Shown here piece after piece: positions 1-64,000 of a stretch of DNA of 64,000 nt. Under the pieces are notes generated by a model. The model ran no database searches. It worked only from the letters and a program-made list of their open reading frames with translations, and was not told where the DNA came from. The position numbers and the translations under genes are program-made. The DNA comes from Candidatus Hodarchaeota archaeon (GTDB lineage: Archaea > Asgardarchaeota > Lokiarchaeia > Sigyniarchaeales > SOKP01). Each line of letters begins with the position of its first letter. The first letter of the stretch is position 1. The stretch spans positions 1 through 64,000 of the forward strand of contig JBHLJY010000004.1 of NCBI GenBank assembly GCA_048887225.1, read 5' to 3'.

Positions 1-222
1 AATGCTACTTTCGAAAATTTAGTGAAAAAAATAGAGCTTCTAGAAACTGAGCGTGTGAGCGTTAAAGATAGTTTGAACCTCTTGGAAACTCGCTACAAAA
101 GAGGCCGATTACCATCTAAATCAGCTTATCTTAAATTGTCAGATAACTTCTTGAGAAGACGGAAAAAAATTGATAGAAGTATTGATAAAACCATTCAACA
201 ATTAAGGAGCTACTTACTATAG
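1..222 (+). CDS. 3' end of a coiled-coil hypothetical protein (truncated by window edge)
   Basis: Frame open from position 1 to TAG at 220-222; helical, charged sequence. Confidence 0.7.
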   Translation, partial: NATFENLVKKIELLETERVSVKDSLNLLETRYKRGRLPSKSAYLKLSDNFLRRRKKIDRSIDKTIQQLRSYLL

Positions 223-265
223 GGATTTTATTAAAAAAACATTTTTTTTAGATTTGGAGATTGAT

Positions 266-889
266 ATGAAACCTTGGTTGTTTGATATTCTTGCATGTCC
301 TATGGATAAGCATTTTCCGTTGAAATTATACATATTTTCTTTTGAAACTAAACCGGACGAATTTCAATCATTTTTCAATATATACCAAGAAAGGGACCTC
401 GATTTGATTAAAAGCCAAAAAATTGTAGAAATCTCGAAAACAAGCGGAAAATTATACATTAAAGATAACATTATAATTGAAAATAATACAGTTAAGACAT
501 ACTTTAAGCTGATAATTTCAAGCATTGACGAATTAACTAATATTATAGTTAAATCAACTTATGATATTGCTCAAAAATGTTTTTTAATTATTTTAACTGA
601 AATTAAGGATAAAATCTTAGGTTTTTCCCAAGATATTCATTTAGAAAAAATTGAAGAGCTATTACCTGAATTATATTTCATAAATAAAATTAAAATTGAT
701 ACTGAAATTGAATCTGGATTATTGTTCTGCGAAAAATGCAATCGCTGGTTTCCAATAATCGAAACGATCCCCCAGATGCTACCTGATGAATATAGAGATA
801 AAGAAAAAGACATCCAATTCCTTAAAACCAATAAAAATTTATTAGATGACGAATTTTTGAAACAAGATCTAAAACCTTTTAACATTTAA
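266..889 (+). CDS. trm112: Trm112 family methyltransferase activator with long central insertion
   Basis: MKPWLFDILACP N-terminus and ESGLLFCEKCNRWFPIIETIPQML C-terminal Trm112 motif. Confidence 0.85.
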   Translation: MKPWLFDILACPMDKHFPLKLYIFSFETKPDEFQSFFNIYQERDLDLIKSQKIVEISKTSGKLYIKDNIIIENNTVKTYFKLIISSIDELTNIIVKSTYDIAQKCFLIILTEIKDKILGFSQDIHLEKIEELLPELYFINKIKIDTEIESGLLFCEKCNRWFPIIETIPQMLPDEYRDKEKDIQFLKTNKNLLDDEFLKQDLKPFNI

Positions 890-915
890 ACTTTTTAAAA
901 TGATAATGATTATTT

Positions 916-1049
916 AGCCCGGTGGTGTAGTGGCCAAGCATCAGTATATGGACCTAGCCCATCTACTGCGAATGGGGCCTTGAACCCCGTGTCCTCGGTG
1001 GTCTTGAACCCCGAGGCGGGAAACCACGGTTCGAATCCGTGCCGGGCTA
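916..1049 (+). tRNA. tRNA-Gln(UUG) with two BHB introns (about 943-972 at 26/27; 992-1022 at 45/46)
   Basis: Acceptor AGCCCGG/CCGGGCT (A1-U72 as in archaeal tRNA-Gln); T arm CACGG-TTCGAAT-CCGTG; anticodon arm TGGGG-CCTTGAA-CCCCG; intron 2 has a perfect CCCG/CGGG central helix. Confidence 0.9.
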
Positions 1050-1166
1050 TTTTAAATTAATAAATGTTCTAATATTTGAACCTCAAATAATAAAAAATAA
1101 AAATATTTTATTATAGTAAGTATTTTGATTTTTGATTTCATTAGCTGAATGACGATAATATAGAAA

Positions 1167-2549
1167 ATGACCTTTATTACAAGACTAAATTGGGGGATTG
1201 TTGAAATTGTCTATTTAATAATAATTTTTGCTGTTGGTTTTATCGTAACATTCCTATTTACACCTTATATTATAAAGTATATGAAAAAGAAAGGTAACGT
1301 TGGTTATGATATCCATAAAAATACTCGACCAGAAATTGCGGAATCTGGGGGACTAAGTATAGTCATAGGATTATCTATAGCATCTATCATTGCAATGATG
1401 TTGTTTCCTTTTTTCTTTAATATTATCTTAATTTTTATTATAACAATTGGACTTGCCGCTTTTATTGGGTTGATAGATGATATAAAAAAACTTAGATCAA
1501 GGTACAAAATTCTCTTAACAATATTCACGGGAAGTGCCATCTTTTTAGCGAATTATTATAAATTTATTACAATTTCATCTCCAATACTTCCATTTCTTGG
1601 ACAAACGAGATTAACTTTAATATATCCATTACTAGTGCCAATAATAGTTGCTGTATTTGCTAATACGGTAAACATGATGGAAGGATATAACGGTGAAGGT
1701 AGTGGAACTTGTTTAATTGCTGTATGTTCTCTATTTATATGTGCGTTAATTTGGAATTCCGCTGAAGCTCTTCTTATTACAATTATAGCTATCGCTGTCT
1801 TAATACCTTTTTTTTTATACAATAAATATCCAGCAAAAGTTTTTCCTGGAGATATAGGTACATTAAGTATGGGTGTAATTATTGCGTGTATCGCATTGTT
1901 TGGCTCACTTGAAGTTGCTGTGTTTTGTGCACTTCTAATGCATATATTTAATAGTTTTTATACTCTTAGTTCAGTAAGAGGTTTTCTTGAAAGCTCAAAA
2001 ATTCAAAAACTCAAAGACGATATTATTTTGTTAGAAGATGATAGAATAAAAGCGTCCGATCAAAAAGATGCTGTGCTAACTTTACCTAGATTAATACTTG
2101 GAAAAGGCCCTTTAACAGAAAAGAAATTAGTTTTAAATTTTTTCGTAATTTCGATTATTTGTGGTTTTTTTTCGATAATCGCAACTTTATTTATGGCTTG
2201 GACTTCACGGAATTTGGATATTATTGTTATAATTATTACTTTCATTATTCTTATGTTTCCTACTGCATTTTTCTTATATAAATTTAATAGGATAAGAGGA
2301 ATTGTTTTTTTAATGATAGGTTTATTGGTCAGCGGTTCAATTTTCTTAATTTTTATTGATTTATACGTAATGCCTCTTCCCTTTGCTGATATAAATTTAA
2401 TAATCATCTTAATTCCAATCAAGGAATTAATAGCATTTGTCTTATTTATTCCCGGACTACTAATATGGTATTTTATTACGATTAAATATTTCTGGGTGCA
2501 AATTAATAACAGGGAAAAAATTGAGTCTAAAGAATCGAATAGAAATTGA
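1167..2549 (+). CDS. UDP-GlcNAc:dolichol-phosphate GlcNAc-1-phosphotransferase (GPT/AglH/ALG7 type, MraY/WecA superfamily)
   Basis: GYDIHK, ESGG, GLIDD, NTVNMMEGYNG, YNKYPAKVFPGD motifs; multi-TM. Confidence 0.85.
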   Translation: MTFITRLNWGIVEIVYLIIIFAVGFIVTFLFTPYIIKYMKKKGNVGYDIHKNTRPEIAESGGLSIVIGLSIASIIAMMLFPFFFNIILIFIITIGLAAFIGLIDDIKKLRSRYKILLTIFTGSAIFLANYYKFITISSPILPFLGQTRLTLIYPLLVPIIVAVFANTVNMMEGYNGEGSGTCLIAVCSLFICALIWNSAEALLITIIAIAVLIPFFLYNKYPAKVFPGDIGTLSMGVIIACIALFGSLEVAVFCALLMHIFNSFYTLSSVRGFLESSKIQKLKDDIILLEDDRIKASDQKDAVLTLPRLILGKGPLTEKKLVLNFFVISIICGFFSIIATLFMAWTSRNLDIIVIIITFIILMFPTAFFLYKFNRIRGIVFLMIGLLVSGSIFLIFIDLYVMPLPFADINLIIILIPIKELIAFVLFIPGLLIWYFITIKYFWVQINNREKIESKESNRN

Positions 2550-2773
2550 TTTATTATTAACAATAATATATTCAGCACAAAAAAAATATATCAAATAAAT
2601 TGCTGGAACTATTAAGTTTTGAATATAATAGTGCGATGATTCAAAAAAAATCTGAAACAAGCATGTTTAGTCCGATTGGATATCGACTTCTCAAGAAATA
2701 GATACCTCAAAAAGTTCTAATAAGCCAATAAAAGTCAATAAAATTTAATTGATATCATTTTTTAACCAATTTA

Positions 2774-3709
2774 ATGTCAAGTAAAATTAAAAATATCCTA
2801 AATTTATTACGTGTTCGTCAATATTACAAAAATGGATTAATATTTGTTGGAGCTTTCTTTAGTGGTAAGCTAATTGATCCATCTCTTTGGTATTTACTCA
2901 TTATCGGATTTGTTTTATTATGTTGTGCTTCTTCTTTTAACTATGTTATAAATGATATAAGAGATATTGAGAAAGACAAAAAACATGTAGAAAAGCTAGA
3001 AAAAAGACCACTTGCATCAGGAGATCTTTCTGTTTTATTCGCAGTTGTTTTATTAGCTATACTATTAGCAATAATAAGTGGTCTAATAACTGTATTCATT
3101 TTTCCAAATTGGAATTTTATTATAATGGTACTCTTAATTATAATAACAGGACAACTTTATAATCACCTTTTTAAAAAAATTGCATTTATAGATGTTCTTA
3201 GCTTGTCGTTAATTTACTTATGGAGAGCCCTAGCAGGTTGCTTTTTAATTGAAGTGTTTATATCTCCTTGGTTATTTTTGGCTATTTTTGAAATTGCTTT
3301 ATTCTTGGTTATTGCTAAAAGAAAAGGTGATTTACTGTTAATTGGGGAGGAAAAAGCTGCTAATTATAAAAAAAGTTATGATAAGTATTCTCAAAAGTTA
3401 TTAGATCAATTTCATGTAATTATTGCAGGGGCATTGTTTATCACATACTCTTTATACCTAATTATTCATTTTAATCTATTTTCAGCTGAAAATGTAAACC
3501 TTCATGAATATATCACAATTTTAACAATTCCCTTATCTCTTTATATTATTATGAGATATATGTATTTGACCTCAGCTAGACCAGAAATAGCTAGAAGTAC
3601 TGAAAAAGCTCTTCTTGACCCAGGAATTGTTATAGCTGGAATACTTCTTTTAGGAATATTAACCTATTCATTCTATATCGGAGCTTTTATAAGATTATTA
3701 AATCTCTAA
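2774..3709 (+). CDS. UbiA prenyltransferase family protein (decaprenyl-phosphate phosphoribosyltransferase-like)
   Basis: RVRQYYKN, YVINDIRDIEKD..H..KRPLASG motifs. Confidence 0.85.
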   Translation: MSSKIKNILNLLRVRQYYKNGLIFVGAFFSGKLIDPSLWYLLIIGFVLLCCASSFNYVINDIRDIEKDKKHVEKLEKRPLASGDLSVLFAVVLLAILLAIISGLITVFIFPNWNFIIMVLLIIITGQLYNHLFKKIAFIDVLSLSLIYLWRALAGCFLIEVFISPWLFLAIFEIALFLVIAKRKGDLLLIGEEKAANYKKSYDKYSQKLLDQFHVIIAGALFITYSLYLIIHFNLFSAENVNLHEYITILTIPLSLYIIMRYMYLTSARPEIARSTEKALLDPGIVIAGILLLGILTYSFYIGAFIRLLNL

Positions 3710-3727
3710 ATTCATTAGCCTAAAAAA

Positions 3728-4414
3728 ATGACGTCGCTTAAACTTGACCTTCACTTACATACTATCTATTCTGGAGATTCCCTAATAAAACCACATGATG
3801 CTATAAAATATGCCAAACAAAAAGGTCTAGATGGATTTGCGATAACCGATCATCATTCTTTAAAAGCATATAGAATTTTAAAGAACTTAGCTAATGAACA
3901 AAATCTTACTATCATACCGGGCATTGAAGTTAATACTCACATAGGAGAAATTATTGCTCTCTTTATTGATGAGAAATTAAAATTTAAAGAAAATGAAAAT
4001 TTCTTAAATGTTGTTGAAAATATAAAGGAAAACAGCGGATTAATTATTATCCCTCATCCATTTGATTTTTTAAGAGATAGTACTCTTAAAATGAAATATA
4101 TAAATGATAGAATTATTAAAAAATTCATTGATGGCATTGAAATCATAAATTCAAGAATTATTTTTAAAAGAAGTGTGAAAAAAGCAAGGATTTTTAATAA
4201 AAAATATAACCTATTTGAATCAGGTGGTTCTGATGCTCATTCAAAGGAAGAAATAGGAAATGGCTATACATTAATTCGAGATGTTGATAATTCTTTTGAA
4301 AGTATTAGAAAAAATTTATTAGCAAATAAATCAAAGAGCATGGGTGTGCTCTCAAGTCCATTTGTACATGTTAAAACCGTTTTCAATAAACTAAAAAAGG
4401 GACTCTACTTTTAA
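3728..4414 (+). CDS. PHP-domain metal-dependent phosphoesterase
   Basis: DLHLHT, AITDHH, PHP, GGSDAH. Confidence 0.9.
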   Translation: MTSLKLDLHLHTIYSGDSLIKPHDAIKYAKQKGLDGFAITDHHSLKAYRILKNLANEQNLTIIPGIEVNTHIGEIIALFIDEKLKFKENENFLNVVENIKENSGLIIIPHPFDFLRDSTLKMKYINDRIIKKFIDGIEIINSRIIFKRSVKKARIFNKKYNLFESGGSDAHSKEEIGNGYTLIRDVDNSFESIRKNLLANKSKSMGVLSSPFVHVKTVFNKLKKGLYF

Positions 4415-4425
4415 TTTCATAAATC

Positions 4426-5625
4426 ATGACAGAAAAACCTCGAATATTTGTTATTAAAACTTCCCCTAAGACTGTCCTTCAAGATTATGGTAAGCTTATG
4501 GATCTAACTGGTTACCAAAAAAGATTTCCTAAGGACCTTAAAACCATTATTAAACTTAACCTCAGCTGGTCGAAATTCTTCCCTGCGTGTTCCAGCCCAC
4601 CTTGGCAGGTTGAAGGCGTGCTAAAGAAAATGATAGATGATGGTTATGCTCCAGAAAAACTCTTTACTGCTGAAAATCGCACGGTAGTGACGAATATTGC
4701 TAAAGGACTTCGAGGAAATCGCTGGGAACCGATTATAAAGAGATATGGTGTGTGGTTTATCCCTTTAACGAAGATCCCTTTTGTTCCATATGACGATGCG
4801 TTAAGGTCAAAGTTTGAGACATTACAAGATAAAGAATTGCATGTGCTCGATTCTAAAATATTTGCAAAGGGATTTAGTATTCCTCTATTTTACATTGGGA
4901 AGTCAATAATTCACTTACCAACAATCAAGACACACGGACATACAGGAGCTGTAGGGGGCTCTTTAAAAGATACAAGAGATGAATTAAAGAATGGTGGAAT
5001 TACATGTGCTGTAAAAAATGCTTTTGGTGGGCTTTTGACTAAAAGACGTCATTTTAGCCATCAATATATGTCCGAAGTATTAGTTGATCTACTAATTATT
5101 CAAAAACAGATTCATCCCGAAATAATGGCAATTGTAGATGGAACCGTTTGCGGCGATGGTGCGGGTCCGAGAACAATGATACCACGAATTAAGAATTATT
5201 TACTTGCGGGATATGACCAAGTTGCCGTTGATACTGTTGTCGCAAAAATGTTAGGATTTGACCCTATGAAGCTCCCTGCTATAAAGCTTGCTCATGATGA
5301 AGGTTTAGGTTGCGGAGATTTTGATCAAATTGAAATTATTGGAGAAGATGTATCTAATGTTAACTGGAAATTTAATGTTAAAAGGAGTTTGGTAATATGG
5401 GGTGATCAAATGGTACGAAAAGGAAAACTTTCCTTCTTGCATCCACTAATGCATAATAAGCTCTTTATGGCTTTACCTATTTTGGGGTCGTTAATTTATC
5501 ATGATATGTTTTGGTACCCCTCAGTCGGTAAAAAAAGAATAAAAAAGTTTATAAAGACCAGCTGGGGCGAGATGTTTAAAAATTATCCCGCTAAAACTTT
5601 AGGTATAATTAATAAACATAATTAA
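4426..5625 (+). CDS. DUF362 domain protein
   Basis: IIKLN, LPTIKTHGH, TCAVKNAFG, DQVAVD motifs. Confidence 0.8.
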   Translation: MTEKPRIFVIKTSPKTVLQDYGKLMDLTGYQKRFPKDLKTIIKLNLSWSKFFPACSSPPWQVEGVLKKMIDDGYAPEKLFTAENRTVVTNIAKGLRGNRWEPIIKRYGVWFIPLTKIPFVPYDDALRSKFETLQDKELHVLDSKIFAKGFSIPLFYIGKSIIHLPTIKTHGHTGAVGGSLKDTRDELKNGGITCAVKNAFGGLLTKRRHFSHQYMSEVLVDLLIIQKQIHPEIMAIVDGTVCGDGAGPRTMIPRIKNYLLAGYDQVAVDTVVAKMLGFDPMKLPAIKLAHDEGLGCGDFDQIEIIGEDVSNVNWKFNVKRSLVIWGDQMVRKGKLSFLHPLMHNKLFMALPILGSLIYHDMFWYPSVGKKRIKKFIKTSWGEMFKNYPAKTLGIINKHN

Positions 5626-6405
5626 TTAAACAACTTTTCTTATACTTTTTTTATAATTATAATTTAATCTTTCCTTATCAATTCTATAATGGATAAAAAA
5701 TTCAATTGAACCGCCTTTTCCTAGGAGTGGAGATTTAATTATTCCGTAGGGAAAAACTTTGTTTTGAATACTCCATTCCATTAATTCTATCATAATTTGG
5801 TGTAATTTTACGGAATCTGTTATTATCTTAAATTCATTAGATTTATAAAATTCAGTTTCAAAGAGAGGTTTGATTAAAGTTATGATATTACCCTCCCTTT
5901 TCATGTATTTCTTAATATTAAGAAGTATTGCCTTAATAGTTGTGAAAGTAACATCAACAGTGCAAATATCAACTTTTTCAGGTAATTTTTTCAAATTTCG
6001 GGCATCGATTCCTAGCATGGGAATTACTTTATTTTTCATTTTTTCACATCTCAATGAAGGATGTAGTAAATCTTTCGCAGTATCGATTGCATAGACTCTA
6101 GATGCGCCATGCTTTAAAAGGCAATCAGTAAAACCTCCAACTGAAGCTCCAATATCAGCACAAACTTTTTTTTCTATTGATATTGAAAAATCTTTTAATG
6201 CTGCCTCCAACTTAAGTCCTCCCTTTCCAACATAAGGAAATTCTTGAGTCAATTCTATTTCTGATTTATTATCTATTTTTTTTCCGGGTTTTTTTATTAC
6301 TACACCATTTACAAGAACATATGCATTCCGAATTAACCAATGTGCTTTCGTCCGACTCTCTGTAAGACGCCTCTCTACTAGTAAAATATCCAAACGTTCT
6401 TTCAT
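5626..6405 (-). CDS. tlyA: TlyA-family rRNA 2'-O-methyltransferase (S4 + FtsJ-like domains)
   Basis: ERLDILLVERRL, YVGKGGLKL, DIGASVGGFTDCLL, LIKPLFE. Confidence 0.9.
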   Translation of the reverse strand: MKERLDILLVERRLTESRTKAHWLIRNAYVLVNGVVIKKPGKKIDNKSEIELTQEFPYVGKGGLKLEAALKDFSISIEKKVCADIGASVGGFTDCLLKHGASRVYAIDTAKDLLHPSLRCEKMKNKVIPMLGIDARNLKKLPEKVDICTVDVTFTTIKAILLNIKKYMKREGNIITLIKPLFETEFYKSNEFKIITDSVKLHQIMIELMEWSIQNKVFPYGIIKSPLLGKGGSIEFFIHYRIDKERLNYNYKKSIRKVV

Positions 6406-6557
6406 TTTATTGTTTAATTTTTTTTTGAATTCATATCAACATTTAATTAAAGATTTACGAGTTTAAATCTATTATATGAAATTTATTATCAAATGGTAAG
6501 TTTATTCGAAAAAAATTCGTTTTTGAGAAATTATAGATATAGAATTATAAATAGATA

Positions 6558-7661
6558 TTAAGTAGACTTTAGCTTATTTTTTCTTTCCTCAATTTTTAAA
6601 GCTAATTTAAAACTTATAGCAGTTAGTAATATTTTCAAAGAAGCCTTTGGCCCCAATTTTTTATAAACGACTCTAAGCAATAGAGTTAATAAAAAGATTG
6701 TAGTAAATACAGCAATCCAGATAGTTATAACATTTAATTGACGATAAAATAGAAAAAAAAGGGGATTATGAGCCAAAAAGATTGTAAAAGAATAGTAAGA
6801 GTAATAATAGAAAAACCTATAACTTTTTTCAGTTTTAATAACTTCGAATTCTTCAATACCGATTAAAACTGAAAGTAAAGTAAATATTATTCCCAATGAA
6901 TAAACCATCGATGAAAATGTTGCGTGTTTTAAAAATGTAGGAAAAAGAAATATAATTCCGAAAGAAGTTAGAATTATCCCTATTATTAATAAAGAAAATA
7001 GATGAGTTTTAAAGACTCTTCTCCTTTCATTTTTGTTATCTATTCTATTAATATCATAGATAATATCCCCAGCTACGGTTCCTATAAGAAATATAGTGAA
7101 AAAAGACTGAATCGTGTATAATTCAACTGGATTATATAAAATATGGAATAATATTCCATAAAAATTAATCTGACCTTTATAAGATGATAGAAATGCTAAA
7201 ATAAATTCATTAGAAACCAGTAAAATAATTCCAATGATAATGCGAAAAATTTTTGAAGTTTTCAATAAGGGCCACGCTAATATAAGACAAAAACCAATTG
7301 TTTGGAGCACAAACCATGCCCAAATATAAGTAAGATCGTTAATCGCTATAGCTATTGCTGTATTATACATAAAAGCAATAAATAATAAAAGCAATGCTCT
7401 AAATATATACACATTTCTTACCATCTTCATATTAAATTCGTTTGAACCTTCCGCTTTTTCGAGTCTATTTTTGTAAGACAATTGCGCACTTAATCCTGAG
7501 ATAAAAAGGAATCCAGATGCACCTATAGGTGCAAAAATTGATTCCAAAAATAAATATAGCCAGTAATCCTCGGGTGTTAACCACCAATTGACTATATGAC
7601 CGTAAACCATAATAATCATGCACAGGCCACGAATTATATCAATACTTTTATATCTTCTCAT
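6558..7661 (-). CDS. DUF1624 / heparan-alpha-glucosaminide N-acetyltransferase-like membrane acyltransferase (paralogue 3)
   Basis: RYKSIDIIRG...GH...FLFISGLS; multi-TM. Confidence 0.8.
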   Translation of the reverse strand: MRRYKSIDIIRGLCMIIMVYGHIVNWWLTPEDYWLYLFLESIFAPIGASGFLFISGLSAQLSYKNRLEKAEGSNEFNMKMVRNVYIFRALLLLFIAFMYNTAIAIAINDLTYIWAWFVLQTIGFCLILAWPLLKTSKIFRIIIGIILLVSNEFILAFLSSYKGQINFYGILFHILYNPVELYTIQSFFTIFLIGTVAGDIIYDINRIDNKNERRRVFKTHLFSLLIIGIILTSFGIIFLFPTFLKHATFSSMVYSLGIIFTLLSVLIGIEEFEVIKTEKSYRFFYYYSYYSFTIFLAHNPLFFLFYRQLNVITIWIAVFTTIFLLTLLLRVVYKKLGPKASLKILLTAISFKLALKIEERKNKLKST

Positions 7662-7701
7662 TGTTTCGTCATTATATTTTAGTTATCATTTTTCTATCAA
7701 T

Positions 7702-8863
7702 TTATTGTTCCTCGCTTTTCCGAAATTCTTCTTGTAATGTTGCGATATCTATATGTTCAAATTTTAGCGCTAAAAATATTGCCATTTTTCCCATTTGGAC
7801 TTTTAATGAAAATTTAGATCTCCACCGCTTATGAATTGATCTTAAAGCTAATCCTATAAGGATAGCTGTAATAATAAAAGCTATCCAAAAATAGAAAAGA
7901 TTTAATTGGCGGTAAAAAATGAAGAAAATTAAATTATGTCCTAAATAAACTGTAAGAGAATAATATGAGAAGTAATAAGAAAATTTATAACTTTTTTTTG
8001 TATCGAAGTAACCATATACTTCAAAAGTTAATAAAATCGAAACTGCTATTATGATTGCAGATATCGAAAATGGGACCCATGCAAATGGATAATCCATAAA
8101 AAATAACTCCGCTATAAATATTGATGCCGATATAATTAAGACTAATCCAATTATCAAAGAAGGGATTACAATTTTATTTCTTAATGCTAATCTTCTTTCA
8201 GTAATATTCTCTATTTGAAATACCTCAAAAAGGAGGTCTCCGAAAACAGTACCTAATATATAAAAAGCATAAGAGCTTAAAACAGGATCTAGCAATAAAT
8301 TATTATATAAAAAATAAAACAATATGCCATAAATGTTTAATTGGCCTTCAAATGGCCATAAAATTGTGATAATAATTTGATTTATAATTATAATAATGAA
8401 TGCATAAATTATTCTAAAGAGTTTTGAAGTTCTAAAGAATGGATATGACATTAACATTGAAAAAGCAAGAGCAAATAAGATAAACCAAGCCCATAGCCAG
8501 GTAGGATCTAAAGCCACTATAGCAACAACTGCATTATAAATTACAGCAATAATAAGTAAAATTAAGGACCGAAAATAATATTCCTTTTTCATAATACTAG
8601 GACTGTAATTATCTAATTCCTTAGCTTTAGCGCTCGCATTCCTATACCATATAATTAAACTTATACCAGAGATCAAAATAAAAGCAGGAGCAAAAATACG
8701 ATCTATAAATAACCTTGATATGTCTCTGAACCATAAATCTTCTTCCCTAAGCCACCAGTCTCTAGCGCTAAGAGAAATGTCTCGTAGCGTCTCTAGCGTG
8801 TACCCATATCATGCCCAAAATGATAAGCCCGCGCGCTATATCTAATGTTCTAATCCTCTCCAT
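7702..8863 (-). CDS. DUF1624/HGSNAT-like acyltransferase (paralogue 2), interrupted by a 31-nt insert; exons 8863-8791 and 8759-7702, 376 aa after removal
   Basis: ATG at 8863 reads MERIRTLDIARGLIILGMIWVHAR; removing 8790-8760 continues D-WWLREEDLWFRDISRLFIDRIFAPAFILISG, collinear with both neighbouring paralogues. Confidence 0.8.
8760..8790 (-). other. Putative BHB-type mRNA intron (31 nt)
   Basis: CUAG/CUAG central helix, AGA and AGA bulges, 9-of-10-bp intron stem with CAUU loop; canonical cut sites give the exact frame-restoring length. Confidence 0.7.
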
Positions 8864-8988
8864 AATTAACAAAAGATTTTAATTTAATTGCTCTATTCTC
8901 ATAATATTTTTTTTTACTTTTTAGATGAGATTAATTATTAAAATTATTCTATCTAAACCTTTATAAGCGTTTTTAATTTACTTATTTT

Positions 8989-10080
8989 TTAAACTTTTTT
9001 TTCCTCAATTTTCTTTGCTATTCCGCTTGCTAATCTCCCTATTTGAGTTTTTAAAGAAGCTTTATAACCCCATCTTTTATAAATAAATCTAAAAATTAAA
9101 CCAATAATGATAAATGTTACTGCGATAAAAATCCAGATTTCAAACATATTCAATTGACGATAAAATAAAAAGTAAAGTGGATTATGTGTTAAATAGATAA
9201 CAAGGGAATAATAAGAATAATAAAAAAGAAATTTATAGCTTTTTTCAACCTTGTAAAAAACAAATTCTTCAAAAAATACAAAAATTGACAATATGGTCAA
9301 TTGTATTCCTAACGAATATATTAACCAGATAAAACTACGATTTCTTGGAATTGCTGGAAAATCATACAAAATTCCACAAATAATCAGAACTGGTCCTAGT
9401 ATTATTAAAGGACGCAAAAATTTCTTCTTTAATTTTAATTTAATATCACTATGATTCTCTCTAAGGTAAATATCGTGTAAAATTTCTCCTAAAATTGTTC
9501 CAAATAAGAAAAAAGGGAACATTGGTAAAATTGGATCAAGTCTTGGAATATTATATAAAATATGATATAATACACCATATAGATTAGGTTCTCCTTTAAA
9601 TAGCGACAAGAAATCTAATAATAATAGATGCAAAATCCAAAAAAGTGCTCCGAGGAAAATTCTAAATAATTTGGGAGTTTCTAACAGTGGCCATGCAATA
9701 AATAAAGAAATCGCGATTGTGAGTAATATAAACCAAGTCCATATCATTTCAGGATCGCTAATTGCGATTGCAATAAACAAATTAAATAATATAGCAACAA
9801 TAAATATGAAAAAAGCTCTCAGCATATATTCGTTTCTTACGTTATTTTTAGTATAGCCTTCAGTAATTTCTATTTTAGCTAATCTTGTTCTATATGAGAT
9901 TGCTGTACTAATCCCCGCAACAAGTAAAAAAGCAGCAGCTCCGATAGGATCAAGTATCTCAAATGTTAAAAGATACACCCATCTATCCTTACCTCTTATC
10001 CACCAAGCTAAAAGATGTCCTATCACCATCCAGGTCATTGATAGACCCCTTAAAATATCAATACTCTTGATCCGTTTCAT
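8989..10080 (-). CDS. DUF1624/HGSNAT-like membrane acyltransferase (paralogue 1)
   Basis: RIKSIDILRG...GH...FLLVAGIS; multi-TM. Confidence 0.8.
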   Translation of the reverse strand: MKRIKSIDILRGLSMTWMVIGHLLAWWIRGKDRWVYLLTFEILDPIGAAAFLLVAGISTAISYRTRLAKIEITEGYTKNNVRNEYMLRAFFIFIVAILFNLFIAIAISDPEMIWTWFILLTIAISLFIAWPLLETPKLFRIFLGALFWILHLLLLDFLSLFKGEPNLYGVLYHILYNIPRLDPILPMFPFFLFGTILGEILHDIYLRENHSDIKLKLKKKFLRPLIILGPVLIICGILYDFPAIPRNRSFIWLIYSLGIQLTILSIFVFFEEFVFYKVEKSYKFLFYYSYYSLVIYLTHNPLYFLFYRQLNMFEIWIFIAVTFIIIGLIFRFIYKRWGYKASLKTQIGRLASGIAKKIEEKKV

Positions 10081-10159
10081 GTTTAGAAAGCTTAGAAATA
10101 TTAGATTTTAATTTATATTTTTTAGCTTTGAAAATGTACTGATATTTTAATACCTCTCG

Positions 10160-11026
10160 TTAAAAATTTTTTTGATTCTGCATTTTAACATTCCTGAACA
10201 TTTCTGTAGATTCACTAAGAGAAAGCTCTCCATTTAAAACTTTTTCTGCTATCTCACTCAACATGATGATATCGTTGGAATTTTCAAGATTTTCAATTAT
10301 GGAATTTTCTTTTTTTAGCATATTTGGTTTGAGATGATTTAAAGCTTTTTGAATGTGTTTTTTATTTACTTCAACGCCATTTCTAAAAGATAAAAACAAT
10401 GCCGAAGCCTCATGCTTAGGAATTTTTCTTTTATTTTCATAGGCTTTTATTTTTGAAGATTTTGACTCGTCAATTAAATAAATTTTTAATTTTCCTCGAC
10501 TTTTAAAAATTTTATAAATTTTATTGATTAAATCATTTGTTATCGGAGGAACCCCTCTTCCGAATTTAAAAATCAATTCAATCAAATTCTGATTGCTTTT
10601 TTGAAGAGAATTTACATAATCTTTGACAGTTGTAATTAATGCTGCCTTATCAAAAACTGTATGAGAATTTAAATAATAATCATCTAAAAAAATTACTATT
10701 CCAATATACTTCGCACCAGGATCAATTGAAAACATCAATTTAGAATAATTGTTTTTATATCCTATTTGATAAGAAGCTAAAATCTTTAAAATGAATTGAT
10801 TAAAATTCTCTTTTATGTTATAAGAGATAATTTTTACCTTTTTTCGATTATAATTTTTAATTTTATTCAATTCTTTAGAAGTAGTAATTAATATGCAGGG
10901 GAGATTAGGAATTTTGTCTCCTAAATTTAAAATTTTGAATTTAATTTTTAACCGATTTAATTCCTTATTTAAAAGATAAAAAAAACTTAACTCTTCGGTA
11001 TATATATATAAGATTTTATTTCTCAA
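10160..11026 (-). CDS. Hypothetical protein with YqgF/RNase H-like domain
   Basis: FSIDPGAKYIGIV, LIDESKSS, HEASA resemble the YqgF fold. Confidence 0.55.
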   Translation of the reverse strand: MRNKILYIYTEELSFFYLLNKELNRLKIKFKILNLGDKIPNLPCILITTSKELNKIKNYNRKKVKIISYNIKENFNQFILKILASYQIGYKNNYSKLMFSIDPGAKYIGIVIFLDDYYLNSHTVFDKAALITTVKDYVNSLQKSNQNLIELIFKFGRGVPPITNDLINKIYKIFKSRGKLKIYLIDESKSSKIKAYENKRKIPKHEASALFLSFRNGVEVNKKHIQKALNHLKPNMLKKENSIIENLENSNDIIMLSEIAEKVLNGELSLSESTEMFRNVKMQNQKNF

Positions 11027-11068
11027 ATTATAAATATAAATATTAAATAAAATTAAAACATTTTAATC

Positions 11069-11752
11069 ATGAATTTTCCAATCCCAAGACTAAATGAGAT
11101 AATTAAAGCGCCTGAAGGTATTATTTCTGTTTGGGGTGATTTTGGAATTGGTAAAACTACATTCGCTCTTCAAACCGCTATAAATACTGCAAATCAGGGA
11201 AAAAATGTTATATATATTTATAGTAAACCTAATTTTCCCTACGTCAGAGTTGGAGATATTCTAAAGGATGATCCAAAAGAAACACTTGATAATATAGTTT
11301 TTATAAAAAGTACAAATTTTGCAGACTTATATAATCTCATTTTTAATCTAGAGTTTTTAGTATTAGAGAGCGTAAAAGAGAAAGGTAACTCATTTGACCT
11401 TATTGTAGTAGATTCTATTACAGATCTATATCGACTAGAATTAAATAAAGAGAAAAAAGAAAAGAATGTTAGTCTTAATTATCGATTAAATCAGATTTTA
11501 GCTAATCTATCTTATATATATAAAACTTACTGTATTACAGTTTTACTTGTGAACGAATTAGCTCGAAAAAGCTATATTAACCAAACTGTAGAAGTTCAAG
11601 GTGGTGGAAAAGTAATGATGTTCTGGATCTTATATACTATTAAAATAGAAAGAACGGAAGTTTTAAATATAAGAAAGTTAATAATAAGAAAACGTCTGGA
11701 GAATAAAAAAATTGAGTTATCCTCTAGTTTAACTAAACACGGATTTGAATAA
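11069..11752 (+). CDS. RadB-like RecA/Rad51 paralogue
   Basis: Walker A GDFGIGKT, Walker B LIVVDS, VLLVNE. Confidence 0.75.
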   Translation: MNFPIPRLNEIIKAPEGIISVWGDFGIGKTTFALQTAINTANQGKNVIYIYSKPNFPYVRVGDILKDDPKETLDNIVFIKSTNFADLYNLIFNLEFLVLESVKEKGNSFDLIVVDSITDLYRLELNKEKKEKNVSLNYRLNQILANLSYIYKTYCITVLLVNELARKSYINQTVEVQGGGKVMMFWILYTIKIERTEVLNIRKLIIRKRLENKKIELSSSLTKHGFE

Positions 11753-11817
11753 TTTTTTTGAGATAACCATATATTCTTATAAGTTAAAAGCTATAAATCA
11801 ATATTCAGTATTTGATA

Positions 11818-13065
11818 ATGGATAAAAAAGAAATTTTTTTAAAAAATGATTTTAATATAATCAAGGAAGGTTCTGCGGATTATTACGTTCATACTGAAGA
11901 TATCAATTCAATTCCATCAAAATCAATGAAAGTTTTTTACAATAAAAAGATGGAAATTAATCGCGACGTCACTTGTTTAGCTGTTAATACTTATAGAAAT
12001 TTATTTAATCAAAAGAACCTAGTTATTGTAGATTGTATGGCAGCCTCGGGAATTAGCTCTATTAGAATGATAAAAGAGTGTAATAATATAAAAAGAATTT
12101 TCATTAACGATATAAATCCCGTAGCTATTGATTTAATACGTAAAAACATTAAATTAAATAATATAAATGGCAAAAGTCCTGAAATAGTAATAAGTCAAAA
12201 AGATGCTAATTTACTATTTTCTGAAATAGCTCAAAATGCATGTTCTCTTTTAAAAAATTCAAGAGAAAGACCAAATATTATCTCAATTGACCCTTTTGGT
12301 ACTCCAAATCTCTACGTTGATAGTGCTTTTAAAGCTATACAAAGAAAAAGCGGTTTAATGTGTATCACTGCAACAGACACAGCAGTATTGTTTGGAGTAA
12401 GGCCAAAAGCTTGCGTTAGAAAATATATGTCTAAACCTCTTCGTATCGAATATTGTAAAGAAATTGGCGCACGAATTTTAATTTATTTTGTCTCTCGAAT
12501 TGCGAATATCAATAAATTAGGAATTATACCACTTCTGACATTCTATTCTAACCACTTTATTAGAATATTCGCGTTAACTATGAAAAATCAAATAAAAATT
12601 TCAAATTACATCAATAATTACGGTTATATTATCCATTGTAATAATTGTGGATATCGCTCAACGTATCAAACTAATATTATTATGATTCAATGTGAATGTC
12701 CTGTATGTAGAGATAATGGTAAATTGAATTACGCTGGCCCTCTATGGATTGGAGAAATCCATGATTTTAATTTTCTTAAAGAAATTTTAGATTTAAACAA
12801 CGAATCTAATTATTCTAATTATAAGAAATTAGAAAAAATTCTTTCTTTTGCCCTAAATGAGATTACGATGCCCATTTCATATTATAATATACATAAACTC
12901 TGTAAAAAATTAAAGCTTCAACAGGTTCCAAATATGCAAGAAATTCTGGATTTAATTACACAACAAGGATATAAGGCGTCAAGAACTCATTTTGACTTTA
13001 CATCGATTAAAACCGATATGAGTCTGGATTTATTAAAAAATCAATTATTAGAAAAGTATAAGTAA
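11818..13065 (+). CDS. trm1: tRNA (guanine26-N2)-dimethyltransferase
   Basis: VFYNKKMEINRD, INDIN, IDPFGTP, TATDTA, CxxC..CxxC, GPLWIG, SRTHF. Confidence 0.95.
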   Translation: MDKKEIFLKNDFNIIKEGSADYYVHTEDINSIPSKSMKVFYNKKMEINRDVTCLAVNTYRNLFNQKNLVIVDCMAASGISSIRMIKECNNIKRIFINDINPVAIDLIRKNIKLNNINGKSPEIVISQKDANLLFSEIAQNACSLLKNSRERPNIISIDPFGTPNLYVDSAFKAIQRKSGLMCITATDTAVLFGVRPKACVRKYMSKPLRIEYCKEIGARILIYFVSRIANINKLGIIPLLTFYSNHFIRIFALTMKNQIKISNYINNYGYIIHCNNCGYRSTYQTNIIMIQCECPVCRDNGKLNYAGPLWIGEIHDFNFLKEILDLNNESNYSNYKKLEKILSFALNEITMPISYYNIHKLCKKLKLQQVPNMQEILDLITQQGYKASRTHFDFTSIKTDMSLDLLKNQLLEKYK

Positions 13066-13081
13066 TTGAGAGTGAAGTAAC

Positions 13082-13717
13082 ATTTCAAAAGATCTTAAAT
13101 TCCTTAAAAGAGATCCCAATTATAGGCAAGCTAAAAAACAAGGATACAGGGCGCGCTCAGCTTACAAATTATTTGATATTCAAAACAGATACAATATTTT
13201 TAAGAGGGCGTTTTATATTTTAGATATAGGCAGTACACCAGGCTCTTGGCTCCAAGTATCTAAAAAGTTTGCTCAAGAAAGCTTAGAAAAATATAACGAT
13301 GATTACTATCATAGAGACCATTTTAAAATTATGGGAGTTGATATTAAAAAAGTATCGCCAATTGAAGATGTTAAAATTGTTAAGATGGACGCAACCTTGC
13401 CAGAGTTTCAAAATGAAATTGAAATATTTTTTCACGATAAATTAGATCTAGTGCTTTCTGACGCTTCAATAAATAAAATTGGAAATAAATTTAGCGATCA
13501 AATAAGACAGATTAATCTCTGTTATAAAATTCTTGATATTATTAAAAAAAATTTAAAATTTAAAGGTAATTGTGTCATCAAAGCTTTTCAAGGTCAAGAT
13601 TTTAACAATTTTTTTAAAGCTATGCAGAACGAGTTTTTAATTGTAAAATCTTATAAACCTAAATCCTCTCGAAAAAGCAGCAACGAGATTTATCTTATTG
13701 GATTAAAAAAAAAATAA
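13082..13717 (+). CDS. rlmE: RlmE/FtsJ rRNA 2'-O-methyltransferase (probable ATT start)
   Basis: Frame extends upstream of the ORF-track start through DPNYRQAKKQGYRARSAYKL and LDIGSTPGSWLQ; C-terminal KPKSSRKSSNEIY. Confidence 0.88.
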   Translation: MSKDLKFLKRDPNYRQAKKQGYRARSAYKLFDIQNRYNIFKRAFYILDIGSTPGSWLQVSKKFAQESLEKYNDDYYHRDHFKIMGVDIKKVSPIEDVKIVKMDATLPEFQNEIEIFFHDKLDLVLSDASINKIGNKFSDQIRQINLCYKILDIIKKNLKFKGNCVIKAFQGQDFNNFFKAMQNEFLIVKSYKPKSSRKSSNEIYLIGLKKK

Positions 13718-14332
13718 CTAAACTTGAAATCGATCCTCAATTTCGTCGAAATTTATATTATAAACCTTTTTTTTCAACGAACTATTTATCCAATCTGTAA
13801 GCCATGAACAATGTTTAGGATTAAAATTATCTGAATTTGTATCATTACATTTGTCAATGAACGGACAAATAAAACAGGGTTGACGAGAAAATAAATTCCA
13901 AATGAAATCTTTCTCTTTTTTGTTTACCTTTACTTGTTTAATTTTAATATCATTGGAGTAATCATCGATTGAACTTATACGTTTTGTCCATGAACTATCT
14001 AAGAGCTCGCGACGAACTTTTATCATTGATCGCATAGATAACACTTCCAATATATCCTCTAAATCAGTGCGCTTTTTACTAGTAAGTTCTAAAAGTTCTT
14101 CAAAACACAATGATTTTTGTTTTTTAATAATATCAAGTACCATTTTTTCGTCCTTTTTTAAAGTACGCCTTAATATTTTCTTTGTTTCTTCTATCCTTTC
14201 AATTCTGCGTTCTACATCTGATTTATCCTCTGTTGTCCCTTCAATCCTTTCCTTAATTTTACATTTATGCCGACTAAGGTAGGCGAACGATTTTCCACAA
14301 TAGGGGCAAGACTCTTTTTTTTTCTTTGCCAA
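13718..14332 (-). CDS. RNA polymerase III subunit C34 (Rpc34)-like protein
   Basis: Winged-helix-like middle and C-terminal PCFICP...C......P..C.WL..W Fe-S motif; N-terminal CxxC..HxC. Confidence 0.7.
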   Translation of the reverse strand: MAKKKKESCPYCGKSFAYLSRHKCKIKERIEGTTEDKSDVERRIERIEETKKILRRTLKKDEKMVLDIIKKQKSLCFEELLELTSKKRTDLEDILEVLSMRSMIKVRRELLDSSWTKRISSIDDYSNDIKIKQVKVNKKEKDFIWNLFSRQPCFICPFIDKCNDTNSDNFNPKHCSWLTDWINSSLKKKVYNINFDEIEDRFQV

Positions 14333-14464
14333 TTGGTTAAACTCTCGTTATTTTTTACTCATTTAGTTATGAAAAAATTAAGTATCAGTTATGATTAATT
14401 AAAAATTAATTTTTCGATTTTATAGAGAAATTTAAGAATTTATAAAAATTATTTTTAGAGAAAA

Positions 14465-15265
14465 ATGGACTTATTTGATATTTTAAACATCAATAAAGAA
14501 AAAGTCATTAAATCAAATTCTATTTTAAATGAAATTCAAAAACATAAAGACTTAAAATTTGTTCTCCCTTTAGGCTTAAAATATTTTGATAAATCTATTT
14601 TAAATGGAGTTTTTTATCCTAATAAAAAATATCTTATTTTTGGAACCAATAAATCAGGTAAAACTCAATTATGTCATCAAATTTGTGTTCAAGCATTCAA
14701 ATTCTTTTCAAATGATATCATTCCCTCAAATAAAAAAAAAGCAATATCTACCATTTTTCTGGATACAGAGAATACTTTTAGACCGGAAAGAATAAAAGAA
14801 ATCGCATCAGCTAGTAATTTGGATTATGTTAAAATATTTAAAACCATAAACGTGGCAAAGATAATGAGTAATTCTTCTTTATTATTAAAATTAAAAGAAA
14901 TTAAAGAGCAAGAACAACTTGAAAATGTAAAAGTGCTTATAATTGATTCAATTAATAATTATTATCGGTCTGAACAGAAAAAATCCACTTTTTTCAAAAT
15001 TCTAGGCTTAATTGATGAAATTGCACGATTTTTTAATTTGATTATTATCGCAACAGCACAGGTATCGCCTAATTTTATTACTAATGCGATTATAAAAGAA
15101 TTGCCCGTTGGAAATCTATACTTAAATCACTTCTTCTCAGAATATTTATATCTTAGCATTAAAGAGGAAAAAAATTATATACATCTTGTTAATTCGCACT
15201 TATTACCCGAGAAAAAGGTATCCTATAAAATTACCTCTAAAGGAATTGAAGACTTTAAAATTTAA
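14465..15265 (+). CDS. RadA/Rad51-like ATPase paralogue
   Basis: GTNKSGKTQLCHQ, FLDTENTFRPERI, LIIDS. Confidence 0.8.
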   Translation: MDLFDILNINKEKVIKSNSILNEIQKHKDLKFVLPLGLKYFDKSILNGVFYPNKKYLIFGTNKSGKTQLCHQICVQAFKFFSNDIIPSNKKKAISTIFLDTENTFRPERIKEIASASNLDYVKIFKTINVAKIMSNSSLLLKLKEIKEQEQLENVKVLIIDSINNYYRSEQKKSTFFKILGLIDEIARFFNLIIIATAQVSPNFITNAIIKELPVGNLYLNHFFSEYLYLSIKEEKNYIHLVNSHLLPEKKVSYKITSKGIEDFKI

Positions 15266-15271
15266 CAATCT

Positions 15272-16108
15272 TCAATTAAAAACCAATTTCTCAAATTCTT
15301 TTATTGAAATATATTTATACTTTTTAGAGACAATGTTGGAATTAACAAAATAAATCTCATTTTTAATTTCTTTTTTAAGCCACTCGATTAATTTCACTGC
15401 GAATTGTAGTTTTTTAAACTTTATTGGACTACTTTTTTGATTTTTAGTCATTTCTGGTTTAGAATATTTGCCAATAATACCATCAAAATCCATTCCAATA
15501 AGAAATAATTTATGTATGGGTAATAACAATTTTCGTAAAAAATAAAGAATTCTGTCGCCATCCGTAAAACCTCCCGGATTTATTAAATTCTTTAGCGGTT
15601 TTACTTGAGTTGTTCCTATAATTTTATCAAACTTTAAAATTTCTTTCTTAAAATATTTCAATTTTTCTATATTATCACCGTGAGCATGAACTACAATAAA
15701 TTCTGAGTAGTTGAATTCGTTTATAGTAATGCCATCTAAATCTGTAAAGATTGCATCAATGGGAATACCCAGTTCCTTTAATAATACAGAGGCTCCATCC
15801 GCCGCCAAATTAATATAATTATTAAAAGCATATATGCCTCTGTTTTTTAATAAAAATCCAACTGTATCTTCAAGCGATGGGCCACATCCATAAATTAATA
15901 TTATAGACTTTTCTTGAATAAGATTTTTAAATGAATTTAAAACACCTTCAAACTTCCAATTATTAGACTTTTGCTTTAATATGTTAGATAAATAATCTCT
16001 TGCTTCACAATCTTTTTGGTGGTTAAAACTAAATTTTTTTACAATTTTTCGATACCATTCTTTAAATTCACTATAAAAATCAATCTGTTCTTGAAGATCC
16101 GAATCCAT
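15272..16108 (-). CDS. mptE: 6-hydroxymethyl-7,8-dihydropterin pyrophosphokinase (DUF115)
   Basis: GCGPSL, AADGA, TDLDG, VHAHGDN, GGFTDGDR, GMDF. Confidence 0.85.
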   Translation of the reverse strand: MDSDLQEQIDFYSEFKEWYRKIVKKFSFNHQKDCEARDYLSNILKQKSNNWKFEGVLNSFKNLIQEKSIILIYGCGPSLEDTVGFLLKNRGIYAFNNYINLAADGASVLLKELGIPIDAIFTDLDGITINEFNYSEFIVVHAHGDNIEKLKYFKKEILKFDKIIGTTQVKPLKNLINPGGFTDGDRILYFLRKLLLPIHKLFLIGMDFDGIIGKYSKPEMTKNQKSSPIKFKKLQFAVKLIEWLKKEIKNEIYFVNSNIVSKKYKYISIKEFEKLVFN

Positions 16109-16235
16109 TTTATCAAAATTTTTTTTAATTCTGTTTCAATGAAAAAATTTTAAATTTTTAATATTATTAAAAAAACATATCATTAAATTCAATACTAATT
16201 ATTAAATATTAAGTTTGAAAAAAATTGTGATTAAA

Positions 16236-16646
16236 ATGGGAAAAGAATCGTATTTAGTAACTAAGACACATCAATGGTGGGATCCAGATACAAAAAGAGT
16301 TGGAATTACAGATTACGCTCAAGATCAATTGGGTGAGATTAGTTTTGTTGATGTAGAAGGAATTGATGGGGCAACTTTAACACAAGTAAAAATGGATGGG
16401 GATGAACCGACTAGCGATCCAATCGATTGCGTTGTTGAATCCAGTAAAGCCGTAGGTGATATGTATTCCCCTCTTTCTGGAACTGTAATAGCAATTCATG
16501 CCGAATTAATGGATGAACCAGAAAAATTAAATGAAGACCCTTATGGTGAAGGTTGGTTGTTCGCTTTGGATCCTTCTAATCTTGATGCAGAAAAAGGTAA
16601 TTTGTTAAGCATGGCCGACTATGAAGCTTGGGTCGCAAGCAAATAA
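16236..16646 (+). CDS. gcvH: Glycine cleavage system H protein
   Basis: HQW, VGITDYAQDQLG, VESSKA lipoyl lysine, NEDPYGEGW. Confidence 0.92.
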   Translation: MGKESYLVTKTHQWWDPDTKRVGITDYAQDQLGEISFVDVEGIDGATLTQVKMDGDEPTSDPIDCVVESSKAVGDMYSPLSGTVIAIHAELMDEPEKLNEDPYGEGWLFALDPSNLDAEKGNLLSMADYEAWVASK

Positions 16647-16737
16647 ATCAATAATATTTTGATTTTAATTTAATCCAAATTTACAAACCAAGAAATTTAC
16701 AAAAATTTTTTCTTTTTTTTATTTTTAGTTTATTTAT

Positions 16738-17883
16738 ATGAAAACGCTTAACAAATTCACTTTAGGATTAATCATAAATCCGATTTCAGGGATGGGAGGC
16801 GCTGTCGGTTTAAAAGGAACTGATGGTAAAAAAATATTAGAAAAAGCAATTAAATTGGGCGCGAAACCTAACGCATTAAATCGAACAAAAGAGGTTTTGA
16901 ACGAATTAAAATCAATAAAATCAAAATTGAAATTTATTACTTGCCCTCGCTTTATGGGCGAATTTATTTTAAAAGAGATAAATTTTGAATATGAAATAAT
17001 CAAAGATCCAATTTTTAAAGGGAATGAAGAATTATTTGATACGACCGCAGATCATACAAAGATAGCTGCTAAAATCATGAAAAAATCAGATGATATCAAA
17101 CTATTAATATTTACTGGCGGTGATGGAACGGCACGAGATATTCAAAGTGTTATTAATATTGAAAAACCATGTCTTGGAATTCCTGCAGGTGTTAAAATAT
17201 ACTCTAGTGTTTTTTCTATAAATCCTAAACTCGCATCATCTATAATCATTCAATTTTTATGGGACGAAATTCCTCTTAAAGTATCAGAAGTTTTAGATAT
17301 TGACGAGGATGAGTATAGGAAAGGAAAACTAGTGTCAAAACTTTATGGATACTTTCATACCCCCTATAATCCAGATTATTTACAATTTTCAAAGATTGGC
17401 TCTCCTGATTCTGATTTAAATAATCAGGAAAGAATTGCTAAACGAGTTATTGAAACTCTTGAAAAGGATATATATTATTTAATTGGTCCAGGAACTACAA
17501 CCAAAGCTATTGCTGATAAATTAAATCAAAAAAAAACCGTTTTAGGTGTAGATCTACTCTTAAACAACAAAATTATAGCTCTAGATCTAAACGAAAAACA
17601 AATTTTAAATTTTATTGAAGGAAAAAAAGCAAAAATAATTGTATCTTTAATAGGAAGGCAAGGTTTTCTTTTTGGAAGGGGGAACTTGCAATTTACACCA
17701 ACTATCTTAAATAAAATTGGACCTAAGAATATAATAATTATCTCAACTAAATATAAACTGCAAAATATCCCAAAACAAATTTTGAGATTGGATACCCGTT
17801 CTTATGAATTAGATAAAAAAATGAGAGGATTATATAAAATACTTGTTGATTATGATGAAATAATAATTTGTAAAGTAGAATAA
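16738..17883 (+). CDS. ATP-NAD kinase family protein
   Basis: INPISGMGG..GLKGTDG, GGDGTARD, GIPAGVK, GRGN.Q. Confidence 0.85.
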   Translation: MKTLNKFTLGLIINPISGMGGAVGLKGTDGKKILEKAIKLGAKPNALNRTKEVLNELKSIKSKLKFITCPRFMGEFILKEINFEYEIIKDPIFKGNEELFDTTADHTKIAAKIMKKSDDIKLLIFTGGDGTARDIQSVINIEKPCLGIPAGVKIYSSVFSINPKLASSIIIQFLWDEIPLKVSEVLDIDEDEYRKGKLVSKLYGYFHTPYNPDYLQFSKIGSPDSDLNNQERIAKRVIETLEKDIYYLIGPGTTTKAIADKLNQKKTVLGVDLLLNNKIIALDLNEKQILNFIEGKKAKIIVSLIGRQGFLFGRGNLQFTPTILNKIGPKNIIIISTKYKLQNIPKQILRLDTRSYELDKKMRGLYKILVDYDEIIICKVE

Positions 17884-17981
17884 AGAAGTTTTTTTCATAT
17901 TCATTTTAAACATTATTTTAAATACTTCAAAATACTTTAGAATTTTTTTATTATATGAGAATGCTTTAAGAATAAATATTA

Positions 17982-18497
17982 TTATTGAAATGGGTCTTGA
18001 CCTAACTTTACAGCGATCATATATTGCAAAGCTACAAAGGTCACGAGGATCATAACCAATCCGATTACTAAAATTCTCAAAGCCATCTGGCGATTGAACG
18101 AGTGTTTTGAAGCTTGATAGAGCAATATGAAACCCGTAGATGATACAAAGATTAAAATTGAAGCAACAATACCTTCTACAATAAATGAATCGTGAATACT
18201 AGGATAAAGAAAAATTGGATCTCCTTTAGCATCGGCACCGAGAGCTGGAGGTTCCCTATAAATTAAATAAACTATGCCTGTTTGAAGCACAAAAAGTAGT
18301 ATATAGATAATTAAAATACCTGATGTTTTTGATGCCGTCGGCACAGTTATACTACGGCGCCTTATTTTTGGGAAAATAATTTTAGGCTTTCTAATTTTAT
18401 TTCCAAAAACCCATGGTACATGTTTTTTAATTTTTTCTACTATCGTTTCTGATCCGCTGATGTCTCTTTTTTCCCTTCCTCTTTCGAACTTCGACAT
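17982..18497 (-). CDS. Oligosaccharyltransferase subunit OSTC/DC2-like (OST3/OST6 family) 3-TM protein
   Basis: GIVYLIYREPPALG...FIVEGIVAS...GFILL resembles eukaryotic DC2 (G.IYD...EPP..G...Q...EG..AS...GFI.L). Confidence 0.7.
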   Translation of the reverse strand: MSKFERGREKRDISGSETIVEKIKKHVPWVFGNKIRKPKIIFPKIRRRSITVPTASKTSGILIIYILLFVLQTGIVYLIYREPPALGADAKGDPIFLYPSIHDSFIVEGIVASILIFVSSTGFILLYQASKHSFNRQMALRILVIGLVMILVTFVALQYMIAVKLGQDPFQ

Positions 18498-18587
18498 ATT
18501 TTAGAATTTTCTTAAATATTCTAAATTAAATAATTATTCTCAAATTAAAATATTTTTTCAAATAAAGTAAAACGAGTTCTAATAAAT

Positions 18588-20093
18588 TTATGATAAATTA
18601 TTAAGTAATTTTGTTAAGAAGTTCCAAAATTTCTCGATACTTCTAATCTTTAAGCGCTCATCCGGGCTATGAGAATTTACCATTGTTGGACCAATAGATA
18701 TCATTTCTATGTCTGGGAATTTTTTTTTTAAAATCCCCGTCTCTAATCCCGCATGAATCACCTCAATAATAGGCTCCTTGTGAAATAATTCCATATAAAT
18801 GTTCTTTGAAATTGTTAATAATTTGGATTTAAAATTTGGTTCCCATCCTGGATAATCTGCTGGATGTATTATATTGATATTCAAATTGGCTAATTTAAAT
18901 AATGCTTCTATTTTTTCGTAGATAACTCTCTTAGAACTCTCTTGTAAACTCCTTTGACTTGTTATAATCTTTATTAAACCATTTTTCGTCCTTATTGAAG
19001 CTAAATTAGTAGATGTATGTACTAAATTTTGAAATTTAGGATGATAAGAAATTGGTCCATTCGGAATCACATAAAGAATATGGAGTAATTTTTCTTGGAC
19101 CTTCTTTGGCAGAATTTTCTTCTCTGGAAAATCTTTAAGCTGTTCAAATATTATTTCCATATTTGGTTCTCTATTAGAAATATCAAATTTTATTTCAGAT
19201 ATTATTTGGTCAATACAAACCTTTAATTCTGAAACAACATCATTGTTTACAAAAATTATCGAATATACTTCTCGGGGTATTGCATTAGGTAAATTTCCTC
19301 CATTAATTGAGTTGATATAAATAGAATATTTATTGTTTATTTTCCATAAGATTTTTCCCATTAATTTTAAAGCATTTGCTCTATCTTTGTTAATGTCAAC
19401 TCCAGAGTGCCCCCCCATCAAGCCCTTTATAAATAATTTGACAGGTAACACGTTATTTTTTGACTCATCTATATTTTCATATTTGAATTTAATATCAACA
19501 TCCGTACTTATTCCCCCAGCGCACCCAATTATGAATTTATTGTCATCTTCAGAATCTAGATTAATTAAGTATTTTCCATCAATTAAATCCTCATTAATTC
19601 GAAGGGCCCCTAAGAGCGCTCTTTCTTCCTCGACAGTAAAAAGTAAATCTAATGCTATTGATCTAAAATCTAATTCAGTGTGATGAATTTTTTTCATAAG
19701 CGTCAATAAATAAGCGATTCCTACTCCATTATCTGCACCTAAGGTAGTTCCCTCAGCAGTAAGCCATTTCTCCTTATTAACTTCGACAATTTTTAATTTT
19801 AAAGGATCTTTCGAAAAATCGTGATTTACATTCGCGTTTTTCTCACAGACCATATCTAAATGGCACTGTAGAACTACTTTTGGATTATTTCCTTTTTTAA
19901 TTTTAGATGGGATTTTAATTACAAGATTCTTAGCTTTATCAATTTTTGTATCAAATCCAAAATTTTTTCCTTCTTGTTCGATATACTTACTTATTTGTCT
20001 TTCGTTCCCCGAGCATCGTGGTATTTTGGAAATCTGTTCGAAATATTCCCAAAACTCTGTAGGAGTTCCCAAATCACTTAATTTTTGCGCCAA
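18588..20093 (-). CDS. pepD: Aminoacyl-histidine dipeptidase (peptidase M20C)
   Basis: LQCHLDMV, TTLGADNG, NLDSE, GGHSG, HAGLE, HSPDE. Confidence 0.92.
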   Translation of the reverse strand: MAQKLSDLGTPTEFWEYFEQISKIPRCSGNERQISKYIEQEGKNFGFDTKIDKAKNLVIKIPSKIKKGNNPKVVLQCHLDMVCEKNANVNHDFSKDPLKLKIVEVNKEKWLTAEGTTLGADNGVGIAYLLTLMKKIHHTELDFRSIALDLLFTVEEERALLGALRINEDLIDGKYLINLDSEDDNKFIIGCAGGISTDVDIKFKYENIDESKNNVLPVKLFIKGLMGGHSGVDINKDRANALKLMGKILWKINNKYSIYINSINGGNLPNAIPREVYSIIFVNNDVVSELKVCIDQIISEIKFDISNREPNMEIIFEQLKDFPEKKILPKKVQEKLLHILYVIPNGPISYHPKFQNLVHTSTNLASIRTKNGLIKIITSQRSLQESSKRVIYEKIEALFKLANLNINIIHPADYPGWEPNFKSKLLTISKNIYMELFHKEPIIEVIHAGLETGILKKKFPDIEMISIGPTMVNSHSPDERLKIRSIEKFWNFLTKLLNNLS

Positions 20094-20190
20094 AGATATC
20101 GCTTCTTATGAAAATATATATATGAATCGACTTATATTATTTATAAGATAACACTATATTCCTTTTAATTTTAATGAGATTGGCACAATA

Positions 20191-21309
20191 ATGAGTTGGA
20201 AAGATCTATATTCCGAAGTAAAAAAGCGAAAAATGGAGGCCCTAAATAAAAAAGATGTAGTTAAAGCTGTAGAAAAACACGGAAAAATTCTTGCTATAAG
20301 TGGTAAATTTGAGAAACCCAAAAAGGTTATACAACACATGTATGCGTCAGTAAAAAGGGTAATAAAACCTAATGATGTATTAAGAATTGACTTCAATCAA
20401 TACGATTTAATATTAGTAGGTTGCCCAGGAAAAGAAATACCTACAATGGCTCATTCTAAAATAAAAGATTTTGTTTTAAATGGTGGATGGCTCTTAACAA
20501 CAGATTGGGCGGTACTTCACATAATAGAAAACGTTTTTCCTGGCTTTATAAGATGGAACCAAAAAAAGACAAGCGACACTGTTGTTGCGTGTCAAATTTT
20601 AGAGCCTAATCATCCGTTTCTGGATGGTGTTTTAGGCGAAATTCAGCAAAATAAATGGGCTAAGCAAGCAAGTGCTAATACAGGAAAAAAGGAATTTCGT
20701 TGGTGGCTTGAATTTCGGTCTTTTCCAATTCAGATTTTAAATCCTGATACAGTTCGAATATTAATTGCTTCAAATGAACTTAAGGAAAAATGGGGCGAAT
20801 CTCCCGTATTAGTATATTTCAATTACGGAAATAAAGGTGGTAGAATAATTCACATGATTTCTCATACTCATCTTCAAAAAGGAGGTGCTAAAGGAAAATA
20901 TGCCTCAGCCTTGATTTTAACAAATATCTTAGATGAAAGAATTTCCCAAAAAATGGGAATTTCTAAAATCCCAACTCCGAGATATGGCTCGGACCGGTAT
21001 ATTCAACAGCAATATCCTCAACAACCATTAGAGGATCAATGGGTAATGCCACCTCAACAAAATAATTATCTAACACCCTCTACATCTACGAGCGGGGTTG
21101 GATTATCTGGGACATCTCAAATTATAGAAGCAAACGACAGCAATTTTTCATTTGCCAGTAAATGCGTCTATTGTGGATACGATTTTGCTGATATTAGTGG
21201 AAAAATTTATCTCTGTAAAGAATGTGGAGCTTCTTATCACGATAACTGCCTTAATATGCAAATTAACGAAGGAACTTGCAAAAAATGTAATCGAATTTTA
21301 TTATGGTAA
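20191..21309 (+). CDS. Hypothetical: GATase/DUF4159-like N-terminal domain, P/Q linker, C-terminal C4HC3 (RING/PHD-like) zinc finger
   Basis: FVLNGGWLLTTDW; CVYC...CKEC....H..C......CKKC. Confidence 0.6.
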   Translation: MSWKDLYSEVKKRKMEALNKKDVVKAVEKHGKILAISGKFEKPKKVIQHMYASVKRVIKPNDVLRIDFNQYDLILVGCPGKEIPTMAHSKIKDFVLNGGWLLTTDWAVLHIIENVFPGFIRWNQKKTSDTVVACQILEPNHPFLDGVLGEIQQNKWAKQASANTGKKEFRWWLEFRSFPIQILNPDTVRILIASNELKEKWGESPVLVYFNYGNKGGRIIHMISHTHLQKGGAKGKYASALILTNILDERISQKMGISKIPTPRYGSDRYIQQQYPQQPLEDQWVMPPQQNNYLTPSTSTSGVGLSGTSQIIEANDSNFSFASKCVYCGYDFADISGKIYLCKECGASYHDNCLNMQINEGTCKKCNRILLW

Positions 21310-21421
21310 TTAACTTAATACATATATGGTATTAAACAATTAATTTGTCTTTTTCCTAATAATTATTTTATTTTATCTTGAATAAAATTAATTATAATAA
21401 TTTAAAATTTAGAGAAGTTTT

Positions 21422-22720
21422 ATGCTTAATTTAAACGAAATTTATAATGAAGTCGATAGTATAGACTCCGATAGAATCATGGATTTGATGAGAACGGTAA
21501 TTAGGATCGACACTACAGTACCTCCAGGAAATTCTTATCGGGAGTATGTTGATGCTATTTCTCCTTATTTTAAAGATTTAGGGTATAGCTTGGAGGAAGT
21601 TATAATGCCAGAAGAGCTCGTTAAAAAAATACCGTATCCATTGGAAGGACCTCGAGTCAATCTTATAGCAATAAAAGACTTTGGTCAAGAAAAATTTGCA
21701 ACTTTTTATGGTCATATGGATGTTGTGCCTGCCCCGGATGAGGGAGATAAAAAATGGCGTTTTCCTCCTTTTGAAGCAACTATGATTAAAAGCGGAAAAA
21801 TTTACGGTAGAGGCGTGTCAGATATGAAAGGCGCTATGGTATGTTTAATATCTGCACTTCAAATAATAGAAAAGCTAAATCTCACTCCGAGGTATAATAT
21901 TCGAGTTTTGAATTGCACAGACGAAGAAATTGGAGATTATCCTGGTGTTCGTTATCTCGAAGAGCACGGATACATTAAGGGAACAGAATTAGAGGAAAAA
22001 AGTATTATATTCTGTATGGAAGGTGTAATTAATCCCATAATTCCAATTGGAATGGCAGGCGATGTGGATATAGATGTTGAAACAATCGGTAGAAGTTGCC
22101 ATTCCGGTATGAATTTTTTAGGAGTTAATGCGCTAGAAGAAATGGTTCCAATCTTAGTAGAACTTATAAAATTGAAAAAAATCGTTGAAGAACGTGAGAG
22201 CAATGATATTCCCGGTTTTCCTAGATTCAAAACTGGCGAAAAAAGAAATATGGCACCCATGTTTAACTTAGATATTATTAGATCTGGCGAAAAGTCAAAT
22301 ATCGTACCAGATTTATGTACTTTAACAATAAATAGGCGTATTATTCCAGAAGAAAAATTTGAGGACGTAAAACAAGAAATTTTAGAAGCTATTCAAAGAG
22401 GGAAGGTAAAAAGTAAAGCATTAGACGTACGAACTACTTTTAAATACACCTATCCTCCATTGAAAACAGATCCAAATTCTCCTGCTTCAATGAGATTTAA
22501 GAAAGTAATTTCCACTGTTCAAAATATTCCTGAAGAAAAAATTCAATTAATTGGAGCTTCGGGAAGTACTGATATGGGCTTTCTAACTGAATATGATGTA
22601 ATAGTACATGGAGTTGGAAACCCCGGCTCAAATTCGCATGGAGTTAACGAGACTATTAAATTAAAGGATGTAAAAACTTATATAAAAGAGCTAATAGTCT
22701 TCCTATGTGTTGATTTATGA
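21422..22720 (+). CDS. M20 family metallopeptidase/deacylase (ArgE/DapE-like)
   Basis: GHMDVVP, GRGVSDMKG, DEE, SHGVNE. Confidence 0.9.
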   Translation: MLNLNEIYNEVDSIDSDRIMDLMRTVIRIDTTVPPGNSYREYVDAISPYFKDLGYSLEEVIMPEELVKKIPYPLEGPRVNLIAIKDFGQEKFATFYGHMDVVPAPDEGDKKWRFPPFEATMIKSGKIYGRGVSDMKGAMVCLISALQIIEKLNLTPRYNIRVLNCTDEEIGDYPGVRYLEEHGYIKGTELEEKSIIFCMEGVINPIIPIGMAGDVDIDVETIGRSCHSGMNFLGVNALEEMVPILVELIKLKKIVEERESNDIPGFPRFKTGEKRNMAPMFNLDIIRSGEKSNIVPDLCTLTINRRIIPEEKFEDVKQEILEAIQRGKVKSKALDVRTTFKYTYPPLKTDPNSPASMRFKKVISTVQNIPEEKIQLIGASGSTDMGFLTEYDVIVHGVGNPGSNSHGVNETIKLKDVKTYIKELIVFLCVDL

Positions 22721-22867
22721 GTTTTTAAAGGTAAATCATCCATATGTAAAATTGCGAGAAATGGTAAATATTGAACATAGAAAATATCTAATAAATTTAA
22801 AAAAGAAAAAAAAGTAAGTTTTAATTATTTATCAATTTGGAAAAATATAAGAGGAGTTTGATGGAAT

Positions 22868-23065
22868 TTACTCCTCAATTATTGTAATAGCTTCTTCAGG
22901 ACACTGAGTTTCACATGCACGACAACCTACGCAATCGTCTCTGTTATCCTCAATTACGTTTACCTTTCCGCCTTCTGGCTCATCAAAACATTCGCTAGGG
23001 CACACTTCATAACAAGTGCCGCAACCCGTACAAGCATCCATATCAATTTCGATTCCAAATGACAT
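22868..23065 (-). CDS. 2[4Fe-4S] ferredoxin
   Basis: Two CxxCxxCxxxCP motifs. Confidence 0.93.
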   Translation of the reverse strand: MSFGIEIDMDACTGCGTCYEVCPSECFDEPEGGKVNVIEDNRDDCVGCRACETQCPEEAITIIEE

Positions 23066-23286
23066 ATTAGTTAACCATTATTTTATTTTTGTTGTTTTTT
23101 ATTATTCTAAATTTTAATTATTTTAAAACTATTTTAAATATCTAAATTGTATAAAAAATATAAATTTCGTTTTTAACTTTAAAAACTAATAATTGAACTA
23201 ATTCTTTCAGAATAGAATCCTAAAATTTAAAAGATAATATTATTCTAAGTTTAAAATAAAAAAAAAATAATAAGTTATATGATCGA

Positions 23287-23631
23287 CTATTCTTCTGCGG
23301 CCTCTTCCGCAGCAAGTTCTTCTTCAAGCTCTTCGAGAGGAACTGGAGCAGGAGTCGTTAACATTGAATATCCAATCCATATCGCTATGATACAAATTAA
23401 AACTACTAATAACCACATTGGTAGTACAATAAATAAACGCCATGAGAAAATATCAAATCCCCAATTATCTATAGTCCAGTCAGAGAGTATTGGCCATTTA
23501 AATCCTTTAGAAAAACCTATTGCTTCCATGAAAAGGTCCACGATAGAGCCTAAAGTGTATAGAATAGCAATGACGATGCCTACAATCATAATTATGAAGC
23601 CTATGATTTTATCCTTTGCCGTTTTAGACAC
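23287..23631 (-). CDS. Small 2-TM membrane protein with acidic tail
   Basis: Two hydrophobic helices, WIGYSMLTTPAP, acidic C-terminus; GTG start. Confidence 0.7.
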   Translation of the reverse strand: MSKTAKDKIIGFIIMIVGIVIAILYTLGSIVDLFMEAIGFSKGFKWPILSDWTIDNWGFDIFSWRLFIVLPMWLLVVLICIIAIWIGYSMLTTPAPVPLEELEEELAAEEAAEE

Positions 23632-23847
23632 CTTTTTTTATTTTTTAATTAATATATTGCCTATTTTCGATTTAAAGCTAAATTAATTAGTTCGATATTT
23701 CTTTTTAAAAATTTTTCAAATAAAAACCATTTGGTTTTACCCAACTGATTGATTTGTTCAAGATAAGTAAAATATTATGATGATTTATTATTAGATAATA
23801 ATGAAGTAAAATTTTCTTTAAAATCATGTAATTATCGAGTTAAATAT

Positions 23848-24804
23848 ATGTCTAAAAAAGATGGATATGTCCTAATCATTGGCAGTTCAAACATGGATTT
23901 GAATATCTATTCAGAGAGACTTCCCAAGCCAGGTGAAACTGTTACTGGAGGTATATTTAAGCAATTTTTAGGAGGAAAAGGTGCAAATCAAGCAATTGCA
24001 TCAGTAAGATCAGGTGCTAAGACAATTTTTATTGCAAAAATTGGAAAAGATGCTTTTGGTGAACAGATGATTTCTCGATTGAGAAATGAAGGCATCGACA
24101 TGAGCCACATTATTAGAGATCCTCGAGAGGCAAGTGGAGTTGCTTTTATAATGATTGATAATAAAGGAGAAAATATAATTAGCGTAGCTCCAGGAGCAAA
24201 TGCGAGATTAAATCCAATAGAAATTCAAGCGAATTCTGGTATTATTAAAAACGCAAAAACGTTAGTCGTTCAAATGGAATTATCGATTGAAACCATAGAA
24301 GAAATATTTAAAATAGCTTCTCAAGGGAATGTTATTAAAATTCTAAATCCAGCCCCATTAAAACCGATTCCTCTTAAAGTTTTAAAAAATATAGATATAA
24401 TAGTTCCAAATGAAGGAGAACTATTCCGATTGCATTCATTTTTAGAATTTAAAGGATTAACAGGAGAACCAAAAGAAAAAATTGTCCAAGCTTCAAAAGA
24501 CATAGCCAGTTTAGGTGTAAAAATAGTGATTACAACTTTAGGAAGTAAGGGCTCCTTAATTTATAATAGAGAAAGTGACAAGGTTATAGAGGTTCCAGCG
24601 TTTAAAGTAAACGCGGTAGATACTGTAGGTGCTGGAGATTGTTTTAATGGAGTCTTAGCAAGTCAATTATGTAAATGTGAAACGATTATAAATGCCGTTA
24701 AATATGCAACTGCTGCTGCGTCTATAGCAGTGACAAGAAAAGGTGCACAGGAATCCATGCCCTTCCTTAATGAAATTAAAGAACGATTTAAGAAATTAAA
24801 ATAG
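23848..24804 (+). CDS. rbsK: Ribokinase (PfkB family)
   Basis: GSSNMDL, GGKGANQA, LNPAP, DTVGAGDCF. Confidence 0.92.
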   Translation: MSKKDGYVLIIGSSNMDLNIYSERLPKPGETVTGGIFKQFLGGKGANQAIASVRSGAKTIFIAKIGKDAFGEQMISRLRNEGIDMSHIIRDPREASGVAFIMIDNKGENIISVAPGANARLNPIEIQANSGIIKNAKTLVVQMELSIETIEEIFKIASQGNVIKILNPAPLKPIPLKVLKNIDIIVPNEGELFRLHSFLEFKGLTGEPKEKIVQASKDIASLGVKIVITTLGSKGSLIYNRESDKVIEVPAFKVNAVDTVGAGDCFNGVLASQLCKCETIINAVKYATAAASIAVTRKGAQESMPFLNEIKERFKKLK

Positions 24805-24830
24805 AAATCTAAATAATAAGTTCAAATAAA

Positions 24831-25505
24831 ATGATAAAAGAAATAATTCGCTCTGAAAGAGGAACACTTCTTAGAAAAAACAATTCTCAAGAGTTAAAAA
24901 TTTCAACAGATCAAACACATTTCAGTAATTTATATCTTATTAATGGAACATCATTTATTACTAAACATCTCTCAGAATCTGATTTTATTATCAAACCTTA
25001 CGATTATTATATGATAATTAATAAGGGAAATGAAAATATTGAAATAAACTATAATCTAGACATTTCTAATCATGAAATTATTTATGATCCCTATTTATAT
25101 AAGAACTCAGTAAAAGTTAATTTTAAACCAGAAGATTTCCAGCAAAAATATAAAATTCCTGATGGATATATAGATACGCTACCAAAATGGTATAGTTTTA
25201 AATTCACTTATCCTGATTATAATTTAATTTTTGTTAAACCAGAAATGGGTTTGTCTATTCAAGTTCATAAAAATAGGAATGAGACGTGGGAAGTTTTAGA
25301 GGGCAAACCAATAATTATTAGTGGAAATAAAGTGTATTATTATGTGAAAAACGGAACGAAATTCCGGAATCCAATTAATACTTTCCATTCAATAATTAAC
25401 CCAAATAAAGATCGAGAGCAATTTGTAATAATTAAAGAACGGTGGAGTGGAGAATTTTTTGAAAAAGATATAAAAAGAGTTTTTAATCCAAACCAATATA
25501 CATAA
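24831..25505 (+). CDS. Cupin-domain protein (mannose-6-phosphate isomerase type II-like C-terminus)
   Basis: LSIQVH..RNETW.VLEG, FHSIIN, DI.R. Confidence 0.6.
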   Translation: MIKEIIRSERGTLLRKNNSQELKISTDQTHFSNLYLINGTSFITKHLSESDFIIKPYDYYMIINKGNENIEINYNLDISNHEIIYDPYLYKNSVKVNFKPEDFQQKYKIPDGYIDTLPKWYSFKFTYPDYNLIFVKPEMGLSIQVHKNRNETWEVLEGKPIIISGNKVYYYVKNGTKFRNPINTFHSIINPNKDREQFVIIKERWSGEFFEKDIKRVFNPNQYT

Positions 25506-25744
25506 TCACTTCATTTTATAGAAAAAGAGTCAAATACTGCAATAAAATTTGAGGTCTTAAGATTCTAAGGATTCTCTTCATAAATTTAACTTAAACTTTT
25601 ATGTTTTATGTTTTTTACTTACCTTTTTCGTTCTTTTTATGATAAAATTAAAATTAAATCCTTTATTTATTTAGACTAATGTAATAAATTCTATCGGAAA
25701 AATACATAACAATATATAAACTAAATTAAGAAATTGGTGTAAAT

Positions 25745-26251
25745 ATGGCTCCAGATGAAGAAATTGAAAATGAAGAAGGAGAAGAATTAGAAGAAGATGA
25801 AATTATTGAAGAAACTGAAGATGATTTAGACACTGAGGCAGAACTGGACAGATTACGATTTCATTTTAGAGGTTATACCTTGGACGAGCTGAAGAAAATG
25901 AATATGGATCAATTTATTCAATTATTACCAGCGAGGGCAAGACGCTCTTTAAGACGAGGATTACCACCAAGACAGAAAAAATTGCTCGAAAGGCTAAGAA
26001 GAGCTTACAGAGCTAAAAAAAGGGGCAAAGATTTGCTTACCCGCACGCATGTAAGGGATATGCTAATTTTTCCCGAAATGGTTGGATTAAAGATCGGTGT
26101 TTATAACGGAATGAAGTATGAAATCGTTGAAGTAAAACCAGAAATGATTGGACATTATTTAGGAGAATTTTCATTGACTCGAAGGCGCGTGACTCATGGA
26201 AGTCCAGGAATTGGAGCTACAAGAAGTTCGAAATATGTACCATTAAAGTAA
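25745..26251 (+). CDS. rps19: 30S ribosomal protein uS19
   Basis: [25 protein letters not shown]. Confidence 0.97.
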
Positions 26252-26284
26252 TTATATTAAAATAAATAAATGAGATGATATTAA

Positions 26285-26764
26285 ATTCCTAACTGGGGTT
26301 ATGCTTTTCAAGAGGAACGGTGGGATGTAGATCGTTTAGCTAAAGCATCAGGTAGAGATTTAAGAATAAAACCTAAACATGCCAGAGAAATATGTGCTGT
26401 TCTAAAAGGTATGAAACTGGATCAAGCAAAAGCATTTTTAGAGAATATAATTCAATTAAAACAATCTGTCCCTTTCAGAAGGTATAAAAAGAAACTGGCC
26501 CATAAAAAAGATCTTCGGAGCTTTAGCTGGGATGCTGGAAGATACCCTCAAAAAGCCGCGGCAAGAATCTATGAAGTTCTTGCTGCTGTAGAATCTAACG
26601 CTGAATATAAAGGATTAGATGTTGATTTATGTAGAATTATTCACATAGCAGCACAAAGAGGAAGAATAATAAAAAGATATATTGAACGCGCAAGAGGAAG
26701 ATCCACAGCAAAAAACAAGCACTTAACTCATTTAGAAGTTGTTTTATATGAAATGCCTAGTTAG
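26285..26764 (+). CDS. rpl22: 50S ribosomal protein uL22 (ATT start)
   Basis: PNWGY...AKASGRDLRIKPKHAREIC lies upstream of the track ATG; GRYPQKA, RARGR. Confidence 0.95.
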   Translation: MPNWGYAFQEERWDVDRLAKASGRDLRIKPKHAREICAVLKGMKLDQAKAFLENIIQLKQSVPFRRYKKKLAHKKDLRSFSWDAGRYPQKAAARIYEVLAAVESNAEYKGLDVDLCRIIHIAAQRGRIIKRYIERARGRSTAKNKHLTHLEVVLYEMPS

Positions 26765-26822
26765 AGTATTATATAATAAATCAAAATAATAAAATCAAAA
26801 AAATAAAAATAAAGGTTAAAAA

Positions 26823-27611
26823 TTGCCACTTTCAAAACACTTTATTGAACAAGGAATTAAATTAATGCAAATAAATGAATACCTACGGTCTGAATTAGTC
26901 CGAGCCGGTTTTGCGGGTGTAGATCTACAGAAGACCCCTCTCGGTGTAAGAATTACTCTAAAGACAAGTCGCCCAGGACTTGTCATTGGGAAGGGGGGAA
27001 AGCGAATACAAGAAATTACTGATGTATTGCGAGACAAATACGAGCTTGAAATGCCGCAAATAGAGGTTGAAGAAGTCGAAAACCCTGATCTTGATGCGCA
27101 GATCATGTCAGAACGCCTTGCTTACTCTTTGGATCGAGGTAGACATTATAGACGAGCTGGCTATTATATCTTACGTAAAGTCATGGACGCTGGTGCGCGG
27201 GGCGTAGAAATTATCATAAGCGGAAAAGTAACGTCACAAAGAGCACGAACGCAAATTTTTAGAGCGGGGACAATGAAAAAAAGCGGTATGCCAGCCCAAG
27301 AAGCTGTGGATAAGGGAGTTTCTCAATGTATTCAAAAAAGCGGTGTTCTTGGAGTTGTAGTCAAAATTATGAGCTTTGATTACAAGACAGGTGATGAGGT
27401 AAAAATTAAAGAAAAAGAATTGGAAATGGCTCAAAAGCAAAAAGAATCTAAACTAGCTAAATTAAAACCAAAAGAATTGGTTGAAGAAGAAATTGAAGTA
27501 GAGGAAATAGAAGGAGCCGTACCTGAAGAACTTAAAGAATTAATAGAAGAAGTAGATGATGAAGATATTAAAGAAATTTCTTTAGAATCTTCTGAGGAGG
27601 ATGAAGAATAA
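26823..27611 (+). CDS. rps3: 30S ribosomal protein uS3
   Basis: RPGLVIGKGG KH domain, GVEIIISGK. Confidence 0.97.
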   Translation: MPLSKHFIEQGIKLMQINEYLRSELVRAGFAGVDLQKTPLGVRITLKTSRPGLVIGKGGKRIQEITDVLRDKYELEMPQIEVEEVENPDLDAQIMSERLAYSLDRGRHYRRAGYYILRKVMDAGARGVEIIISGKVTSQRARTQIFRAGTMKKSGMPAQEAVDKGVSQCIQKSGVLGVVVKIMSFDYKTGDEVKIKEKELEMAQKQKESKLAKLKPKELVEEEIEVEEIEGAVPEELKELIEEVDDEDIKEISLESSEEDEE

Positions 27612-27642
27612 ATATTTTTAAATTAAAAAATAAGAGATAAAA

Positions 27643-27867
27643 ATGAAGTTAATAAAAGCCGACCAAATCCGAAATATGGATGATAGGGAAAGAGAGAGAA
27701 AATTGGTTGATTTAAAAGAAGAATTAATGCTCCTCTATTCTGCGCAGACTGGTGGAGGACTTACTGATAATCCAGCAAAAGCGAAATTGTTAAGAAAACA
27801 AATAGCAAGGCTCCTCACTGTTAGGAATGAAGAGAAAAAATGGCAAGAGTGGGCTAAGAAGAAATGA
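27643..27867 (+). CDS. rpl29: 50S ribosomal protein uL29
   Basis: LRKQIARLLT motif; operon position. Confidence 0.93.
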   Translation: MKLIKADQIRNMDDRERERKLVDLKEELMLLYSAQTGGGLTDNPAKAKLLRKQIARLLTVRNEEKKWQEWAKKK

Positions 27868-28148
27868 ATATAAATCCAAAATATTTGATTTATCACGATT
27901 TAATAGGATTATACGCACTCGCATCCAAGCCAAAAGAGAAGAAATTCTCAGATATTGGAGTGGTTATAGACGAATCAAAAAATATGTTAATTACAGAAAA
28001 AAATAATAAAATCAAAAAATATGTTAAAAAAGATTATATCTTTAGGTTTAGATTTTCTGATGAAAATGATGATATACTTGAAGTTCTAGGCACGAAAATA
28101 GTTGGTCGTCCTGAAAATAGGCTAAGAAGTTTAAGAAAGAAAAGATGA
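27864..28148 (+). CDS. rnp1: RNase P protein subunit Rpp29
   Basis: HDLIGL, GVVIDESKN, GRPENR; operon position. Confidence 0.9.
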   Translation: MNINPKYLIYHDLIGLYALASKPKEKKFSDIGVVIDESKNMLITEKNNKIKKYVKKDYIFRFRFSDENDDILEVLGTKIVGRPENRLRSLRKKR

Positions 28149-28504
28149 TTAAAATGAGTCGCAATATTGGAATTCCAGGTGTAACACCTCCAAAGGTAAA
28201 AAAGTGCCAAGATAAGTTTTGCCCATACCATGGCACCACTAGGATAAGGGGAAAAATTACCCAAGGAATTGTAGTAAGCAAAAAATCTAAAAATACTGTA
28301 ATAATTAGAAGAGATTATATGCAATTTGTTAAGAAGTATCAAAGATACGAACGTCGTAATACTCGTCTTGCTTGTCATTTGCCAGAATGCTTATGGCAGG
28401 AAATTGAAATTGGAAATATAGTGAGGGTTGGTGAATCTCGAAAAATATCAAAAACTAAAGCGTTTATTGTATTAGACAAAATCAAAACTAAAGGAGTTGG
28501 TTAA
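28145..28504 (+). CDS. rps17: 30S ribosomal protein uS17
   Basis: CQDKFCPYHG, KYQRYERR, ISKTK. Confidence 0.96.
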   Translation: MIKMSRNIGIPGVTPPKVKKCQDKFCPYHGTTRIRGKITQGIVVSKKSKNTVIIRRDYMQFVKKYQRYERRNTRLACHLPECLWQEIEIGNIVRVGESRKISKTKAFIVLDKIKTKGVG

Positions 28505-28506
28505 CT

Positions 28507-28932
28507 ATCGGGACTAGGAGAAAATTAGGAAGGAAAAGGGTAACAAAAGCTCGAACTAGCTATGGTTTACAAAATGGTTCAAAAATATTCATCACAGATA
28601 ATTCAGGTGCTAAAATCGCCCAAATTATTAATGTTGATCACAGTAAAACACGATTAAGGAGATTGCCAAAAGCAAGTGTAGGTAGCATGGTAACAGTTAC
28701 TGTAAAAAGAGGCAAACCAGAGCTTCGAGGTAGCATACTCAAAGCCGTAATTGTTAGACAAAAAATGATTTATCGACGACTAGATGGTACAAGACTTTGC
28801 TTTGAAGATAATGCTGGTGTTCTTGTTTCGAAAGAAGGAGATCCAAAAGGAACCGAAATTAGAGGTCCAATTGCTCGAGAGGCAGCAGAAATGTTTCCTA
28901 GGCTTGCTTCAATATCAAGTTTAATAATATAA
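28507..28932 (+). CDS. rpl14: 50S ribosomal protein uL14 (probable ATC start)
   Basis: DNSGAK lies in frame upstream of the track start; FEDNAGV, GPIAREAA. Confidence 0.95.
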   Translation: MGTRRKLGRKRVTKARTSYGLQNGSKIFITDNSGAKIAQIINVDHSKTRLRRLPKASVGSMVTVTVKRGKPELRGSILKAVIVRQKMIYRRLDGTRLCFEDNAGVLVSKEGDPKGTEIRGPIAREAAEMFPRLASISSLII

Positions 28933-28954
28933 TACGTAAAAAGTGTAAAATAAT

Positions 28955-29386
28955 ATGAAGATAAAGTCAAAAAAACCTTGCAAGCAAAGAAAAGCACTTT
29001 ATAATTATAAAAACCATCAAAGGTCAAAATTATTAACTTGTCGATTAGCAGATTTTCTTAGAGAAGAATTTGGTATAAAAAGAATTCCTCTTAGAGTAGG
29101 TGATTCTGTGCGCGTAACAAAAGGGGAGTTCAAGGACTTCGAGGGTGAAGTGCTTGAAATAACTAAAGATTTAAGGGTTAAAGTTAAGGAATGTGTCTTC
29201 GATAAAGCGGATGGGACACAATTTCACCCAGCAATTCACGTTTCGAACATAATTATTACAAAGTTCAGACGCATTGGAAGGAAGATGGACGGGTGGCGAT
29301 CAGCGATGATTGAAAAAAAGGAAGGATATCTATGGGAAGAGGAATTAATGGCTCCAAAGAAAGGAAAAAAAGAAGAAGAGGAATAA
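28955..29386 (+). CDS. rpl24: 50S ribosomal protein uL24
   Basis: KQRK, GDSVRVTKGEFK KOW motif, IHVSN. Confidence 0.95.
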   Translation: MKIKSKKPCKQRKALYNYKNHQRSKLLTCRLADFLREEFGIKRIPLRVGDSVRVTKGEFKDFEGEVLEITKDLRVKVKECVFDKADGTQFHPAIHVSNIIITKFRRIGRKMDGWRSAMIEKKEGYLWEEELMAPKKGKKEEEE

Positions 29387-29389
29387 ATA

Positions 29390-30139
29390 ATGACGAGGCA
29401 TGGAGGGCAAAAAGTATTAAAGCGATTGAATACACCTAAATTCTTGCAAATAAAACGGAAACACGGGAAATTTTTTGTAAATCCATCTCCAGGGCCTCAT
29501 CCAGCTAGATTTTGTTTACCGCTCTTACATATTGTAAGAGATCTTCTTAAAATTGTTAATACTTATCGAGAAGCAAAAAAATTAATAGGTTTAGGGCATT
29601 TTAAAGTCGATGGGAAAGTCATTAGAGATAAAAATTATCCTGTTGGATTTATGGATGTTTTAACTATTGAAAAAATTAAAAAATATTACCGAATACTTCC
29701 TGATTCTCGCTATGGTTTAATTTTACATGAAATTCCAGAAGAAGAAAGTACCTTCAAATTATGCAGAATTAATCAAAAAACTACAATTAAAGGAGGTCAT
29801 ATTCAACTAAATCTACACGATGGAAAAAATGTTTTAATAAGAGTAAAAGATCCAAGAAATCCTAAAGGGGATGTTTATAAAAGAATGGACGTTTTAAAAA
29901 TTTCAATTCCAGACCAAGAAATCGTTAAAATGTTGAAATTTAAAGAAAATAATTTAGCTTTAATTATGTCTGGTAAAAATATCGGTCAAGTAGGTAAAAT
30001 ATTAAGTATTAAAAAATTGTCTGGTCCGAAAGCGAGTACTGTTTCAATTGAACATAATGGAGAACATACGGAAACTCTATATGATTATACCTTTATTATA
30101 GGTGAAGATCAATCAGAAATTAATCTCCCTAAAGTTTAA
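29390..30139 (+). CDS. rps4e: 30S ribosomal protein eS4
   Basis: LKRL, PSPGPH, YPVGFMDV, QLNLHDG. Confidence 0.97.
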   Translation: MTRHGGQKVLKRLNTPKFLQIKRKHGKFFVNPSPGPHPARFCLPLLHIVRDLLKIVNTYREAKKLIGLGHFKVDGKVIRDKNYPVGFMDVLTIEKIKKYYRILPDSRYGLILHEIPEEESTFKLCRINQKTTIKGGHIQLNLHDGKNVLIRVKDPRNPKGDVYKRMDVLKISIPDQEIVKMLKFKENNLALIMSGKNIGQVGKILSIKKLSGPKASTVSIEHNGEHTETLYDYTFIIGEDQSEINLPKV

Positions 30140-30164
30140 AAATAAAAAAGAAGTGAGAATTTAA

Positions 30165-30746
30165 ATGTCTTCCAAAGCCAAAAAAACTCAAAAAACTAAT
30201 TTTAATGATATATGGAAAAATCCAATGAAAAGACCATATCTTGAAAAGATCGTATTAAACATAGGTGTTGGTGCTGGTGGGGAAGAATTAGAGAGAGCAG
30301 CAACAGTTTTAGTACAAATTACAGGAAAAAAAGCAGTAAAAACAATATCAAAAAAAAATGTAAAAGAGTTTAATTTAAGGAAGGGTCGCCCCATAGGGAC
30401 AAAAGTAACAGTTCGCAGAGAAGAAGCAGAAAAATTATTAAAACGATTATTAATCGTTAATAACAATAAAATACTCAGAAAAAGTTATGATAATTACGGA
30501 AATTTTGGTTTTGGAATACCAGAACATATTTCAATTCCAGGAATTGAATACGATACCGAAATTGGGATCTGGGGTCTAAATGTATGTGGGAGAATCGTGA
30601 GACCTGGAATGAGAGTAAGATATCGAAGAGCAAAAAGAGCTAAGATCCCAAAAAAACATTATATTTCACGTTTGGAATCACAAGAATTCTTAAAACAACA
30701 TTTTAATGTTCAAATTGTAAAAGAATTAGATTTAGAATTCGTATAA
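30165..30746 (+). CDS. rpl5: 50S ribosomal protein uL5
   Basis: EKIVLNIGVG, GNFGFGIPEHI. Confidence 0.97.
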   Translation: MSSKAKKTQKTNFNDIWKNPMKRPYLEKIVLNIGVGAGGEELERAATVLVQITGKKAVKTISKKNVKEFNLRKGRPIGTKVTVRREEAEKLLKRLLIVNNNKILRKSYDNYGNFGFGIPEHISIPGIEYDTEIGIWGLNVCGRIVRPGMRVRYRRAKRAKIPKKHYISRLESQEFLKQHFNVQIVKELDLEFV

Positions 30747-30768
30747 TAAAATAAAGGTGAATAAAAAA

Positions 30769-30918
30769 ATACCTCAAGGAGGACATGCAGGAAAAGGGAA
30801 AAGAGAGTGTAGACGCTGCCATAGTCATAGAGCAATAATTAGACGCTATGGATTATATCTATGTAGAAGATGTTTTTATGAAATAGGAAAAGATATTGGA
30901 TTTAAGAGGTATGAATAA
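30769..30918 (+). CDS. rps14: 30S ribosomal protein uS14, zinc-binding (start ATA 30769 or GTG 30757); missed by the ORF track
   Basis: GKGKRECRRC.....IIRRYGLYLCRRCF.E....IGFKRYE. Confidence 0.93.
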   Translation: MPQGGHAGKGKRECRRCHSHRAIIRRYGLYLCRRCFYEIGKDIGFKRYE

Positions 30919-30937
30919 AAAATAGGAGTGAATAAAT

Positions 30938-31321
30938 GTGGTAAATACATTAGCTGATGCGTGTAATCAATTGAAAAATGCAGAGTTTGCAAAAAAGAAA
31001 GAGGTAATCGTTAGACCTGCTTCAAAATTGCTTCAGAGAGTGTTAAGAATCTTCCAAGCACACGCGTATATTGGTGAATTCGAACGATATGATGATGGAA
31101 GACAAGGAAAGTTCAAAATAGCTCTATTGGGCAGGATTAATGAATGCAAAGCTTTAATGCGTTTGAATTACAACGTAAACCAATTTGAAGCGTTAGAAAG
31201 AAAATTATTACCCGCTCCGGGTTTAGGAATTATTGTTTTAACAACAAATCAAGGAATAATGACCTTGAAAGAAGCAGAAGAAAAAAGTATTGGTGGGCAC
31301 TCTTTATGTTATATATATTAA
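30938..31321 (+). CDS. rps8: 30S ribosomal protein uS8
   Basis: LADA..., RPASK, LTTNQGIMT, IGG. Confidence 0.96.
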   Translation: MVNTLADACNQLKNAEFAKKKEVIVRPASKLLQRVLRIFQAHAYIGEFERYDDGRQGKFKIALLGRINECKALMRLNYNVNQFEALERKLLPAPGLGIIVLTTNQGIMTLKEAEEKSIGGHSLCYIY

Positions 31322-31344
31322 TTAGATTATTGGGTTAAAGTAAA

Positions 31345-31926
31345 ATGGTTAAAATAGCTAATTTTAATGCATCACTGGAAATTCCTAAGGGTGTCGAGGT
31401 TAAAATTGAGGGTAATAATTTAATTACAATAAAAGGACCTAATGGAGGTCCTATAATAAAAAATTTCAGTCACGCTCGTAAAATAAAAATATCAATTGAG
31501 GATAATAAAATTGTATTTAACTCACATTTCCCTAGAACAAATACCATCGCCTTAGCAAAAACGATAATTAATATTATTAATAATTTAATTGCTGGAGTGC
31601 TAACACCATATAAATATATATCTAAAATTTGTTATTCTCATTTCCCTTTTAGCGTGCGAGCCGACAAGAAAAAACAAATACTATATATTGAAAATTTTTT
31701 AGGAGAAAGAGCTCCAAGAAAGGCTAAAATTGAGGAAAATGTAAAAGTTGAAATTGATGGAGATGATATAATTTTAATTGGTAGTGATAAAGAAACGTTA
31801 GGTCAAACTGCTGCAAATTTAAAAAGATCTTGTAAAATTCGTAAGAAAGATGCACGAGTTTTTCAAGATGGTGTTTATTTATATAAGAAACAAATAGGCG
31901 ACAATATAATATGGCAGATAAAATAA
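31345..31926 (+). CDS. rpl6: 50S ribosomal protein uL6
   Basis: YSHFP, NFLGE, D.RVFQDGVY. Confidence 0.96.
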   Translation: MVKIANFNASLEIPKGVEVKIEGNNLITIKGPNGGPIIKNFSHARKIKISIEDNKIVFNSHFPRTNTIALAKTIINIINNLIAGVLTPYKYISKICYSHFPFSVRADKKKQILYIENFLGERAPRKAKIEENVKVEIDGDDIILIGSDKETLGQTAANLKRSCKIRKKDARVFQDGVYLYKKQIGDNIIWQIK

Positions 31927-31950
31927 TTTAAACGATAAGAGGTAATAATT

Positions 31951-32466
31951 ATGGATCAAAGTACAAGAAGGCTATTAAAACTTAGAAAAAAGATGGATAA
32001 AAAAAGACCGTCGTTTAGAAGAGTTGAATCTTGGCGTTACGTTAGAGTTAAGGATTCGTGGAGAAAAGCAAGAGGTATAGATTCACAAACGAGGAAAAAA
32101 ACTAAAACAGGTGTAAAATCTCCATCAGTTGGATATAGAAATCCTAAAAAAATACGAGGTTTACACCCGTCTGGCTACGAAGAGGTAAGATTAAATAATA
32201 AAAACGACATAGAGAGGTTAAATTTAAGTCCAAAAAAACATGCTTTAAAGATTTCTGGTAAGTTAGGGGCAAAAAAACGATTAGAATTAATAGATTATGC
32301 ACAAAAAAGAAATTTTCATATACTTAATATTGGAATTTCTCAAAAGGAGATAGAAGAATTTGAAGCTATGTTGGAGTCTCCTATTGAGGAGTTAGAAGAA
32401 GAAGAGTTTCTTGAAGAGGAAGAACTTGATATTGATGAATTAGATGAAGATCAAAAAAAGGGATGA
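31951..32466 (+). CDS. rpl32e: 50S ribosomal protein eL32
   Basis: WRKARGID, GLHPSG. Confidence 0.96.
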   Translation: MDQSTRRLLKLRKKMDKKRPSFRRVESWRYVRVKDSWRKARGIDSQTRKKTKTGVKSPSVGYRNPKKIRGLHPSGYEEVRLNNKNDIERLNLSPKKHALKISGKLGAKKRLELIDYAQKRNFHILNIGISQKEIEEFEAMLESPIEELEEEEFLEEEELDIDELDEDQKKG

Positions 32467-32470
32467 TAAA

Positions 32471-32926
32471 ATGAATTTAAATGCTCAGAGAAGAATGGCA
32501 GCGGAAATTTTAAAATGTGGTGTAAATCGAGTCTATTTTGATCCATACCTCGGGGAAGAAATTGCTATGGCAATTACTAGAGAGGATATTCGCAACTTAA
32601 TTAAAGAGGGGATTATCCAAAAGCGATATAAAAAAGGGATTTCAAGTTATAGAAAAAAAATTCGGCATCAAAGAAAAAAAAAAGGTTTAGCGAGAGGTTT
32701 GGGAAAAAGAAAAGGAACAAAACACGCAAGACTTCCAAAAAAAGAAGTGTGGATTAGAAGGATTAGACCAATTAGAAAAGAATTAAAAAAACTTAGAGAC
32801 CGGAAATTAATAACAACTCCAACTTATCGAAAATTATACAAAAAAGCAAAAGGAGGAATATTTAACAGCGTTTCTCAATTAAATCGCTATATTAAAGACA
32901 AAGAATTATTTAGGAGAGGGAGGTAA
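32471..32926 (+). CDS. rpl19e: 50S ribosomal protein eL19
   Basis: QRRMAAEILKCG, AITREDIR, GKRKG. Confidence 0.96.
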   Translation: MNLNAQRRMAAEILKCGVNRVYFDPYLGEEIAMAITREDIRNLIKEGIIQKRYKKGISSYRKKIRHQRKKKGLARGLGKRKGTKHARLPKKEVWIRRIRPIRKELKKLRDRKLITTPTYRKLYKKAKGGIFNSVSQLNRYIKDKELFRRGR

Positions 32927-32927
32927 A

Positions 32928-33521
32928 ATGGCTCGCGGGCCACGATATAGAAGATCATTTAGAAGAAGAGAACTGGGAAAAACAAATTACTATAAAAGAT
33001 TAAAACTTTTAAAGTCAAGAATATTGAGATTGGTTATTAGAATTTCTAATAGCCATGTAAGAGTTCAATTTATTGAGTCTAAGAGAGGCGGAGATAAAGT
33101 ATTAATATCTGCTTTTTCCAAAGAATTATCTAAAAAGTTTGGATATAATGCTAATACTGGTAACATTCCTGCGGCATATTTAACTGGTTATCTAGCAGGG
33201 TTAAGAGCAGAGAAAGCAAAGATTGATAACGCAATACTTGATTTAGGCATATTTTATCATAAAAATCGCGCTCTAGCTGCATTCAAAGGAGTTTTGAAAG
33301 CAGGGATTAATATTCCCTATCGTGAAGAGTTTTTCCCAGAAAGTTTAGAAGAAAGAATAAAAGGATCTCATATTGAAAATTATGCAAAATTATTAAAAAA
33401 AGATGAGCCAGAAAAATTCACTCAAATTTTTTCTGGATATTTAAATAAGAACAAAATAGATCCATTAAAAATAAACCAAATCTTTTCAAATACATTAAAG
33501 TTGATTGAAAACAACGCTTAA
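32928..33521 (+). CDS. rpl18: 50S ribosomal protein uL18
   Basis: GKTNYYKR, AAYLTG, LDLG. Confidence 0.96.
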   Translation: MARGPRYRRSFRRRELGKTNYYKRLKLLKSRILRLVIRISNSHVRVQFIESKRGGDKVLISAFSKELSKKFGYNANTGNIPAAYLTGYLAGLRAEKAKIDNAILDLGIFYHKNRALAAFKGVLKAGINIPYREEFFPESLEERIKGSHIENYAKLLKKDEPEKFTQIFSGYLNKNKIDPLKINQIFSNTLKLIENNA

Positions 33522-33537
33522 TTCCATAATGATACCA

Positions 33538-34152
33538 ATGAGTCGATTAAGAAAAGTAGAAGAAGTATGGATTCCGAAGACTAAGCTAGGAGAATTAGTT
33601 AAAGAAGGATTAATAAACCTCGATCAAATTTATCAAAATAATCTAGTAGTTAAAGAAAAAGAAATAATCGATGTTCTTCTGCCACAACTCGCTGAAGATG
33701 TAATCATAATAAAAATGGTCCAGCAAATGACTGCTAGCGGACAAAAATCTAGATTCAAAGCCGTTGTAATCGTAGGTTCTGACGGATTTTTAGGTGTTGG
33801 CGCAGCAAAAAGTAGAGAAGTTGGTCCAGCAATCAGAAAAGCAATAGATAAAGCAAAACTTTCGGTGGTTCCAGTTTTAAGGGGTTGTGGTAGTAAAGAA
33901 TGTGGATGTGGTGGAACTCACAGTATCCCGTTTAAAGTTCAAGGAAAATGTGGAAGCATTAGAATTCAACTCATTCCCTCTCCAGCAGGCGTAGGATTAG
34001 CATGTGCAGATAAGGTTAAACAAGTATTAAAGTTGTGCGGTATCGAAGATATCTGGAGTAAAACTTTTGGAGATACCCGAACCAGCGAAAATCTAGTAAA
34101 AGCTACGTTTGATGCTCTTAAAAACGCTCATAAATTTAATTTTAATATTTAA
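33538..34152 (+). CDS. rps5: 30S ribosomal protein uS5
   Basis: WIPKTKLG, RGCGS, HSIPFKV.GK. Confidence 0.96.
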   Translation: MSRLRKVEEVWIPKTKLGELVKEGLINLDQIYQNNLVVKEKEIIDVLLPQLAEDVIIIKMVQQMTASGQKSRFKAVVIVGSDGFLGVGAAKSREVGPAIRKAIDKAKLSVVPVLRGCGSKECGCGGTHSIPFKVQGKCGSIRIQLIPSPAGVGLACADKVKQVLKLCGIEDIWSKTFGDTRTSENLVKATFDALKNAHKFNFNI

Positions 34153-34166
34153 ATTGAGTGGTTGAA

Positions 34167-34694
34167 ATGGCCATGGTAAAAAAAAAACCAAAACTAAAAC
34201 AAGGAACAGATTTCACACCAAAACTTTTTTTCGCAATTCGAATAAGAGGTGCTCCAGGTATGAGAACAAAGATCCTTGATACATTAAAAATGCTAAGAAT
34301 GCATAAAATAAACCATGGCGTCTTGATATGGGCTGAAAAAAGTTATTGGGGTATGTTAAATAAATGTAAGGATTATATCGCTTACGGAGAAATTGAGGAG
34401 AAAACTTTAGTAAGGTTATTGAGAGTTAGAGGAAGGATTGAAGGAAATAAACCACTCACAGACGAACATATTAAAAATCTTACCGAATTTAAAACAGTAA
34501 AAGATTTTGCTAAAGCCTTATTAAATGGTAAGATACAATATAGAGAAAAAGATGTTTATAAACTCAAACCCGTTTTCAGAATGCATCCACCAAGAAAAGG
34601 TCATCGCGGATCAATAAAAAAACATTACCCTGAGGGTGGAACTCTTGGTAATGTTGGAGATTATATCAATATTTTAATCCATAAAATGCTATAA
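34167..34694 (+). CDS. rpl30: 50S ribosomal protein uL30
   Basis: AIRIRG, DYIAYGE, FRMHPPRKG. Confidence 0.95.
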   Translation: MAMVKKKPKLKQGTDFTPKLFFAIRIRGAPGMRTKILDTLKMLRMHKINHGVLIWAEKSYWGMLNKCKDYIAYGEIEEKTLVRLLRVRGRIEGNKPLTDEHIKNLTEFKTVKDFAKALLNGKIQYREKDVYKLKPVFRMHPPRKGHRGSIKKHYPEGGTLGNVGDYINILIHKML

Positions 34695-34712
34695 TTGAGA
34701 ATGTGATGCTAT

Positions 34713-35177
34713 ATGAGAAAATTTTCTAAAAGAATTCGAAAAATGAGAGGTACTCGCACCTGTGGATATGGGAAAGTAGGACAACATCGAAAAACGGGTC
34801 AGCGTGCGGGAAGAGGTAAAACCACTCAATGGAAAAAAAGTAAAAGATCATTATATTTAAAACAAAAAGAACTCGGATTTCCAGACCCAGATTGGATAAT
34901 GGGAAAAAGAGGCTTTAAAAGACCTCAAGATATGGTCCGCCTTTCTAAAATTAATGCAATTAATGTTAAAGGTTTAGATTACAAAATTGAGAAAATTGCG
35001 ACAAAATCAGCTGATACTTATACAATAAATTTAGACGATCTCAATATTCAAAAACTACTAGGTCGGGGTCAGACTAACAAAAAAATTAATGTATCCGTCA
35101 AAAAAGCCTCTAAAAGAGCAATTGAAAAAATTGAAGCGGCTGGCGGTAGAGTTACTCTTCTCTCTGAAGCAAAATAA
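34713..35177 (+). CDS. rpl15: 50S ribosomal protein uL15
   Basis: RGTRTCGYG, KLLGRG, AIEKIEAAGG. Confidence 0.96.
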   Translation: MRKFSKRIRKMRGTRTCGYGKVGQHRKTGQRAGRGKTTQWKKSKRSLYLKQKELGFPDPDWIMGKRGFKRPQDMVRLSKINAINVKGLDYKIEKIATKSADTYTINLDDLNIQKLLGRGQTNKKINVSVKKASKRAIEKIEAAGGRVTLLSEAK

Positions 35178-35271
35178 TTTAGTTCATGTTATTTCCTTTA
35201 CTTTTTCTCAAAACTAATGTTGGATTTTGAATCTTTAAATCAAATTTTAATGCGTAAGGCATTAATAAATT

Positions 35272-35910
35272 TTACGAGATATCCAGCATTTTGTATATCA
35301 ATTGGATTAATCCGGGCAAAATAAATATAAATCCAAGCATGTTTCCAATTAAATGTATCGTAGTGAACGGCAACCCTATAATGTAAGTGGGCCAAAACGA
35401 TTCGATTGATCCATAAAAAACTAACGCACCAATTAAAGTTGAAATAACATCAAAAGTAAATGTAATCAATGCTCCAATGATAGCAAAAGTTAATAAAATA
35501 GAAAATACATATAAATCCTCCTCGGGTTTAAAAAATTCTTTCTTACTTAAGAAATCACACATTACACCTCCTAACAATCCAACTGAAGCATAATGAGCTA
35601 ATTGATACGCAAATAAGGGTATAGGAGAAATCCCATAAGGATTAAAAAATACAAAAATGAATGAACTCATTATACCAACTATCGCACCATCTCGTTTACC
35701 CATTATAAAACCTGATAAAAATATCATTAAAGTGAATAACTCGATATTCGGAATAAACACCAATGCATAACCTAAAACTACTGCTAAAGCAGTAAAAATA
35801 CCTATCAGTGCAGATCGGAAAGACTTTCTCTCGAGCCATACTGTTTGACTTGATTTTTCCCCTTCTTTTATTAGATTTCTGTCCGATTTTTCTTTTGATT
35901 TTAAATCCAA
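35272..35910 (-). CDS. ECF transporter S component (CbrT-like)
   Basis: ALAVV...IPNIE, G...G..VG, GLPFTTIH..GN; about 6 TM. Confidence 0.7.
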   Translation of the reverse strand: MDLKSKEKSDRNLIKEGEKSSQTVWLERKSFRSALIGIFTALAVVLGYALVFIPNIELFTLMIFLSGFIMGKRDGAIVGIMSSFIFVFFNPYGISPIPLFAYQLAHYASVGLLGGVMCDFLSKKEFFKPEEDLYVFSILLTFAIIGALITFTFDVISTLIGALVFYGSIESFWPTYIIGLPFTTIHLIGNMLGFIFILPGLIQLIYKMLDIS

Positions 35911-36060
35911 AAATATTACCTTATGCTTGTTTTTAATAGTTCTAAGTTCAAATAGTCAAAACATTTTTAATTGATATAATATTTTTTTCTTTAAGAACTT
36001 TTAGGAAACTTATCCTATACTTTCGAAAAACAAGACCTCTAAACTTCTAATCACAACAAA

Positions 36061-37920
36061 ATGAAAAAAAATCTATTATTAATAGGACTATTCATCTTTA
36101 TAATGGCAATCGGAGCCATAATTTTTTACTCAACACTCCAAAATAATGGATTTGAGGAAGATACTATATCTTCTTCAAATCACATGTCTAAACCTAAATC
36201 AGCTTCTATTCCTTCAAATTATAGTCAAGATTTAGGTTTAGATGGTGTTTATATATATAATGTAACTGATTTCGGCGGACCTACGGGTTATTACAATTTT
36301 ACACCTTGGCCTGCACCCTCATTTGAAGGAAATTGGGAGGCAAAAACAGGCGGGCAAATCAAAATTAATTTTACAGGTTTTTACAATGAGAATCCACTAT
36401 GGTGGGGAGATATTTATTATGATTCAATTCCTTGGATGGACATTGAGATCATGAAGAATGATTCAGGTGTGCTAGTGAGTAATTTTACTTTAACAAATAG
36501 ATCGAATACTGAGATATCATATAACCTAATCCTCGGCTATAGTAGTTTTCAGCCAGGTTTTCTTATTCCTATTGATAATTTAACAAATATTAAGAAAATC
36601 GCGATTGAAGAAGCTCCTAAAGGTTACTTCTCAGGACAGTCTATTGTTGAAGAGTCTTTTCATTTTCTTCATATTGATTACGAGAACATAGGTGGAACGA
36701 CAACTAATTTACTTTATGATAAATCGACTGGTTTATTAGTTTGGGCAAAACTATCCTTGGGAGGATATCAAATGGAAATAAAATCACTGAACCTTACTTA
36801 TAATTTAGATTTAACATATAATTATACTGTAAGCGAGTATGGTGAGCCTTTAAAATGGTTTAATTTATCAGGTGATTTCAGAGGAAATGTAAATACTAAT
36901 GTGACTGGTATAGTCAGAGTTAATTTTACGGGCAATTACGACAAAGAAGTTAATGATGAAAGTATTTTTGATAACCCTATTCCTTGGATAAATATAGCTT
37001 TTATTGAAAATAATACTGGAATTTTGAATACTAATTTTACTCTAAGTAATATATCTAATAGTGAAGCAGCGATTAATCTTCAATTAGGATTTAATAATTT
37101 TAGCTCCGGATTTCTTATTCCTACTGATAATATAACATCCTTAATTAATAATGCCACCAATGAATACTTAAGAAATCCATCAAACTGTCTTATTTTTATA
37201 GCTGAAGAAACAGGATTAACAGTTAAATTCATTTTCATAGAAACAGGCGGAGTTAATTTCACTTCCATTATTTATGATAAATTCACAGGTCTTTTAATGT
37301 CGATGAGAACAGTTTCTGGAGATTTCTTGCTCGATATGGAGATAGTTTTATATTATGAAGAATCTGATACAGTTCCACCTCCCAATCCATATTCTAAAAC
37401 AGTTTATGACACAGAAGAGGAAAAAGGAGATAGAGAATTTGCTAATTTTATAGTGCCGTTTTTACTATTAGGATTTGGTGCTGGAGCGTCAATTGGGTTG
37501 CTAATATGGAAAAAAGACATTAAAACACTAAAATACTTATTCACTGGAATTTTGGGCTCTTTATGCTTTAGTTCTCTTATCTTTTTTAATTATTGGCTTA
37601 CAACGGGTATTGCTTCCACTGATGAGACTGAAACACCTTCTGAAGTTGTAGAACATATTACCTTAATCGTAGAATTTGCAGATGATAACATAAAAAGATG
37701 GGAAGATTTTACACTTTATGGAGGTAAAACCACCGTATTAGATGCTTTAGATAAGTATTGTGATATAGAATATGATGATTATGGATGGGGTGTATTAGTT
37801 ACTGAGATAGATGGTATAGAGGGTGACTGGTTATACGAAGTTAATGGTGAAAAACCAAGTCATGGAGCCGATAAGCATTATCTCAGGGATGGAGATGAAA
37901 TTAAATGGGTTTTGCAATAA
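36061..37920 (+). CDS. Membrane-anchored glycoprotein with duplicated extracellular domain and C-terminal DUF4430 (transcobalamin-like) domain
   Basis: N-terminal TM, two ~190-aa repeats, 2 TM, then TVLDAL...GVLVTEIDG...WLYEVNG....GA....L.DGD.I.W. Confidence 0.75.
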   Translation: MKKNLLLIGLFIFIMAIGAIIFYSTLQNNGFEEDTISSSNHMSKPKSASIPSNYSQDLGLDGVYIYNVTDFGGPTGYYNFTPWPAPSFEGNWEAKTGGQIKINFTGFYNENPLWWGDIYYDSIPWMDIEIMKNDSGVLVSNFTLTNRSNTEISYNLILGYSSFQPGFLIPIDNLTNIKKIAIEEAPKGYFSGQSIVEESFHFLHIDYENIGGTTTNLLYDKSTGLLVWAKLSLGGYQMEIKSLNLTYNLDLTYNYTVSEYGEPLKWFNLSGDFRGNVNTNVTGIVRVNFTGNYDKEVNDESIFDNPIPWINIAFIENNTGILNTNFTLSNISNSEAAINLQLGFNNFSSGFLIPTDNITSLINNATNEYLRNPSNCLIFIAEETGLTVKFIFIETGGVNFTSIIYDKFTGLLMSMRTVSGDFLLDMEIVLYYEESDTVPPPNPYSKTVYDTEEEKGDREFANFIVPFLLLGFGAGASIGLLIWKKDIKTLKYLFTGILGSLCFSSLIFFNYWLTTGIASTDETETPSEVVEHITLIVEFADDNIKRWEDFTLYGGKTTVLDALDKYCDIEYDDYGWGVLVTEIDGIEGDWLYEVNGEKPSHGADKHYLRDGDEIKWVLQ

Positions 37921-37978
37921 ATAATTTTTGTTTTTCTAAAAGAAGAAGATTAATCTTCCATATTTCAAATTAAAGATA

Positions 37979-38407
37979 TTATTTACGTGCTATTTCCTTT
38001 AGAATTGGATCCATTATCTTGAATGCCTTTTTGACCTTATGGACATAATAACCAAGTTTAAAAGTTTTTTTACAGTTGGTAAATAGCATAAAATCGTTAT
38101 CTTTATCACCTACTAATATGATAGTGTAACCTTGAGTGCCTTTAATTAAGATTTCTTTTAATTCGCCTTGATTTAGTCCTTCACTAATTTTCTCACCTAA
38201 CGAGATTAAAGTGGCAGGACTTGCACTATAAATATCCGCGACCACATCTGCAGTCTCTGAACTAGCAACTCTTAAACCAGTCTTAGAAACTATTGCAGTA
38301 CCTTCTAAATCAGTGCTACTTTCAAGTGTTTCTAACGCACGCATTAAATCGTCTAATATCTCTTGATTTATCTCGTATTCTTTCTGTGATCCTTGCATAT
38401 TTTCCAT
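37979..38407 (-). CDS. Roadblock/LC7 domain protein
   Basis: AIVSKTGL.VAS, L.QGELKEILIKG..G. Confidence 0.85.
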   Translation of the reverse strand: MENMQGSQKEYEINQEILDDLMRALETLESSTDLEGTAIVSKTGLRVASSETADVVADIYSASPATLISLGEKISEGLNQGELKEILIKGTQGYTIILVGDKDNDFMLFTNCKKTFKLGYYVHKVKKAFKIMDPILKEIARK

Positions 38408-38447
38408 TTAAACAACCTCACTTATTAATATTATAATTTTTGGTAAT

Positions 38448-39863
38448 TTAAATTTTTTTTATACTAAAACTTCTCAATTCTTTTAACAAAACTGGATCCC
38501 CCTTTGATACTTCTATATCTTTACTTTCAATTCCGACAATCACAGCTCCTTTTGTTCCAAATGTTCCAAGAATTTTTGTAAAAGGTGGCTCCAGCTGCCT
38601 TCCTACTATTTTTTTTGCTCCAGCAGCACTTTGTGCTAAACCTGTACTAATTATCCCTTGAGAATGATCTGGATTTTTAATATATCCTTTTTTTACCTTG
38701 TATTTATAGAATTGCGGAGATACTGAATGAATTTTTGTCAATTCTGCGGACCCTAATATTCTAAGTGTGGTTGGCGGTAAGTCTAATCGACTTAGAAGCA
38801 TTATTTTTTTTTTTCTAATTAAAACCTTTTCTTTTAGCCATAAAAAAGCTTTAAATCCCTTATCTTTATTAGTTGCAATTTTTTGAATCTTTTTACCATC
38901 TAATTCATAATAAGGATAAAGATTTCCTATAACTGTATGCATTCCTATAGTAACATGAACTTGCGTTCCAAAATGAGTTTCAGGTTTGAATAAATTATTA
39001 TTATTTACTCTAACTTCGAGAATTTCCCCATAATCAAAAGCTTCGGGATTATTGGTAGCATAACACCCTCTATATATTTTCTTAACATCTAAATTTTTTA
39101 TATTTATTCCTACTCTATCTCCAGCTTTAGCATTTTCTACATTTTCATGAAATATTTGAATTGATTTTACTCTGCCTGAGGTATTTATGGGCAATACAAT
39201 TAAATTATCATTTATTTTCACTTGACCCTTTAATATAGTACCTGTTATAATAGCTCCCATACCCTTAATTGAAAAATGATGGTCTATAGGGATAATAATA
39301 GGCTCATCCAAATCTCTTTTAATTTTTATAGGTTTGATTGTTTCAAGGATACCTTTCTTTAATTCATTAAATCCAGTTTTTTCTTTGGCAGATATAGCAA
39401 ATATAGGTATATTTGAACCGAAAGAAGTTGAATTAAAAAAATTTCTCGTATTTTTAATTTGTTCCTCAATATTTCCTTTAAATAAATCAGTTTTATTTAA
39501 GACAACTAATATTTTTTGGATTCCAAGCGACTCAATCATAATGAGATGTTCGCCAGTTTGAACTTGCGGACCTTTATTTATATCTATTACAACTATCGCA
39601 AGATCTATAATTTCGACAGATGAAGCGCTAATCCTAATCAAATCAGCATGTCCAGGTCCATCAACTAAAGTTATTAGATATTTATCCAAGATAAAGCTTG
39701 TAAACCCCAAATCGATAGTAATACCTCTTTCCTTACTTTGAGGATGAGCATCAATACCGGCGGTAGATATAATTTCACTTAAAACTGCGGCAATTGCAGT
39801 TTTACCAGAATCGATATGACCGAATAATCCAAGATGTACTGGAATTTTTTTTTCAAGATCCAT
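38448..39863 (-). CDS. selB: Selenocysteine-specific elongation factor (aSelB/EFSec)
   Basis: GHIDSGKT, D.HPQS.ERGITIDLGF, QTGEHL, DHHFSIKG.G...TG; tRNA-Sec and SepSecS nearby. Confidence 0.88.
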   Translation of the reverse strand: MDLEKKIPVHLGLFGHIDSGKTAIAAVLSEIISTAGIDAHPQSKERGITIDLGFTSFILDKYLITLVDGPGHADLIRISASSVEIIDLAIVVIDINKGPQVQTGEHLIMIESLGIQKILVVLNKTDLFKGNIEEQIKNTRNFFNSTSFGSNIPIFAISAKEKTGFNELKKGILETIKPIKIKRDLDEPIIIPIDHHFSIKGMGAIITGTILKGQVKINDNLIVLPINTSGRVKSIQIFHENVENAKAGDRVGINIKNLDVKKIYRGCYATNNPEAFDYGEILEVRVNNNNLFKPETHFGTQVHVTIGMHTVIGNLYPYYELDGKKIQKIATNKDKGFKAFLWLKEKVLIRKKKIMLLSRLDLPPTTLRILGSAELTKIHSVSPQFYKYKVKKGYIKNPDHSQGIISTGLAQSAAGAKKIVGRQLEPPFTKILGTFGTKGAVIVGIESKDIEVSKGDPVLLKELRSFSIKKI

Positions 39864-40057
39864 TGCTAAACTTAGTTTAAAAAAAGTAATGAATTGTTAT
39901 AAATTATAAATTCTTTCTTAAAATTTAAAAAATTTTCACGATATAAGTAAAAGATAAACATCAAAATTTGGACTCGTGTAATTTTATTTATAAAAATTTT
40001 AATTAAAAATATAATATAATATAATGTTAAAAATAACCCTATAGAGTTAATAAAATC

Positions 40058-40966
40058 ATGCCAAAATTTTGCGTTTACTGTGGTAAAGAAATTAAAGGGA
40101 CAGATAAATTTTGCATCCATTGTGGAAAACCATTGCTTACTGATCTTCCTAAAACCGATGAAAAATCAGATTTAACGGTTTCTGAAGATTTAAAAAAAAT
40201 CACATCTGAGAAAAAGCAAAAAAAGAAAGCAAAAAAAGAAAAAGTTGAAGAAAAGGTAGAAGAAGAGGAAATTGAAGAAGTAATTGAAGAGGAAATTGAA
40301 GAAGTAATTGAAGAGGAAATTGAAGAAAAGAAAAAAGAAAAAAAAGAAAAAGAAGTAAAATCCCTTCCAGATGACGTAAAAGAACATATAGAAATCCATC
40401 TTCAACTTAATGCTATACGGGAAAAAAAGAAAACATTAGCAGAAAAGTTGATGGAGTTACAAAAAATGGTTAAAAGTCCACAGTACGATACTGATTTTGA
40501 ATTTGGAGAAAAGATTAATGTTCAATTAAAAGCAGTTAAATCACTCATTGAAGAAGTGAAACAAAAGGAGAACGAATTACAACAAAGGGTTAAAAGTAAA
40601 TTTATTGTAGAGAAATTAAACATGGATATTGCGATTAAAAGAGACCAACTTAAAAACCTAATGAGAGAGCACAAACTAAAAAAAATTAGAGATAAAGATG
40701 TCGTTAAAAAATTAAAAGAGAAATACACACAAGAATTAGAAGAACTAATTAATCAAAAAGAAGAATTAGTTGCAGGAATATTTAAATGGATTGAAGAGAT
40801 TATTGATGAAAAAAACGAGTTAACAATTGAAAGCAAATTTAATAAGGCACGATTTTCTTCTAAAGAAATTTCGGAAGATGTATTTAAAGAAAAAGACAAT
40901 GAATTTGAAAAGCAAATAAATAAATTGAGTGGCAAAATCAATACTTTAAAAAAATTAATAAAATAA
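40058..40966 (+). CDS. Double zinc-ribbon plus long coiled-coil protein
   Basis: FCVYCG......FCIHCG, acidic linker, heptad-rich C-terminus. Confidence 0.75.
   Translation: MPKFCVYCGKEIKGTDKFCIHCGKPLLTDLPKTDEKSDLTVSEDLKKITSEKKQKKKAKKEKVEEKVEEEEIEEVIEEEIEEVIEEEIEEKKKEKKEKEVKSLPDDVKEHIEIHLQLNAIREKKKTLAEKLMELQKMVKSPQYDTDFEFGEKINVQLKAVKSLIEEVKQKENELQQRVKSKFIVEKLNMDIAIKRDQLKNLMREHKLKKIRDKDVVKKLKEKYTQELEELINQKEELVAGIFKWIEEIIDEKNELTIESKFNKARFSSKEISEDVFKEKDNEFEKQINKLSGKINTLKKLIK
40262..40327 (+). repeat. In-frame 24-bp tandem repeat x2.75 (EEEIEEVI)
   Basis: gaagaggaaattgaagaagtaatt twice plus an 18-bp partial copy. Confidence 0.9.
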
Positions 40967-41016
40967 GTTAAGAGAAAATTTTAATTGTTTTTTATTATTT
41001 TTAAATTTGATAAAAA

Positions 41017-41154
41017 ATGAGAAAGAAATTAATAGCTTTTATAATACTACTCATAGCCTTGTCTTTTTTAGTTATAGGGATACTTGAAGCTCAGATAGCA
41101 CTTATAGATCCATTTTACGAGGAGATGTCAAGTTTTCAAGCGTTTGGATCTTAA
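41017..41154 (+). CDS. Small 45-aa single-TM protein (not in ORF track)
   Basis: MRKKLIAFIILLIALSFLVIGILEAQIALIDPFYEEMSSFQAFGS fills the intergenic gap. Confidence 0.55.
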   Translation: MRKKLIAFIILLIALSFLVIGILEAQIALIDPFYEEMSSFQAFGS

Positions 41155-41183
41155 ATTTTATACTTATTTTTAAAATTTCAATT

Positions 41184-41483
41184 TTAATCCCATCGTCCTT
41201 TTTTTATAGTGGCGGAATCTTCTAAAAAACCTTTTTTTTGGATTAGCTTTTCGTCGGATTTTCTTACTTTATTAGCCATTTTGTAGTGTTTTTTACAGAA
41301 AAAAACTTTGTGAAGTCTATTCTCATCTAACTTTAATCCTGCTTTTTCACAAACTTTTGACCATTTTTTTTCTGAGAGAGAACGTATAGCTATCTCACCA
41401 CATTCTTTTACAGAACACTCTCTTGCTTTACTAGCCGGTCCACTAAGATCTCTTTTCTCTCTAAGTTCTTTCGGAAGTTTCAT
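41184..41483 (-). CDS. Small basic putative Zn-binding protein
   Basis: CSVKEC ... FCKKHY. Confidence 0.7.
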   Translation of the reverse strand: MKLPKELREKRDLSGPASKARECSVKECGEIAIRSLSEKKWSKVCEKAGLKLDENRLHKVFFCKKHYKMANKVRKSDEKLIQKKGFLEDSATIKKGRWD

Positions 41484-41566
41484 AGCAATTCAATCGGTAA
41501 ACATTTTATTAGAATAAATATTAAGTTTTGTAAATAACTAATATCTTAAAATTTTTGCTAAAACTA

Positions 41567-42292
41567 ATGGAAAATTTAGATTTAATTTTCAATGAAAAAT
41601 TAATTAAGAAAAAATTATTGGCATTTGATTCTCGAGAGAGAATTTCCCTCAAAGATGATTTTTTTACATCATCAGCAGTCTTGTTTTCAATAATGCCATA
41701 TGAAGAAAAACCATATGATTTGGTTATAATCCATCGCACTGATAGAGGGTCACCACACAGAGGAGAAATGTCATTTCCAGGAGGAAAATTTGATCCAGAT
41801 ATTGATATCTCCTTAAAGGAGACTGCATTAAGAGAAACAAAAGAAGAAATTGGTGTATCAAAAGATAATATTAAAATTTTGGGTTGTCTTGACGATTTTC
41901 CCACCATGACCAAATATATTATAACTCCGTTTATTGGCATTATTGATCCCAATCAAAAGCTAATAAAAAATGAACGTGAAGTACAAGAAATCCTTAAAAT
42001 ACCAATTGATTTTTTCGTAAGTAAAAAAAATTTTAGGGAGCAGGCAATTGATATTGAAGGGAAAAAATTTCCTATTTTCTACTTTAATTATAAAAACAAA
42101 CAAAATGGCAAAACTTATACAATCTGGGGTGCAACAGCATACATGATCTCAACCTTTATTGAACTCATATATGATGTGAACATGTCGGAACTTGGATTAC
42201 AACGATTTAAACTGAAAAAAATCAAGCATCTGAAGGATTATATTAAATATAGAAATAAAATCCACAGAAAATTTGAAAGAAACAAAATTTAA
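41567..42292 (+). CDS. Nudix CoA pyrophosphatase (NudL-like), paralogue 1
   Basis: H.GEMSFPGG, TALRETKEEIG, IWGATA. Confidence 0.9.
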   Translation: MENLDLIFNEKLIKKKLLAFDSRERISLKDDFFTSSAVLFSIMPYEEKPYDLVIIHRTDRGSPHRGEMSFPGGKFDPDIDISLKETALRETKEEIGVSKDNIKILGCLDDFPTMTKYIITPFIGIIDPNQKLIKNEREVQEILKIPIDFFVSKKNFREQAIDIEGKKFPIFYFNYKNKQNGKTYTIWGATAYMISTFIELIYDVNMSELGLQRFKLKKIKHLKDYIKYRNKIHRKFERNKI

Positions 42293-42301
42293 TTTAAGAA
42301 A

Positions 42302-42967
42302 ATGTCCGATTCAAAATTCATTTTTAATCCTGATTTTATTCAAAAAAGATTGAAAACATATGATTCTCCTTCTAGGCTCTGTTTGGATGATGATTCATTT
42401 ATTAAATCTGCAATTGTTTTTTTAATTATTTCATATAAAGATAAACCTTACGATTTAGTTTTAATCCAACGCACTCACCGAGATAGAGATAAGCATGCTG
42501 GAGAGATGTCTTTTCCAGGAGGATTATTTGATTCACAATTGGATAAATCATATAAAGATACTGCTCTCAGAGAGACAGAAGAAGAACTTGGAATCGCTAG
42601 GGAAAAAATTAAATTGATAGGCTGTTTAGATGATCACATTACTCCTAAAAAATTTATTATCACACCTTTTGTAGGTTATATTGATGAGCATCAAGAAATG
42701 ATTAAAAACGAAGATGAAGTACAGCAGATTATAAAGATTCCTATAAGTTTTTTCACCAATAAAAAGAATTATAGAGAAAGAACATATAAACTTAAAGACG
42801 ATACGGTTGCAGTAGGAAAATATAATTATCAAGCACCCAATGATAAGAAAATTGTTATTTTTGGAGCTACAACCCATATAATTGTGACTTTTATCGAATT
42901 GGTTTATAATTTTAAACTAATGAATCCGGGAGCAAGACGGTTAACATGCGATGATTTTAAAGCTTGA
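42302..42967 (+). CDS. Nudix CoA pyrophosphatase (NudL-like), paralogue 2
   Basis: HAGEMSFPGG, TALRETEEELG, IFGAT. Confidence 0.9.
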   Translation: MSDSKFIFNPDFIQKRLKTYDSPSRLCLDDDSFIKSAIVFLIISYKDKPYDLVLIQRTHRDRDKHAGEMSFPGGLFDSQLDKSYKDTALRETEEELGIAREKIKLIGCLDDHITPKKFIITPFVGYIDEHQEMIKNEDEVQQIIKIPISFFTNKKNYRERTYKLKDDTVAVGKYNYQAPNDKKIVIFGATTHIIVTFIELVYNFKLMNPGARRLTCDDFKA

Positions 42968-43067
42968 AAATGAAAATTATTTATCTTAAAAAGATAATTT
43001 TTTTTCTTTATAAATAACAAAATTAATATTCTTATTAGATTTAAATTGTAATTTTTTCAAAATCAGT

Positions 43068-44447
43068 TTGAAAATGGCTGACGATAAATTTTTAAATAAT
43101 AGACGTGATAAAGCAGGATTTTTTAGATGCCCATCGAGCGACCACATATGTTTAGGGGAAGGAATTCACTTGTATAATGAGAGCGAAAATCGTTATTTAA
43201 TATCTCCTGTAAAGATCCATGTACAGAAAGATTCTCCAAGAGAAAAATTAATAAATAATATAAGAAATGTTTTTGAAAGGGAATTCCCAGATAGTCAACT
43301 TTCTGATTTTGATATATCAAGGATCATTTATAATGACCCTAAATTCATTAAAGATAATTTTCTTCACTCAAGAAAAATAAAGAGAAATTCAAAACCAGAT
43401 TTACTTGTACTTATGAAAATTATTTATTATATTCAAAGTTTAAGTATCAATGACATTGCAAAATTTAAAAAAATGAAAGATAATACCACTAAAATATTAG
43501 ATAACATTAAAATAGATATCAGAAAAATAATTCTTGATTTTATCTTTGATAATCCTTATAGTACGAAGTATATTAAACAAGATAATCGAACTAAACACCA
43601 AAGAGAAAATAATTATTGGAGACCTGAATTTGAACTCTTTTTAGATTTATGGTATGCTGCTTCGTTAAATAACAAAGAACCAATAACGATTAAAATCTTC
43701 CAACAAACGATTGGTAATCCTGCTTTTTCAACACCTACTAAAATTGGGAAATGTAATCCGAAATATTTTTACAATTTGCTTAAAAAAATGCCCTCCTTAT
43801 TTCCTCAAATATCACTAAAGGATTTTAAGCAGGTTCATCGAAGTGTTAAAAATTATATAAGAATTCGAAATTTAAGGGAAACTTATAGAAATTATTCAAT
43901 CTATTGGGAGGATGAACTAACAAAGAAAGGCCAAATTACTATTCTTCTTTTAAGAGATTTAGGTGTGGAAGTATTAACTCTTAAAAAGATTCCATCAATA
44001 AGTTTTAATAAAAATTTAGATTTACATGATCCAATAAAATATCAACGACATCATATATTTCCTAACGATAAAGATTCAATTAATCCGAACAGATTAGTGC
44101 TTGCAGTTTTAACTTCCCACACTAGTTTAGAAGGATTAACAAATTTAATAATTTCTCTTATAAAGGATAGAATAAAATCATGCGATAATATTCCACAATA
44201 TTATAAAAACAATATTAAAAATGCTCAACAATTATGGAATGAATTTCTAAAAAGACGAGATATTATAAAAAATATGGGTATAGAATACTTTTTCAGGACC
44301 TATTATCCTGATGTAGTGAATAGGTTTTATAAAAATGTTCCAAGAGGTCATCTTAAACTAGCAATTAAACAAGTGATTAAAAATTGGCTTAAAGATGGAA
44401 ATCCAGAACCCGTACTTCCAAAATATTTATGGCTTCAACTTATTTGA
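43068..44447 (+). CDS. Basic hypothetical protein with HNH-like motif
   Basis: YQRHHIFPNDKDSINPNRLVLAVLTSH resembles an HNH ββα-Me motif. Confidence 0.55.
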   Translation: MKMADDKFLNNRRDKAGFFRCPSSDHICLGEGIHLYNESENRYLISPVKIHVQKDSPREKLINNIRNVFEREFPDSQLSDFDISRIIYNDPKFIKDNFLHSRKIKRNSKPDLLVLMKIIYYIQSLSINDIAKFKKMKDNTTKILDNIKIDIRKIILDFIFDNPYSTKYIKQDNRTKHQRENNYWRPEFELFLDLWYAASLNNKEPITIKIFQQTIGNPAFSTPTKIGKCNPKYFYNLLKKMPSLFPQISLKDFKQVHRSVKNYIRIRNLRETYRNYSIYWEDELTKKGQITILLLRDLGVEVLTLKKIPSISFNKNLDLHDPIKYQRHHIFPNDKDSINPNRLVLAVLTSHTSLEGLTNLIISLIKDRIKSCDNIPQYYKNNIKNAQQLWNEFLKRRDIIKNMGIEYFFRTYYPDVVNRFYKNVPRGHLKLAIKQVIKNWLKDGNPEPVLPKYLWLQLI

Positions 44448-44553
44448 AGAAATATAAAAAATGAGGATAAAAAAGAGAGGATTTCTAAATAGGTTTCAAA
44501 TATTGAAAAAACCAAAAATTTCTTTTAAATTTATTAATTTTATTAATTTAAAT

Positions 44554-44706
44554 GGCCCTCGACGGTCGGATTTTGGAATCGTCTCGTTTTCAAACGATAA
44601 GTGGTCTTCGACGCTGGGCTTCAAACCCAGTTATCCTGCGGAGGGATAGGAGTTCGATAATTGCAAGGATTTTCCTTACTTTTGGAAGTCTCCTCGAGGG
44701 CCGCCA
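44554..44706 (+). tRNA. selC: tRNA-Sec(UCA), 9/4 fold, encoded CCA, two introns (about 44577-44604 in D loop; 44659-44688 in T loop)
   Basis: 9-bp acceptor GGCCCTCGA/TCGAGGGCC, G73, anticodon arm GCTGGG-CTTCAAA-CCCAGT, long variable arm, 4-bp T stem GGAG/CTCC. Confidence 0.93.
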
Positions 44707-44728
44707 TTTTAAGATTTTAATGTGATGT

Positions 44729-46081
44729 ATGTTGGTTGATTTCAACAAAATAAGCGAATTTTTTAAAAACTCACCTATACCTCAAAACATGTTAAATAGA
44801 GGGCAGATAGTCTTAGATAATTTTTTAAAACCCATAAAGATTTTATTTGAACAGAAAAATGTACCCAAAGAACCTTGGAGTGACGAACAAATCGAGGTAT
44901 TACTTCAAGCTCTTTCAAATATGGATACTGACAAGGATACTAATGCCGCTAAAGTAGGCGAAAGGGAGGCAAGAATTGCTTCCAAACTCCATTTAAAAAC
45001 TTCAGCCGGATTCTGTCATGGAGTTGGTAGAAGCGGTTTTTTAACAGCTCCGCAACCAAAGGCTCCAGGTGGATCAATAATGTACGAAATCTCTAATTTT
45101 TTAGCGAGAAATTTTCTTAAAAATTTTGGCCTACCCAATATTAAGGATGCGATTGTTGTTCCTTTAGCAACAGGAATGTCGTTATCTTTATGTTTAGGTG
45201 CTTTAAGACTTGATATAGAGAGTAATAAAAACACAATATTAGTGCCACGAATAGATCACAAATCTATATTAAAAGCATTTGATTTAGGAGGTTTTAAACC
45301 TAAAATTATTAATGGTAAAATATTTGGTGATGCTGTAAGAGTGCCTATTGATGATATTAAAGCAAAATTAGATAATAATTGCTTTGCGATTATATCTTTT
45401 ACGAGTTTTTTTCCACCCAGAGAGTATGATGATATAAAAGAAATTAGTAAATTTGCTCAAGAAAATAACCTTGTTCATCTTGTAGTTAATGCATATGGTG
45501 TTCAAAGTCCCGAATGGATGAAATTAATTAGTTCTGCTATTGATGCAGGAAGAATAGATGTCATTATTCAATCTACAGATAAGAATTTTCTTACACCAGT
45601 AGGCGGAGCTGTAATTGCCTCCCCTCGAAAAGAAATAATATCTACAATCAGTCAAGCGTATGCTGGTCGAGCTTCAGCAACACCAGTTGTAAACTTTCTT
45701 ATTTCTATGCTTTCTTTAGGTATTAGTGGGTATCAGAATCTATTGGAAGAACAAAAAAAAAATCGTGTATTACTTGAAGAAAAGTTAAAAGAAACTGCGG
45801 ATAAAATAAATGAAAGACTTTTAGATATATTTAATCCTGTAGCCGTCGCACTATCTCTTGAAAATTTAAAAAAAGAACAAATAACTGCTTTAGGGGGTGC
45901 TTTATATAATTTAAGAGTCACTGGACCTAGAGTCTATAATCCTAAAGATGATAATTTTGGAACATGTTGTGATAATTATCCTATCCCCTATATTGTAATG
46001 AATGCAGCTATAGGAGCTAAACCTACGGATATTAATTCTGCAATTGAAAGATTTGAAAAAGCTTATGACCAAATTACCTAA
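44729..46081 (+). CDS. spcS: O-phosphoseryl-tRNA(Sec) selenium transferase (SepSecS)
   Basis: GEREAR, HGVGRSG...PQPKA.G, ATGM, NAYG, QSTDKNF, YAGRAS. Confidence 0.95.
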   Translation: MLVDFNKISEFFKNSPIPQNMLNRGQIVLDNFLKPIKILFEQKNVPKEPWSDEQIEVLLQALSNMDTDKDTNAAKVGEREARIASKLHLKTSAGFCHGVGRSGFLTAPQPKAPGGSIMYEISNFLARNFLKNFGLPNIKDAIVVPLATGMSLSLCLGALRLDIESNKNTILVPRIDHKSILKAFDLGGFKPKIINGKIFGDAVRVPIDDIKAKLDNNCFAIISFTSFFPPREYDDIKEISKFAQENNLVHLVVNAYGVQSPEWMKLISSAIDAGRIDVIIQSTDKNFLTPVGGAVIASPRKEIISTISQAYAGRASATPVVNFLISMLSLGISGYQNLLEEQKKNRVLLEEKLKETADKINERLLDIFNPVAVALSLENLKKEQITALGGALYNLRVTGPRVYNPKDDNFGTCCDNYPIPYIVMNAAIGAKPTDINSAIERFEKAYDQIT

Positions 46082-46196
46082 TCATATTAAAAAAAAAAAT
46101 TCTTCTAAGGTTATCGAAATAGATATATATAAATTTGAAATTAAAAATTATAAGAATATATCAAATTCCAAAAAGTGACATAGAGTATAATAGATT

Positions 46197-46880
46197 ATGG
46201 TCGAAAACCGTCTGCTTGATCAATTTAACTCTGTAATCACTTCCGAGTGGTTATCCACTAATATTACGGAAGATTATGCCCCTTTAAATCATAAAGAATT
46301 GTTTGAATTGGCCTATCATACATCTAATAATGTAGGTAATAGAAATATTTTTATAACATTATCCCAAGATGAACATAAAGCTGGTTCAAAAGCAATTCTT
46401 TATTCAAACACCAAAAAATTTATCTCAATTGAAGCTCTTGACGATAAATTGTCAATTACAAAGTACTACAGCGAAGGTAGTAGTGGTGATAAATTAATTA
46501 ATGAAACAGCCCCCAAACTCAGAAAGAGGAAGGAAATATTTGTTAAAAAGGAAAAAAATGTGAGAGAACAAATTCTTAAATCTATCTTAGTTGAAAGAAA
46601 GCTAGACGAGTGTGCCAATCTGGTAATGGTTAAAGATATTAATCGAAAGATTTATTTCGCCATTGGTGATGCGAGAGAATCTGCTGCGGTTGTGCCATTA
46701 TTTATGGAGGCTGAAGGAGCAAGTTTGGTGCAATTAGCGCTTAACAAATGGATGAGTACAACCCAACAATTAGATGAAGAGGGAGCATTCCCAGAAACTC
46801 ATGTCTCTGGATTACTTAAAAACTTAATGCAGATTAAGAAATGGTTGCTAAATTTAATTTCTCTTAATTTAGATAAATAA
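46197..46880 (+). CDS. Hypothetical protein
   Basis: 227-aa ORF with typical codon usage; no motif recognised. Confidence 0.75.
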   Translation: MVENRLLDQFNSVITSEWLSTNITEDYAPLNHKELFELAYHTSNNVGNRNIFITLSQDEHKAGSKAILYSNTKKFISIEALDDKLSITKYYSEGSSGDKLINETAPKLRKRKEIFVKKEKNVREQILKSILVERKLDECANLVMVKDINRKIYFAIGDARESAAVVPLFMEAEGASLVQLALNKWMSTTQQLDEEGAFPETHVSGLLKNLMQIKKWLLNLISLNLDK

Positions 46881-46935
46881 CCTAATTTTAACATCTGATA
46901 ATTTTTTCAAAAAGAATTATAATTTGAGAATCAAA

Positions 46936-47119
46936 TGCTCCCGGGGGGATTTGAACCCCCGATTTCTTGGTTTTTTACAAATCGTAAAAATCTCTCAGGT
47001 TTTTACTAAACACAGACAGAAATTTTAAAATTGTATGTCTATGTGTCAATTATAAGACCTGCGCTTGTTGATCAAGCTCATAAAACCTGTGCTTGTTAAC
47101 CAGGCTAAGCAACGGGAGC
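46936..47119 (-). tRNA. tRNA-Ile(UAU) with three BHB introns (47096-47067 at 21/22; 47049-47001 at 38/39; 46993-46964 at 45/46)
   Basis: Acceptor GCTCCCG/CGGGAGC, D stem GCTT/AAGC, spliced anticodon arm CAGGT-CTTATAA-ACCTG, T arm GGGGG-TTCAAAT-CCCCC; 75-nt mature cloverleaf. Confidence 0.85.
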
Positions 47120-47261
47120 TTTTTAAAATCAACAACTATAGAATTATACAAAGTGAAAAAGAACTAAAAACATAAAAATTTAACTATAATCCCTAATGTT
47201 ATAATTATATTCAAAAAAATATTAAAAAAAGTGTTATCAGAGCTTAAAAAGGTGATAATTA

Positions 47262-47675
47262 TTGGCTGAAATGATGCAAGACCTTTTAAATTCGATTTAT
47301 AACCGTATCGCACAATTGGGGCAAGCTATTCAAAGTTTAAAGACTACTTTAGACGAGTTAAACCAAAATATTGAGCAAAAAATATCTAATTTAAACGAAA
47401 GAATGTTAGAATTCTCAAAAGAAATTAATACAACTCAAACAATACATATTGACGCTTTAAAAGAGATAGGATTTGAGGTTAAAAGTGAAATAGAAAGAAT
47501 TCGACAAGGGTTGGCACTCGATTCATTCCAGAACATGATTTCATCTCTCGAAAATTTCGAAAAATTAGCTTCTGAAGTGCTTAATCAAGACACAGTGAAT
47601 TTATTATTATCCGAAGCGATCGAATCTGTGAAGAAACTGAAAGAGAATCTACGAGAGGAAGAGGTGAGCGGTTAA
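47262..47675 (+). CDS. Coiled-coil hypothetical protein
   Basis: GGTGA SD plus TTG start; heptad pattern. Confidence 0.75.
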   Translation: MAEMMQDLLNSIYNRIAQLGQAIQSLKTTLDELNQNIEQKISNLNERMLEFSKEINTTQTIHIDALKEIGFEVKSEIERIRQGLALDSFQNMISSLENFEKLASEVLNQDTVNLLLSEAIESVKKLKENLREEEVSG

Positions 47676-47677
47676 GA

Positions 47678-48100
47678 ATGGCTGAACAGCTATTAGATCA
47701 AATGATACAAAAAATTAACGCAATTACGCAATCTTTAGAAGGAACAATTTCTCAAATTCAGAATATGAGCGATACAATCAATAATATAAATCAAAAATTT
47801 AGTGAGGAGACTGTAAGCTTAACAGAAAATATCAGATTAATTGTAGAAGTATTAAAACAATTTCGCGTACAGTCATCTAAAAGTTTAAAAGAATTGTCAG
47901 ATGAATTAAACGACAAAATACAAGATTTATGGGATAAAAATTCTTTAGAATCTATTCTAAAAGAAGAGAAGGACTCACTTGACATAATAAGACAAGGAGA
48001 AATAGCGGTTTCCAATAATTTGTATTACGCTCAATTGCTCTCTATAATTCGCTCTATTAGAGAAGAAACAAATAGGGTATTAAGTGGAAGAAAAACTTAA
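47678..48100 (+). CDS. Coiled-coil hypothetical protein (probable paralogue of upstream gene)
   Basis: GAGGTGA SD; similar length and MAE..L..... start. Confidence 0.75.
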   Translation: MAEQLLDQMIQKINAITQSLEGTISQIQNMSDTINNINQKFSEETVSLTENIRLIVEVLKQFRVQSSKSLKELSDELNDKIQDLWDKNSLESILKEEKDSLDIIRQGEIAVSNNLYYAQLLSIIRSIREETNRVLSGRKT

Positions 48101-48282
48101 TTCTATCTTTTTAAATCTTAAAATTATTAAGTTATAGCTAACTTTAAGGTGGTCCTTTATTTTATGCTAAAAAATAAAGATGAAAATTAACGCAAACTAA
48201 TAAAGAAGAATATTCCTAAAATCTAAAGCGTTGCTGGATTTTTATCAGGTTTTTAAAAGAATTCAGAAAAATAATAATAGTT

Positions 48283-49116
48283 ATGACAGATTCTAAAAAA
48301 AACATAATCGCACTTTTAACTGATTTTGGTCCTCTCGGAGGTCATTACGTAGCCAGTATGAAGGGTGTTATTTTAAAAATTAATCCTAATGTTAAGATCA
48401 TTGATATCTCTCATAACATATCATCCTTTTCGATAATTGAAGCCTCATATGTAATTAAAACTACATATAAATATTTTCCAGAAAATACTGTTTTTATAAT
48501 AGTTGTAGACCCAGGAGTAGGAAGTTCGAGAAAAATATTAGCCATTAAAACAAAAGCAAATTATTTTTTTGTTGGTCCTGATAATGGGATTTTTTTAAAT
48601 GCAATTTCTACGGACGAAATCTCAGAATGTGTTATAGTAAATAATGATAATTATTTTATAAAGCCAGTCTCAAAAACCTTTCATGGGAGAGATATAATGG
48701 CTCCTGTTGGAGCTCACATCTTAAATGGAATCCACTTAAACGATTTTGGCCCTCCTTTTGAACCAATAAATTTTGCTAAATATCCAATCGAATATGAAGT
48801 CCTCCCGGAAAAGAAAGTCATCAAGTGCACTATTATGTATGTGGATAATTTTGGAAATGGAATTACTAATATAGCAATAGAGAAAAATTTTATTAAAGGA
48901 ACATCTTTATTGTTAAAAGAAAATATGGTTATTGCTTTAGAATTCAAATCCCGAAAATATGAAGGCAAATTCATATCTCATTTTGCGTCCGCATCCCTAA
49001 ATTCTCTTGTCTTCTTGAAAGGATCAACTAATTATCTGGAAATTTCAATAAATCAAGGAAATGCAAGTAAAGACATAGGTTTTAAATCGGGCGATATTAT
49101 TACAATTAATTTATAA
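48283..49116 (+). CDS. SAM hydroxide adenosyltransferase (DUF62, chlorinase/fluorinase family)
   Basis: LLTDFG, VVDPGVG, GPDNG, TFHGRD, VDNFGN. Confidence 0.92.
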   Translation: MTDSKKNIIALLTDFGPLGGHYVASMKGVILKINPNVKIIDISHNISSFSIIEASYVIKTTYKYFPENTVFIIVVDPGVGSSRKILAIKTKANYFFVGPDNGIFLNAISTDEISECVIVNNDNYFIKPVSKTFHGRDIMAPVGAHILNGIHLNDFGPPFEPINFAKYPIEYEVLPEKKVIKCTIMYVDNFGNGITNIAIEKNFIKGTSLLLKENMVIALEFKSRKYEGKFISHFASASLNSLVFLKGSTNYLEISINQGNASKDIGFKSGDIITINL

Positions 49117-49133
49117 GCGAATATGAAAAATTT

Positions 49134-50264
49134 ATGGAAAAAGAAATTCTAGCTTGCATAGATAACAATAATTTAAAATATCTACAATCAGGGCAGATCT
49201 CTAAATATATCTTTCCAGTTTCTCGGAAAGAAGCACATCAAAAAAATATTACTCATTTAATAGTCCGCTTTTTTATAATGGCCATTACTCCTGAAAATGA
49301 ATTTCTTTATTTAGTGCAAAAACGAGGAAAAACTAAGGAAAGTTACCCTAAATATTATACAGATTCTGCTTCTGGTCATGTAGAGTATGAAAAAAATTTA
49401 AATCTCAACAAAATTAAAAAAAATGCAACACGAGAACTTGAAGAAGAATTTGGAATTCCAAGAAAGGGAATTCAGAAAATAATATTTTACGATCTAGATG
49501 AAGAAAAAGATAATTTTACTTCTGAAATCGCTTTCATTTTTTTAGGTTTGGTTAATTATAATATAAAATTAGACCCTAATCCTAAAGAATTAGAATCCGA
49601 TGGAAGTAAATTCTATACAAAATTACAATTAGAAAAATTGTTAGAAACTCAAAAATCAGTTGATTATTCTAAAGAAATTTGGAAAGAATTAATAAAAACT
49701 GATATTAAAGACCTTTTTGAAACAGAGAAAGATTCACAATCAAATAAGAAAGAAAAGGTTGCGTTGTTTATTGGAAGATTTCAGCCACTACATCATGGGC
49801 ATATTTATGTCATAAGAAATATTTTAAAATCGTTTCATACTTTAAAAATTGGAATTGGAAGCTCACAATTATCGAATGTCAAAAACGATCCTTTCACGAA
49901 CGATGAAAGAAAACAATTTATAAATGCCGCATTGAAAAAAAGAGAAATACCAACTAAAAAATATAAAATATACAATATTCCAGACATATATAACGCAAAA
50001 AAATGGTGTGATCATGTAATTTCTATAGTAGGAGAATTTGATGTCGTCTTTTCTAATAGTTCTTTCATTAGACAACTATTTCAAAATAAAGGGATTAAAG
50101 GTGGAAGAAGACTTGTTATATTTAAAAATAAATTCAATGCAACAAACATCAGAAATTTAATAGCTAAAGATGATAAAAATTGGCTAAAGCTTGTGCCAAA
50201 AGAGGTATATAATTTAATACAAAAATTTAATGGAGTAGAAAGAATTAAATCTTTAAATAAATAA
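49134..50264 (+). CDS. Nudix plus nicotinamide-nucleotide adenylyltransferase (NadM-like) fusion
   Basis: SASGHV...ATRELEEEFG, then FIGRFQPLHHGH, IGIGS, NDPFT..ER. Confidence 0.85.
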   Translation: MEKEILACIDNNNLKYLQSGQISKYIFPVSRKEAHQKNITHLIVRFFIMAITPENEFLYLVQKRGKTKESYPKYYTDSASGHVEYEKNLNLNKIKKNATRELEEEFGIPRKGIQKIIFYDLDEEKDNFTSEIAFIFLGLVNYNIKLDPNPKELESDGSKFYTKLQLEKLLETQKSVDYSKEIWKELIKTDIKDLFETEKDSQSNKKEKVALFIGRFQPLHHGHIYVIRNILKSFHTLKIGIGSSQLSNVKNDPFTNDERKQFINAALKKREIPTKKYKIYNIPDIYNAKKWCDHVISIVGEFDVVFSNSSFIRQLFQNKGIKGGRRLVIFKNKFNATNIRNLIAKDDKNWLKLVPKEVYNLIQKFNGVERIKSLNK

Positions 50265-50290
50265 TAATAAAAGAAGAAATAGCATTTGTG

Positions 50291-51397
50291 TTATTTTAAA
50301 TAATCGACTTTAGTGCTAGCGGCGGGTTTTTCGTAAAAAATTAATTTATTCTTATCTAATTTTGCATAAAATCCCTTGTCCCTAATTGTTTCAAAGATTT
50401 TGAATTTTATTTCGTTATCGTTAAATTCTGAACTTAATTCAGGGGATTTATATTTGATGTAATCAATAACATCTTTCAATAAAGTAGAAGCTGAAATGGA
50501 GGAAAATAATACTAAGGCCTCCTCTATCTTTTTTAATAACTCAGGATTCATATCAAATTTAATTTTAGCTTTCATTATTTTTTTGCGAAGTCTAATGACA
50601 TCATTAGATTCGGATTGAGGATTAATCTCTAAATATCGATTACAAGCATCAATAGCTCTTTTATAAGCTCTTGCTATGTAAAATCCATTAGCCAAATTTT
50701 TCCACATTATCGAATCTTTACTATCTTCTTCGATCATCTTTTTATATATTTTAATGAGGTTGGAGAAAGGCAAATCGTAAAGCCAATCTATTTCTAAAGA
50801 CTTTGTATAGGCCTCAATAGCTTTGTCATATTCTTCCTTACAATACCAAACCCAACCTAAATTGTTCCAAGCTATTTTGCTGTTACCTTCCAATTTTAAA
50901 GCTTTTAAGTAAGCCTCAGTAGCCATATCGTATTTCTCTAAAAAGCGATAAGCTCGCCCTAAATCAATCCAATTAGCAGTATTTAAGGGATCGATTTTTA
51001 ATGCTTCTTTAAATACTGTTATCGCTTTATAATATTCCTTGCGGTCGAAATATATATTAGTTAGATTTACCAGAGGAATATCATAATTAGGATCAATTTC
51101 TAATGATTTTTTATACATTTCAATAGCATCTTCTATTTTGCCCTTACATTCTAATGTATAGCCGATGTTATTTATCGCAGTTTTATTATTTGGCTCGATA
51201 TCTAAAACTCTATCGTAATAATCAATCGCTCTTTCGTATTCTTCTAAATGTCTATAAGATAAACCGATTTTTATAAGGGCATCAACATTATCTGGTTCTA
51301 AATCTAAAGCCTTTTTATATACGTTAATAGCCTCATTATACTTACCTTTATCAAAATAATTACTTCCTTTGTCCATAAATTCTTTAGCCGTAACCAT
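50291..51397 (-). CDS. Tetratricopeptide repeat protein with C-terminal winged-helix/PCI-like tail
   Basis: About 7 TPR units (A...Y.KAL.LDP). Confidence 0.85.
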   Translation of the reverse strand: MVTAKEFMDKGSNYFDKGKYNEAINVYKKALDLEPDNVDALIKIGLSYRHLEEYERAIDYYDRVLDIEPNNKTAINNIGYTLECKGKIEDAIEMYKKSLEIDPNYDIPLVNLTNIYFDRKEYYKAITVFKEALKIDPLNTANWIDLGRAYRFLEKYDMATEAYLKALKLEGNSKIAWNNLGWVWYCKEEYDKAIEAYTKSLEIDWLYDLPFSNLIKIYKKMIEEDSKDSIMWKNLANGFYIARAYKRAIDACNRYLEINPQSESNDVIRLRKKIMKAKIKFDMNPELLKKIEEALVLFSSISASTLLKDVIDYIKYKSPELSSEFNDNEIKFKIFETIRDKGFYAKLDKNKLIFYEKPAASTKVDYLK

Positions 51398-51501
51398 TGT
51401 TCTAACTCCTTATATCTATATGTATTATAAAGGTTGTAATATTTTAAATAATTATTTTATGAGGCATTAAAATCAACAAAAAAAGAGAAAGAGAACTATT
51501 T

Positions 51502-52569
51502 TTGAGCGATAAGAAATTTTTGGAAATTAATGGCTCATTTGGAGAAGGGGGAGGTGCCATCCTTCGTTTAACCGCAGCTTTTTCCATATTATTTAATCGC
51601 CCTATTAAAATTAAAAGTATACGTGCTAATCGCCCTAAGCCAGGATTAAGAACTCAACATTTACTAGGGCTTAAGGCACTTGTTGAGTTAACTGATAGTT
51701 CTTTAAGCGATTGTAAAGTTGGATCTAGAGAATTAACTTTAATACCAAAAAGAAGGATTAAAAGTAATATTCACGTAAATATTGATACTGCAGCATCTAT
51801 AGGCTTATTACTTCAACCTATTCAAATTGCATCTTTAGGATTTAAGAGATCGGAGAAAATCGAAATTCTTCTTAGTGGCGGAGGAACCTTTGGTAAATGG
51901 GCTCCAAGTCTTAATTATTTACAACGAGTTACTTATCCGATTTTCAGTAAATCTGGTTTAAGAATTGATATTGAAATAAAAAAACACGGATGGTATCCAA
52001 AGGGGGGAGCACACTCAATATGTTCCATATTCCCTCCAAAAAATAAGTTAAAACCGATAAATTTAACAGAATTAGGAAATATTGATTTAATTGAAGGTGA
52101 AATTATTATAACCAATCAATTGAGGAGACAAAGAGACAACATAGCTGAAAGAATTCGAAAATCTATTAAACAACAAATTAAAAGAAAATTAAAGATAGAA
52201 ACAGATGTAAAGTATACTTGGGTGGATTCGAAAAGTCCTGGCGTGGGCCTCTCTTTATGGGCTCACTCTGATACAAATGCAATAATATCCACTGGTACGA
52301 TTTTAGGAGAAAAAAGTATATCTTCTGAAAAACTTGGATTTATTGCAGCAAATCAGCTGATGAAGTATATAAAAAAGGAAATTCCCGTTGATAATTATTT
52401 AAGCGATCAATTAATACCGTTAATGGCATACGCTAAGGAACCTTCAAAAATAAGAGTTCTTGAAATTACAAATCATACAAAAACCAATTTAAAGTTAATT
52501 AAAAACTTTATAAACAGAGATTACAAAATTACCAAAAACCAACATAATTTTTTAATAGAATATCAATAA
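51502..52569 (+). CDS. rtcA: RNA 3'-terminal phosphate cyclase
   Basis: GEGGG..LR, IRANRPKPGL..QH, G.YPKGG, DQL, T.HT.TN. Confidence 0.92.
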   Translation: MSDKKFLEINGSFGEGGGAILRLTAAFSILFNRPIKIKSIRANRPKPGLRTQHLLGLKALVELTDSSLSDCKVGSRELTLIPKRRIKSNIHVNIDTAASIGLLLQPIQIASLGFKRSEKIEILLSGGGTFGKWAPSLNYLQRVTYPIFSKSGLRIDIEIKKHGWYPKGGAHSICSIFPPKNKLKPINLTELGNIDLIEGEIIITNQLRRQRDNIAERIRKSIKQQIKRKLKIETDVKYTWVDSKSPGVGLSLWAHSDTNAIISTGTILGEKSISSEKLGFIAANQLMKYIKKEIPVDNYLSDQLIPLMAYAKEPSKIRVLEITNHTKTNLKLIKNFINRDYKITKNQHNFLIEYQ

Positions 52570-52635
52570 ATTCGGGCATTAATCACTTCTTTTTTCATAA
52601 TATAATCTACAATCATAAAAATTCATAAGAAATTT

Positions 52636-52657
52636 TTATAAGATCTTGTTATTATAT
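52636..52657 (+). repeat. Outer direct repeat, left copy (20/22 identical to 57409-57430)
   Basis: TTATAAgaTCTTGTTATTATAT. Confidence 0.6.
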
Positions 52658-52736
52658 TTTGTTTTAAAACAAGTGTTAACCTAAATAAATAACTCTTAGT
52701 TAAAATTTTATTTTTTTGTTATTTATCCTGGATTAA

Positions 52737-52764
52737 ATCATATATCTGTTCTAAGATATAAGAT
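52737..52764. repeat. 28-bp 11-6-11 inverted-repeat site, left copy (tyrosine-recombinase-like)
   Basis: ATCATATATCT-GTTCTA-AGATATAAGAT; arms 10/11 complementary; repeated at 57332. Confidence 0.7.
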
Positions 52765-52812
52765 AGAAATAAAAAAAAAAGAAAAAGGATTTAATTAAAT
52801 TTACACACTTGA

Positions 52813-55800
52813 TTATTCTTTTTTTGGAAGATTAATTATGCCTTTCTTGATTAATACAACAACAGCTACACCACCACCTAGGCTAGCAAGAATAACTACA
52901 ACTATAATTACCATTACTATGCCTATATCCTCCTCGTCGTCGTCATCATCGTCATCTCCGGCAGCAGGACTAGGACCAGGACTAGGACCAGGAGATACAT
53001 CTTGACCATCATCATAAATAGGTTTAGTATCTTCACTTCCTCCACCACCAGGAATAGGATGTAGAGTATTCCCTATGCCATCACCATCTGGATCGCTGCC
53101 CGTATAATTGTCCCAATAATTACCAATGATACCATTGTCCCATCTATTATCGGTACCATCGTCAATGGCATGGACTGTATTATTTCTAAAATAATTCAAA
53201 TAAAAAGTGTTATAATTGCTACCTCCATTGAGAAAAATTCCTCTTCCTTCATTGAAACAAATCTCATTTCCTGTAATATTATTGTTAGTGGATACATCAA
53301 AATTTATCCCGTAGCGTGTGTTATTGTTGATTATGTTTTCAGTAATGTTGTTCCATTCGGCTGAACTTAAATATATACCATCATAACCAGTACCAGAATC
53401 TCCATTATTAGTTATGTTGTTTTCTGAAATGCAATTATCATCGCTGTTTAATATACATATTCCATGCTCCTCATTATATTTTATTTCATTTTTAGAAACT
53501 GTGTTATTATGACTATCATCTTGTAAATATATCCCGTACTGTGTGTTTTTGTTTGCAGTGTTTCCCGAGATAGTGTTGTCAGTGCAATTATTATATAAAT
53601 ATATCCCTGCATTTTGGTTTGATGTCATGTTGTTGCATGCGGTATTGCCTGAGATGGTGTTATCGTCGCAATATGAATATAAATAAATTCCGTATAGGGT
53701 GTTGTCGTTTGCGGTGTTTCCCGAGATGGTGTTATCGTCGCACTCACCTTCTAAATATATCCCGTACTCTTTGTTGTTGTTTGCGGTGTTTCCCGAGATA
53801 GTGTTATCAGTGCAATTATTATATAAATATATTCCGTACTGTGTGTTGTTGGTTGCGGTGTTTCCCGAGATTGTGTTATTGTCACAATAATCTTCTAAAT
53901 ATATCCCGACAAATTGGTTTGATGTCATGTTGTTGCATATGGTGTTTCCCGAGATCATGTTGTTATCGCATTCATCCCATAAATATATCCCATAATCTTC
54001 GTTGTCGTTTGCGGTGTTTCCCAAGATGGTGTTATCGTCGCACTCACCTTCTAAATATATCCCGACATTTTGGTTTGATGTCATGTTGTTGCATACGGTA
54101 TTTCCCAAGACAGTGTTGTCGTCGCAATCATCCCATAAATATATCCCATAATCTTCGTTGTCGTTTGCGATGTTTCCCGAGATTGTGTTATCGTCGCACT
54201 CACCTTCTAAATATATCCCGTACTGTGTGTTGTTGTTTGCGGTGTTTCCCGAGATTGTGTTATCGTCGCACTCACCTTCTAAATATATCCCGTACTGTGT
54301 GTTGTTGTTTGCGGTGTTTCCAGAAATTGTATTATTCTTGCAACGGTATCCTAAATATATCCCTCTTAATTGGTTTGATGTCATGTTGTTGCATACGGTG
54401 TTTCCCGAGATTGTGTTGTCATCGCTATATTCATATAAATATATCCCGTACTGTGTGTTGTCGTTTGCGGTGTTTCCAGAAATTGTATTATTATTGCAAC
54501 GGTATCCTAAATATATCCCTCTTAATTGGTTTGATGTCATGTTGTTGCATGCGATGTTTCCCGAGATTGTGTTGTCATCGCAATCATGCCATAAATATAT
54601 CCCATAATCTTCGTTGTCGTTTGCGATGTTTCCCGAGATTGTGTTATCGTCGCACTCACCTTCTAAATATATCCCGTACTGTGTGTTGTTGTTTGCGGTG
54701 TTTCCCGAGATGGTGTTGTCGTCGCACTCATTTTCTAAATGTATCCCTCTTAATTGATTTGATGTCATGTTGTTGCATGCGATATTGCCTGAAATGGTGT
54801 TATCGTCGCAATATGAATATAAATATATCCCGCTTTCACTATTATCGTTTGCGGTGTTTCCCGAGATGGTGTTATTATCACTATACCATAAATATATCCC
54901 GCTTTCACTATTATCGTTTGCGGTGTTTCCCGAGATGGTGTTATTATTACTATTATATAAATATATCCCGCTTTCACTATTATCGTTTGCGGTGTTTCCC
55001 GTTATGGTATTATTGTCACATTCATCCCATAAATATATACCGAAATCGTTGACGTTTGCGGTGTTTCCCGATATAGTATTATTGCTGGAATAATGCATAT
55101 AAATGCCATAATTCTTATTATATGACATGTTACACATTGAGATAGTATTATTATTGCTGTATAATAATGAAATTCCAATTGATCCATGAGAAACATTTAA
55201 GTTTGAAATTATAGAATATCTACAGTTGGCAAGGAATACTTCTCCAGCATTCGTGAAGTCTGCTAGTTCCAATCCGATCTTATTGACATAGTAATAAATT
55301 GGTTTTCCATTTATAGTATTTGTAGTATCAATATGGTGTGATGAACATTGTTCAAGATTACCAATAATGAATAAACCTGACTCAATCATAATATTTCCCG
55401 AGACAGTGTTATTATTACTCTCCTCTAGATATATTCCATACCTAGTGTTGTCGTTTGCGGTGTTTCCCGAAATTGTATTATTATCACAATTATATAAATA
55501 TATCCCGCTATCCCTGCTGAAATTTGCGGTGTTTCCCGTTATGGTATTATTTTCGCAATAATATAAAGATATCCCTCTATATTGGTTTGATGTCATGTTG
55601 TTGCATGCGATGTTTCCCGAGATTGTGTTGCTATTGCAATCAAAATATAAAAGTATCCCATTATCGTCGTTGTCGTTTGCGGTGTTTCCCGAAATTGTAT
55701 TGTTATCACAATTATATAAATATATCCCGCTATCCCCGTTGAAATTTGCGGTGTTTCCCGAGATTGTGTTGTTATCGCAATTTATTCTTAGATATATCCC

Positions 55801-56862
55801 GCACCAGTTGTTATTGTTTGCGGTGTTTCCCGTTATGGTATTATTGTCGCATTCATCTTCTAAAAATATCCCATAAATCCCGTTTTTGTTTGCTGTGTTC
55901 CCCGAGATTGTGTTGTTATTGCAATTTATTCTTAAATATATCCCTCTATCTTGGTTTGATAATGAATTTTTATTGCATGCGGTGTTTCCCGAGATTGTGT
56001 TGTTATCGCAATTATCATATAAATATATCCCGTCCCCTCTGTTATCGTTTGCGATGTTTCCCGAGATTGTGTTGTTATCGCAATTTATTCTTAAATATAT
56101 CCCATAAAAATCGTTGAAATTTACGGTGTTTCCCGAGATTGTGTTGTTGGTGCATTCATCCCATAAATAAATCCCGCTACCCCCGTTTAAATTTGCGGTG
56201 TTTCCCGAGATTGTGTTGTTATCACAATTATCCAATAAAAATATCCCTCTATCTTGATTTGATGTCATGGTGTTACTTGCTTTATTTCCCGAGATTGTGT
56301 TGTCGTCGCAATCACCTACTAAATATATCCCGTACTCGGTGTTATCGTTTGCGGTGTTTCCCGATATCGTGTTATTATCACAATCATATAAAAATATCCC
56401 GTTTTTATCGTTGTTTGAACAATTGTTAATCAATAAGGCTCCGTTATTTGTGTTTTCCAATTTGATTCCCGCATTCCCCCAATTTGCTCCCGAATTGTAA
56501 ATAGTACAATTTTCAATCCTAAAATAATCGTTTTTGGAATTATTTATAAAAATACCGCTTCCCGTAGGGGAACTGCTTGCGTCGATAGTAACGTTTTCAA
56601 TAACATAGGGCTTGCTCCACGATCCATCGCCACTAAACCAACCCTTACCAGTCGCATCCGACCAATTGCCGTCAATATATATGAAAGATTCAGTATAGGC
56701 TCCCGATTTTTTCGGATTTTTTAAATTAGTTACGTCTAGAATTTCCCCGCTTCCTTCATTATTTAATTGCTGATCGCTGAAATTTACGTTTCTAATGATT
56801 ATTATAGCGAAAACCATTCCTATCGCTATTAAGATTAATATTTTTGATTTATTCGATTTCAT
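52813..56862 (-). CDS. Large surface protein with right-handed parallel beta-helix (NosD/CASH) repeats and C-terminal TM anchor
   Basis: Signal/TM N-terminus, >35 GIYL...CDNNTISGN repeats, GNYWDNY.G.D..GDGIG, acidic linker, TM helix, basic tail. Confidence 0.92.
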   Translation of the reverse strand: MKSNKSKILILIAIGMVFAIIIIRNVNFSDQQLNNEGSGEILDVTNLKNPKKSGAYTESFIYIDGNWSDATGKGWFSGDGSWSKPYVIENVTIDASSSPTGSGIFINNSKNDYFRIENCTIYNSGANWGNAGIKLENTNNGALLINNCSNNDKNGIFLYDCDNNTISGNTANDNTEYGIYLVGDCDDNTISGNKASNTMTSNQDRGIFLLDNCDNNTISGNTANLNGGSGIYLWDECTNNTISGNTVNFNDFYGIYLRINCDNNTISGNIANDNRGDGIYLYDNCDNNTISGNTACNKNSLSNQDRGIYLRINCNNNTISGNTANKNGIYGIFLEDECDNNTITGNTANNNNWCGIYLRINCDNNTISGNTANFNGDSGIYLYNCDNNTISGNTANDNDDNGILLYFDCNSNTISGNIACNNMTSNQYRGISLYYCENNTITGNTANFSRDSGIYLYNCDNNTISGNTANDNTRYGIYLEESNNNTVSGNIMIESGLFIIGNLEQCSSHHIDTTNTINGKPIYYYVNKIGLELADFTNAGEVFLANCRYSIISNLNVSHGSIGISLLYSNNNTISMCNMSYNKNYGIYMHYSSNNTISGNTANVNDFGIYLWDECDNNTITGNTANDNSESGIYLYNSNNNTISGNTANDNSESGIYLWYSDNNTISGNTANDNSESGIYLYSYCDDNTISGNIACNNMTSNQLRGIHLENECDDNTISGNTANNNTQYGIYLEGECDDNTISGNIANDNEDYGIYLWHDCDDNTISGNIACNNMTSNQLRGIYLGYRCNNNTISGNTANDNTQYGIYLYEYSDDNTISGNTVCNNMTSNQLRGIYLGYRCKNNTISGNTANNNTQYGIYLEGECDDNTISGNTANNNTQYGIYLEGECDDNTISGNIANDNEDYGIYLWDDCDDNTVLGNTVCNNMTSNQNVGIYLEGECDDNTILGNTANDNEDYGIYLWDECDNNMISGNTICNNMTSNQFVGIYLEDYCDNNTISGNTATNNTQYGIYLYNNCTDNTISGNTANNNKEYGIYLEGECDDNTISGNTANDNTLYGIYLYSYCDDNTISGNTACNNMTSNQNAGIYLYNNCTDNTISGNTANKNTQYGIYLQDDSHNNTVSKNEIKYNEEHGICILNSDDNCISENNITNNGDSGTGYDGIYLSSAEWNNITENIINNNTRYGINFDVSTNNNITGNEICFNEGRGIFLNGGSNYNTFYLNYFRNNTVHAIDDGTDNRWDNGIIGNYWDNYTGSDPDGDGIGNTLHPIPGGGGSEDTKPIYDDGQDVSPGPSPGPSPAAGDDDDDDDEEDIGIVMVIIVVVILASLGGGVAVVVLIKKGIINLPKKE

Positions 56863-57331
56863 TTTTTTTAAATTTTTTTTTAAGATTTTAGATGATCAAA
56901 TGTTTGTATTTCAAATTTAATGATCATCAATAGTTCAACAATCTTAAATTTTATATTTAAAAGGATCTGGTAAATTTTTGAAGCATTAAATTTTCCAAAT
57001 TTAATTTTAATTAAATAAATTAAAGATATTAACCCATTTTAAAGACTAGAGCAAAGATTTAAGCACGAAACGGTAAATTCTAATAAATTCCAATAGAATT
57101 ATTTGATACAAAATGATACAAAAAATATTTTTGTGGTATCATAATAATAACAAATCAATCGCTTTTTGTTTTTGTGGGCACATATAAATTAAAAATTGAA
57201 TATAGTACATTAACATTTTATATAAGGATTATATAATAAATGTCAATATTAAGGCTAAAACATTGATTTTGAACAAAAACATCTTATCGTTTTTTTTAAA
57301 AGACCTTAATAATCAAATTGAAAATCAAGAA

Positions 57332-57359
57332 ATCACATATTTGTTCTAAGATATAAGAT
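57332..57359. repeat. 28-bp 11-6-11 site, right copy (same orientation as 52737-52764)
   Basis: ATCACATATTT-GTTCTA-AGATATAAGAT; 26/28 identical, same spacer. Confidence 0.7.
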
Positions 57360-57408
57360 TCACTAAGCTTAACCTTTCAAAATAGCAAAAAAAAATTATC
57401 AGTAATGA

Positions 57409-57430
57409 TTATAAAGTCTTGTTATTATAT
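57409..57430 (+). repeat. Outer direct repeat, right copy; overlaps likely TATA box of downstream gene
   Basis: TTATAAagTCTTGTTATTATAT, ending about 35 bp upstream of ATG 57466. Confidence 0.6.
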
Positions 57431-57465
57431 GAATATTATAAATTATCTTTAAATTTTCAATTAAG

Positions 57466-58374
57466 ATGTCAATCGCACTCCAAAGATGTCCCAGATGCGG
57501 AAACGAAAATCCCGCAGATAGTTTTGTTTGCTCCTTCTGCGGTAAAAGATTAAAAATGGAATCTATTGAAAATTTTTTTCTTTTTCGTCGAATTGAAGAG
57601 GAATGGGTAACACCACTTCCATGGTATATGAAAATTTATTATCTTTTTAGAGATCCCTCTCGTGCGTTCCACGATATCAATCACAAGAGAAGTGCAGCTC
57701 CTGGTTATATTATTCTATTATTAAATTCATTATTATGGGGTTTTATGGGTTTAGCTTTTATCTCACATTTTAGATTTAGCCCCATTTCGACGGCATTTAT
57801 TTATGCAATATCGTTTTTTATAATTTTTTTTATATTTGGACTACTTTTCAATTTTATATTTTATACAATTCTTACTTGGTTGTTTAGTAAAGGTGCTAAT
57901 TACGCCGTTGGATTTTCAGAAAGATTAGATATTCGTTTTGGAGGTGAAAAAGAAAAAATAGAGCTTCATAAAAAATCAGAGATGAGCCCTTTTTCTATTT
58001 ATAAAGGAGGCACGCTATTACAAAAACAAGCGGCTTATAAATATAAAATGCTTTTTTGCGCTTTTACTCCTTTTTTATTGGTTAATGCTATTAAAGTTAT
58101 AATCATTCTTATTGCATTCCCTACTATTAGGGTTGATACTGAAAGCGAACTGCCCCTAGATATTTTTAACAGAATATTTAGATCTCCAGTTTGGACTGTA
58201 CTCGATGTTATTGACGCTTTAACTATGGCAATTTGGGTACCTATTTTAATGGCTTTAGCCATAAGAGACTTATCCAATTCATCTACACTCCGCGTTTTAA
58301 TTTCATCACTGATAATAGGTGCATCTGTTGCAGTGCTGTTCTACTTTCTTAGACCTACTCTTTTTGGAAGTTAA
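57466..58374 (+). CDS. Zinc-ribbon plus Yip1-like multi-TM protein
   Basis: CPRCG.......CSFCG; LFRDPSRAF followed by TM helices. Confidence 0.65.
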   Translation: MSIALQRCPRCGNENPADSFVCSFCGKRLKMESIENFFLFRRIEEEWVTPLPWYMKIYYLFRDPSRAFHDINHKRSAAPGYIILLLNSLLWGFMGLAFISHFRFSPISTAFIYAISFFIIFFIFGLLFNFIFYTILTWLFSKGANYAVGFSERLDIRFGGEKEKIELHKKSEMSPFSIYKGGTLLQKQAAYKYKMLFCAFTPFLLVNAIKVIIILIAFPTIRVDTESELPLDIFNRIFRSPVWTVLDVIDALTMAIWVPILMALAIRDLSNSSTLRVLISSLIIGASVAVLFYFLRPTLFGS

Positions 58375-58442
58375 AGCTAAATTTATTAACTGATAATCCC
58401 ATCATTATTTAATTAAATTGAATTTCTCAAAGTATTATTTAA

Positions 58443-59090
58443 ATGAAAGAAGATAAAGCAAATTTCGCTAAAATCGAATCTGAATTATTCGCACTAATTA
58501 ACTCTATAATAAATCTTTATATTAAATATCAAAAAGGCTCAATTAACGAAAACTTCTTTCAAAAAGCCGTTAAAGACGCAATGAATGGTTTATTGAGTAT
58601 AAATCTTTATTTAAAAAAAAGAAATATTTCACTTACCAAATTTTTAAATGGTATGAATCTTCTCGACGATTATGATAAAGTTATGAAAATTGTTAATAAT
58701 ATTTCTGATTTAGATTCTTACGATGAATTTAATACAGTTCGAAATGGAAATAAATTTTATTCTGAGAAAAGACTAAGGAGTTCTATATTAGAACTGCCTG
58801 GAATTGCTTCAGAGATAACCTCTTCATTTATCACGCTTATCGATGCGTTAAAATTAGAAGGGCAAAGCCAATATCTTATGATTAGACTGCTGAATGAGTT
58901 AAAGGCTAATTTTAAAAAATTTAAATTTCCAGGATTAAAAGATATTCGACTTAAAATAAAAAAAATTTATAGAGACGCTTTAAAGAATACTGCTAATCTC
59001 GTCAGTGATAATCAATTTAGAGAAGAAATAGCAGATCGGTTGTATTCAGTTTTGAAAGAATTTCAGCAAAAAATCAGTGTAAAAACTTAA
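58443..59090 (+). CDS. Vps28-like (ESCRT-I) protein
   Basis: ESELFALINSI...Y.KG.I N-domain and ASEITSSFITLIDALKL (cf. Vps28 AE.T..FIT.MDALKL). Confidence 0.65.
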   Translation: MKEDKANFAKIESELFALINSIINLYIKYQKGSINENFFQKAVKDAMNGLLSINLYLKKRNISLTKFLNGMNLLDDYDKVMKIVNNISDLDSYDEFNTVRNGNKFYSEKRLRSSILELPGIASEITSSFITLIDALKLEGQSQYLMIRLLNELKANFKKFKFPGLKDIRLKIKKIYRDALKNTANLVSDNQFREEIADRLYSVLKEFQQKISVKT

Positions 59091-59189
59091 TTAGAATAAT
59101 AAAATTAATATTTTTTCTATAATTTGAGAAAGTATTAGTATAAAATTAAATTCTAAAGCTATAATCATTATTCATAGTGACGATTTAAT

Positions 59190-59459
59190 TTGCCGCGACC
59201 TGGATTGAGATCACACGCACAAGCACGAAAAAAATTAAGAACACCTGGAAATCGGAATATTACTCACTATTGGAGAAGAAAACCAAAATCAAGTCATTGT
59301 GCTATATGTAAAAATCCGCTTCCTTCAATCCCAAAACTGAGACCTTCAAAAATGAAAAAGACTGATAAAATCAGAAGACGACCCAATAGATTGGAAAGTG
59401 GAAGATACTGTGCTAAATGCCTTCAAATTTTAATAAAACAAGCCGTTTGGAATCAGTAA
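59190..59459 (+). CDS. rpl34e: 50S ribosomal protein eL34
   Basis: RTPG, CAIC, RPNR, CAKC. Confidence 0.93.
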   Translation: MPRPGLRSHAQARKKLRTPGNRNITHYWRRKPKSSHCAICKNPLPSIPKLRPSKMKKTDKIRRRPNRLESGRYCAKCLQILIKQAVWNQ

Positions 59460-59573
59460 GAATTTTCTATTATTATCGAAAACATATTTTCTATTTTTAT
59501 AGCGTTTTTAAGGATATTAAAATTAAAATTATAAAGTATTAAATAAAACATACGGAAAATTAATTATCAAAAC

Positions 59574-60113
59574 ATGATTTTAACAATTTCTGGTCTACAT
59601 GGAACAGGTAAATCGGTAGTGGGTAAGAAAATTGCTTTAGCTCTGGGGATTAAATATTATTCAACCGGGGAGGCGTTTAGAGATCTTGCTAAGGAAAAGA
59701 ACATGACTTTAGAAGACTTTACCAAATATGTAGAAAAACATATTGAAATCGACAAAGAATTGGACAAAAAAATTATAGAAATAGCTAAAAAAGATGAGAT
59801 CATAATTGACAGTCAATTAAGTGGATATCTCTTAAAGGACATCGCAGATTTTAAAATTTTGCTAAAATGTTCATTAGAAATTCGCGTTAAAAGAATGGCT
59901 GAAAGAGATAATACAACATACGAGGAGAAATTAAAAGAGACTGAACTTCGAGAAAAATCAGAATCAGAACGATTTATTTTACTTTATAATATTAAAATAA
60001 ATGACATGGAAAAAGCGAAAGAGATTTTTGACATAATTTTAGATACTGAAAAATTGTCAGTAGAAGAAGCTGTAAATAAAATCCTTGAAGAGATTAAAAA
60101 AATAATTATTTAA
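59574..60113 (+). CDS. cmk: Archaeal cytidylate kinase
   Basis: ISGLHGTGKS, STGEAFR, EIDKELD; context. Confidence 0.92.
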   Translation: MILTISGLHGTGKSVVGKKIALALGIKYYSTGEAFRDLAKEKNMTLEDFTKYVEKHIEIDKELDKKIIEIAKKDEIIIDSQLSGYLLKDIADFKILLKCSLEIRVKRMAERDNTTYEEKLKETELREKSESERFILLYNIKINDMEKAKEIFDIILDTEKLSVEEAVNKILEEIKKIII

Positions 60114-60239
60114 CTCATTTTTCTAAAATCGTAAAAAATTTATTATTAAACATATTTCATATCTTACAAAGGATTGTTTGTCTTTACTGGAATTAAACCA
60201 GTATTGATAAATTTACCAAAAATAGTTTGGTGACAAATT

Positions 60240-60512
60240 ATGAGTATTTACGATATTGGAAGAATAGTAGTAAAAACAAGAGGAAGGGAAGCGGGCAAAT
60301 ACGCAGTAATCGTTGATATAATAGACAAAAATTATTTACTCGTTGATGGATTAAAAGTCCGAAGACGACGTGTTAATTATAATCACATAGAACCTACTCC
60401 TGATTTAATAAATATTGAAAAAGGAGCTAACCACATAGAAATTGAGGCAGCTATTAAAAAAGCTAAAAAGACTAAAATAATGAATCAAACTATTTCCATA
60501 CCTATAAAATAA
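60240..60512 (+). CDS. rpl14e: 50S ribosomal protein eL14
   Basis: GRIVVKTRGREAGK.AVIVDIID. Confidence 0.95.
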   Translation: MSIYDIGRIVVKTRGREAGKYAVIVDIIDKNYLLVDGLKVRRRRVNYNHIEPTPDLINIEKGANHIEIEAAIKKAKKTKIMNQTISIPIK

Positions 60513-60572
60513 TTTAAATCCATAATTTTTTATAATTTTACCAATAAATATATTATTTTCTTTTATTCTTAC

Positions 60573-60708
60573 GCAACGGTTGCCTAGCCTGGTACGGCGC
60601 TGGCTTGGAGTGGTCAAAAGCCCAATTAGCCAGTGTGTGAATGCACTCGGGGGTTCAATGTGAATTTTGTATTTCGCAAAAAGCGAACAAATCCCTCCCG
60701 TTGCGCCA
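60573..60708 (+). tRNA. tRNA-Ser(GGA), encoded CCA, two BHB introns (60611-60627 at 37/38; 60659-60690 at 58/59)
   Basis: Acceptor GCAACGG/CCGTTGC, G73, anticodon stem CTGGC/GCCAG, long variable arm; BHB helices TTGG/CCAA and GTTC/GAAC. Confidence 0.92.
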
Positions 60709-60773
60709 TTTGTTAAAGTTGAATAAAAAATGAGAATCTTTTAAACTATGATGATTTTTTTTAAAAAATTTGA

Positions 60774-61379
60774 TTAAACATCAGGAAACTGCATTGCAGT
60801 AGCTTTCTGTCCACCAAACATTTGTTCCATTCCTCCCGAAGCTTGTGTCTGCAATTTAAAAATTCTCTGAAGTAGGGTATTAATACCTAACGAACAAATG
60901 AAATACCAAGCAGTAAAATTGATCCACGCGTAGGTGCCAATCCAAGAACTTTCGTCGGCAAATGCCATATTAAAGAAAAAATTTAAAAAAGGCAATGAAT
61001 ATAAGGTTTTTCCCATTGGTGTTGACGCAACCGAATCATTAGCGAAGAACATCCTTAAAATAATAAAAGTAATAAGCATCGGAAGAAAAGTAATACATGT
61101 AGGTTTTAATCTCTGCATTGCCATACCTTGTTGCGTTTTCTTGAGCATCTCCTCTCGACGCTCCCATTTTTTACGCTGTTTGTGATATCTCTCAACGTCA
61201 ATTTCAGCTAATTCTATAATCCTCTTCTTCTCTTCTTGGTGAGCTTTTATTTGCTTCTGTTTCCGTTGAATTTCTTCAGTGTCTACTAACCACTTTGTCA
61301 AACCGACGCTTACAAAGGCAATGATAATAGATAATAATAATATAAAAAACATTGAATCAGGAGGACTTAATAACGACAT
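60774..61379 (-). CDS. EMC3/TMCO1 (DUF106) Oxa1-superfamily membrane insertase
   Basis: TM1, coiled coil, KP...TFLP, WYFICS; downstream of secY. Confidence 0.85.
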   Translation of the reverse strand: MSLLSPPDSMFFILLLSIIIAFVSVGLTKWLVDTEEIQRKQKQIKAHQEEKKRIIELAEIDVERYHKQRKKWERREEMLKKTQQGMAMQRLKPTCITFLPMLITFIILRMFFANDSVASTPMGKTLYSLPFLNFFFNMAFADESSWIGTYAWINFTAWYFICSLGINTLLQRIFKLQTQASGGMEQMFGGQKATAMQFPDV

Positions 61380-61486
61380 GGTAATGGCATTTTGAGTTTT
61401 GATTATCTTAATTTGTTATACTTAATAATATTAACACTATTTTAATATTTTTTTTAGAGATCTTTTTTAAAGCTTTGAATTAGATT

Positions 61487-62956
61487 TTAATCTAATCCTA
61501 AGAAACCCCTCATTGATGGATATTGCTGGGCAGCCACCTCTTTGGAAATCGTCTCGGCATATTGATGTATAATACCTATAGCTATTAGAAGTCCCGTACC
61601 TGAAGTCAATGCACCTAGACCATCTGCCATAAAACTTAACAACGCTATGAGTATCCCGTTTAATATGATTAATGTAGGAATATATCTTTGAAGTATTCCT
61701 TCTATGATTTTCGCCGAACTTCGAAAGCCAGGAACCATCATCCCTGAATCTATGATCTGCTGGGCTATATCTCGGGGTGCTAGACCTGATACTTCGACCC
61801 AAATTTTCCCAAGTTTGATACATAAAAAGATAAATATAAATAAATAAATGACCGCCCGTAAAGGATCGTCCATTAATGCCTCTATCCCAAGCGGAGGCGA
61901 AAGATAATATATCAGACCTGAAGTTGGAACAAGATAGCCTCCCGTGCCGGTCCCTGTTTCTTGTCTCTCGAAAGTCCCGAATAAATCAAGCCAGAAATCG
62001 TAACCTTGACCACGTAGCCCGGACTGTGGTCCCGCTAATAATTGACCAAAAAACAATAAATTCGCATATAAAGCATTAACTAAAATAACTGGTATATTAG
62101 AGACATAGAGCAATTTCATTGGATATTTGCCTTTAAAACCTCGATAGCCTCGATAAGCTAACGGAATTTCAACTCGGGTGCCTTCAAACCACACAACAAT
62201 TACAAATATAACTAATGTGGTAATTATTCCTAATAGAGACGGTAATTGCCCTCGTATCCAAATATCATCTAAATTGGTCTCAGGATCGTCATCAAATAAA
62301 ACGTAAAAGAATGCAATAATTATGCCTCTCGGTATACGGCCTTCTCCTGGAGCTTCGATAAAACTGAAAGCGTTCCAAAATATTTGACCAGCGACTCCAG
62401 CGGCAATAAACAAAGATACACCGCTGCCAAGACCCCAACCTTTTTGAAGTAGTTCATCGAGCAATATAATTACGATTCCAGCAAATAATAATTGCATAAA
62501 AATTAACACTATGTTTTGTACTCCAAGTTCAGTTGGCGGACCAAAAGCACCTCCTATTATATATGCAACTGTATTAAACATGGTTAAAAATATCGACATG
62601 ACTTTTTGTGTCCCACTAAACATTGCCCGATCGTATGGATCGCTCATATCGACAGTGATGATTTTAGAACCAAGTAGGAGCTGCATTATAAGTCCCGCTG
62701 TAACTATAGGACCAATTCCAAGTTCCGTTAACGTCCCTCTTTGGCTTGCAAGTATAACTCTTAACCAATAAAAATAATCTGTTGAATCCTCTAGTTCTAC
62801 ACCATATAATGGAATATTTGACATAATTAAGTAAATGATAAGTACCAAAGCTGTCCAGACGAACTTCTCTTTAAAAGATACCTCTCTCTGAGGATTTCTA
62901 ATTTCTGGCATTACTTTTACAAAAGGCGTAAAAAACCGAATGAACTTTCCCGCCAT
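61487..62956 (-). CDS. secY: Preprotein translocase SecY/Sec61alpha
   Basis: GTLTELGIGPIVTAG, GLGSG.SLFIA, YVSNIP, PGFR, GTGLLI. Confidence 0.97.
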   Translation of the reverse strand: MAGKFIRFFTPFVKVMPEIRNPQREVSFKEKFVWTALVLIIYLIMSNIPLYGVELEDSTDYFYWLRVILASQRGTLTELGIGPIVTAGLIMQLLLGSKIITVDMSDPYDRAMFSGTQKVMSIFLTMFNTVAYIIGGAFGPPTELGVQNIVLIFMQLLFAGIVIILLDELLQKGWGLGSGVSLFIAAGVAGQIFWNAFSFIEAPGEGRIPRGIIIAFFYVLFDDDPETNLDDIWIRGQLPSLLGIITTLVIFVIVVWFEGTRVEIPLAYRGYRGFKGKYPMKLLYVSNIPVILVNALYANLLFFGQLLAGPQSGLRGQGYDFWLDLFGTFERQETGTGTGGYLVPTSGLIYYLSPPLGIEALMDDPLRAVIYLFIFIFLCIKLGKIWVEVSGLAPRDIAQQIIDSGMMVPGFRSSAKIIEGILQRYIPTLIILNGILIALLSFMADGLGALTSGTGLLIAIGIIHQYAETISKEVAAQQYPSMRGFLGLD

Positions 62957-63135
62957 TATTCCTTAGTTAAAAGTATTTTTGTATAATATTGTAATCAGTA
63001 AAATATAACTAAAAGAAAAAGGAATTTTAAAAAAAGTTTTTGATTTAAGAAGAATAACAAAACAACCTATTTTAATTATTAAAATAGAAAATAAATACAA
63101 AAAAACATCTATTTTTAGCCAAAGGCCGCTGTCGT

Positions 63136-63432
63136 TTAAAACAATGAACCTATACCAGTGGGTTCTTCTTCCTTAACCTCTTCTTCTTTCGTTTTTTTAG
63201 GTGCTGCTTCTTTTGTTGGTTTTCCTGTAACTGTTGGTGTTGTCATAACTGGAGCTGATGATACGTTTGCAATAATGGTATCTATATCTGTCTCATTTAA
63301 TCCAGCAATTAATTTTGCAATTTGTGATTTATCAGGCGTTACGCCTGCAGCTGTTAATACTTTTTCAATAGCAGCTTCGGTGATTTTTTTCGAAGCTTTA
63401 TGTAGTAAGAGCGCAGCATATATACTTTCCAT
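63136..63432 (-). CDS. rpl12: Ribosomal stalk protein P1 (L12)
   Basis: ME.IYAALLLH, EEE..GIGSLF. Confidence 0.95.
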   Translation of the reverse strand: MESIYAALLLHKASKKITEAAIEKVLTAAGVTPDKSQIAKLIAGLNETDIDTIIANVSSAPVMTTPTVTGKPTKEAAPKKTKEEEVKEEEPTGIGSLF

Positions 63433-63518
63433 ATTATTTTACCTCTTTTTTTTATTTTTTATTAATTAATGTGAAAAATTTAGAATTTTTAATGATTAAA
63501 TTAAGTTTTTACATAAAA

Positions 63519-64000
63519 TTATCCAAATAAACCTCCTATTCCAACGGATTCAGATTCTTCTTCTTCCTCTTCTCGTTTTTCTTCTTCTGCTTTTACATCC
63601 TCTTTTTCTACAGTAGGGATAATTCCACCTTCAAACACTACAACATTGACTATATTCGCATTACTTACCGCTTTTTTAATATATTCATCTATCATATCTT
63701 CGAAAAAAATAGGCACTTCAAAAAGAATTCGTAATGCAGCGGAATAACATGATCTTAAATCTTGTTGGAATTTTTCTATATCCATATATAGGATTTCTTC
63801 GGAAATTATTTCTCCGTCAGCCCAAGCAAAATGGATTTTAATCAATGATTCTATGGGTTTAATTCCTAATTTTTTTAAGACAGCTGCTTGTTTGATGTCT
63901 ACCAAATCTCCAGCTTTATGAGTACGTGTATCTTCTTTAATCCAGATAGTATCATTTTGAATTCGAGTAGGTAGACGTAATGTCATGTTTAATTCAGAAA
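63519..64000 (-). CDS. rplP0: Ribosomal protein uL10/P0 (3' part; truncated by window edge)
   Basis: PTRIQ..., L.KLGIKP, acidic tail ending GIGGLFG. Confidence 0.92.
   Translation of the reverse strand, partial: SELNMTLRLPTRIQNDTIWIKEDTRTHKAGDLVDIKQAAVLKKLGIKPIESLIKIHFAWADGEIISEEILYMDIEKFQQDLRSCYSAALRILFEVPIFFEDMIDEYIKKAVSNANIVNVVVFEGGIIPTVEKEDVKAEEEKREEEEEESESVGIGGLFG

What the first reader, a model, noticed from the sequence alone, without database searches (positions are those of the whole stretch)
8758..8798. Candidate BHB (tRNA-type) intron inside a protein-coding mRNA
Seen, on the minus strand: ...CACG-CUAG-AGA-[CGCUACGAGA-CAUU-UCUCUUAGCG]-CUAG-AGA-CUGG.... This is a strict bulge-helix-bulge: a 4-bp CUAG/CUAG helix, two 3-nt AGA bulges, a 9-of-10-bp intron stem and a G-C exon closing pair. 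Cutting after the second base of each bulge removes 8790-8760 (31 nt) and gives H-A-R-D-W-W-L, collinear with HIVNWWL and HLLAWWI in the neighbouring paralogues. Unspliced, the frame hits UAG at codon 32. The length matches the 28-32-nt noncanonical tRNA introns in this window. Known: archaeal EndA/RtcB splice BHB introns in tRNA and rRNA, and mRNA cases are rare (the classic one is crenarchaeal cbf5). Inference: a spliced mRNA in an Asgard archaeon, possibly making protein output depend on tRNA-splicing activity (conceptually like Ire1/HAC1-type splicing). Alternative: a recent inactivating hairpin insertion or assembly artefact, since it is flanked by a 10-nt direct repeat (CGCUAGAGAC).
Basis: partly seen in the sequence, partly recalled or inferred. 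Interest (0 to 1): 0.92.

Follow-up and report, generated by a model that had tools for sequence, protein, structure and literature searches.

The report
tRNA-type mini-intron in acyltransferase mRNA
A 31-base hairpin insert that breaks a membrane acyltransferase gene of an Asgard (Promethearchaeota) archaeon has the shape cut by the tRNA-splicing enzyme and is conserved, so it is very probably spliced out of the mRNA, which papers I could search show for only one archaeal coding gene (cbf5); no RNA data exist to prove it.

Summary
On the minus strand, 8798-8758 reads CGCUAGAGAC, a 21-nt centre, then CGCUAGAGAC. It folds as a bulge-helix-bulge (BHB): 4-bp helix CUAG/CUAG, two AGA bulges each 3' of its helix strand, a 9/10-bp intron stem, and one G-C outer pair, so it is the relaxed form, not the strict one.

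Removing 8790-8760 gives a 376-aa HGSNAT/Acyl_transf_3 protein that aligns without gaps to both tandem paralogues.

- It is not an artefact. Four distinct alleles (94.5-96.5% identical), plus contigs from three other studies, all carry the insert.
- The only changes in the 41-nt motif are two hairpin-loop bases.
- The spliced frame is under purifying selection among insert-bearing alleles (36 syn : 38 nonsyn, pN/pS 0.27, p=7e-8).
- Syntenic orthologues in three sister species lack the insert, so it is a young gain.
- The same genome has two EndA paralogues, 30-nt tRNA introns of the same build, and like inserts in its only detected rtcB, in uL11 and in an FGGY kinase.

Best reading: an EndA/RtcB-spliced mRNA intron (about 0.8). 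No RNA run was available. A frameshift, a truncated protein or a decaying gene are not fully excluded.

This scan has flagged similar mini-introns in many other Asgard genomes.

The parts
8791..8863 (-). Exon 1: ATG 8863-8861 through the G of AG|A. It encodes MERIRTLDIARGLIILGMIWVHAR plus the first base of the Asp codon, and includes the conserved family His22.
8760..8790 (-). 31-nt intron, defined by cuts after the second base of each AGA bulge. Any symmetric cut within the repeat gives the same product.
7702..8759 (-). Exon 2: 352 codons plus the stop (7704-7702). It matches Acyl_transf_3.
8793..8796 (-). Central helix H, 5' strand (CUAG), in exon 1.
   Evidence: scan hit
8762..8765 (-). Central helix H, 3' strand (CUAG), at the 3' end of the intron.
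8790..8792 (-). 5' bulge AGA, with the predicted cut between 8791 and 8790.
   Evidence: cut rule from PMC2738675
8759..8761 (-). 3' bulge AGA, with the predicted cut between 8760 and 8759.
8766..8789 (-). Intron hairpin h'. The arms 8789-8780 and 8775-8766 form 9 of 10 pairs with a C8784.U8771 mismatch. The loop is 8779-8776 (CAUU). The only variable positions among alleles are 8779 and 8778.
8758..8797 (-). Outer closing pair G8797-C8758 (helix h, 1 bp). It is followed outward by two mismatches, then C8800-G8755, A8801-U8754 and U8802.G8753.
8768..8770 (-). UAG that ends the unspliced reading frame (codon 32 from ATG 8863).
8674..8676 (-). Internal TTG (codon 53 of the spliced protein). Gene callers start the 324-aa truncated ORF here.

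Best explanation
The 31 nt at 8790-8760(-) are a bulge-helix-bulge intron in the pre-mRNA of a membrane acyltransferase (HGSNAT_cat/Acyl_transf_3 family). Shown: the transcript can fold so that exon CUAG pairs with intron CUAG, leaving two AGA bulges beside a 10-position intron hairpin. Inferred: the (alpha-beta)2-type splicing endonuclease EndA that removes this organism's many 30-nt tRNA introns cuts in both bulges. RtcB then joins the exons to give ...CACGCUAGAG|ACUGGUGG... and probably circularises the intron. Only the spliced mRNA encodes the full 376-aa enzyme; unspliced mRNA ends after 31 codons. The intron is a young gain, present in all sampled alleles of this species-level lineage and absent from sister species. 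It is kept intact because losing the fold would lose the gene. Its arms are one direct and one inverted near-copy of the flanking exon 9-mer CGCUAGAGA. From this I infer, with low confidence, that it arose in place by local duplication/inversion and survived because the product happened to be a BHB.
For: - Geometry and polarity are right, the frame is restored, and the product aligns without gaps to the paralogues.
- Syntenic orthologues in G006, G005 and G009 (71-78% aa) are uninterrupted, and the alignment gap is exactly the 31 nt.
- The insert is present without indels in contigs from three other studies. It is also present in alleles fetched from ENA, JGI and two Logan runs; counting my own there are four distinct alleles, 94.5-96.5% identical.
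- Within the 41-nt motif the only changes are loop positions 1 and 2 (CAUU/UAUU/UUUU). That is loop 2/4 against the rest 0/37, hypergeometric p=0.007. None of the 27 non-loop intron positions changed, where about 4.2 changes are expected at the synonymous rate.
- Among insert-bearing alleles the spliced frame shows 36 syn: 38 nonsyn, pN/pS 0.27, p=7e-8, with no stops or indels. The upstream spacer does carry indels.
- Machinery: two EndA catalytic-domain paralogues. Asgard EndA is reported as (alpha-beta)2 with the broad-specificity L1 loop (PMC5829648).
- Same genome: the only detected rtcB is split by a 29-nt BHB insert whose removal restores GGVGYDINCG. uL11 is split by a 28-nt BHB whose removal restores GPPIGPAVGPTG. 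An FGGY kinase is split at Pfam profile position 78|79.
- The rtcB intron is shared with the closest relative G002, and both of its substitutions keep the pairs.
- A tRNA-SeC in this window carries two 30-nt introns of the same build.
- The BHB fold energy of -10.0 kcal/mol equals that of the rtcB intron, -9.9.
Against: - No RNA data: no listed run is on record as RNA, so cleavage and ligation are inferred.
- The BHB is not the predicted minimum-energy fold. An alternative that keeps the hairpin but pairs CGCUAG with CUGGUG scores -18.5 against -10.0 kcal/mol.
- The outer helix is a single base pair.
- Selection on the first 52 codons alone (upstream of the internal TTG) is not significant: 3 syn: 3 nonsyn, p about 0.1.
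- The exon-2 frame stays open through the insert, so a +1 ribosomal frameshift could also give a long product.
- One allele (L069) loses homology after about codon 300 and runs into a PolX gene. If this is real and not a chimeric contig, the gene is dispensable in that strain.
Confidence: 0.8

Rival explanations
1. The gene is expressed only as an N-terminally truncated 324-aa protein from the internal TTG at 8676. The insert is then a tolerated scar in what has become a leader, and the hairpin is kept for some other reason such as transcript stability or attenuation.
For: Gene callers in five data sets call exactly this 324-aa (or a 296-aa) ORF. Most of the purifying-selection signal lies downstream of the TTG, and codons 1-52 alone give p about 0.1.
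Against: The truncated product would lack the first transmembrane segment and the conserved RGL...H motif that matches the start of the HGSNAT_cat and Acyl_transf_3 profiles in the paralogues. Exon 1 and the first 28 codons of exon 2 carry no stop or indel in four alleles, and their three amino-acid changes are conservative (R5K, I9L, A50T). This reading does not explain why variation in the insert is confined to the hairpin loop, or why the fold is an exact BHB at the frame-restoring place.
Confidence: 0.07
2. Recoding during translation instead of RNA splicing. Either a +1 ribosomal frameshift occurs near UCU-UAG-C, giving a product with about 10 extra residues (...HARDATRHFS-SARDWWL...), or the ribosome bypasses 31 nt between the matched AGA/GAC codons of the direct repeat, as in T4 gene 60 or mitochondrial byps.
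For: The exon-2 frame is open from about 8808 through the insert (368-codon open frame). The 10-nt direct repeat offers matched take-off and landing codons, and a hairpin sits between them.
Against: UCU-UAG is not a known slippery context, and no stop follows the putative take-off codon (sequence). Ten extra residues three positions after the conserved His would break the gap-free alignment with all paralogues and orthologues. The rtcB insert in the same genome has no matched take-off and landing codons but does have a BHB, so one mechanism, splicing, explains all cases. The two allelic changes would be amino-acid changes (His/Tyr/Phe) if the insert were translated.
Confidence: 0.05
3. The insert inactivated the gene, which is now a young pseudogene, one of three tandem paralogues and therefore redundant. 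The BHB-like fold is a by-product of a palindromic duplication.
For: The gene has two neighbouring paralogues. The insert is made of copies of the flanking exon 9-mer. One allele appears to be truncated at the 3' end. The insert is absent from sister species.
Against: Alleles that all carry the insert have diverged by 3.5-5.5%, yet show pN/pS 0.27 (p=7e-8) and no stop or indel in about 1.1 kb, while the adjacent spacer has indels. The non-loop positions of the insert are invariant.
Confidence: 0.06
4. Assembly or sequencing artefact.
For: The window comes from a metagenome-assembled genome, and hairpins with flanking repeats can be assembly errors.
Against: The same 31 nt occur in contigs of three other studies and in ENA, JGI and Logan assemblies, on four distinct allelic backgrounds.
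Confidence: 0.01

Closest known systems
BHB intron in the cbf5 (pseudouridine synthase) pre-mRNA of Crenarchaeota (Watanabe 2002; Yoshinari 2006; Yokobori 2009, PMC2738675)
   Same: Both are short introns (cbf5: 16-44 bp) inside a coding region, next to a catalytic residue. Both have a relaxed BHB motif with cuts between the second and third bulge residues. Both occur in hosts with a hetero-oligomeric, broad-specificity EndA, and both show a patchy pattern of gain and loss among relatives.
   Different: The gene and the phylum differ (Promethearchaeota/Asgard). This intron is far younger, at species level. It is one of several such introns in the same genome rather than a lone case. Splicing of cbf5 is shown by cDNA and in vitro cleavage; here it is inferred.
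Non-canonical tRNA introns of Asgard archaea (Valentin-Alvarado 2024, PMC11291895; bioRxiv 10.64898/2026.10.13.758758)
   Same: The size is the same (about 30 nt) and so is the build: one bulge base, a hairpin, the 4-nt helix strand and two bulge bases. The presumed enzymes are the same, and both show many recent independent gains.
   Different: The host RNA is an mRNA, so exon sequence is constrained by coding rather than by the tRNA fold, and splicing must compete with translation. Neither paper mentions introns in protein genes.
BHB element in the 5' UTR of Haloferax volcanii HVO_1309 mRNA (Schwarz 2020, PMC7714728)
   Same: Both are mRNAs processed at a BHB by the splicing endonuclease.
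   Different: That element lies in the untranslated leader, not in the coding sequence, so it does not restore a reading frame.
Ire1/RtcB unconventional splicing of HAC1/XBP1 mRNA in eukaryotes (my own knowledge)
   Same: Both are spliceosome-independent mRNA splicing by an endonuclease plus a tRNA ligase, with a frame change that decides which protein is made.
   Different: Ire1 cuts in stem-loop loops, not in a BHB, and is stress-regulated. No regulation is shown here. This is an analogy only.
Translational bypass elements (T4 gene 60; mitochondrial byps of Magnusiomyces) (my own knowledge)
   Same: Both are short hairpin-forming inserts flanked by matching codons in an otherwise intact ORF.
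   Different: There is no stop codon at the take-off site, and the BHB geometry has no role in bypassing. Other inserts of this genome lack matched codons.

Membership tests
Archaeal BHB intron (EndA substrate) | [quoted passage not shown] | tested here: met
   CUAG(8796-8793)/CUAG(8765-8762) with AGA bulges at 8792-8790 and 8761-8759. My geometry scanner recovers it at L=31.
Archaeal BHB intron (EndA substrate) | Flanking helices h (exon side) and h' (intron side): both for the strict hBHBh' form, at least one for the relaxed form | tested here: met
   h' has 9 of 10 pairs. h is a single G-C pair followed by two mismatches. It is therefore met only as the relaxed HBh' form, not the strict one.
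Archaeal BHB intron (EndA substrate) | Cutting between bulge residues 2 and 3 yields a functional joined product | tested here: met
   The joined product is a 376-aa ORF that aligns without gaps to two paralogues and three orthologues. The cut rule is from PMC2738675.
Archaeal BHB intron (EndA substrate) | Host encodes a broad-specificity EndA and an RtcB ligase | tested here: met
   There are two tRNA_int_endo paralogues, at C1:186989-187213 and C3:61052-61300. One rtcB is present and is itself interrupted by a BHB insert. Subunit roles and the L1 loop were not examined here; PMC5829648 reports (alpha-beta)2 with L1 for Asgard.
Archaeal BHB intron (EndA substrate) | Structure conserved in evolution, with changes confined to unpaired positions or compensated | tested here: met
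   Across four alleles the only changes are at loop positions 8779 and 8778. No stem position varies, so there is no covariation to count.
Archaeal BHB intron (EndA substrate) | Cleavage by EndA and a ligated exon junction or circular intron seen in RNA | not testable with these tools
   No run on record as RNA holds the stretch.
Programmed translational bypass (gene 60 / byp type) | Matched take-off and landing codons, with a stop or hungry codon right after take-off | tested here: not met
   Matched codons exist only because of the repeat, and the codon after AGA/GAC is a sense codon. The UAG lies 7 codons further on.
Programmed +1 frameshift | A known slippery P-site codon before a slow or stop codon, and a tolerated read-through peptide | tested here: inconclusive
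   A UCU-UAG-C context exists and the +1 frame is open. The site is not a known shift motif, and the 10-aa insertion has no counterpart in any homologue.

The most novel reading that the evidence does not exclude
This is one member of a population of recently gained BHB mini-introns (28-36 nt) in protein-coding genes of a Promethearchaeota (Asgard) genus. They include the only detected copies of rtcB (the ligase that would have to join its own mRNA) and of uL11. If so, routine pre-mRNA splicing by the tRNA-splicing machinery operates in close prokaryotic relatives of eukaryotes. This particular intron is young enough to show its origin: it is built from a direct and an inverted near-copy of the adjacent exon 9-mer. 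That suggests introns are born in place by local duplication/inversion and survive only when the product folds as a BHB.
Probability: 0.6. Interest if true: 0.9.

Novelty: new member of a known kind. Interest (0 to 1): 0.75.

Why it matters
In the papers I could search, endonuclease-spliced introns inside archaeal coding sequences are documented only for crenarchaeal cbf5. The one other mRNA case is a 5' UTR element in Haloferax. The two papers on intron-rich Asgard tRNA genes do not mention protein genes.

If this intron is spliced, three things follow.

- Standard gene calling truncates or splits such genes. This one is called as a 324-aa fragment in public data.
- Expression of this protein depends on EndA and RtcB.
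- Because the intron is species-young, with intron-less orthologues and several alleles in hand, it is a good case for asking how archaeal introns arise.

It also gives a concrete substrate for testing mRNA splicing in Asgard archaea.

Tried and rejected
- **RNA evidence.** No RNA holder was listed by the look-up of sequencing runs. Only DNA contigs could be laid, so minor insert-free DNA variants could not be assessed either.
- **Genome-wide census.** I scanned both strands for BHB geometry (intron length 14-100) and asked whether removal merges two open frames. There was no excess over a reversed-sequence control. The noise comes from hairpins at gene-gene junctions, and the control also contains complement images of real introns. 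This scan therefore cannot count introns. An excess appears only in the extreme tail: at -12 kcal/mol or better, 12 real against 5 control.
- **tRNA detection.** Default ARAGORN and Rfam at gathering thresholds find no tRNA in the window, because the introns hide them. This is not evidence of absence.
- **Donor search.** blastn-short of the cassette against the genome found only chance 11-13-mers.
- **Closest relative.** G002 (82% complete) does not contain this locus, so I could not test whether it shares the intron.
- **'Rewritten exon' idea.** The repeat CGCTAGAGAC differs at 9 of 10 positions from the orthologues' TTTACGTACA. These three codons are the variable ones of the family (IVN, LLA, LRT, ARD) and synonymous sites look saturated, so this is not clearly more than divergence. 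I dropped it as evidence.
- **N-terminal selection test.** In one search I first set the boundary at codon 76. The internal TTG is codon 53, and with the right boundary the test is not significant.

Full report
**1. What is there**

The minus strand at 8800-8751 reads CACG CUAG AGA CGCUACGAGA CAUU UCUCUUAGCG CUAG AGA CUGG. The gene starts at ATG 8863 and runs for 31 codons to UAG 8770-8768. A second open frame, shifted by +1, runs from about 8808 to the stop at 7702.

Deleting 8790-8760 (31 nt) joins the two frames into a 376-aa protein, MERIRTLDIARGLIILGMIWVHARDWWLREEDLWF... This protein aligns without a single gap near the junction to the two flanking tandem paralogues at 6558-7661 and 8989-10080. 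The paralogues match Pfam HGSNAT_cat and Acyl_transf_3 from their first residues. Exon 2 alone still matches Acyl_transf_3.

**2. The fold**

- The first CUAG (8796-8793) pairs with the second (8765-8762).
- Each is followed on its 3' side by an unpaired AGA.
- Between them, 8789-8780 pairs with 8775-8766 in 9 of 10 positions (C.U mismatch) around the loop CAUU.
- G8797 pairs with C8758.

This is the true BHB polarity, the same as in pre-tRNA, and not its mirror image. The core is two-fold symmetric, with G-CUAG-AGA-C on both strands. That symmetry accounts for nine of the ten bases of the 'direct repeat'.

The outer helix is only one pair before two mismatches, so the motif is the relaxed HBh' form. 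The cut rule, between bulge residues 2 and 3, is stated for cbf5 introns in PMC2738675. Because of the repeat, any symmetric cut gives the same product.

The BHB fold scores -10.0 kcal/mol. The predicted minimum-energy fold (-18.5) keeps the hairpin but pairs CGCUAG with CUGGUG instead. For the rtcB intron of the same genome the BHB scores -9.9.

**3. Not an artefact, and young**

Syntenic orthologues in three species of the same genus (G006, G005, G009; 71-78% aa identity) are uninterrupted (...WVHLRTWWL...). In the DNA alignment the gap is exactly the 31 nt.

Contigs of three other sediment studies carry a 96-97% identical gene with no indel across the insert. Public gene calls of the truncated ORF led to contigs from ENA, JGI and two Logan runs. 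Together with the window these give four distinct alleles, 94.5-96.5% identical pairwise, and all four carry the insert.

**4. Constraint**

In the 41-nt motif the only differences among alleles are at loop positions 8779 and 8778 (CAUU, UAUU, UUUU).
- Two changes in 4 loop positions against none in 37 others gives a hypergeometric p of 0.007.
- At the synonymous rate seen in this gene (0.155 changes per site) the 27 non-loop intron bases should show about 4 changes. They show none.

In the spliced reading frame the alleles differ by 36 synonymous and 38 non-synonymous changes. With 233 synonymous and 895 non-synonymous sites, pN/pS is 0.27 (binomial p=7e-8). There is no stop or indel in the homologous part, while the spacer just upstream has a 32-nt deletion and a 1-nt insertion.

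All these alleles carry the insert, so this selection acted after the insert arose. A deletion between the repeats could restore the gene at the DNA level. Such a deletion cannot be reversed, so it cannot explain long-term maintenance of an insert-bearing but silent allele.

The weak point is the first 52 codons, upstream of an internal TTG. They show only 3 synonymous and 3 non-synonymous changes (p about 0.1), so expression of a truncated protein is not formally excluded.

**5. Context in the same genome, checked by me**

The genome is 3.27 Mb, 30% GC and 98% complete.
- It has two EndA catalytic-domain paralogues, consistent with the (alpha-beta)2 enzyme with the L1 loop reported for Asgard archaea (PMC5829648).
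- The only rtcB detected is split at Pfam position 47 by 29 nt (C13:33458-33486). These fold as GCG-UUGG-AUA-[9-bp stem]-CCAA-AAA-CG, and removing them restores GGVGYDINCG. The closest relative G002 shares this intron, five other relatives lack it, and its two substitutions keep the pairs.
- uL11 is broken by a 28-nt insert with 7-bp, 4-bp and 8-bp helices, and removing it restores GPPIGPAVGPTG.
- An FGGY kinase is split by 33 nt exactly between Pfam FGGY_N positions 78 and 79.
- An AMP-binding (ACS) gene and a DeoC-type aldolase end their domain matches at the last residue before such inserts.
- In the window, removing two 30-nt inserts reveals a tRNA-SeC.

The organism therefore has to remove inserts of this kind from RNAs it presumably cannot do without. 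The acyltransferase insert has the same size and build.

**6. Origin (inference, low confidence)**

The 5' arm CGCUACGAGA is the preceding exon 9-mer CGCUAGAGA with one extra C. The 3' arm is the reverse complement of the same 9-mer with one extra base at the same place, which makes the C.U mismatch. The chance of such a match is of order 1e-5 to 1e-4 from base composition.

No similar sequence exists elsewhere in the genome. A 10-nt exon echo also occurs in one ACS insert (p=0.002) and a 7-nt echo in the rtcB intron (p=0.06), but not in five other inserts.

This fits birth in place by local duplication/inversion. The palindromic CUAG automatically supplies the central helix, and the splicing machinery rescues the gene.

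**7. Rivals**

- A +1 frameshift at UCU-UAG-C, or a 31-nt ribosomal bypass, would also give a long protein. These rivals lack their defining signals, would add ten residues where no homologue has any, and do not explain the loop-only variation or the rtcB case.
- A truncated product from TTG 8676 would lack the conserved N-terminal motif.
- A pseudogene is contradicted by the selection data.
- One allele (L069) diverges after about codon 300 into a PolX gene. This may be a chimeric contig or a real truncation.

**8. What is known**

The papers I could search report coding-region BHB introns only for crenarchaeal cbf5, plus a 5' UTR case in Haloferax. The papers on Asgard tRNA introns do not mention protein genes.

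Earlier notes of this scan list similar mini-introns in this genome and in many other Asgard genomes. I used them as leads and re-tested those cited above.

**9. Verdict**

The insert is most likely an EndA/RtcB-spliced mRNA intron (0.8). It is a new member of the cbf5 kind, in a new phylum and gene, and unusually young. RNA-level proof is missing.

Noticed in passing
G000 contig C13:33458-33486 (+), locus L032/L037: The only rtcB (tRNA ligase) gene detected in this genome is interrupted by a 29-nt BHB insert carrying an in-frame TAG, and removing it restores GGVGYDINCG. The insert is shared with the closest relative G002 and absent from five other relatives. If it is spliced, the ligase must join its own mRNA.
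   Followed up: yes
G000 contig C4:65567-65594 (-), 1.6 kb beyond the window end (L034): The uL11 gene is broken by a 28-nt insert with a textbook BHB (7-bp outer, 4-bp central and 8-bp inner helices). Removing it restores GPPIGPAVGPTG.
   Followed up: yes
G000 C5:191631-191663 (-) (L074); C1:321212-321243 (+) (L075); C4:215764-215799 (+) (L076): An FGGY kinase is split by 33 nt exactly at Pfam FGGY_N position 78|79. A DeoC/LsrF-type aldolase and an acyl-CoA dehydrogenase carry inserts of 32 and 36 nt at BHB-scan hits.
   Followed up: partly
G000 C2:89800-89935 (+) (L073): An acetyl-CoA-synthetase-like gene has two inserts about 75 nt apart. The second (30 nt) restores DTYWQTETGG. For the first, the best strict BHB predicts a 28-nt removal that does not restore the frame, whereas a 30-nt removal restores GEPINPEAW. 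It may therefore use an unusual or relaxed motif.
   Followed up: partly
window 44571-44600 and 44659-44688 (+): A tRNA-SeC gene is hidden by two 30-nt non-canonical introns. ARAGORN finds it only after both are removed.
   Followed up: yes
window 8870-8906 (spacer upstream of ATG 8863): Two of the four alleles (L069, L070), and the contigs of three other studies, lack about 32-37 nt directly upstream of the start codon. The promoter and leader of this gene therefore differ between strains.
   Followed up: no
L069:3244-4270: In one ENA contig the acyltransferase gene loses homology after ...SLTVYLGHN (about codon 300) and abuts a PolX-like gene (DNA_pol_B_thumb + PHP) on the other strand. This is either a real deletion of the gene's end plus its neighbours or a chimeric contig.
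   Followed up: partly
window 6558-10080 (-); L003 (G006): There are three tandem HGSNAT/Acyl_transf_3 paralogues here. The sister species G006 has only two at the syntenic place, upstream of the TlyA-like methyltransferase gene.
   Followed up: partly
introns listed above: Some mini-introns contain direct 'echoes' of the adjacent exon: 8-10 nt in the acyltransferase and ACS introns, and 7 nt in rtcB. Others do not. This may be a trace of origin by local duplication.
   Followed up: partly

Follow-up and report, generated by a model that had tools for sequence, protein, structure and literature searches.

A beta-helix gene between two direct 28-bp sites

The window, a 64,000-nt stretch of one contig from a 3.27-Mb Loki-type Asgard genome (G000), contains a large surface-protein gene enclosed by two like-oriented copies of a 28-bp site and, further out, by two conserved neighbours. 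From left to right, the features of the locus are:

51502–52569, plus strand: rtcA (RNA 3'-phosphate cyclase; Pfam RTC, E 3e-60), conserved left neighbour
52617–52657, plus strand: left of two 41-bp repeat copies in direct orientation; this one is the ancestral Zn-ribbon promoter and has the TATA-like TTTTTATAAGAT
52658–52736, plus strand: leftmost module of the insert, short and containing palindrome TTGTTTTAAAACAA together with a T-run and CCTGGATTAA
52737–52764, plus strand: left 28-bp 11-6-11 site, GTTCTA class, at a convergent (terminator/terminator) junction
52765–52812, minus strand: terminator-side flank of the beta-helix gene, R2 type (T-run on the gene strand)
52813–56862, minus strand: NosD/Beta_helix surface protein gene, 1349 aa, the cassette cargo
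56863–57331, minus strand: upstream region of the beta-helix gene, with a leader at about 56940–57129 and an L1-like end, GAAAATCAAGAA, adjoining the right site
57332–57359, plus strand: right 28-bp 11-6-11 site, GTTCTA class, at a divergent (promoter/promoter) junction
57360–57430, plus strand: R1-type promoter-side flank (TCACTAAG...), then the right copy of the direct repeat (57390–57430); right end of the insert
57466–58374, plus strand: Zn-ribbon membrane protein gene, conserved right neighbour

The left site reads ATCATATATCT-GTTCTA-AGATATAAGAT and the right one ATCACATATTT-GTTCTA-AGATATAAGAT, the two being equal at 26 of 28 positions; 100 dinucleotide-preserving shuffles yielded no match to the 28-mer, for a chance expectation of none. 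The first-pass annotation had described them as a direct pair of Xer/dif-like sites bounding a mobile adhesin gene, and its measurements hold: both 28-mers are present, in the same plus orientation and with the same GTTCTA spacer, their starts are 4595 bp apart, the left copy lies 48 bp past the stop codon of the beta-helix gene (52813–52815, minus strand), and the right copy is 469 bp from its ATG, against about 470 bp claimed. The arms are 10/11 complementary in the left copy, as had been noted, and 8/11 in the right copy. Nor does the window encode a recombinase, since neither the tyrosine (PF00589) nor the serine (PF00239) family gave a match on its contig.

The beta-helix protein matches the Pfam NosD and Beta_helix families with E-values of 6e-163 and 2e-148, and carries a signal-like helix at the N-terminus and a membrane helix at the C-terminus. 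Its closest relatives among 5.8 billion proteins share only 39–47% amino acid identity, so that no close copy points to a donor or to a second context, and exact-protein look-ups with the beta-helix and Zn-ribbon proteins returned no further record. The family-specific leader upstream of the beta-helix gene recurs at no fewer than 15 loci of the genome, about half of which have a site within 250 bp. Against the earlier reading of a system for adhesin genes, about half of the related surface-protein genes lack a nearby site, and the commonest cassette encodes a 130-aa membrane protein and not an adhesin.

A multi-copy site family at the borders of transcription units

A search of the genome and its relatives for the 28-mer revealed a multi-copy family, with ~53 copies in G000 and 0–7 per genome in 40 relatives; the site consensus matched 54 times, compared with a single match for the reversed-consensus control. 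The 11-6-11 dif geometry proposed from the two window copies extends to the whole family. Across the 53 sites tabulated by position, the arms always lie equally far apart, and the constant 6-bp spacer falls into two classes of equal length, GTTCTA and AGTTCA, within a conserved block of 28–30 bp. The right arm, AGATATAAGAT, is nearly invariant and the left arm variable (0.57 versus 1.64 mismatches on average). Fifty-two of the 54 sites are intergenic, between complete transcription units, in a genome of which open reading frames cover 84%. The junctions are of three types (9 convergent, 8 divergent and 30 tandem) with regular distances, and gene starts lie 23–508 bp from the site. Arrays on contigs C2, C7, C10 and C28 are almost entirely co-oriented; inverted pairs, such as 103009/103629 on C2 and 96627/99970 on C6, are a minority. 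When the 16-base gapped core pattern was run against genome contigs, it returned mostly chance matches in unrelated bacteria. The operators of a transcription-factor regulon would be expected to keep a fixed position relative to promoters and to be conserved among related species, which does not fit the nine sites between terminators and the 53 copies in G000 versus 0–7 in relatives.

The arms pair at 69% of positions, as in shuffled sequences, and do not covary; the predicted hairpins (−3.2 and −0.2 kcal/mol) are no better than those of shuffles, and an Rfam search found nothing at the sites. The absence of covariation together with the negligible hairpin argues that the 28-mer is a duplex protein site and not a folded one. 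It is accordingly highly improbable that the element acts as a folded strand, whether as an attC-like site of an integron or as a hairpin of REP type mobilised by a Y1 transposase, even though an imperfect palindrome in intergenic DNA beside single genes would fit such an origin: besides the folding results, the site is only 28 bp long, no Y1 transposase (PF01797) was matched in G000, and neither a TnpB domain nor an integron integrase scored above its cut-off.

Re-assorted flanking modules and cassette borders

The DNA on either side of the sites is modular. Every unit comes with a TATA-like promoter module (L1, 135 bp) and ends in a T-run terminator (R2), and units occur in both orientations. 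The flank AGAAAT(G/A)AAAAAAA of the left window site follows 20 sites, 35–65 bp from a stop codon where checked. All four combinations of L1 or L2 with R1 or R2 are present (7, 7, 4 and 2 cases), and the spacer class tracks the left flank (L1 19:1; L3 and L4 together 0:7), not the right one. Homology ends at the far edge of the site in 11 of 15 long right-side and 64 of 89 long left-side cases, as it does among the paralogues of the 130-aa cassette, which are 67–92% identical up to the site edge. In G006 one insertion junction coincides with a site edge. G000, G006 and G009 have a site at the same island edge, past which their cargo differs, and the G006 copy retains only the right half; this half-site could also be explained by a promoter-type element, which counts against a recombinase model. 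The modular flanks and the homology breaks support the view that self-contained gene units have their borders at the sites; the beta-helix gene is one such cassette.

We also considered that the right arm is simply a TATA-like box driving rightward transcription into the next gene or antisense transcription into a convergent one. The arm does include ATATAAGA and is similar to the conserved promoter, and R1 flanks lead into rightward genes. This explanation appears improbable all the same, as the genes to the right of R1 have TATA-like boxes of their own 45–60 bp further on, gene starts are scattered over the distances given above, and a box of this kind would account neither for the second, palindromic arm nor for a spacing fixed at 6 bp.

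A G000-specific insertion between rtcA and the Zn-ribbon gene

In eight congeners and one metagenome contig, rtcA is followed by the Zn-ribbon gene after 93–129 bp without any 28-mer; the corresponding gap in G000 is 4896 bp. The rtcA region of G000 is collinear with that of G002 (95% identity) and of other congeners, and the first 300 nt of the Zn-ribbon gene, a gene with Pfam Zn-ribbon/DZR/Yip1 matches at E ~1e-4 only, below the gathering cut-offs, are 68–100% identical to the congeners in which rtcA adjoins it. The difference is a G000-specific insertion of 4773 bp (52658–57430), flanked by the duplicated 41-bp promoter, which comprises the cassette, both sites and a split promoter/terminator unit devoid of genes, and in which no integrase is encoded.

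Both ends of the insert fall inside the duplicated promoter, 79 bp outside the left site and 71 bp outside the right one. Homology to G002 stops at 52657, the left repeat copy differs from the single copy of G002 by one mismatch, and the last 14 bp of the right copy, TCTTGTTATTATAT, equal the left copy exactly, within 41 bp that are 80% identical overall. Misassembly of the locus is unlikely, because the junction repeat is exact over only 14 bp. The module at 52658–52736 is missing from all empty alleles and is homologous to C6:97349–97408; when the insert ends are joined, they align as a single 170-bp segment (74% identity, E 3e-18) to C6:97249–97408, and such agreement with an intact module of a second contig points to an intermediate that was circular or derived from an array.

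Empty alleles, for which the earlier reading had called, thus exist in the eight congeners and the metagenome contig, the latter being the one extra empty allele, with no strain variant, in a metagenome scan with RtcA; none of them holds the 28-mer. Exact-protein look-ups and a homologue search found no solo-site allele, no circle junction and no identical cassette elsewhere. Since the insert ends inside the duplicated promoter and the empty allele has no site, the proposed excision or insertion of the direct pair is not borne out here: as far as the data show, the block would have entered via the duplicated promoter and not through its two sites. This is the only locus with a known ancestral state, and its junctions lie away from the sites. 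The block may have come from a circular or tandem-array-derived intermediate by one crossover in the 14–41 bp of promoter homology, and the direct GTTCTA pair might yet give rise to a 4595-bp excision circle.

Another possibility is that the 28-mer is a boundary or regulatory element, bound by a dimeric DNA-binding protein (an insulator, silencer or activator of accessory genes), with no dedicated recombinase involved. The 28-mer would then be built into portable promoter and terminator modules as the best conserved of the repeated intergenic modules, among which short-homology recombination would shuffle the cassettes. The one polarised event used promoter homology and not a site; on C7, the difference between G000 and G002 has its breakpoint where the R1 module ends, 85 bp away from the G000 site; at the orthologous position in G006 the left arm decays, with the right half and TCTCTAA retained; and the right arm is similar to the conserved promoter around its TATA region (TTTATAAGAT vs GATATAAGAT). 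We nonetheless regard this explanation as somewhat unlikely. Nine sites lie between two terminators, where there is nothing to regulate, neither two discrete spacer classes of fixed length nor a 28-bp block so much more uniform than usual operators would be expected, a regulon would not grow from a handful of copies to 53 within a single species, and homology breaks sharply at the site edges.

Candidate recombinases and a possible mechanism

Only three proteins of the whole genome match PF00589: an XerA orthologue and two other integrases. The former, a 309-aa protein encoded on C25, scores 238.8 bits on NF040815 (recomb_XerA_Arch; cut-off 220 bits) and is the sole full Xer-type enzyme found in the genome. 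It is also the best candidate for an integron integrase, with 106.6 bits on TIGR02249, where the cut-off is 265, so that no IntI was identified; the genome search also returned no serine recombinase. No recombinase linked to any site array was found. One integrase, on C7 and unique to G000 within the genus, lies 5.5 kb from an array, but it is truncated where the contig ends and adjoins uvrC, and it could not be connected with the sites. A further integrase is encoded on C24. A single-copy dif resembling that of Pyrococcus abyssi was searched for in G000 and not found; the 28-mer shares 11 of 22 arm positions with P. abyssi dif (our count from PMC2958812) and differs from it beside the spacer.

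With confidence that is evenly balanced, we propose that the ~53 cassette-border 28-mers are duplex protein-binding sites at which, most likely, a tyrosine recombinase acting in trans carries out exchange; this is the leading, though unproven, mechanism, with XerA as the candidate enzyme. The cassette mosaics would arise from exchange in or next to the conserved right arm, which would bring left and right flanks into new combinations. Both the enzyme and the cutting positions are putative. Short-homology recombination within the invariant arm would yield the same mosaics, a point that counts against the recombinase model.

Comparison with known systems

A close parallel is provided by Acinetobacter, whose plasmids and chromosomes carry pdif (dif) modules moved by XerC/XerD, extra chromosomal sites being known there too, 14–15 in some cases (PMC6449649). 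Common to both are a 28-bp site with an 11-bp arm on either side of a 6-bp centre, with one arm better conserved and the inner arm positions most conserved, many copies per replicon that bracket one- or two-gene accessory modules lacking a recombinase, and a host-encoded Xer-type enzyme, here XerA. The present sites differ in being chromosomal and archaeal, and recombination at them is putative; local copies are mostly direct, including the window pair, whereas pdif sites alternate between C/D and D/C. Furthermore, no identical module was seen in two contexts, the spacers form two discrete classes, and each unit has a stereotyped promoter and terminator. The 11-6-11 geometry and an XerA orthologue are likewise shared with archaeal Xer/dif, in which P. 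abyssi XerA acts on a single 28-bp dif and is active in vitro without a partner (PMC2958812; PMC8371274), but archaeal dif is single-copy at the replication terminus, and here 53 copies occupy accessory islands.

Integrons and CALINs of archaea are the subject of Ghaly et al. 2022 (PMC9668308). As in integrons, arrays of single-gene cassettes are split here by a recurrent recombination-type site, and their content varies by strain and species. The integron-cassette comparison made in the first-pass annotation nevertheless fails on every defining feature (IntI, folded attC and promoterless, co-oriented cassettes expressed from Pc), the units described here having their own promoters and terminators and lying in either orientation. 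attC is a folded single-strand site of at least 55 bp with a GTTRRRY core and paired R/L boxes, unlike the 28-bp duplex sites of G000. REP/BIME elements are intergenic mosaics of a palindromic unit and a few re-assorting flanking motifs, an organisation shared by the Asgard sites, and REPs carry a conserved GTAG-type tag. G000 has no stable hairpin, GTAG-type tag or RAYT/Y1 transposase at its sites, and its units lie between whole transcription units that differ among species. A classical integrative element (attL/attR) is flanked by a direct repeat of its att core and contains an integrase; the 4.77-kb insert has a direct repeat at its ends, 14 bp exact within 41 bp, and encodes no integrase. 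Aloposons, giant-protein elements that integrate at tRNA genes, are unrelated.

Implications

The locus adds a cleanly polarised insertion in a conserved core neighbourhood and shows that recombination also acts on the repeated promoter and terminator modules; models of the system, and the annotation of a 'cassette' from nothing but a site pair, must allow for this. We further suggest, more tentatively, an Asgard chromosomal cassette system in which complete transcription units, those of surface proteins among them, bounded by XerA-type 11-6-11 sites would be exchanged, excised and re-inserted by the host tyrosine recombinase. Such a system would parallel pdif modules in an archaeon while following rules of its own: sites in direct orientation, two classes of spacer that define compatibility, and exchange next to the conserved arm. 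If the 28-mers are true recombination sites, they would represent a cassette-shuffling system without a description in the literature searched, and would broaden Xer-type module mobility, known from Acinetobacter plasmids, to the chromosomes of archaea. The host belongs to the archaeal lineage nearest to eukaryotes, and the targets of the system would be proteins of the cell surface and membrane, through which it would affect encounters with partners and viruses.

Two direct sites around a beta-helix gene

52737-52764 (+), left 28-mer (11-bp left arm, 6-bp spacer, 11-bp right arm)
57332-57359 (+), right 28-mer
56940-57129 (-), conserved leader of ~190 bp

The two 28-mers, identical at 26 of 28 positions and without matches in shuffled sequence, enclose a minus-strand gene for a 1349-aa NosD/Beta_helix repeat protein with a C-terminal membrane helix, the left copy lying 48 bp beyond its stop and the right copy 469 bp ahead of its start. 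Positions, strands and distances were re-derived, and all the numbers in the first-pass annotation, which had described this pair as bounding a mobile cassette, proved correct. The leader lies 5' of many beta-helix or adhesin-like genes, at no fewer than 15 loci of the genome under study, G000 (for example, C10:9440-9619, C28:22344-22489 and C1:441-619). The proposed check of whether sites flank other surface-protein genes came out positive for about half of the leader copies, where a 28-bp site is no more than 250 bp away, but not for the remainder.

A site family in the genome and its relatives

The consensus scan of G000 (3.27 Mb, 30% GC; the window belongs to contig C4) yielded 54 sites, 53 of them credible, compared with 1 for the reversed consensus, confirming that the 28-mer recurs in the genome. 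The conserved block spans exactly 28 bp, with a mean of 0.57 mismatches in the right arm, AGATATAAGAT, and 1.64 in the left arm, ATYATMTATYT, and arm conservation is strongest at the inner positions. Variable spacers had been named as a sign of a transcription-factor site; spacer length is constant at 6 bp in every site, and the sequence falls into two discrete classes, GTTCTA-like (n = 16) and AGTTCA-like (n = 37). Because pairing between arms (69%) equals the value after shuffling arms among copies, and the DNA hairpins of the 28-mers are weak (-3.2 and -0.2 kcal/mol), the site appears to act as duplex DNA read by a protein, not as a folded strand or RNA. Relatives contain 0-2 GTTCTA-type copies each, or 0-7 when the pattern is relaxed, which also yields 0-4 control matches, suggesting that the family expanded in the G000 species. 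The densest array (C2:90785-112442) holds 18 sites in 22 kb, many of them delimiting cassettes of 550-640 bp that belong to a family of 130-aa membrane proteins (MALDVEKELK...).

Placement and flanks of the sites

Intergenic positions account for 52 of the 54 sites, against 84% of the genome under ORFs, and the flanks fall into few recurrent types:

L1, left of site, 135-bp module: TATA-like promoter and leader of leftward gene
L2, L3, L4, left of site: T-run terminators of rightward gene
R1 (TCTCTAAG...), right of site: promoter side of rightward gene
R2 (AGAAATGAAAAAAA), right of site: on the opposite strand, T-run terminator of leftward gene, stop 35-65 bp from site

In most L1 copies, the leftward gene starts 111-161 bp from the site. 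Junctions are tandem at 30 sites, convergent at 9 and divergent at 8 under an ATG-only gene model; as this model missed rtcA (TTG start), it counted the left window site among the tandem ones. These recurrent promoter and terminator flanks suggest that the sites occupy untranscribed gaps between complete transcription units, a pattern that the beta-helix gene fits, its R2 terminator standing 48 bp away from the left site and the DNA upstream of it ending L1-like, GAAAATCAAGAA, at the right site. The flanks re-assort freely across the site, and combinations of L1 and L2 with R1 and R2 occur at 7, 7, 4 and 2 sites. Spacer class tracks the left flank (L1 19:1; L3 plus L4 0:7), not the right one, which would mean that exchange takes effect at the invariant right arm or within it. 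Where homology between paralogous cassettes is long, it ends at the far site edge in 11 of 15 cases on the right side and in 64 of 89 on the left.

Insertion between rtcA and the Zn-ribbon gene

Empty alleles, proposed earlier as a check on mobility, do exist: in eight congeners and one metagenome contig, 93-129 bp separate rtcA from the Zn-ribbon gene that follows it, against 4896 bp in G000, but none of these short gaps contains a 28-mer. Relative to the closest genome, G002 (~95% identical), homology extends to 52657 and resumes within 57390-57430, leaving an insert of 4773 bp that spans both sites and reaches 79 bp beyond the left and 71 bp beyond the right one. On either side of the insert stands a copy of a 41-bp direct repeat (80% identity; the final 14 bp, TCTTGTTATTATAT, identical). 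The repeat is the Zn-ribbon gene's promoter, the junction falling about at the expected transcription start. The left copy, with one mismatch to G002, is ancestral, and the right copy arrived with the insert. Joined right end to left end, the outer insert pieces match one unbroken module, C6:97249-97408, in a single 170-bp HSP (74%, E 3e-18). The insert thus shows, in circularly permuted form, the normal order of site, R1, promoter, short segment with a palindrome, and T-run.

These alignments are most simply read as the integration of a circle, or of DNA looped out from an array of cassettes, which would have carried the beta-helix cassette and a gene-less unit and crossed over once within the promoter homology; it is also conceivable that there were two steps, a site-bearing unit coming first and the cassette entering later at its site. 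On this sole polarised comparison, empty alleles against G000, excision or insertion of the beta-helix gene by the window pair, as first claimed, is not supported. The portable modules contain perfect short palindromes: the L1 leader has CCATAAATTTATGG (for example, C2:91300-91411), and there is a second type, TTGTTTTAAAACAA, at window 52660-52673, just past the duplicated promoter; both may be operators or 5' RNA hairpins.

Other loci compared between species

Compared with G000, the sister species G006 and G009 show gene-sized indels that come with single sites, placed some 80 to 170 bp in from the indel boundary. At one G006 locus (L028, contig C49), homology to G000 restarts exactly at the site edge, beside a duplicated gene 3' end; a 2.2-kb insertion there (1740-4330) carries two genes between two diverged copies of the upstream gene's last 190 bp, the right copy exactly abutting the 28-bp site. 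G000 (C4:78462), G006 and G009 each have a site at an island edge beside conserved genes, with different cargo beyond, G006 retaining the right half alone. Cassette content at the C7 and C2 loci differs from that of G002, and the breaks lie 85 bp away from a site or at the end of an island that lacks sites. These comparisons link the sites to variable DNA, though junctions with conserved DNA often lie elsewhere. Such junctions, like the promoter-homology crossover, favour another explanation, in which a boundary or regulatory protein binds the sites and homology drives the shuffling of cassettes, which we hold to be rather unlikely; on the other side stand the two spacer classes of constant length and the homology breaks at the site edges.

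Further window features were:

43002-44542, G000-specific segment of 1.5 kb (only ~38 bp in G002) with a 459-aa ORF lacking a Pfam match; neither 28-mer nor flanking repeat seen
46936-47119 (-), probable tRNA gene interrupted by a long intron, as the Rfam tRNA match (35.9 bits) spreads over 184 nt; no ARAGORN tRNA call
58443-59090 (+), Vps28-like (ESCRT-I) gene (Pfam VPS28, E 3e-6) directly 3' of the Zn-ribbon gene, consistent with an Asgard genome

Candidate enzymes and known systems

The G000 genome has three PF00589 matches:

C25, XerA orthologue, 239 bits (cut-off 220)
C24, integrase, 340 aa
C7:125421-126020 (L011), truncated integrase at the contig end

The C7 integrase lies beside uvrC and, within the genus, is unique to G000; a dif-like stretch, AATAGATATAT-CTCTA-TTATATCTAAG, stands just ahead of its start, with a right arm matching that of P. 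abyssi dif at 10/11 positions. Neither a Y1 transposase, a serine recombinase nor a TnpB domain above cut-off was found in G000. The tested P. abyssi dif has the 11-6-11 form (PMC2958812, methods) and hence the geometry of the 28-mer, but by our own count only 11/22 arm positions are in common, and no P. abyssi-like dif was found in G000. Whether a tyrosine recombinase supplied in trans uses the 28-mers is, in our judgement, evenly balanced.

The features tested do not fit membership of the integrons, to whose cassettes the first-pass annotation had likened the system, of REP/RAYT or of an operator regulon. The closest known system is the pdif module of Acinetobacter, where sites of this geometry likewise have one conserved arm, occur in many copies and go with small accessory modules that encode no recombinase. 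Unlike it, the G000 system belongs to another host domain, is chromosomal, has mostly direct sites, two spacer classes and stereotyped promoter/terminator flanks, and shows no identical module in two places. Overall, both the architecture and the evolution of these loci support the cassette reading.
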